Of a stretch of 24,000 nt of DNA, positions 1 to 24,000 are shown one piece after another. Position numbers and translations under genes: made by a program. The notes under the pieces were generated by a model. That model worked only from the letters and a program-made list of their open reading frames with translations, was not told where the DNA came from and did not search any database. The first letter of the stretch is position 1. The number at the start of each line of letters is the position of its first letter. This DNA is from Acaryochloris marina S15 (GTDB lineage Bacteria > Cyanobacteriota > Cyanobacteriia > Thermosynechococcales > Thermosynechococcaceae): positions 3,802,385 to 3,826,384 of the forward strand of contig NZ_CP064923.1 in NCBI RefSeq assembly GCF_018336915.1, given 5' to 3'.

Positions 1-1040
1 TTGACCACATAAGATTTCCCATCCCCGATCCGAATGGCTAACCGCTCAACATCGGACTGGCGCATTTGCACAACCTGCTGCCCATTTGGAAGGTCTTCTA
101 GGTTGGACAAGGAAATCGCACTTTGACGAGCCTGCGTCAGCAACGTGTTGATAGCTTGTAAGGCATCGGTTTTGGAATTGATGTCTTGAATCACCGCTGA
201 GGCCAAGACTTGCCCTGTTCGAATGGCAATGGTGCCTCGACGTAACCCCAACAGTAAAAATTCGACATTTTTCTCTAGGCGGTCTCGATTGACTTCCAGG
301 GCCTGAACGTCTTGTTGTAGCTGTTGACGTTGTTGATTGGCTGCTAGAAGCTCTTTACGCCCTTTCGTAATGGTTGTGGTTAATTCCTGCTTTTGAATTT
401 CGACTTGGCTTAGTCGCGTTTGGGCTTCAGTAATCGCGGTTTCGAGTTGCCTTTTTTGAACATTCACTTGTTTGAGTCGAGCCTCAGATTGGTTGCGCTG
501 AACTCGAAGGTTGTTTTGTTCTGTGCGAAGGGATTGAATTTGCGATCGCAACTGCTTCGCTTGTCCGGCGAACTTCGCAATCTCCCGTTTGGACTGGAGA
601 AACCGGCGTTGGGTTTGTTTGAGTTGGCGCTCGATCCGCTTTTCTCGGGCAATCGCTTTTACCAAAGAACGATTGGCCGTCTTCAAGCGTTGCCGGGTCC
701 GACTGAGGCTAGTTCGGGATCGAGCGAGATCGACCTCAATGGAGTCCTTCTCAGCCTGGGTCTCAGCCAGTTCCTTCTGGACAATACGACTCCGTTTCTG
801 GATGTCATCAAACCGAAAAAGGGCATCCCGAAACTGCTGGCTAAAGGCAAAAACAATCCCCAAGGTGAGGGCAGAAATCACCGCACCCGTCATGATCGTA
901 ATGACAATGGCAGTATTTTTGGGACGGAGGTTGAATAGACTCAGGCGCGCTTTGCCCACCTTCGAACCAATCCGATCGCCCAAAGTTGCGATCGCACCGC
1001 CCAAAACAATAATGACAATAACCAGAAAGTAACCCAGCAT
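1..1040 (-). CDS. DUF3084-family membrane/coiled-coil protein, N-terminal ~346 codons (3' end lies beyond the left window edge)
   Basis: Absent from the ORF track because it has no in-window stop. The reverse complement from ATG (1040..1038) reads MLGYFLVIVIIVLGGAIATLGDRIGSKVGKARLSLFNLRPKNTAIVITIMTGAVISALTLGIVFAFSQQFRDALFRFDD... and stays open to the edge. The GDRIGxKVGKxRLSLFNLRP N-terminal block plus a long Q/R/E/L-rich coiled-coil body is the pattern I recognise for cyanobacterial DUF3084. It starts 25 nt downstream of the DUF3110 gene on the same strand. Confidence 0.8.
   Translation of the reverse strand, partial: MLGYFLVIVIIVLGGAIATLGDRIGSKVGKARLSLFNLRPKNTAIVITIMTGAVISALTLGIVFAFSQQFRDALFRFDDIQKRSRIVQKELAETQAEKDSIEVDLARSRTSLSRTRQRLKTANRSLVKAIAREKRIERQLKQTQRRFLQSKREIAKFAGQAKQLRSQIQSLRTEQNNLRVQRNQSEARLKQVNVQKRQLETAITEAQTRLSQVEIQKQELTTTITKGRKELLAANQQRQQLQQDVQALEVNRDRLEKNVEFLLLGLRRGTIAIRTGQVLASAVIQDINSKTDALQAINTLLTQARQSAISLSNLEDLPNGQQVVQMRQSDVERLAIRIGDGKSYVV
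542..549. repeat. HIP1 octamer GCGATCGC
   Basis: Exact match read from the sequence. Confidence 0.95.
988..995. repeat. HIP1 octamer GCGATCGC
   Basis: Exact match read from the sequence. Confidence 0.95.
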
Positions 1041-1065
1041 GGAAACCCTTGCGAAATATAACGGG

Positions 1066-1461
1066 TTAATCCAGCAGATTCTCTAAACGACGACGAATTT
1101 GATCTAAGTTATTGACATCGGCATCCGGTTGATCAGCATCAGACTGATCGGCTTGCCAGTCTGTTTTGTCGACATTAGCCTCTGGCGGCACAGCAAGGGA
1201 GCCCTCGGGAATTAATTCCAGTTCTAAGCCCGCACTGTCGCAAAATGCCTCAATCTCTTCTTGATCAAATCCCTCCACCGTGGCTGCTGGAAAATCTTGA
1301 GCTTCCAGCATTAAGGCAAAGCGAGTGGCGTCGTCTTCCTCTTCAAAAGCCAGTACTACATCTTGTGTATAACTGCCTTCATCGGTGGAAACCTGCTTTT
1401 GTAAGGAGTGAATGCCCTCGTTCTCAGTTCCAGCATTAAATAACAAAACAAATACGCGCAT
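1066..1461 (-). CDS. DUF3110-family protein (cyanobacterial/plastid-lineage conserved hypothetical)
   Basis: 131-aa ORF. The N-terminus MRVFVLLFNAGTENEGIHSL and the block FEEEDDATRFALMLEAQDFP match the conserved DUF3110 signature as I recall it. It has an acidic C-terminal tail and is probably co-transcribed with the downstream DUF3084 gene. Confidence 0.75.
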   Translation of the reverse strand: MRVFVLLFNAGTENEGIHSLQKQVSTDEGSYTQDVVLAFEEEDDATRFALMLEAQDFPAATVEGFDQEEIEAFCDSAGLELELIPEGSLAVPPEANVDKTDWQADQSDADQPDADVNNLDQIRRRLENLLD

Positions 1462-1510
1462 GATCCTGAGTTGAAATTAGATAGACCTTTGATCGACCAC
1501 TAGAGGGTGC

Positions 1511-1539
1511 TGAACAAGAATAGCATTTACCTCTATAAT
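1511..1539 (+). promoter_or_regulatory. Candidate sigma70-type promoter for the tamB-like/pgsA unit
   Basis: -35 TGAACA (1511-1516), 17-nt spacer and consensus -10 TATAAT (1534-1539) on the + strand, about 250 nt upstream of the ATG at 1786 in the divergent intergenic region. This is a sequence match only. Confidence 0.3.
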
Positions 1540-1785
1540 CGTTTTTTGTCTGGACAATGATTATAAGGCTACCCCATGGTGTGTCATGCTCAATCTTGCT
1601 CGGGGGACAGAATATCTGAAGAAGGTCACTTTGTTCAAATCAGTTTAATTCTGCTGTGCGTTATATGTTGTTGAGGAACTAACCCCTAAGAAAGCCTTCT
1701 GTAATAAGGTTACAGTGCATTGATTCAGATTTTGAGTTAAAGGGCCCACTCCTTATTTGTCAACGGTACCCCTCTGAGGGATGTC

Positions 1786-4700
1786 ATGCCCCAATCTTCC
1801 CCTCCTGGGCAAGCTTCTCGTCCATCTCCTCCCCATCGACACTTTACTCGTCTTCACTTTCTGCTCATTGTAGTTGGGTTGCTACTGGCTGCGATCTCAG
1901 GTGTGAGTTGGTGGGTGCTGCGATTTATTGATGAAGACTTAACTCCCCTTGTTGCCAAAGAACTGAGTAAAACCTTAAATCGCCCGGTCAAGATTGGAGA
2001 TGTTCAAAATTACTCCCTCACCCATATTCGTTTTGGACCTTCAGAGATTCCTGCTTGTTCGCCCCAGCAGGGTTGTGCGAAGGAAGATGCCGACTCCGCA
2101 AAAATGGAAGCTGTAGATATCCGGTTCAATCTGTTGCCAATCTTATGGAGTCGCAAGCTGCATCTAGATGCAACACTGATCAAACCCCATCTGTACCTTG
2201 ATCAGACCCAGGATGGGGAATGGATTGCCACTCGACTTCGCTCTGGCCCTTCGAAGGCTTGGATAAAAGTCAAACTGAATCAGCTGCGGGTGCAGCAAGG
2301 AACAGCTCAGATTGATCCTGCCAAAATCGAGACTCGACAATTAAGCCAGCTCAACGGCACCCTCAATTTCTCGAACCCTGAAACCCTATACTTCAATACC
2401 ACAAGCCAGGTGGACTCAGGCGGTACACTCTCGATGAAAGGGGCTTGGCAATCCCAACAGCAGCAGCTAGAAGTCAATGCCAAAGCGGAGGATCTCGTTG
2501 CTGCCCCCTTGATGGGCTTGCTACCAAAGCTCCCTTTTGAAATCAACAAAGGACAATTAAATGGGCAATTTCAGGTTAAAGTGCGTCCCCAACAGCCTTT
2601 AACCATTCATTCTGATGCCACCTTATTCCAAGGGGATATTTGGATTCCCAAGCAAGCCATTCGCGTCCAAGCCAATAACATTCGCACCGATGTCCGCATC
2701 GAAGTGCCCATTCAGCGTCCGGTTGAACTGAAAGGCGAGGCTTTTGTAGAGGGCGCAAGGGCAGATGTCCCTGAAGATTTACTTCTAGATAATCAGCGTC
2801 AACAACCTCGCCGCTTATCCCAGCTCCAGGGCAAAGTTGATTTCCTGGGGCTAAAACAGCGATTTCGCTTTGATCTTAAAGGGCGAATGGGGCAAAGTGG
2901 CCGTCTGCAAGCTAGGGGCGTAGCCTCTTTTTTAGAGCAACAGTCCAACATGCGGCTGCAGCTTCAGAATCTGCCAGCGCCTCTGTTTGACCAAGCCTAT
3001 CAACTCCCCATGACTGTTGATTCGGGTCAAGTGAGTGCCAGCATCCGAGTCAATCTCCGCCCAAAACAGCGTCCCGATGTCCAAGGGACTGCCCTCTTAA
3101 AACGGGTTGAGATGGGGATAGTTAATGTCCCTCAACCTTTTCGGCGGGTGAGAGGGTATCTGCGCTTTAAGGGCATTGCCGTTCGTCTAGAAGGACTTCA
3201 GGGAGACTATGGGCAAATCCCCATGCAGGCCACTGGCTGGATTGATCCAGATCGCGGATATCGTTTGGTGGGGAAAACGGAGTGGGTTGCCGCTCAACCC
3301 ATGCTAGAAACCCTCCAAGTCACAGGTTTACCCTTTCCCGTTACGGGCAAGTTTAAGGGGGATAATCTTCGATTTGATGGTGCAATTGATCAGCCGATTT
3401 TCTCTGGTTCAATTCAATTAGCAAAGCAACCTAAGGTTGATCGGGTGCCGTTTAAGCAGCTCACGGCTAAATTTCAATTGGCTGATGCCCTGCTAAAAAT
3501 GGAGAATATCGAGGCCGAAACAATTGTAGGGGGACGGTTTCGAGGGACGGCTCGCTTTGATGTTCAGCCCGGTGGACAGTTGTTAACCCAGTTGGAGGCT
3601 AGCGAGATTCCCGGGAATGCGATCGCACAGTTCTACCAAGCCGATCCCGGTTTTCCCTTGGGGCCCCTCCAAGGTCAAATTAAGATATTTGGCCCCCCAG
3701 AGGATATACGCACTAATGTAGATTTTCAGGCCCTGAAGGGACAATTCCCGACCCGAGGGAATATTCTTATTCACCAAAGCATTGCTCAACTCAGGCGGAT
3801 TGTCACTCAGGTCCCTGGGGGGGAACTACGGACCCAAGGCCAGATTAAAGATAATCAGGTTAACGTAACAACGATGACCCCCGGCGTGACCCTGAAGGCT
3901 TACTCCCCTGACACACGGGGACTTATGACTGGGCAACTCAACATTACGGGTCCCTTCGATGGTTTTAGTGTCAACACAGTCAGAGCCCAGGGAAAGGCTC
4001 GCTTCTCTGATGGAATTGCCATTGTCTATGACCCGATTGCAGCCCAAATTCAATGGGATGGACAGCAGATCTTGGTGGATCAAGCCACTGCCCCAGGTTT
4101 TTGGTCCCAAGGTCAAGTGGGACTGGACTTTGATTCGCCTCAAGGTCCTCAGCTCACCACCCTCAATCTCGCGGTTCGTTCTCAAGGGTACGATTTAGGA
4201 TTATTTCCTCCCTTTGGCCCCACACAAGTCAAAATGGCGGGGCGGGCTAACCTAGTCGGTCAACTCACAGGCACTATCGAGGATCCCTACCTAGACTCTA
4301 CGGTACAAATTAACAACCTCTTGGTAGGAGGGGTTCCCTTTGAAAACACGCTCAAAGGCAAAATGCAATATGGGCAACAAGCCAAGTTAGATTTGCGGGT
4401 ATCAGGACAGCGTGATCGCATCAATCTCGCATTAAATTCCAATCAATTGCCCACATCCTTTGATATTCGTCGTGATCAAGCCTGGGCGATCGGTAAAACT
4501 GAACAGGGTAAGCTCAATCTCGATTTCCAGGATGTTCCCCTCGCTGCCTTAAACTGGCAACCTGTTGATAATCTCGGACCGCTTTCGGGTCTCTCTTCTG
4601 GTGAGTTTTCTCTTAACCCTACAACCTATGTAGGTGCTGGAACTCTTACGGTGAAACGCCCTGCCATTGGCAAGTTAGTCGGAGATCAATTTTTAGGTAG

Positions 4701-6972
4701 GTTTCAACTCACCAGCGATACCATTCGGTTGCAACAAGGTGAATTGCGCGATCGCAACAACTTATATCAGCTCCAAGCCAACGTGGTACCTGGCATCAAT
4801 CCCAAATTTTCAGGAACGCTCAACATTCGCCAATCTGAAATTGCCGATCTCGTCACTGCGGCAACATCCCTCAACCTCAATCCATCGGTATCTCAGGGTC
4901 AGTCCCAAGGGAAAGCCGAAGATGTCGAAACGCTTCCCGTAGGTTCAGCCCAAGGGTCTTTACTCATGCAGCTTCGACGTCTGTCTGAGTTAGATGCTTT
5001 AACTACGCAGCAGCAAGCCCAAGCTCCCCCAGACCCCCTATTTCCCGATTTAGCTGAGTTATCAGGTAAGCTCGCAGGCCGCCTGCAGTTTTCAGGCTCT
5101 TTACAATCGGGACTAGATACTCGCTTTGCCCTAAAGACTCAGGCTTTAAAGTGGGGGGACTATGCCATTGATCTCATGACTGCTCAGGGGCAATATGCAG
5201 ATGGCAGCCTGCAGCTCCGACCTTTGCGGGTGACAACAGGGAAACAGGAAGCCCAGTTTCAAGGAACGATTGGCCTTCAGCAGCAATCTGGCCAGTTAAC
5301 TCTGAAGAATCTGCCTTTGCAAGGACTGAATCAATTCCTCGATTTGCCCTTTGAGGTGGCTGGCACTGTCAATGGTTCTGCTAGCCTTGCCGGTACTTTA
5401 GCCAATCCTCAGCTTCAGGGCGAGCTGAAATGGGATGAGGCCATGGTGAATACCCTTGCCCTCAATCAAGCTCGGTCGACCTTTGCCTATAATCGAGGAC
5501 GATTGACCTTTGAAGGTGGCTCAGATGCCCTTCCATTCAGGTTTACAGGGAATATCCCTTATCAATTACCCTTGACTGCGGTGGGACCGGATAGCGATGC
5601 CCTGGAAGTGTCTCTGAAAGTGAAGGATGATGGCCTGTCTCTGATTAATCTGTTTACGGATCAGCTCAATTGGGTAGAGGGTCAGGGAGAAATCGATCTC
5701 AATATAACGGGTACCCTAACCCAACCTTCCATGCAGGGGAGTATCCAGCTCAACCAGGCAACCTTAGGGTCTGATCTATTATTTGAACCCCTCACAAATG
5801 TTACTGGAATCATTCAATTCGATCGCAATCATTTGCGGATTAAACGTCTGAACGGACTCTATAGCCAGGGCAAACTAGAGGCTTCGGGGAGTCTCCCCCT
5901 ATTTGTGTCCGAGGCATCTCCTTCTTCTGATTCCCTGCAACTAGCCCTCAAAGCCCTCAAGCTCAATGTCAAAGGACTATATAAAGGTCAAATTGATGGT
6001 GATCTGAATATTTCCGGCTCGCTGTTAGCCCCTCAATTGGGAGGAGTGATGGCCTTGACGAATGGTCAGGTCATTTTGGCTGATGTGAATGTTGCTTCCT
6101 CCAGTGCTCCAGGACAATTTGGACAAACCACTCCCCTGGAATTTAATAACCTTCAAGTTCAGCTCAATAATAATGTTCGGGTCACTCAGCCCCCCTTGCT
6201 TAGTTTTGTTGCTGCCGGTAATGTAACCGTCAACGGCTCTATTAATGCCCCGCGTCCTGCCGGTAAAATTCGATTCCGTCAGGGATCTGTGAATCTATTT
6301 ACCAGTCGTTTTCGGATTGATTCTCGCCAAGATAATTTTGCCGAATTCGATCCAAGTTTGGGATTAGATCCTTTTCTCAGCATTGGCATGGTGACGACTG
6401 CCACAGATATCGCGGGAGGACGGGCCACGGAATTGAACGAGTTTGAAGACTTACCCGCAGGTCGAATTGGGGCGATTGAATCCGTGCGAGTCCGGGCTAC
6501 GGTAGAAGGGCGTGCCAGTGAGCTAGTCAATAACTTTAATCAAGTGGTGAAACTTTCTAGCACGCCCAGCCGATCAGAAGGTGAAATTCTGGCCTTGTTA
6601 GGAGGGAGTGTCACAAATAATTTAGAAGATGGAAATACAGAACTAGCCTTAGTAAATTTAGCTAGCTCAGCGTTTCTAACTGGTTTTGAAGGATTATTCG
6701 CAGATGCGCTTGGGACACGAGCTAGTTTTCGTGTGTTTCCAGTTTTAATCCCTAATGATGACCAAGACCAGTCCGTGTTGGCATTTGGTGCAGAACTAGG
6801 TTACGACGTGACGGATCGTTTCTCAGTATCAGCCCTGCAAATCTTAACGGGATTGGATGAAGCGACATTATTTAATGCAAGTTACGACATTAATGAGCAA
6901 TTGCGGGTTCGAAGTGCTATCAGTACTGATGGAGAAGCTGTTGGCATTCTCGAATATCGCATTCGTTTTTAA
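1786..6972 (+). CDS. tamB: TamB/AsmA-like translocation and assembly module protein (DUF490 C-terminal domain; cyanobacterial counterpart of plastid Tic236)
   Basis: 1728-aa ORF. It has an N-terminal signal-anchor helix (FLLIVVGLLLAAISGVSWWVL) and a very long repetitive beta-rich G/Q/L/N body. The C-terminal segment ...AFGAELGYDVTDRFSVSALQ...GILEYRIRF ends in an aromatic residue, as in TamB C-termini. Confidence 0.85.
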   Translation: MPQSSPPGQASRPSPPHRHFTRLHFLLIVVGLLLAAISGVSWWVLRFIDEDLTPLVAKELSKTLNRPVKIGDVQNYSLTHIRFGPSEIPACSPQQGCAKEDADSAKMEAVDIRFNLLPILWSRKLHLDATLIKPHLYLDQTQDGEWIATRLRSGPSKAWIKVKLNQLRVQQGTAQIDPAKIETRQLSQLNGTLNFSNPETLYFNTTSQVDSGGTLSMKGAWQSQQQQLEVNAKAEDLVAAPLMGLLPKLPFEINKGQLNGQFQVKVRPQQPLTIHSDATLFQGDIWIPKQAIRVQANNIRTDVRIEVPIQRPVELKGEAFVEGARADVPEDLLLDNQRQQPRRLSQLQGKVDFLGLKQRFRFDLKGRMGQSGRLQARGVASFLEQQSNMRLQLQNLPAPLFDQAYQLPMTVDSGQVSASIRVNLRPKQRPDVQGTALLKRVEMGIVNVPQPFRRVRGYLRFKGIAVRLEGLQGDYGQIPMQATGWIDPDRGYRLVGKTEWVAAQPMLETLQVTGLPFPVTGKFKGDNLRFDGAIDQPIFSGSIQLAKQPKVDRVPFKQLTAKFQLADALLKMENIEAETIVGGRFRGTARFDVQPGGQLLTQLEASEIPGNAIAQFYQADPGFPLGPLQGQIKIFGPPEDIRTNVDFQALKGQFPTRGNILIHQSIAQLRRIVTQVPGGELRTQGQIKDNQVNVTTMTPGVTLKAYSPDTRGLMTGQLNITGPFDGFSVNTVRAQGKARFSDGIAIVYDPIAAQIQWDGQQILVDQATAPGFWSQGQVGLDFDSPQGPQLTTLNLAVRSQGYDLGLFPPFGPTQVKMAGRANLVGQLTGTIEDPYLDSTVQINNLLVGGVPFENTLKGKMQYGQQAKLDLRVSGQRDRINLALNSNQLPTSFDIRRDQAWAIGKTEQGKLNLDFQDVPLAALNWQPVDNLGPLSGLSSGEFSLNPTTYVGAGTLTVKRPAIGKLVGDQFLGRFQLTSDTIRLQQGELRDRNNLYQLQANVVPGINPKFSGTLNIRQSEIADLVTAATSLNLNPSVSQGQSQGKAEDVETLPVGSAQGSLLMQLRRLSELDALTTQQQAQAPPDPLFPDLAELSGKLAGRLQFSGSLQSGLDTRFALKTQALKWGDYAIDLMTAQGQYADGSLQLRPLRVTTGKQEAQFQGTIGLQQQSGQLTLKNLPLQGLNQFLDLPFEVAGTVNGSASLAGTLANPQLQGELKWDEAMVNTLALNQARSTFAYNRGRLTFEGGSDALPFRFTGNIPYQLPLTAVGPDSDALEVSLKVKDDGLSLINLFTDQLNWVEGQGEIDLNITGTLTQPSMQGSIQLNQATLGSDLLFEPLTNVTGIIQFDRNHLRIKRLNGLYSQGKLEASGSLPLFVSEASPSSDSLQLALKALKLNVKGLYKGQIDGDLNISGSLLAPQLGGVMALTNGQVILADVNVASSSAPGQFGQTTPLEFNNLQVQLNNNVRVTQPPLLSFVAAGNVTVNGSINAPRPAGKIRFRQGSVNLFTSRFRIDSRQDNFAEFDPSLGLDPFLSIGMVTTATDIAGGRATELNEFEDLPAGRIGAIESVRVRATVEGRASELVNNFNQVVKLSSTPSRSEGEILALLGGSVTNNLEDGNTELALVNLASSAFLTGFEGLFADALGTRASFRVFPVLIPNDDQDQSVLAFGAELGYDVTDRFSVSALQILTGLDEATLFNASYDINEQLRVRSAISTDGEAVGILEYRIRF
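3619..3626. repeat. HIP1 octamer GCGATCGC
   Basis: Exact match read from the sequence. Confidence 0.95.
4748..4755. repeat. HIP1 octamer GCGATCGC
   Basis: Exact match read from the sequence. Confidence 0.95.
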
Positions 6973-6978
6973 CCACCT

Positions 6979-7506
6979 ATGACCCTTGCTACTTGGATCA
7001 CGATTTCCCGCTTATTTGCCTTACCTTTTCTGCTTTATGGCTTACAGGGCGATATTGTGGCTTCTTCCCCTACCACTCGCTGGATTTGTTTAGCCATATT
7101 CATTGTGGCTGCTGGCACTGATTGGCTAGATGGTTATCTAGCTCGTAAATTAGATCAAGTGACAGATCTTGGGAAATTCCTAGATCCCCTCGTAGATAAA
7201 TTACTGATTTTGGGTCCCCTGATTGCACTAGTCGAACTAGGCCAGATCCCCGCCTGGAGTGTGGTGATTATTCTGACTCGGGAGTTAACCATTGCTGGGT
7301 GGCGTGTTCAGCAAACCCAAATTTCAGGAGCTAATGGGTGGGGCAAAGCTAAAACCGTTCTGCAGATTGTTGCTGTTTCCTTCTTGATTGCACCCTTGTC
7401 AGGGGTGTGGATGCCCATTTCTTTAGGCGTTTATGCTGCTTCGGTTTGCCTGACCGTCGTTTCTGGCATTGTATATGTGCTGCCTCAATCACCTCTTATT
7501 CCATAA
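6979..7506 (+). CDS. pgsA: CDP-diacylglycerol--glycerol-3-phosphate 3-phosphatidyltransferase (phosphatidylglycerophosphate synthase)
   Basis: 175-aa polytopic membrane ORF. It carries the CDP-alcohol phosphatidyltransferase motif D-x2-D-G-x2-A-R-x8-G-x3-D-x3-D, seen as DWLDGYLARKLDQVTDLGKFLDPLVD. It starts 6 nt after the tamB-like stop. Confidence 0.88.
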   Translation: MTLATWITISRLFALPFLLYGLQGDIVASSPTTRWICLAIFIVAAGTDWLDGYLARKLDQVTDLGKFLDPLVDKLLILGPLIALVELGQIPAWSVVIILTRELTIAGWRVQQTQISGANGWGKAKTVLQIVAVSFLIAPLSGVWMPISLGVYAASVCLTVVSGIVYVLPQSPLIP

Positions 7507-7986
7507 CGCTAGAAAATTCCAGCAAAGAGTTTAGATTGAGCGTTAAGAATATTTTAATTTTTTTGTAATTTCAGTATTTCCCGTAGCACCTTCTTTTTGA
7601 AACCTAAATAGTCAAAGGTATATTAACGGATTGGAGTTGTATATTTACCTTTTGCCTATGTATAAGAAGTTATCTGAGATATGAAAAGTGTTCGTTTTTT
7701 TCTCCGCAAGATTACGGAGTAAGAGAACTAGTAGGTTTCTGTAAAGCCTATTATGAAAGGCTTATGTGAATTCACGGAAGTATTTTTCCAGTGATCTTAC
7801 GGAAGATATTTTTGTTGGATTAGAGCAAGATACTAATAGTAGATTCGTATTTCTTAGACAAACTGTATACCTCACTGCATTTAGAGAAAGAGCCGATCTT
7901 GTTCATTTGTTCTGCAGCATTCAGGTTTTCAGAAATAGTCAAGTCCCATCGTCTCACTCATATCGTCACTTCACCTTATTAATCAT

Positions 7987-8529
7987 ATGAAAGTTATCCA
8001 TTCACATGATAATTCCGGCAATTCCGAGAACAAGCAGCCTATTGAGATGCTGAAAGACGGACAACTATTATCTTTATCCCAAAGCTACCCAGCAGGATTA
8101 ATTCTGCAAAAACCTTATTATGCCGAGTATATTGGTCCAGGTTCGGCTGTAGGAGGGATGTTTGATCTACAGTGCGTCACTATTCACCCCTTGGGCAAAG
8201 TTGAACTCAGTGCTCCTGAAACGTTGGATGAGCGCCAAAATGCGTTTCAAAAGAGAATGGAAGATATTGAGCACATGCAGCTGATTTGTGAAAAAGATTT
8301 ACCGATAGAACGGGCTGTTGCCGTTCTTGAAATGCTATCTCAGCATTTTTATCAAGATGAAATCCAAATGATTCCCAATGAAATTTTGGCTAAGCTCGTG
8401 GGGGTTTTACCTTCAACGATGGCGGCAGCTTGGCAACAATTATCTACAAGTGGCCACAAGCGGAATACCACTCCACAGTCCTCTACCCCTGAGCCAAATT
8501 TTGCTTCCCATGAGGTGGCGTTTGCCTAG
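7987..8529 (+). CDS. Hypothetical protein (possible degenerate Crp-type C-terminal helix-turn-helix)
   Basis: 180-aa ORF in an otherwise AT-rich gap, followed about 100 nt later by a strong terminator hairpin. The segment ERAVAVLEMLSQHFYQDEIQMIPNEILAKLVGVLPSTMAAAWQQL loosely resembles the linker plus HTH of Crp/Fnr regulators. I do not recognise a family with confidence. Confidence 0.5.
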   Translation: MKVIHSHDNSGNSENKQPIEMLKDGQLLSLSQSYPAGLILQKPYYAEYIGPGSAVGGMFDLQCVTIHPLGKVELSAPETLDERQNAFQKRMEDIEHMQLICEKDLPIERAVAVLEMLSQHFYQDEIQMIPNEILAKLVGVLPSTMAAAWQQLSTSGHKRNTTPQSSTPEPNFASHEVAFA

Positions 8530-8627
8530 GTTAGGGTCGCTTCTCTTTCCCATACGCTTGAGGATGTATCAAACCTAAATCTATTGAAGTCAGTTGCTTC
8601 ACTAACTGGGCTTTGATACATCGGAAT

Positions 8628-8687
8628 CACCATCAGCCCCACTATTTAGAGCTAACACTCCAAATAGTGGGGCTGATGGTGGTTTTT
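8628..8687 (+). terminator. Rho-independent terminator (20-bp perfect stem)
   Basis: CACCATCAGCCCCACTATTT (8628-8647) pairs perfectly with AAATAGTGGGGCTGATGGTG (8662-8681). The loop is 14 nt and the stem is followed by G-TTTTT (8683-8687). Confidence 0.7.
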
Positions 8688-8929
8688 GTAAGGACTAGGC
8701 CTAGAATTGTGGGCTGAAGCGGTTGGGGGATCAAATATCACAGATATCTAAGTTAGGGACTGCCGTCAGTAAATAGATATCATTCATTAATGTATATGTC
8801 AGTAGGATAGCGAATTCCCATCTTATCCTGGCAATCTCTGTCGCAGATTAAACACCTGATTTCTAAAACCAAGCATAGTAAAAGCGTCAACGCCGTGTAC
8901 AATGCTCTATGAGAGAGGGAATCCTTCCT

Positions 8930-8937
8930 GCGATCGC
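8930..8937. repeat. HIP1 octamer GCGATCGC (extended palindrome CTGCGATCGCAG)
   Basis: Exact match read from the sequence. Confidence 0.95.
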
Positions 8938-8942
8938 AGAAG

Positions 8943-8973
8943 ACCACCCATCAATTGTATAGGTGGTTTTTTT
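8943..8973 (+). terminator. Candidate rho-independent terminator of a short transcript upstream of psbO
   Basis: ACCACC (8943-8948) pairs with GGTGGT (8962-8967), with two further pairs after one mismatch. A T7 run follows at 8967-8973. There is no CDS upstream between it and the previous terminator. Confidence 0.45.
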
Positions 8974-9212
8974 CAAGTGGAATCTATAAAGGTTCTACCC
9001 TTCTCCTAGACGATTTCTTCGGTGCACTTGCACCCAGAGCATAGCACTTACTTCCCTAAAGTGCAGACTCTGTGAAAGGTCATCGTTTTATGACATTACC
9101 GATAGAAATTATTGTTGGCTCTAAAGCTAAAAGTCTTACCAAACATGGTCATCAGTGCCTTGATGGCAATCTGGCAAGAATAAACATAACTTTTGATACT
9201 AGAGGGTGATCA

Positions 9213-10016
9213 ATGAGATTTCGCACTTTAATCGTTACTTTTTTAGCGGTCTGTCTGGGGGTTTTCTCAGTCAACGCCAAGGCTTTGGCAGTTGTACCCA
9301 GCTCTATGACCTATGACCAGGTAAAAGGCACTGGTCTGGCTGATAGCTGCCCAACCCTTCCTACAGGCACCGGTGACACCATATCAGTCGGAGGCTCTGC
9401 CTACATTACAGATTTGTGTTTCCAACCAACTTCTTTCTTTGTGAAGGAAGAGCCTAAGAACCCTCGCCAAGAGGCCGAATTCGTGCCTGCGAGCGTTATG
9501 ACTCGGAAAACAACCACCCTTGAGCAGATTGAAGGACCTTTGTCTGCTGATGGCGGCGGTCTAACTTTCAAAGAGACCGATGGCATGGACTTCCAAGCCA
9601 TTACTGTACAAATTTCTGGCCGTGAGCGCGTACCCATGCTGTTCACCGTCAAGGAACTTCTGGCTTCTGCCTCCGGCAGCTCCATCGCCGATGGAACGAG
9701 CTTCTCTGGAGAGTATGCAGTACCTTCCTACCGGACTTCAGGTTTCTTAGATCCTAAAGGCCGGGGTGTTTCCACTGGTTACGACAATGCTGTTGCACTT
9801 CCTGCTTCCGCAGATGCTGATAAGCTGAACCGAGCCAATGCCAAGCGCTTTGACCTCACCAAAGGTAGTATCTCCATGGATGTTGCTTCTGTTGATAACG
9901 AAACTGGAGAATTTGGTGGCACCTTCGAAAGCGAGCAGTTTTCGGATAGTGACTTAGGTGCTATTGACCCCTTAGAAGTGAAAGTTCAAGGAATCTTCTA
10001 TGGTCGCGTTAACTAA
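9213..10016 (+). CDS. psbO: Photosystem II manganese-stabilizing protein PsbO
   Basis: 267-aa ORF with an N-terminal signal peptide (FLAVCLGVFSVNAKALA). Hallmark PsbO blocks are present: TYDQVKGTGLADSCPTL, the second conserved Cys in DLCFQP, VPSYRTSGFLDPKGRG, GTFESEQFSDSDLGA and EVKVQGIFYG. Confidence 0.95.
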   Translation: MRFRTLIVTFLAVCLGVFSVNAKALAVVPSSMTYDQVKGTGLADSCPTLPTGTGDTISVGGSAYITDLCFQPTSFFVKEEPKNPRQEAEFVPASVMTRKTTTLEQIEGPLSADGGGLTFKETDGMDFQAITVQISGRERVPMLFTVKELLASASGSSIADGTSFSGEYAVPSYRTSGFLDPKGRGVSTGYDNAVALPASADADKLNRANAKRFDLTKGSISMDVASVDNETGEFGGTFESEQFSDSDLGAIDPLEVKVQGIFYGRVN

Positions 10017-10071
10017 GAAAATCTCTTAGATATAACGTTTAGGGTTATTCTGTAACCTAAAATATACATTC

Positions 10072-10111
10072 AAAAAACAGGTGTGTTTAGCTAAAACACA
10101 CCTGTTTTTTT
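10072..10111 (+). terminator. Rho-independent terminator after psbO (A-tract/T-tract flanked, potentially bidirectional)
   Basis: AAAAAA-CAGGTGTGTTT (10078-10088) pairs with AAACACACCTG (10094-10104) around a 5-nt loop. A T7 run follows at 10105-10111. It lies 56 nt after the psbO stop. Confidence 0.8.
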
Positions 10112-10445
10112 ATGTCTCAATTAAGCGAATGGGGAGACTGCGTATTCTTACTGACCCCATCTATACTAGAGGGATTTTAGTTGAGTTTAAGAGTTGCCAG
10201 GCTTTGATTCTACACTCTTCAAATCACTCTCTGTCACTGGCTTGTCGAGATCTCCATACGCCCAAAAGCACAGAGAGATGATAGATAAATAAGGAATGTT
10301 AAGGAGTGTTCAGTAAAGTTCCGTGGATTTGCTGATGTCCGTTTATCCTTTGACTTCTTAAGTTAATGGAAGGTTCAAATTAGTTTTCTTCTCCTCAGAA
10401 TCCTTAATTAGAACGGACTAAAAGACAAATTCATATTTTTTTGAC

Positions 10446-11240
10446 ATGACCGCAACTCTTACTAATAATCTTAAAAGTGAAAGCTTGGAGTTATTGCAGC
10501 AGTATCAACAGTCTTCATGCACTGAGTTGCGAAATCGCCTCGTACAGATGAATTTGGGTTTAGTCAGGAGAGAGGCCCATCGATGGGTTGGTCATTCTAC
10601 TGAAAGTTTTGATGATTTAATGCAGGTGGGTTCCCTCGGCTTAATTCGAGCCATCGAACGATTTGATCCGTTTAAGGGACATGCCTTTAGCTCCTTTGCC
10701 GTTCCCTACATCCGAGGAGAAATTCAACATTATCTGCGGGATAAAAGCCCTCAGGTTCGGATCCCTCGAAAATGGCATGAGCTACAGCGGCAAGCCATTA
10801 ATGTGACCCGAGAAATGAGAGATGAATTACAACGACAACCTACGGATGTTGAGGTTGCTGCAGCCTTAGATATCTGTCAAAAAGAATGGCAAGAAGTAAA
10901 GCTGGCATCCTGCAATCGCTCTGTTTTGAGCCTTGATGCTCCAGTGCATAATTCTGAGCAAGAATCCATGTCTTTGGGGGAACTGTTGCCCGATCGCCAC
11001 TATCACAGTTTTCAGTTAGCTCAAGAAGATCAAATTCGGTTGCGTCAGGCCTTATCTAAGTTAGAAAAGCGGACCTCGGATGTATTAGAGTTTGTCTTTT
11101 TCCATGACTTAACTCAAAAGGAAACGGCTGAGGTCTTGGGTATCAGTGCTGTGACGGTCTCCCGTCAAGTCAAAAAAGGGTTAGTTTCTCTCCGCCAAAT
11201 GTTGAAAGGCTCAGAAGAAGCAACAGAGAAAACCGTTTAG
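10446..11240 (+). CDS. sigF: Group-3 (SigF/SigB-type) RNA polymerase sigma factor
   Basis: 264-aa ORF. Region 2 reads DDLMQVGSLGLIRAIERFDPFKGHAFSSFAVPYIRGEIQHYLRDKSPQVRIPRK and closely parallels Bacillus SigB / cyanobacterial SigF. The region 4 HTH is LTQKETAEVLGISAVTVSRQVKKGL. The gene symbol is tentative. Confidence 0.85.
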   Translation: MTATLTNNLKSESLELLQQYQQSSCTELRNRLVQMNLGLVRREAHRWVGHSTESFDDLMQVGSLGLIRAIERFDPFKGHAFSSFAVPYIRGEIQHYLRDKSPQVRIPRKWHELQRQAINVTREMRDELQRQPTDVEVAAALDICQKEWQEVKLASCNRSVLSLDAPVHNSEQESMSLGELLPDRHYHSFQLAQEDQIRLRQALSKLEKRTSDVLEFVFFHDLTQKETAEVLGISAVTVSRQVKKGLVSLRQMLKGSEEATEKTV

Positions 11241-11332
11241 ATTCCTTCGCTGTTTATCCATCGAATGGGACTTGAACTTTGCTGAGCTGGGGTATGATGC
11301 CAAAGTTGTAAGCAAGAGCCAAGATTGGCAGT

Positions 11333-12334
11333 GTGATTAAGCTTATTTATTGGGGAACCCCACAGTTTGCGGTTCCCAGTTTAGAACGTCTGCTCCAAGC
11401 ACCTGATATAGAGGTGGTAGGGGTGGTCACTCAGCCGGATAAACGGCGCGGCCGAGGAAGCAAAGTGTCTCCATCCCCTGTGAAAGGGGTGGCGATGGAA
11501 GCAGGATTGCCGATTTGGCAATCTCACAATATAAAAAAAGATCAAGGGATTTTGGCAGAGTTGAGATCGCAAGGGGCGGACGCCTTTGTTGTAGTCGCCT
11601 ATGGCCAACTTCTCTCCCCTGAAATCTTGGCTATGCCCCGCTTAGGCTGTATTAATAGCCATGGCTCCTTGCTTCCCAAATATCGAGGGGCTGCCCCCAT
11701 TCAGTGGGGGCTATATCATGGTGAACCCCTAGCGGGTATCACAACTATGCTGATGGATGAAGGCATGGATACCGGCGATATGCTGTTGAACAAAAGTATT
11801 GAGATTGGCCTGCTGGAAAATACCCTGGATGTGGCGATTCGTTTGGCTGATTTGTCGGGTGACTTGTTGATAGATACCTTGAACCAGCTAGACCAACACA
11901 CCATTACGCCTACGCCTCAAGATCCTGAACAGGCAAACTATGCTCCCTTGATTCAGAAATCTGATTTCTCATTAGATTGGTCTCGATCTGCGATCGCACT
12001 TCACAATCAGGTTCGAGGATTTTCACCCAGCTGTGTGACTCAATTTCGAGAATCTGGCCTTAAAATCATGGCAACAGCTCCCCTAGGGGAAGCCTATGCA
12101 GCTGTTCTACCAAAAGAGTTAGCAGCTCTCACTCAGGTCATGCCAACTTCAGACGCTGACCCCGGTAGCATCGTTTATATTGCGCCCCAGCAAGGTCCAG
12201 TTGTGCAAACGGGTGATGGATTATTGTTATTGCGATCCCTGCAAATGGCGGGTAAACGTCGTCAGTCGGGGGGGGACTTTGCCAATGGATTCAGACTCTC
12301 TATGGGGGAGCAGTTGGGAGAAACGGCGGCCTGA
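11333..12334 (+). CDS. fmt: Methionyl-tRNA formyltransferase
   Basis: 333-aa ORF with a GTG start. The N-terminus IYWGTPQFAVPSLERLL, the catalytic block NSHGSLLPKYRGAAPIQW and the C-terminal LQMAGKRRQSGGDFANG are all typical of Fmt. Confidence 0.92.
   Translation: MIKLIYWGTPQFAVPSLERLLQAPDIEVVGVVTQPDKRRGRGSKVSPSPVKGVAMEAGLPIWQSHNIKKDQGILAELRSQGADAFVVVAYGQLLSPEILAMPRLGCINSHGSLLPKYRGAAPIQWGLYHGEPLAGITTMLMDEGMDTGDMLLNKSIEIGLLENTLDVAIRLADLSGDLLIDTLNQLDQHTITPTPQDPEQANYAPLIQKSDFSLDWSRSAIALHNQVRGFSPSCVTQFRESGLKIMATAPLGEAYAAVLPKELAALTQVMPTSDADPGSIVYIAPQQGPVVQTGDGLLLLRSLQMAGKRRQSGGDFANGFRLSMGEQLGETAA
11990..11997. repeat. HIP1 octamer GCGATCGC
   Basis: Exact match read from the sequence. Confidence 0.95.
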
Positions 12335-13278
12335 AGATATTGGGTAATTTCAGCCCAGGCTGGTTTTGCACCGCTACAAAATCGGGAAAAACTGAGAAAG
12401 CCATGGACCATTCCTGGATAGTCCGTTATTTGAGTGGGAACACTGGCCTGTTGTAAGCGCTGACCATAGGCTTGGCCTTCATCTCGTAAGGGATCATAGG
12501 CAGCTGTGATCACCAGGGCAGGCGGTAATTGGCTTAAGTCTTCAGCTAAGAGTGGCGAAAAATAGGGGGACTGAATATCTGCAGGCGACTTGGCATACTG
12601 ATTAACGAAGTGTTCCATGGCAGGTTTTGTTAATACCGGTGCATCCGCATACTGATCCATAGAGGGATGGTTAAGGGTGCCATCCAAGGCAGGATAAAGA
12701 AGAATCTGTCTCTGTAGAGTTGGACCATTCAGATCGCGGGCCATCAGACAGACAGCAGCAGCCAGGTTTCCCCCAGCACTATCTCCCATCACCATCAGTT
12801 GTTGAGGATCAGCCCCTAAAGCCTCAGCGTTTTGGGCTGCCCATTGGGTCACATCATAGCAAGCTTCTAAGGGAGTGGGATAGGGGAATTCAGGTGCTAA
12901 TCGATAGGCTACAGAGAGGATTAAAGCCCCACTTTGATAGGCAATTTGGCGACAGAAGGCATCATAGGTGTCCAGATTACCCGTTACCCAGCCACCGCCA
13001 TGGAAGAAAACAATGCAGGGGAGGTGGGGATTCAAGCTAGGGGAATAGAGCCTAATGGGAATCTTTCCATGGCGACCCGCCACCCATTGATTGCTAATTT
13101 TGGGCAGTTTGCGTTTGCGCCCATGCTTTAGCCAATTGATAACAGCCGGGCGCGTTGTTTCATTCCTTTGACGCAGTGCTTCAGGGCTTAACAGCTCAAT
13201 CGACTGGGAGCGGTTTAATAACCTATCTAGAATCTGAATTTTCCAGTCCAATTGATACTTCTTTGCTAATGACTGCAT
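12262..13278 (-). CDS. Alpha/beta hydrolase, family IV (HSL-like) esterase/lipase
   Basis: It has the oxyanion motif HGGGW, the nucleophile elbow GDSAGG, an acid residue in DPLRDEG and a His in MVHGF. The track ORF extends to 13389, but that extension overlaps the upstream gene by 107 nt. I place the start at Met38 (ATG 13278..13276, MQSLAKKY...), 4 nt after the upstream TAG. Confidence 0.85.
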   Translation of the reverse strand: MQSLAKKYQLDWKIQILDRLLNRSQSIELLSPEALRQRNETTRPAVINWLKHGRKRKLPKISNQWVAGRHGKIPIRLYSPSLNPHLPCIVFFHGGGWVTGNLDTYDAFCRQIAYQSGALILSVAYRLAPEFPYPTPLEACYDVTQWAAQNAEALGADPQQLMVMGDSAGGNLAAAVCLMARDLNGPTLQRQILLYPALDGTLNHPSMDQYADAPVLTKPAMEHFVNQYAKSPADIQSPYFSPLLAEDLSQLPPALVITAAYDPLRDEGQAYGQRLQQASVPTQITDYPGMVHGFLSFSRFCSGAKPAWAEITQYLQAAVSPNCSPIESLNPLAKSPPD

Positions 13279-13282
13279 TGGC

Positions 13283-14389
13283 CTAACAATAGGACTGCAA
13301 GGTGCCGCGTCTGCGAATATCAAGGGTGGCACAGTGGAAGGAACCCCCAAAGGGAGCAAAGTTGATAAAGGGACATTTAATCGGTTCAAATCCCCAATCT
13401 TTGAAGGCTGCGATCAGTGAAGTTTGATCTTCCTCTACGATCACCCGCTTCTCATCCAGCATCAAGACGTTTAGGCTAATCCACTTGCTGCACATGGAGG
13501 GGACGCCCGTGATCGGATCTGGCTCGGGGGGAACCAGCATATCCCAGGATTTAAGGGCTTTAGGAAGCTTATCTACATCGATATATTCAGGGTTAATCAA
13601 AGCCTTTCCTGGAGCCAATGGAATAAAGGTAGAGTCGATATGCATGGGGGTGGGGCAAGAGCTATCAATCTCGTGAATTTGATAGCGATCGCCTAAGTGG
13701 CGTCTGAGCCAAGTAATCCCGGCTTGATTGGTGACATTGCTTTGGGTCACAAATAAATCGCGGCCGCAGCGGACAAAATCGGCAGCATCAAAGACCGGTT
13801 CAAACTCATTAATCACATACCGAATGGGTTCTCCCTTGGCGGGGGGCTTAAAGGAATAATCGAACAGATCGTCCGTTAGCTCTGGCTTTGGTGCAGAGGT
13901 CCAACGGGCTCCCTGGGCAAAATATTCCTTAAAGAGGGGACGATAGGCATGGGTTTCAAAATAGCGGCACCGCCATGCCATGGGGGTTTCAATAATTTCG
14001 TCTCCCAGCACCATAAATCCATCGCGAGGACAGGCAGTACAAAATCCCTTAGAAGACCAATCTAATGCCTTATAGCGCTTGGTTCCTTTAATGACTTCAG
14101 GGCGTCGAACGACCACCCCTTCAGATTCTAGGATGTGAATAAATTCATCTAATTCCCGCTGGGCTTTTTTGAGCAAGAAGCCTGGATATTTCTGTCCCGC
14201 GAAAATCCGGTATAACCGGGCGGTACTGGGAGGAATATTGTAGGTAACGGTCACGTGATAAGGCGGAATGATCGCCCCTTCTAGGTGACCCACAATCACT
14301 TCTTCTAATGGATCCCATTCATTATAGGAATTGACTGGACAGGGGGTTGCAATCGTCGTATCCATCGAGTCTGTCATCAATTCCGTCAT
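13283..14389 (-). CDS. Amidinotransferase of the L-arginine:glycine amidinotransferase (AGAT/StrB1/CyrA) family
   Basis: 368-aa ORF. Long blocks are identical or near-identical to vertebrate GATM as I recall it: SYNEWDPLEEVIVG, EIIETPMAWRCRYFE, W(T)SAPKP, FEPVFDAADF, SKWISLNVLMLDEKRV and RRRGTLQSY. The catalytic triad is conserved: Asp in FDAADF, His in PMHIDSTF and Cys in GGSFHCAT (Cys353, codon 13331-13333). A strong RBS, GAGGAAGGA, precedes the ATG. Confidence 0.88.
   Translation of the reverse strand: MTELMTDSMDTTIATPCPVNSYNEWDPLEEVIVGHLEGAIIPPYHVTVTYNIPPSTARLYRIFAGQKYPGFLLKKAQRELDEFIHILESEGVVVRRPEVIKGTKRYKALDWSSKGFCTACPRDGFMVLGDEIIETPMAWRCRYFETHAYRPLFKEYFAQGARWTSAPKPELTDDLFDYSFKPPAKGEPIRYVINEFEPVFDAADFVRCGRDLFVTQSNVTNQAGITWLRRHLGDRYQIHEIDSSCPTPMHIDSTFIPLAPGKALINPEYIDVDKLPKALKSWDMLVPPEPDPITGVPSMCSKWISLNVLMLDEKRVIVEEDQTSLIAAFKDWGFEPIKCPFINFAPFGGSFHCATLDIRRRGTLQSYC
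13685..13692. repeat. HIP1 octamer GCGATCGC
   Basis: Exact match read from the sequence. Confidence 0.95.
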
Positions 14390-14780
14390 TATCCTTCCTC
14401 ACCTATTTCGAATGGCCACCGGTTGATGCCGAAAGTTTCTTCAGAACTGTATGAGATCTTGCTCAGAAAATCAATCTTGCTCAGCAGCCGTGTCTTTGTC
14501 TGTAACGATTTGCACCATCTTTACTGGCCTATAGACTCCTAAAGCTAAAGTTTGGCTCCTGTTCGAGTCAATAATCTAGGAATTTATTGTGCATCCTTTC
14601 GCGCTAAAGAGTAGTTAGGGGTCTGGCGTAAGTCGTCCATCTTCTGACATGCCTACCCTTCTCGTAAAATGGCTGCACACTTCTCTGCTAAAGGTTTTTG
14701 GTGAAAGTGGTGAGGGGATTCTTGCTGCGATCACATCAGATAACCTGGAATCACCTTTCCTTGACCGATTTTTAGGTCGA

Positions 14781-14832
14781 GAATGAGTTCTGAAGGTTGA
14801 TTGCAAGGGCCAGCAACCTTCAGAACTCATTC
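14781..14832. repeat. Perfect 19-bp inverted repeat (hairpin/cruciform) in a divergent intergenic region
   Basis: GAATGAGTTCTGAAGGTTG (14781-14799) and CAACCTTCAGAACTCATTC (14814-14832) are exact reverse complements separated by a 14-nt loop. Neither strand has a flanking U-tract. Confidence 0.85.
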
Positions 14833-15263
14833 AGCACTTGGCCATATTGGATCGTTTCAGTATTTGAGTGACCCGCTGTACGACCTAGAAATGCTCTCGT
14901 CTTAGTTAGTCAAAATTCTGGTTGATGTGAATGAAGAAATACCAGCAAAAATATTGTTTTTTTAAGATTAACGATTGATTTGTTTCATTAAGTGATTGCC
15001 TGAGTGTTTTATCAGTTGATGATTTAGTCACTAATGTGAAATCCTGGATGCTTTTATAGGGATGATACTTCCAGCTTGGACAGTATTATGAGGTCAATGT
15101 AACCTCCTGCTCTATTCGCCTCTGTCGATTAAAGTTTAATGAATGAATTGGATTGATTTTTGCCTTCTCTGACTAATGAATAATTATTGGTGGTATAACG
15201 ATAAAATCGCTGCATTAGTAATTTTATTGCAGAAAAATGCAGTAAAAGGTTCGCATTGATGAC

Positions 15264-17924
15264 ATGGAACAGCTAAAACGTTGGAAAAAGATTAGTTCTC
15301 CAGTCAATCGAGAGTTGCCGCTGCGTTTTATTCTGATTGTTCTATTTGTTCTGCAATTATTGGTTTCTGTTGGCCTCGTAGGCTACTTATCTTTGCGTAA
15401 TGGTGAAGAGGCGATAGAGGACTTAGCCAATCAGTTGATGTCAGAGGCAGGAGATCGGATTTCAGAACGACTCAATATTTATCTGTTGACTCCTCATCAA
15501 GTCAATCAACTGAATGCGAATGCCCTCGATATGGGGCAACTCCAGCTCAATGATCTCCAGAGTATGGAACGCCATTTCTGGCGTCAGAGCCAAGTGTTTA
15601 AGTTGATTAGCTATATTCAATTTGGCAATTCGCAAGGGGAGTTTGTAGGCTTAGCGGTCAATGATGATGGTACGCTCACCTACCAAGTGACTGAAAAGAC
15701 GGGAGCACTGCAAACCTATAGTATTGATACCAAGGGCGATCGCAAACAGTATCTTGAAACATCCCCTAATTTTGATGCTCGTCAGCGTCCCTGGTACATT
15801 GTGCCTCAACAGGTTGATAAATCTGCCTGGACAGAAATCTATCCCTGGGTAAGTCCGCCCACCTTAGCCATCACGTTAGGTCAGCCCTATTATGATACTC
15901 AGGGAAAATTCCAGGGCATTTTAGCGACGGATCTATCCCTGGCCCAAATTAGTGATTTCCTGAAAGAATTGAGTTTGTGTGACTCTGGCCGGACGTTTAT
16001 TCTGGAACGCTCTGGTGACATTGTTGCAACTTCATCCAATGAGCTGCCGTTTGTCTGGCGGAATCATCGGCCCGGAAGATTGATGGCTAACCATAGTGAA
16101 GATGGTATTGTCCAGGCTACTGCTACTTATTTAGCAAAGCAAACGGGAGGGCTTCAGCAGATCAATGCTCGACGCCAAACCCAATTCTCTATTGAGGGGC
16201 AGCGATATTTTCTACAAGTGATGCCGCTGCAAGATCAGCATGGATTAGATTGGCTCAGCGTTTTGGTTATTCCTGAGTCTAGCTTTATGGCTCAGATCGA
16301 TGCCAACACGCGAACAACACTGTTGCTCTGTTTTCTAGCGTTGGGGTGTGCGATCTATTTGGGCATTTGTACTGCCAGCTGGATCGCTAGACCCATTCTC
16401 CGTTTCAGCCAGGCTAGCCAAGCAATGTCCTCGGGGCAGTTTGATCAAACGGTTTCTGTTAAAGGATTTAAGGAAATTGGTGTTCTCCAGCGTTCCTTTA
16501 ATCGCATGGCTGAAAAACTGCAGACCACTTTTTGTGATTTGGAAGCGGCCAATCTAGCCTTAAAGAAAGAAGTGGCAGAGCGACAACGGGCCGAAGAACA
16601 GTTTAAGCATCTGGCACTGCACGATCCTTTGACGGGGTTCCCCAACCGCGCTTTTTTTATGGAGCAATTGGAACGAGCGGTCAAGCAGGCGCAGCGTCAT
16701 CCCCATTATTTATTTGCAGTCCTGTTTATTGATTTAGATCGGTTCAAGATTGTCAATGATAGCCTCGGACATCAAGTGGGGGATCAGTTACTAGGTGCGA
16801 TCGCACATCAGCTTCATTCCCTTGTGAGAGCTACAGATATCGTGGCTCGATTGGGGGGAGATGAGTTTGTCATTCTTTTAGAACCCATTGAGGAAGTCAA
16901 CGATGCCGTGCGAGTGGCCGATCGGATTGTGCAAGAATTGAGCTCTCCTATTGATTTAGGGAATCGGCAGGTCTTTATTTCAGCCAGTGTGGGTATAGCC
17001 CTGAGTTCGCCAGATTACAGCCAGGCTACGGATATTCTCAGGGATGCAGATATCGCCATGTATCGGGCCAAAAATCGAGGCAAAGCTTGTTTTGAAATCT
17101 TTAATGAACGGATGTATATGCAAGCATTGGATCGGTTGCAAGTAGAAAATGACTTGCGGCAAGCCATTGACTACCAACAGCTCCGGGTGTTTTATCAGCC
17201 CATTGTCGATATCCAGACCGGTAAATTATCTGGGTTTGAAGCGTTAAGTCGCTGGCCTCATCCAACGCGAGGATTTATTACGCCAACTGAGTTTATCCCG
17301 ATTGCCGAAGAGACGAGCTTGATTGTCCCTCTTGGGGAATGGATTCTGCAAACGGCTTGTCAGCAGATGGCAACTTGGCTGCAAACCTATCCTGCTGCAG
17401 TGCACTACTCCATCAGTGTAAACATGTCAATTAAGCAACTCAAAGATCCAAACCTGCTCACCAAGGTTGATAGAGCTTTAGAACAATCTGGATTAAACGG
17501 TCACCAATTGTCTTTAGAGCTGACTGAAAGCATTTTGATGGAGAATGTGATCGAATTAAAGGTAATTTTAAATCAATTGAAAGATAGAGGAATTCAACTC
17601 AGTATTGATGATTTTGGTACAGGGTATTCTAGCCTCAGCTATCTCCATCTTTTTCCCTTCAATACAATCAAGATTGATCAATCTTTTATTAATCGGATTG
17701 GTGAACAGGGCGAAAATCAAGAAATTATTGAAACGATCATTAGCTTGGCCAATCAGTTGAAAATGGATGCTGTTTCGGAGGGGGTTGAATCCAAACAGCA
17801 ACTCAATTACTTGAAGAAGCTATCTTGTCAGAAAGCCCAAGGAAACTATTTTTCTCAACCTTTGTCGGGTGATGCCGCTGAAGTCTTTATTCTCAATAAT
17901 CCTCAGCTAATTCAAGTTCATTAA
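15264..17924 (+). CDS. Membrane sensor with periplasmic dCache-like domain, HAMP, GGDEF and EAL domains (c-di-GMP cyclase/phosphodiesterase)
   Basis: 886-aa ORF with two TM helices (FILIVLFVLQLLVSVGLVGYLSL; LLLCFLALGCAIYLGICTASWIA) bracketing a ~300-aa extracytoplasmic domain. A HAMP-like segment follows. The GGDEF motif is intact (LGGDEF, 16854-16868) and is preceded by an RxxD I-site (RATD). The EAL motif (EALSRW, 17238-17246) is accompanied by DDFGTGYSSL, KIDQSF and EGVE. Confidence 0.9.
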   Translation: MEQLKRWKKISSPVNRELPLRFILIVLFVLQLLVSVGLVGYLSLRNGEEAIEDLANQLMSEAGDRISERLNIYLLTPHQVNQLNANALDMGQLQLNDLQSMERHFWRQSQVFKLISYIQFGNSQGEFVGLAVNDDGTLTYQVTEKTGALQTYSIDTKGDRKQYLETSPNFDARQRPWYIVPQQVDKSAWTEIYPWVSPPTLAITLGQPYYDTQGKFQGILATDLSLAQISDFLKELSLCDSGRTFILERSGDIVATSSNELPFVWRNHRPGRLMANHSEDGIVQATATYLAKQTGGLQQINARRQTQFSIEGQRYFLQVMPLQDQHGLDWLSVLVIPESSFMAQIDANTRTTLLLCFLALGCAIYLGICTASWIARPILRFSQASQAMSSGQFDQTVSVKGFKEIGVLQRSFNRMAEKLQTTFCDLEAANLALKKEVAERQRAEEQFKHLALHDPLTGFPNRAFFMEQLERAVKQAQRHPHYLFAVLFIDLDRFKIVNDSLGHQVGDQLLGAIAHQLHSLVRATDIVARLGGDEFVILLEPIEEVNDAVRVADRIVQELSSPIDLGNRQVFISASVGIALSSPDYSQATDILRDADIAMYRAKNRGKACFEIFNERMYMQALDRLQVENDLRQAIDYQQLRVFYQPIVDIQTGKLSGFEALSRWPHPTRGFITPTEFIPIAEETSLIVPLGEWILQTACQQMATWLQTYPAAVHYSISVNMSIKQLKDPNLLTKVDRALEQSGLNGHQLSLELTESILMENVIELKVILNQLKDRGIQLSIDDFGTGYSSLSYLHLFPFNTIKIDQSFINRIGEQGENQEIIETIISLANQLKMDAVSEGVESKQQLNYLKKLSCQKAQGNYFSQPLSGDAAEVFILNNPQLIQVH
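15736..15743. repeat. HIP1 octamer GCGATCGC
   Basis: Exact match read from the sequence. Confidence 0.95.
16797..16804. repeat. HIP1 octamer GCGATCGC
   Basis: Exact match read from the sequence. Confidence 0.95.
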
Positions 17925-18087
17925 GTAGCCAACTGATCGTATGGCTTAGGGATTCACGAGTATGTTTAGTAATCATTGAGGTCAAAACAGAGGAGAAATT
18001 AACTCTCGCAATGTGTAAAAGTTGAGAAGTTGGAGTACGGCAACATTGTAAGCCTTAACTTTACGTATTGAGGGGTAATTCTCTCGA

Positions 18088-19176
18088 TTAGGAGGCTATT
18101 CGATAAGCCGGAAAAAACGTGGATTGTTGAAGTTTCTCAACCGGTACATCAATAGATTGAGCTCGATGTTGGAGTAATTCAGAATAGGCTTCGGGATTGA
18201 TAATCAGTCTGAGGGTATAAAAATCATGCTGCTGCCTAGAAAAGCCGGACTTAAATTTAAATAACCGATCTTCCTGAGATCCTCCTACTCCCCCGCCCAG
18301 GTGTAGAAATTCATTGCCCCGCTCTTTTGCCCAGAGGCGCATATGATGGAGCAATAAGCTAAAGGGAGACTGGGACATAAATGCCGTACGAGTCCCACCT
18401 AAGTGGGCTTGAACGATGCCACAACATTCAAAAAATAAGCTGGCAGCAATAATTTGGTCGGTATTTTCTACGATGCAGCAGTGCAGCTTGTCACCTAAAT
18501 TGAGTAAGTCTTCAAAATAGTCTTTATTGAAGTAATAGGATTGAGTGGCCGAAACCCGATTCATTGTCTCGGTATAAATGGACGTAAAGACTTCCATGCT
18601 CTCAGAATAAGGAACGATTCTGGCTTGCAGTCCTAACCGCTTGCACTTATTAATGGTGCTTTGGTGCCCTTTCCTTGTATGGGCCCAAATCTTGGACTCC
18701 GATTGCAATAAATCAACTGAAACAGTTACACCATCTGGGGTGGCAATAGAGGAATCAAGGTGCTCAATATACTGAGCGCTTAAAATAGGATGAAGTCGAA
18801 AGAAAGCTGAACAAATATTTTTAGCTTTAAAAGCTTTAATGACCTCTTTGAGTGCTGACTGAATAAATGCTGGGTCTTTTATTGCTTCTTGACTCAAGAC
18901 TATTCCCGAGTATCCATAGGGAGAGATAATATCGAATATTTCTCCACCTTTTAGATGCTCAGGGTAAAAGTCTTTACAGGAACGAAGCAAGTAAGGTAAA
19001 AAAAGTATTTTGCTTTCTTCTTGAATAATAATCGCTTCAGCAGGAGATTCTAACCGTTTGGATTCAATGGAAACGTATGCAGGTAAGTGATAAATATCAT
19101 GTCGAATACCATCCAGAACTTGAAGCCAGAGAGGATTATCTAATGCAAGTATCTGCACATCCATTTGCGATTTCAC
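18088..19176 (-). CDS. FemAB/CelD-like (Acetyltransf_6-type, double-GNAT) transferase, paralog B
   Basis: 362-aa ORF, paralogous to the upstream gene. Shared blocks are HDIYHLPxY, SPxGYSG, ICSAFxRLHP, NKxKRLGL, ECxGIVQxxLGGT, WAKxRGNxxLHLGGGVG, FSxQxHxFYT and FFPAYR. The LHLGGG...K..FS tail is typical of FemAB-like/BioF2-like acyl(aminoacyl)transferases found in glycan loci. Confidence 0.7.
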   Translation of the reverse strand: MKSQMDVQILALDNPLWLQVLDGIRHDIYHLPAYVSIESKRLESPAEAIIIQEESKILFLPYLLRSCKDFYPEHLKGGEIFDIISPYGYSGIVLSQEAIKDPAFIQSALKEVIKAFKAKNICSAFFRLHPILSAQYIEHLDSSIATPDGVTVSVDLLQSESKIWAHTRKGHQSTINKCKRLGLQARIVPYSESMEVFTSIYTETMNRVSATQSYYFNKDYFEDLLNLGDKLHCCIVENTDQIIAASLFFECCGIVQAHLGGTRTAFMSQSPFSLLLHHMRLWAKERGNEFLHLGGGVGGSQEDRLFKFKSGFSRQQHDFYTLRLIINPEAYSELLQHRAQSIDVPVEKLQQSTFFPAYRIAS

Positions 19177-19224
19177 CTATGACTTATATTGCAGACTTGG
19201 TAAAAAATGAGTGGAATCTAAACC

Positions 19225-20304
19225 TCACTGGGGATTAGATTTGTATCGGTAAGCTGGAAAAAACTGAACAGAGTTTAAATGATCAAGATCAATATTATGG
19301 GATTTTGAATGGGATTCAAGGAGCTGTTTATATTGTATCGGTTTAATGATAATAGATGCTGTATAAAACCCATGCCTTTGTTTCGAGAAATTCGCTTTAT
19401 ATTGATAAAGACCATCTTCCGTACATCCTACTCCTCCGCCTAAATGGAGCATGGTGTTACCGCGCTGCTTTGCCCACAAACTAGTTTGGTAAAACTCCAA
19501 GCTAGTGGGAGAAAGTTTTAATCCTTCAGGAGTTGTGCCCCCTAATAATCCTTGGACAATGCCAGAACATTCAGAATAGAGTCCAGCAGAAATTATTTTA
19601 TTTTGGTATTCAACAACACAGACAAATAGTTTATGACTAAGATGCTTTTGTAATAGATAAAAGTAATCTCGATTGAATGAAAAAAAGCTGGTCTCAGCCT
19701 CGACCCTCTGCATCGTGGCTTCATAGATATTACAAAATTCAGTGATGTATTCAGAAAATGGCTTGACCTTAGCTATTAACCCCAGTCGTTTACCTTTGTT
19801 GATTTTATTCCTCTGACTTTTATGGGTATGACTCCAAAGGTCTGATTCTGAAAGCTCTAAATTAATGGATACCGTTTGACCCACTTTTTTGATGAGAATG
19901 TCCTTCATCCCTTGGGGATGAACTGTATTGAGACTAGGGTGAAGGCGAAGAAATGCTGAGCAAATCCCCTGTTCTTTAGCTAAGTGGAGAAATTGCTGCC
20001 AAGCATTAGGTCTAAATGCTGCATCTTCTAAGGCTGCTGGACTGAGTAAAAATCCAGAATAACCATTGGGGGAAGTGATGTCATAAACTTTAGCGGATGC
20101 TGCTGGAATGGAATGGCAAGCACGTCTTAAATAGGGAATAAGACAGACTTTTTGCCCCTCTGTAATTAGGATTGCTTCTGGAATACTTTGGGTTCTTAGG
20201 GCCTCACAATATAGATATTCAGGTAAGTGATAAATGTCGTGAGCGAGGTGAGTCAGGGTGCCTGACCATAAGGGATCGCGCCAATCCAATACTTTTATTT
20301 TCAT
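19225..20304 (-). CDS. FemAB/CelD-like (Acetyltransf_6-type, double-GNAT) transferase, paralog A
   Basis: 359-aa ORF that starts 6 nt after the PhyH-family stop. It shares the conserved blocks listed for paralog B, with roughly 40-45 percent identity by eye. Confidence 0.7.
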   Translation of the reverse strand: MKIKVLDWRDPLWSGTLTHLAHDIYHLPEYLYCEALRTQSIPEAILITEGQKVCLIPYLRRACHSIPAASAKVYDITSPNGYSGFLLSPAALEDAAFRPNAWQQFLHLAKEQGICSAFLRLHPSLNTVHPQGMKDILIKKVGQTVSINLELSESDLWSHTHKSQRNKINKGKRLGLIAKVKPFSEYITEFCNIYEATMQRVEAETSFFSFNRDYFYLLQKHLSHKLFVCVVEYQNKIISAGLYSECSGIVQGLLGGTTPEGLKLSPTSLEFYQTSLWAKQRGNTMLHLGGGVGCTEDGLYQYKANFSKQRHGFYTASIIIKPIQYKQLLESHSKSHNIDLDHLNSVQFFPAYRYKSNPQ

Positions 20305-20310
20305 TACTGA

Positions 20311-21231
20311 TTAAGATTCTGACCATAGTTCTGGAAATACATTCGGGTCACTAAAGTCTGGATCGTCGTTGGGGAGGGTTCGACAAAGCTGTTCGTCAAA
20401 CATATGAATGGCTTGACCTTTGTCATTCTTGTAAGGGCGATAGCGGTTGGAGGCATCTTGAAGATGCACTGCGATCGCAAGGCGGTTTCGTTGACTGTGG
20501 TTCGGGTAGCTGCCATGGATGGTCCAACAGTTATGGAAGCTGACTTGGCCTTTACGTAGGGTGAGGGGAATTTCTTTGATTGAATGATTAATGCCAAGCT
20601 GCTGGAGCTGTGTCGATAGGGTGGTTAGGTCAGTCTGACTAAAGCCTCGCAGATGCTCTAAGCCTGACCATTTATGACTGCCATCGATCACCACTAATGG
20701 CCCCATGTCAACATCGCAGTCATGGAAAGGAATCCAAGCAGTTAGCAGCTGATCAGAGGTACAGGTGGCCCAGTAAGCCCGATCGGCATGCCAACCGACG
20801 CTAGTTTGGGCGGTGTGATCCTGAGGGGGCTTGTAAACCAGTTGATCATCCAGGAGGCGGATTTGTTGAGTGCCCGCTAATTTTGCTGCAATTGCCCCCA
20901 CCATTGGCTGGAGTGCTAATTGCCTCAGGGCTTGACTTTGTAAAGACACAAATTCGTTATTGCGAATAGTGTCAAAGCCGTCACTGGGCTGCCAATTACT
21001 GTAGCCTTCGTTGACGGGAAGAACCGTATCACGCTCCCCCCGGTAGTAGCTTTCCGTGCCCGCGAGCGCTTGCTCAATAACGGTATCCGCAATGACGGGT
21101 TGAGAGATAAACCAGCCATGCTGACGATAGAAATCAACATCTTTGTCCGTGGGTAGCAGAGCCTGTTGCCGGGCACTTAAGGATTGATCCAGAGACTCCC
21201 ATTGCATAGTAGATAGGGCTTGAGGGCTCAT
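20311..21231 (-). CDS. Phytanoyl-CoA dioxygenase (PhyH) family Fe(II)/2-oxoglutarate oxygenase
   Basis: 306-aa ORF with the HxD iron motif in VGWHADRAYW, the LTAWIPFHDCDVDMGPLVVIDGSHKW block, and a distal His and Arg in TIHGSYPNHSQRNR. Its ATG overlaps the upstream gene's TGA (ATGA at 21228-21231). Confidence 0.85.
   Translation of the reverse strand: MSPQALSTMQWESLDQSLSARQQALLPTDKDVDFYRQHGWFISQPVIADTVIEQALAGTESYYRGERDTVLPVNEGYSNWQPSDGFDTIRNNEFVSLQSQALRQLALQPMVGAIAAKLAGTQQIRLLDDQLVYKPPQDHTAQTSVGWHADRAYWATCTSDQLLTAWIPFHDCDVDMGPLVVIDGSHKWSGLEHLRGFSQTDLTTLSTQLQQLGINHSIKEIPLTLRKGQVSFHNCWTIHGSYPNHSQRNRLAIAVHLQDASNRYRPYKNDKGQAIHMFDEQLCRTLPNDDPDFSDPNVFPELWSES
20471..20478. repeat. HIP1 octamer GCGATCGC
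   Basis: Exact match read from the sequence. Confidence 0.95.
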
Positions 21232-21863
21232 CGATCTAGGGTCCCCATAAACTCTTCTGAGGTCGCAAAGCCATCTTGATTAATGCCATCTCGCCGCAGC
21301 ACTTTCCACACCGTCAGAGCTAGGATTTTGCAATCGAGCCACAGAGACCAGTGGTCAATGTACCAAACATCCATCTCAAATTTAGATTCCCAACTAATGG
21401 CGTTGCGGCCGTTAATTTGAGCTAGTCCCGTAATCCCTGGTAATACTTCATGACGACGATTTTGTTCTGGGGTATAACGGTCAAGATACTCGACAATTAA
21501 GGGGCGAGGACCTACAAGACTCATATGCCCTAGAAACACATTCCACAATTGAGGCAGCTCGTCCAAACTTGTCTTGCGGATAAATTGGCCAAAGGGCGTC
21601 AACCGCTGTTCATCAGGAAGAAGTTGGCCATTACTATCCCGCTGATTAGTCATGGTACGGAATTTATAGAAGGTAAAAATTTGGCCATTTTTACCAGGGC
21701 GAGGTTGGGTGAACCAGGAGGGCCAACCCATCTTGATGCAGATTGCGATCCCAATGATCCCTAAAATGGGTGTGAGCAGGATAAGGGCCAACAACGCAAC
21801 TGTGCGATCAATAACCCACTTCGAAACAATCTGAATTTGGTGATGGACAGAGGAAGAAGCCAT
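21228..21863 (-). CDS. Small monotopic phosphoglycosyl transferase (bacterial sugar transferase, PglC/WbaP-C-terminal type)
   Basis: It has a single N-terminal re-entrant helix (ALLALILLTPILGIIGIAICI), FYKFRTM, the catalytic Asp-Glu in SLDELPQLWNV, SLVGPRP and PGITGLAQINGRN. The track starts at TTG 21872. I prefer the ATG at 21863..21861 (MASSSVHH...). Confidence 0.88.
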   Translation of the reverse strand: MASSSVHHQIQIVSKWVIDRTVALLALILLTPILGIIGIAICIKMGWPSWFTQPRPGKNGQIFTFYKFRTMTNQRDSNGQLLPDEQRLTPFGQFIRKTSLDELPQLWNVFLGHMSLVGPRPLIVEYLDRYTPEQNRRHEVLPGITGLAQINGRNAISWESKFEMDVWYIDHWSLWLDCKILALTVWKVLRRDGINQDGFATSEEFMGTLDR

Positions 21864-22821
21864 GATGATCAATCGTCAAAGTCGCTAAAAGATGAACGGA
21901 TTATCCTGGTAACTGATGTACCCCTCGTCTTGAGATTAGGAGTTAAACAATAAGATTCACTGATTCAACTGCTGTAGAAATATCTTTTGATTAAACCTGA
22001 ACAGATCTTTAGAAGAACTAATATTTTTGTAGATCAAAAAATATTAATTTATTTTTGGATTCAAGATGCTCATTAATCTTTGCATCAGTATAGTCCTTTA
22101 TGAAAAAAAATTGAACTAAATTGATACTGATGATAGTTAGCTTTTAGGAGTCGAAGAGAAAATCCTTTGTGCATATATCAATGGAGCCGGACATAATCGA
22201 AGTTAGTAAAGACCTGAATAACAACAGTGAAGTAGCTGTTGTTTGGCACTAACGTATGTGAAGCCATGGAGCGACTCTTATCATTCTCTATCGTTAGCAT
22301 AGAAAGTTTTGAAGCTATATATCTCTATTCCCTGATAAAGATGGATGGGCTCAAGAGGACAATTGTCAGCCATCGAAAATGATTATGTTCTCCAATCTCA
22401 AGTTAAGAGAGTCTGAGGTTGATTTCTATCGAGAAAGGAGAGGCGGTTTGACGGGGTGATGGCAGTTCAGAAGTGATCATTATCAATTGAATAGACAACT
22501 GCATGATTCCAAGTTTTTCTTATGCTTCAAAGTGTATAAGGGGCAAAGGTTAGCTACTTTTTATGCATTTTATAGATGTTTTGCATCCAACATCAAATTT
22601 TTTGTATGAAGCCAAGAACTGATCTTAATTGACCGTTAATGTCTCTCTGTTAATGAATATGGGACCCCCTTTCTCTGTTAACTTGTGTTCTGGGAGACGA
22701 ATGATCCTGATTGAGCCCAAGAACTTCTGGGAGATAAACCAACCTAGAAACCGTCACCTATAGTGGGAGAACATCAGAGCCTTAGGAGCCTGGTAAATCC
22801 TTCTCTGGACTGGGGGCATCT

Positions 22822-24000
22822 ATGTCTCGGCTATTAAAATCCAACCATCCTTTTCGTTTGCTTCTGTATTTGGAATGGATTTTGCTGGGGATTGCCCTAT
22901 TAACTTTGTTTGTGCCTTTCCCCCGCCATCATTTTCTGTTGCCCCACGTCATTCCAGGGCGAGGGTTGAGATTTCCCTTAGGGATATTGCTGAGTATTCT
23001 GACTCTGGCTGGTTTAGGGCTCAAATTGCCTATCCATCAATCCCAAAAGGTGAAGGCCTTCTATACCTGTCTGGGGCTATGTCTATGTTGGGCAACGGTG
23101 TTTATGGGGGGGCGGCTCCGAGACTACTTTATCCCGATGCTATTGATTGTGGTGATTCGGGCCTGCTTATTGTTTCCTTGGAAGCAGCGATTGATGGTTG
23201 CATCCGTTGCCTATGGCTCTTTTCTGGCCCGCTTAATGATGGGACCCCAACGTTTTCGTCCACCGCGATTGGGTCCTCCCCCCCCTTGGCGGGGCAGGGG
23301 ACTATCCCAAGAATTGGTGGCGAGTTTGCAGTTGCGGAGTGCCCTCTTATTTGGCTTGGTCTTGATCTTTGTATTGCTGATGGTGGGAGCGCTCTTAACG
23401 GAGCATCTCAGTCGAACAGAATTAGCATCTGCGAATCAGCGCCTGCGGAAATATGCCTTAATGATCGAAAATCAAGCTACCTTGCAGGAGCGGAACCGAA
23501 TTGCTCGCGAAATGCATGATTCCGTTGGCCATTCCCTAACGGCTCAAAGTATTCAGCTCGAAAATGTAGAGGTATGGATGGCCACTGATAGGGCTAAAGC
23601 TTCTGATCACTTGACGAAAGCCCGATCCCTCGGGAAAGACGCACTCCAAAATGTCCGGCATACCGTTGCTACCCTTCGTAATAACCCGCTAAAAGGTCAA
23701 TCCTTATCCCAAGCCCTCACCAAAATGACCCAGGAGTTTGAACGCACGACATCGATTCAGGTTCAATTCTCTACTCACCTAGAGACTCCGGTCCCTAGAG
23801 AAATGGCTGCAGCTCTCTATCGTTTGGTGCAAGAAGCCCTGACTAACGTTTCCAAGCACAGTGAAGCGACCCAGGTTACGATTAATTTGACTGAGCAGGA
23901 GATGGAGTTGTCTCTTAAGATTTCTGACAATGGCAAAGGATTTCTGCCGGGGAAAAATACGACGGGCTTTGGTCTTCAAGGGATGCAGGAACGGACAGTG
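22822..24000 (+). CDS. Membrane sensor histidine kinase, HisKA_3 (NarL-partner) type, N-terminal 393 codons (3' end beyond right window edge)
   Basis: Absent from the ORF track because it has no in-window stop. From ATG 22822 it reads MSRLLKSNHPFRLLLYLEWILLGIALLTLF..., with about 5 hydrophobic helices. A coiled coil follows, then the H-box ERNRIAREMHDSVGHSL (His codon 23515-23517), the N-box LVQEALTNVSKHS and the G-box GFGLQGMQERT. An upstream in-frame TAG lies at 22783-22785. Confidence 0.88.
   Translation, partial: MSRLLKSNHPFRLLLYLEWILLGIALLTLFVPFPRHHFLLPHVIPGRGLRFPLGILLSILTLAGLGLKLPIHQSQKVKAFYTCLGLCLCWATVFMGGRLRDYFIPMLLIVVIRACLLFPWKQRLMVASVAYGSFLARLMMGPQRFRPPRLGPPPPWRGRGLSQELVASLQLRSALLFGLVLIFVLLMVGALLTEHLSRTELASANQRLRKYALMIENQATLQERNRIAREMHDSVGHSLTAQSIQLENVEVWMATDRAKASDHLTKARSLGKDALQNVRHTVATLRNNPLKGQSLSQALTKMTQEFERTTSIQVQFSTHLETPVPREMAAALYRLVQEALTNVSKHSEATQVTINLTEQEMELSLKISDNGKGFLPGKNTTGFGLQGMQERTV

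Follow-up and report, generated by a model that had tools for sequence, protein, structure and literature searches.

The diNAcBac initiation modules of Campylobacter Pgl (PglF/E/D/C/A) and Bacillus subtilis Eps (EpsC/N/M/L/D) use a small monotopic phosphoglycosyl transferase (PGT) (PMC10186338; PMC10653937). [quoted passage not shown] 2023, PMC10186338). In the pathways to BD-12/streptothricin-type antibiotics, the Fem-fold enzymes Orf11/Sba18/Sbb17 transfer glycine from Gly-tRNA onto the amino-sugar amine of streptothrisamine, a precedent for aminoacylation of an amino sugar (PMC12945691; PDB 9wqy). FemX of Weissella viridescens shares this double-GNAT architecture, and in Staphylococcus the enzymes FemX, FemA, and FemB act sequentially on murein, where the acceptor is the epsilon-amine of a stem-peptide Lys. 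A further Fem-like family, TIGR03019 (FemAB family XrtA/PEP-CTERM system-associated protein), has long been noted in exopolysaccharide loci, to our knowledge with no demonstrated function. Among PhyH-type oxygenases, SnoN and SnoK of nogalamycin biosynthesis act on a scaffold-attached amino sugar.

In a 24,000-nucleotide stretch of the Acaryochloris marina S15 genome (NZ_CP064923.1, positions 3,802,385 to 3,826,384; here, the window), a four-gene cluster encodes a PGT, a PhyH-type oxygenase, and two Fem-like proteins. We lean toward the reading that a surface-polysaccharide locus of the Wzx/Wzy-dependent type was split in this Acaryochloris lineage and that the operon is the half that serves initiation and decoration, with the FemX-like pair and the oxygenase probably adding an uncharacterised amino-acid decoration to the first sugar.

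Gene organization and evidence of function

All four genes lie on the minus strand. They encode a PglC-type small monotopic PGT (21228-21872; a 214-amino-acid ORF from TTG), a PhyH-family Fe(II)/2-oxoglutarate dioxygenase (20311-21231; 306 amino acids), a divergent FemX-fold paralogue that we call FemA (19225-20304; 359 amino acids), and a FemX-fold transferase, FemB (18088-19176; a 362-amino-acid ORF from GTG). Junctions read from the sequence comprise a 4-bp overlap of the PGT and PhyH genes ('cgATGAgc', 21228-21231), a 6-nt PhyH-FemA spacer ('tcagta', 20305-20310), and a 48-nt FemA-FemB spacer (19177-19224). ORF coordinates and junctions agree with a preliminary description of four genes with this overlap and these gaps, and the junction sequences bear out its view of an operon-like packing. 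Two starts more likely lie inside the ORFs. The PGT would begin at the ATG at 21863, giving 211 amino acids, because orthologues are called at that length and tblastn alignments start there; FemB would begin at the ATG at 19164, because orthologues have 358 amino acids, the length it would then have, and alignments begin at M5, and the FemA-FemB gap would therefore be 60 nt. Residue numbers for the PGT follow the 214-amino-acid ORF. Terminator-like matches in the region showed no excess (5, against 4.0 +/- 2.0 in shuffled sequence).

The operon has a convergent neighbor, a gene for a Cache-HAMP-GGDEF-EAL protein (15264-17924, plus strand), assigned from its Pfam domains and considered here as context only; the same 886-amino-acid GGDEF-EAL gene adjoins the quartet in the related loci L002, L089, L090, L095, and L096. 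The remaining genes of the window include those for TamB, a CDP-alcohol phosphatidyltransferase, PsbO, a sigma factor, and a genuine Met-tRNA formyltransferase (259 bits against a cutoff of 201.5), and their domain content confirms that the window holds no further glycan-assembly genes. On the other side, an intergenic region (21873-22821, no strand assigned) separates the operon from a divergent HisKA_3 kinase gene, which is truncated by the right edge of the window. This region is presumably the site of promoters and a leader and may have a regulatory role. A 284-bp block within it (22117-22400) is absent from A. marina MBIC11017. The region is 80% identical to that genome over 672 aligned nt, a JC distance of 0.23 against dS values of 0.49 to 0.65 for the adjacent genes. 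No Rfam family matched 21873-22821.

Because all four proteins exceed Pfam gathering thresholds and dN/dS relative to MBIC11017 is 0.05 to 0.16 (PGT, 0.05; PhyH, 0.16; FemA, 0.11), similar to flanking housekeeping genes, we conclude that the genes are real and have retained function. An operon apart from its usual partners, and missing two additional genes found in L089 and L090, might be read as the non-functional remnant of a genome rearrangement. We regard this as highly improbable, as all four ORFs are intact, their dN/dS resembles that of the GGDEF-EAL gene and of fmt, several strains share the arrangement, and the noncoding DNA upstream has changed less than synonymous sites have.

A PglC-type priming enzyme

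The PGT matches Pfam Bac_transf (PF02397) over profile positions 1-178 of 179 (E 2.4e-64; 216.6 bits against a cutoff of 27) and aligns without gaps to solved PglC (8g1n/8e37) over 193 residues at 57% identity (E 7e-67), a stronger match than that to WbaP (~1e-35). Its earlier assignment to the PglC/WbaP-type PGTs stands. The catalytic dyad D104-E105 (SLD104E105LPQ), the nucleotide motif G121PRP, and the Ser/Thr-Pro break of the re-entrant helix (ILLT34P35I) occupy the same alignment columns as their counterparts in PglC, and a YKFRTM motif is present. The aromatic box is complete (Y129, Y133, W161, F165, and F208), the mobile loop reads GQLLP where the solved PglC chain has GELLP, and the C-terminus reaches beyond the F position of the box. 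The E117-K196 salt bridge is not conserved: the Glu is kept (VE128Y) and the Lys is replaced by Glu ('SEEF' vs 'TEKF'). Judged by its sequence, the PGT is the predicted priming enzyme of the pathway, of the PglC type with diNAcBac-type fingerprints.

Two FemX-fold transferases

FemB matches Pfam FemAB (PF02388; E 3e-9, 36.5 bits against a cutoff of 24) and Acetyltransf_6 (E 6e-8). It is 50 to 56% identical to copies in Nostoc, Calothrix, and Pleurocapsa and is the orthologue of a widespread cyanobacterial FemX-fold transferase. FemA passes the threshold for Acetyltransf_6 (24.1 bits against a cutoff of 22) and has no PF02388 match. It forms a deep, long branch in an NJ tree and, among the sequences sampled, is restricted to the Acaryochloris lineage. 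Every family-invariant column is kept in FemA, including the catalytic Lys in 'YQYKANF', and a double-GNAT fold is predicted from its full-length 44% identity to FemB.

A confident AF2 model of FemB (pLDDT 92.6) was compared with known structures by Foldseek, and its best PDB matches were FemX, Sba18/Sbb17, and FemA (E 2e-14 to 2e-12), with TM scores of 0.69/0.74 for FemX (E 2e-14) and up to 0.80 for Sba18/Sbb17, the second-best match. Across 38 sequences, K309 of FemB is invariant and F308 is at least 90% conserved; these correspond to FemX K305 and F304, and FemA has Y-K at the same positions. FemB is also FemX-sized and lacks the coiled-coil insert of Staphylococcus FemA, and the tandem arrangement of the paralogues is reminiscent of the Staphylococcus enzymes, which act in sequence. 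The FemX/Sba18-like fold of FemB and its catalytic Phe-Lys pair uphold the assignment of the paralogues to the FemAB-type transferases.

The likeness to CelD and a plain acyl transfer, also suggested in the preliminary description, fared less well than tRNA-dependent transfer. As acyl-CoA-dependent GNAT acyltransferases, the Fem-like proteins would acylate the sugar, with acetyl or another acyl group, and it fits this possibility that FemA exceeds the threshold for Acetyltransf_6 only, that database names are mostly "GNAT family N-acetyltransferase," and that tandem-GNAT acyl-CoA enzymes occur lower in the fold search. These enzymes, however, reach TM scores of only 0.32 to 0.50, whereas the top 19 structural matches of FemB are all aminoacyl-tRNA-dependent (FemX, Sba18/Sbb17, FemA, and MprF; TM 0.5 to 0.8), and the FemX catalytic Lys and the aromatic residue before it are invariant or nearly so. 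Fem domains are moreover found fused to genuine acetyltransferases (PglD and Acetyltransf_1), which argues that Fem supplies a different chemistry. We consider acyl-CoA-dependent transfer unlikely.

Far less likely still is a classical FemABX role in building peptidoglycan cross-bridges, with adjacency to the PGT a coincidence. Some database names do read [quoted passage not shown] and there are weak matches to the FemX equivalog model (NF047883), but at 19 to 27 bits against a cutoff of 500 the Fem proteins are not members, and identity to FemX/FemABX is 13 to 15%. Their genes are consistently linked to those for PGT, DegT, GT4, and Wzc, PglD fusions occur, and the neighborhood has no mur or PBP genes. 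The genomic setting is one of polysaccharide rather than murein, and the acceptor presumably an amino sugar rather than Lys. Nor are the Fem proteins members of TIGR03019 (26 to 37 bits against a cutoff of 260), which is the best NCBIfam match for FemA; no PEP-CTERM/exosortase context was seen around the operon. From Orf11/Sba18/Sbb17 they differ in sequence (~17% identity) and in setting, as those enzymes serve a Streptomyces secondary-metabolite pathway with a soluble small-molecule acceptor and no PGT or Wzx/Wzy context.

A hydroxylase-type PhyH oxygenase

The oxygenase matches Pfam PhyH (PF05721; E 3e-22, 80.4 bits against a cutoff of 22). H148, D150, H239, and R250 are invariant among 28 homologues; the first three form the HxD...H iron site, and R250 is the 2-oxoglutarate-binding Arg. 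Because the motif is HxD and not HxA/G, the enzyme belongs to the hydroxylase rather than the halogenase type. Its AF2 model is of moderate quality (pLDDT 74.5), with fold matches at E 4e-16, best to SnoN/SnoK and then to proline hydroxylase (H11), MysH, EctD, and GriE, with which it shares the DSBH fold and the iron triad; identity to SnoN/SnoK and the amino-acid hydroxylases is 18 to 24%. Pfam match, iron-site residues, and fold together support the original PhyH family call. The substrate is ambiguous, since the closest folds act on amino sugars and amino-acid hydroxylases follow close behind, and no NCBIfam equivalog was reached in a search with PhyH. Among related loci, a Fem gene directly follows the PhyH gene in 41/45.

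Related gene sets lie in conventional loci

We surveyed 83 related loci, 80 of them metagenomic and the others from Nostoc punctiforme, Calothrix PCC 6303, and Pleurocapsa PCC 7319, with each figure counting only loci that have enough flanking DNA. Conventional glycan genes were present in 24 of the 27 well-covered loci, and the typical order was GT4, PGT, PhyH, Fem, (Fem), DegT, Wzc. Upstream were GT4 (28/34) and PGT (28/45) genes, and downstream DegT (29/44) and GNVR (23/34) genes. The exact PGT-PhyH-Fem-Fem order recurs in L009, L012, L021, and L035, followed in each by DegT and GNVR. In all three reference genomes the gene set lies inside loci with Wzx, Wzy, and GT4s, together with DegT, GNVR/Wzc, and a PglF-like dehydratase.

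Like the Pgl and Eps modules, related loci have a GT4 gene directly upstream of the PGT (21/34) and a LegC/PseC-type 4-aminotransferase gene directly downstream. Unlike those modules, they usually lack the PglD/EpsM acetyltransferase or have it fused to a Fem domain, and its place is filled by a PhyH oxygenase gene together with a single FemX-fold gene or a pair of them. Only 2 of the 31 loci that combine PGT, Fem, and DegT have a PglD-like gene. Fem is not a simple replacement for PglD, because about 10 of the 83 loci hold both PglD-like and Fem genes and PglD-Fem fusions exist; PglD might serve to cap the new alpha-amine, or the Fem reaction might take place at another position. Fusion proteins include PglD-Fem, PglD-Fem-Fem, ATP-grasp-Fem, GNAT-Fem, and Fem-Fem, and in L091 a PglD-Fem fusion gene is flanked by PGT and DegT, and the stop and start codons overlap.

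A locus probably split in the Acaryochloris lineage

Within the window, genes for a flippase, polymerase, co-polymerase, or glycosyltransferases are not found beside the PGT, and the dehydratase, aminotransferase, glycosyltransferases, Wzx, and Wzy, unlike those of Pgl and Eps, are not adjacent. In the Acaryochloris-lineage relative L089, the quartet has a GT4-Wzy-GT4x3 array directly on its upstream side and keeps the same GGDEF-EAL neighbor. A separate locus, L094, is collinear with this upstream part at 66 to 81% amino acid identity, a divergence equal to that of the operon genes; it additionally has Wzx, DegT, and Wzc, and it lacks PGT, PhyH, and Fem. Detached quartet, PGT-less locus, and the exact FemA of the window all come from one run series (SRR1244795x-61).

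The quartet had been proposed to be self-sufficient, ending in a lipid-linked (polyprenyl-PP) glyco-amino-acid without dedicated elongation, flipping, or polymerization partners. Glycan genes are absent from 18 kb on one side of the operon (in the window) and from about 8.4 kb on its other side (in L002), and the detached form is stable, being present in five or more Acaryochloris-lineage assemblies and subject to purifying selection. A search with the adjacent L089 GT4 also turned up no close orthologue from A. marina MBIC11017, which may therefore have no partner cluster or rely on another one. Against self-sufficiency, a PglC-type PGT requires a modified UDP-sugar, whose synthesis takes a dehydratase and an aminotransferase that the operon does not encode; full Wzx/Wzy loci surround the homologous sets in 24 of the 27 well-covered cases; and a lineage relative (L089) has the contiguous form, while sister strains have a matching PGT-less locus (L094). 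A self-contained minimal system therefore appears distinctly improbable, and the view that the lack of flippase, polymerase, glycosyltransferase, and nucleotide-sugar genes is a property of the pathway finds no support, as the missing genes adjoin the operon in L089 and sit apart at L094. Given the Wzx/Wzy genes of orthologous loci and the separate PGT-less locus of sister strains, the window represents part of a system; the contiguous L089 form and the PGT-less cluster in strains of the same run series make it most likely that it holds one half of a split locus.

A proposed decoration pathway

Context and fusions suggest that a bacillosamine-type sugar is aminoacylated at its C4 amine in a tRNA-dependent reaction and then oxidized. 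In such a pathway, a dehydratase and a LegC/PseC-type DegT aminotransferase from the other half of the locus would make UDP-2-acetamido-4-amino-2,4,6-trideoxyhexose. FemB would move an amino acid from aminoacyl-tRNA to the C4 amine, the slot normally used by the PglD acetyltransferase, and FemA would add a second residue, onto the first or at another position. The PhyH oxygenase would then oxidize the aminoacyl-sugar, after transfer because tRNA donors carry proteinogenic amino acids only. The PGT would place the sugar-1-phosphate on undecaprenyl phosphate, though the steps from the first aminoacylation through this one may follow a different order, and GT4s, Wzx, Wzy, and Wzc encoded elsewhere would build, flip, polymerize, and export the polymer. 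We infer the donor (aminoacyl-tRNA), the acceptor (the C4 amine, on a UDP- or Und-PP-linked sugar), and the amino acid alike.

The chemistry first suggested for the operon, a polyprenyl-PP-linked amino sugar that is aminoacylated once or twice and oxidized, still explains the Fem and PhyH genes best, and no paper in the library searched describes it. Although conventional loci give no account of what Fem and PhyH do, homologous sets, the exact gene order among them, sit inside such loci, which largely bears out the objection that the preliminary description raised against its own proposal.

Operon architecture and the proteins it encodes

All four minus-strand open reading frames of the quartet, and all three junctions between them, lie where the preliminary description placed them. 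The phosphoglycosyl transferase gene (PGT, 21228-21872) overlaps the PhyH oxygenase gene (20311-21231) at 21228-21231, read from the sequence as cgATGAgc, and a 6-nt spacer, tcagta, separates PhyH from FemA (19225-20304). With the ORF start that gives FemB the span 18088-19176, the FemA-FemB spacer is 48 nt. Because of orthologue lengths and the points at which alignments begin, sequence comparison suggests that 21863 and 19164 are the probable positions of the ATG starts of PGT and FemB, respectively, making both genes slightly shorter and the FemA-FemB gap therefore 60 nt. Terminator-like and promoter-like matches were no more frequent than in shuffled sequence, and nothing argues against the prediction of one transcript for the quartet.

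Annotation of the remaining genes bore out the view that the window holds no further glycan-assembly genes: they encode TamB, a CDP-alcohol phosphatidyltransferase, PsbO, a sigma factor, a Met-tRNA formyltransferase, a Cache-HAMP-GGDEF-EAL protein, and a HisKA_3 kinase whose gene extends past the right edge. The Formyl_trans gene was considered as a sugar N-formyltransferase and rejected, as it is a true Fmt; a 214-aa plus-strand ORF at 22875-23519 was also rejected, having no family and lying out of frame inside the kinase ORF. Scans for Rfam families and tRNAs, over the window and the intergenic region upstream, gave no matches. The window belongs to an Acaryochloris; its proteins share 85 to 94% identity with their A. 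marina MBIC11017 counterparts, whose gene order is the same, and a scan of genome contigs with a single protein query gave matches in A. marina only. All four quartet genes are under purifying selection relative to A. marina (dN/dS 0.05-0.16).

The family assignments first made from the sequence hold in Pfam, where PGT matches Bac_transf (E 2e-64), PhyH matches its namesake family (E 3e-22), FemB matches FemAB plus Acetyltransf_6, and FemA matches Acetyltransf_6 only. Judged by its sequence, PGT is a PglC-type enzyme, aligning without gaps to the solved PglC over 193 residues at 57% identity (E 7e-67, compared with about 1e-35 for WbaP). It carries the Asp-Glu dyad, the PRP motif, five of five aromatic-box residues, the G-x-LLP loop, and a long C-terminus; the E117-K196 salt bridge of PglC is not kept. 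Anderson et al. (PMC10186338) identified features such as the aromatic box, the G-x-LLP loop, and the long C-terminus as fingerprints of enzymes that use UDP-diNAcBac.

FemB gave a confident predicted model (pLDDT 92.6), and the best PDB matches in a structure search, FemX, Sba18/Sbb17, FemA, and MprF, are all aminoacyl-tRNA-dependent transferases. TM scores were 0.69/0.74 against FemX and up to 0.80 against Sba18/Sbb17 with the bound amino-sugar scaffold streptothrisamine; acyl-CoA tandem GNATs scored far lower. F308-K309 of FemB is the alignment counterpart of the FemX catalytic pair F304-K305, and K309 is invariant among 38 homologues. FemA shares 44% identity with FemB along its full length and keeps all invariant residues. 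The tree identifies FemB as orthologous to the common cyanobacterial Fem copy and places FemA on a deep branch found, among the sequences sampled, only in Acaryochloris. The label usually given to Fem-like proteins, "GNAT family N-acetyltransferase," is probably misleading.

The H148-x-D150...H239 triad and R250 of PhyH are invariant. Its predicted model is of moderate quality (pLDDT 74.5) and closest to SnoN/SnoK, whose substrate is the nogalamycin amino sugar, followed by amino-acid hydroxylases and MysH. An NCBIfam search returned no functional equivalog.

Homologous gene sets within conventional Wzx/Wzy loci

The preliminary description suggested that the quartet could make a minimal lipid-linked product, and comparison with other genomes did not bear out the reading of it as a self-contained pathway. 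Nostoc punctiforme, Calothrix PCC 6303, and Pleurocapsa PCC 7319 each carry the PGT-PhyH-Fem set as the end portion of a conventional locus, together with a PglF-like dehydratase, Wzx, Wzy, several GT4 glycosyltransferases, a LegC/PseC-type DegT, and GNVR/Wzc, with PglD, an ATP-grasp ligase, or sulfotransferases in some of the three. A family alignment yielded 80 further loci from metagenomes, which were annotated with seed proteins. Their recurrent order is GT4 ... epimerase/dehydratase, GT4, PGT, [X370], PhyH, Fem, [Fem], [ATP-grasp], DegT, GNVR. Counts were made across these and the three reference-genome loci, restricted to those with enough flanking DNA: GT4 upstream in 28 of 34, PGT upstream in 28 of 45, DegT downstream in 29 of 44, GNVR downstream in 23 of 34, and any conventional glycan gene in 24 of 27. 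In 41 of 45 cases Fem lies directly 3' of PhyH. Four loci (L009, L012, L021, and L035) have the exact PGT-PhyH-Fem-Fem order, with DegT and GNVR next in each; in a second large clade of Fem the order is PGT-Fem-DegT-GNVR, with no PhyH. The quartet most likely belongs to a familiar type of system, the Wzx/Wzy polysaccharide pathway in which a PglC-type PGT is the priming enzyme.

Two genes without assigned families recur in these loci. X370, a conserved gene of 357 to 370 aa between PGT and PhyH, is found in many of them (L004, 7884-8996; L007, 7514-8587; about 12 metagenomic loci) and is not present in Acaryochloris; its copies in Nostoc and Pleurocapsa share 52% identity, and Pfam and NCBIfam searches assigned no family. 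In the PhyH-less clade, a 286-aa ORF fills the slot between PGT and Fem (L066, 9113-9973; L062, 5105-5965), for which the same databases gave no family and only a sub-threshold GNAT match.

A probable split locus in Acaryochloris

A more distant member of the lineage, L089, suggests how the quartet may have come to stand alone. Its FemA is 73% identical, it has the same GGDEF-EAL neighbour as the window, and GT4-Wzy-GT4-GT4-GT4 lies directly upstream of its quartet. The operon there is larger, with an additional PhyH-like gene and an MBL/Rieske/SCP2 gene, and L090 has the same set of six genes in its operon. The extra PhyH-like gene lies upstream (L089, 7534-8436; L090, 204-1127) and has no BLAST similarity to the main PhyH; the downstream gene encodes a 512- to 518-aa MBL-fold/Rieske/SCP2 protein (L089, 12233-13789; L090, 4925-6463). 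A tblastn search of the window and of L002, another locus of the lineage, recovered neither these extra genes nor remnants of GT4 or Wzy.

Using the operon-adjoining GT4 of L089 as a query, we found two orthologues at 80 to 81% identity, one in L094, where the order is Wzc/GNVR, DegT, Wzx, GT4, Wzy, GT4, GT4, GT4. This locus is collinear with L089 at 66 to 81% amino acid identity, its DegT is 70% identical to a module-associated DegT, and it lacks PGT, PhyH, and Fem. The DegT of such PGT-less Acaryochloris-type loci is 535 to 536 aa long (L094, 1251-2861, minus strand; L093, 1625-3232), with an N-terminal extension of about 165 residues, without a Pfam match on record, before the aminotransferase domain. 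L093 and L094 come from runs SRR12447958 and SRR12447959, and the detached quartet from SRR12447954 and SRR12447961 of the same series, the last containing the exact FemA of the window. The same search returned no close A. marina MBIC11017 orthologue of the L089 GT4, and a DegT search of PLSDB, which covers plasmids and does not address the chromosome, placed no Acaryochloris record among the best matches. The simplest reading of these sequences is that one contiguous locus in the ancestor came apart, and the genes for initiation and decoration were left by themselves.

Flanking regions of the operon

About 950 bp of intergenic DNA (21873-22821) separates the operon from the divergent kinase gene and shares 80% identity with A. 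marina across 672 nt. This noncoding sequence looks constrained, because its Jukes-Cantor distance of 0.23 compares with a dS of 0.49 to 0.65 at synonymous sites of adjacent genes. The region had no Rfam match. The window and the related locus L001 share a 284-bp block (22117-22400 in the window) that is missing from A. marina MBIC11017 and has no other copies in the sequences compared.

An 886-aa Cache-HAMP-GGDEF-EAL gene (15264-17924, plus strand) is convergent to the quartet in all Acaryochloris-lineage loci seen, and is kept in L002, L089, L090, L095, and L096 despite an intervening gene or a differing upstream side. A link between c-di-GMP and polysaccharide production is plausible. The divergent HisKA_3 kinase gene spans 22822-24000 (plus strand) and beyond (L001, 3305-4570), followed in L001, L095, and L096 by genes for a GerE-type response regulator and then ThiF/rhodanese and JAB proteins. 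Elsewhere in the window, a 368-aa protein without a Pfam family (13283-14389, minus strand) shares 98.4% identity with the orthologue in A. marina (dN/dS 0.014), a constraint equal to that on PsbO. Its gene is overlapped by an ORF at 12262-13389 (minus strand), which is a 375-aa TTG ORF in the window, compared with a called alpha/beta-hydrolase gene in L095.

A proposed aminoacyl decoration of the initiating sugar

Loci with Fem resemble the Pgl and Eps modules for diNAcBac initiation (PMC10186338, PMC10653937) in PGT class, dehydratase, 4-aminotransferase, and adjacent GT4, but mostly lack the PglD/EpsM acetyltransferase of those modules. A PglD-like gene was present in only 2 of 31 loci having PGT, Fem, and DegT.

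An exhaustive profile search gave 2,010 Fem-family representatives (50%-identity clusters, E<=1e-30), spread through cyanobacteria and reaching at least Verrucomicrobiota. Among the best matches were PglD-Fem, PglD-Fem-Fem, ATP-grasp-Fem, GNAT-Fem, and Fem-Fem fusions (P0300, P0323, P0369, P0376, P0317, P0348, P0292, P0244, and P0243; loci L091 and L092). The PglD part is of the hexapeptide acetyltransferase type, and the ATP-grasp fusion is from a Verrucomicrobiota MAG. The PglD-Fem fusion gene of L091 is flanked by the genes for a PglC-type PGT and DegT, and the stop and start codons there overlap.

We tentatively propose, at somewhat less than even confidence, that in a tRNA-dependent, nonribosomal reaction FemB and FemA attach one or two amino acids to the C4 amine of the reducing-end bacillosamine-type sugar of a surface polysaccharide, followed by hydroxylation or other oxidation of the side chain by PhyH. 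Fem enzymes would aminoacylate the C4 amine of the UDP- or Und-PP-linked sugar, and the new alpha-amine would next receive either a cap, from PglD or a GNAT, or an extension, from a second Fem or an ATP-grasp ligase; in the window's operon, two residues would come from FemB and FemA. Oxidation by PhyH is placed after transfer because tRNA donors carry proteinogenic amino acids only. The original interpretation is partly supported: Fem/PhyH decoration of a lipid-linked sugar stands as the best reading of these genes, and the autonomous gene set does not stand. Such decoration appears to be a widespread variant whose chemistry is not described in the literature searched, where nothing relevant was found on Fem-like or PhyH genes in cyanobacterial EPS loci or on bacillosamine in cyanobacteria.

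For genome annotation, a compact "orphan" glycan operon may be half of a split locus. Many O-antigens and capsules bear N-aminoacyl 4-amino sugars, and the enzymes for them are unknown; the Fem family, with its PglD, GNAT, and ATP-grasp fusions, offers a concrete candidate for their biosynthesis. If the proposed chemistry is true, a FemX-like enzyme in the place of PglD would bring amino acids from aminoacyl-tRNA into surface polysaccharides, a previously uncharacterised class of glycan decoration that would add polysaccharide repeat units to murein, lipids, and antibiotics as destinations of aminoacyl-tRNA. It would also define the reducing-end sugar of a widespread type of cyanobacterial EPS or O-antigen locus.
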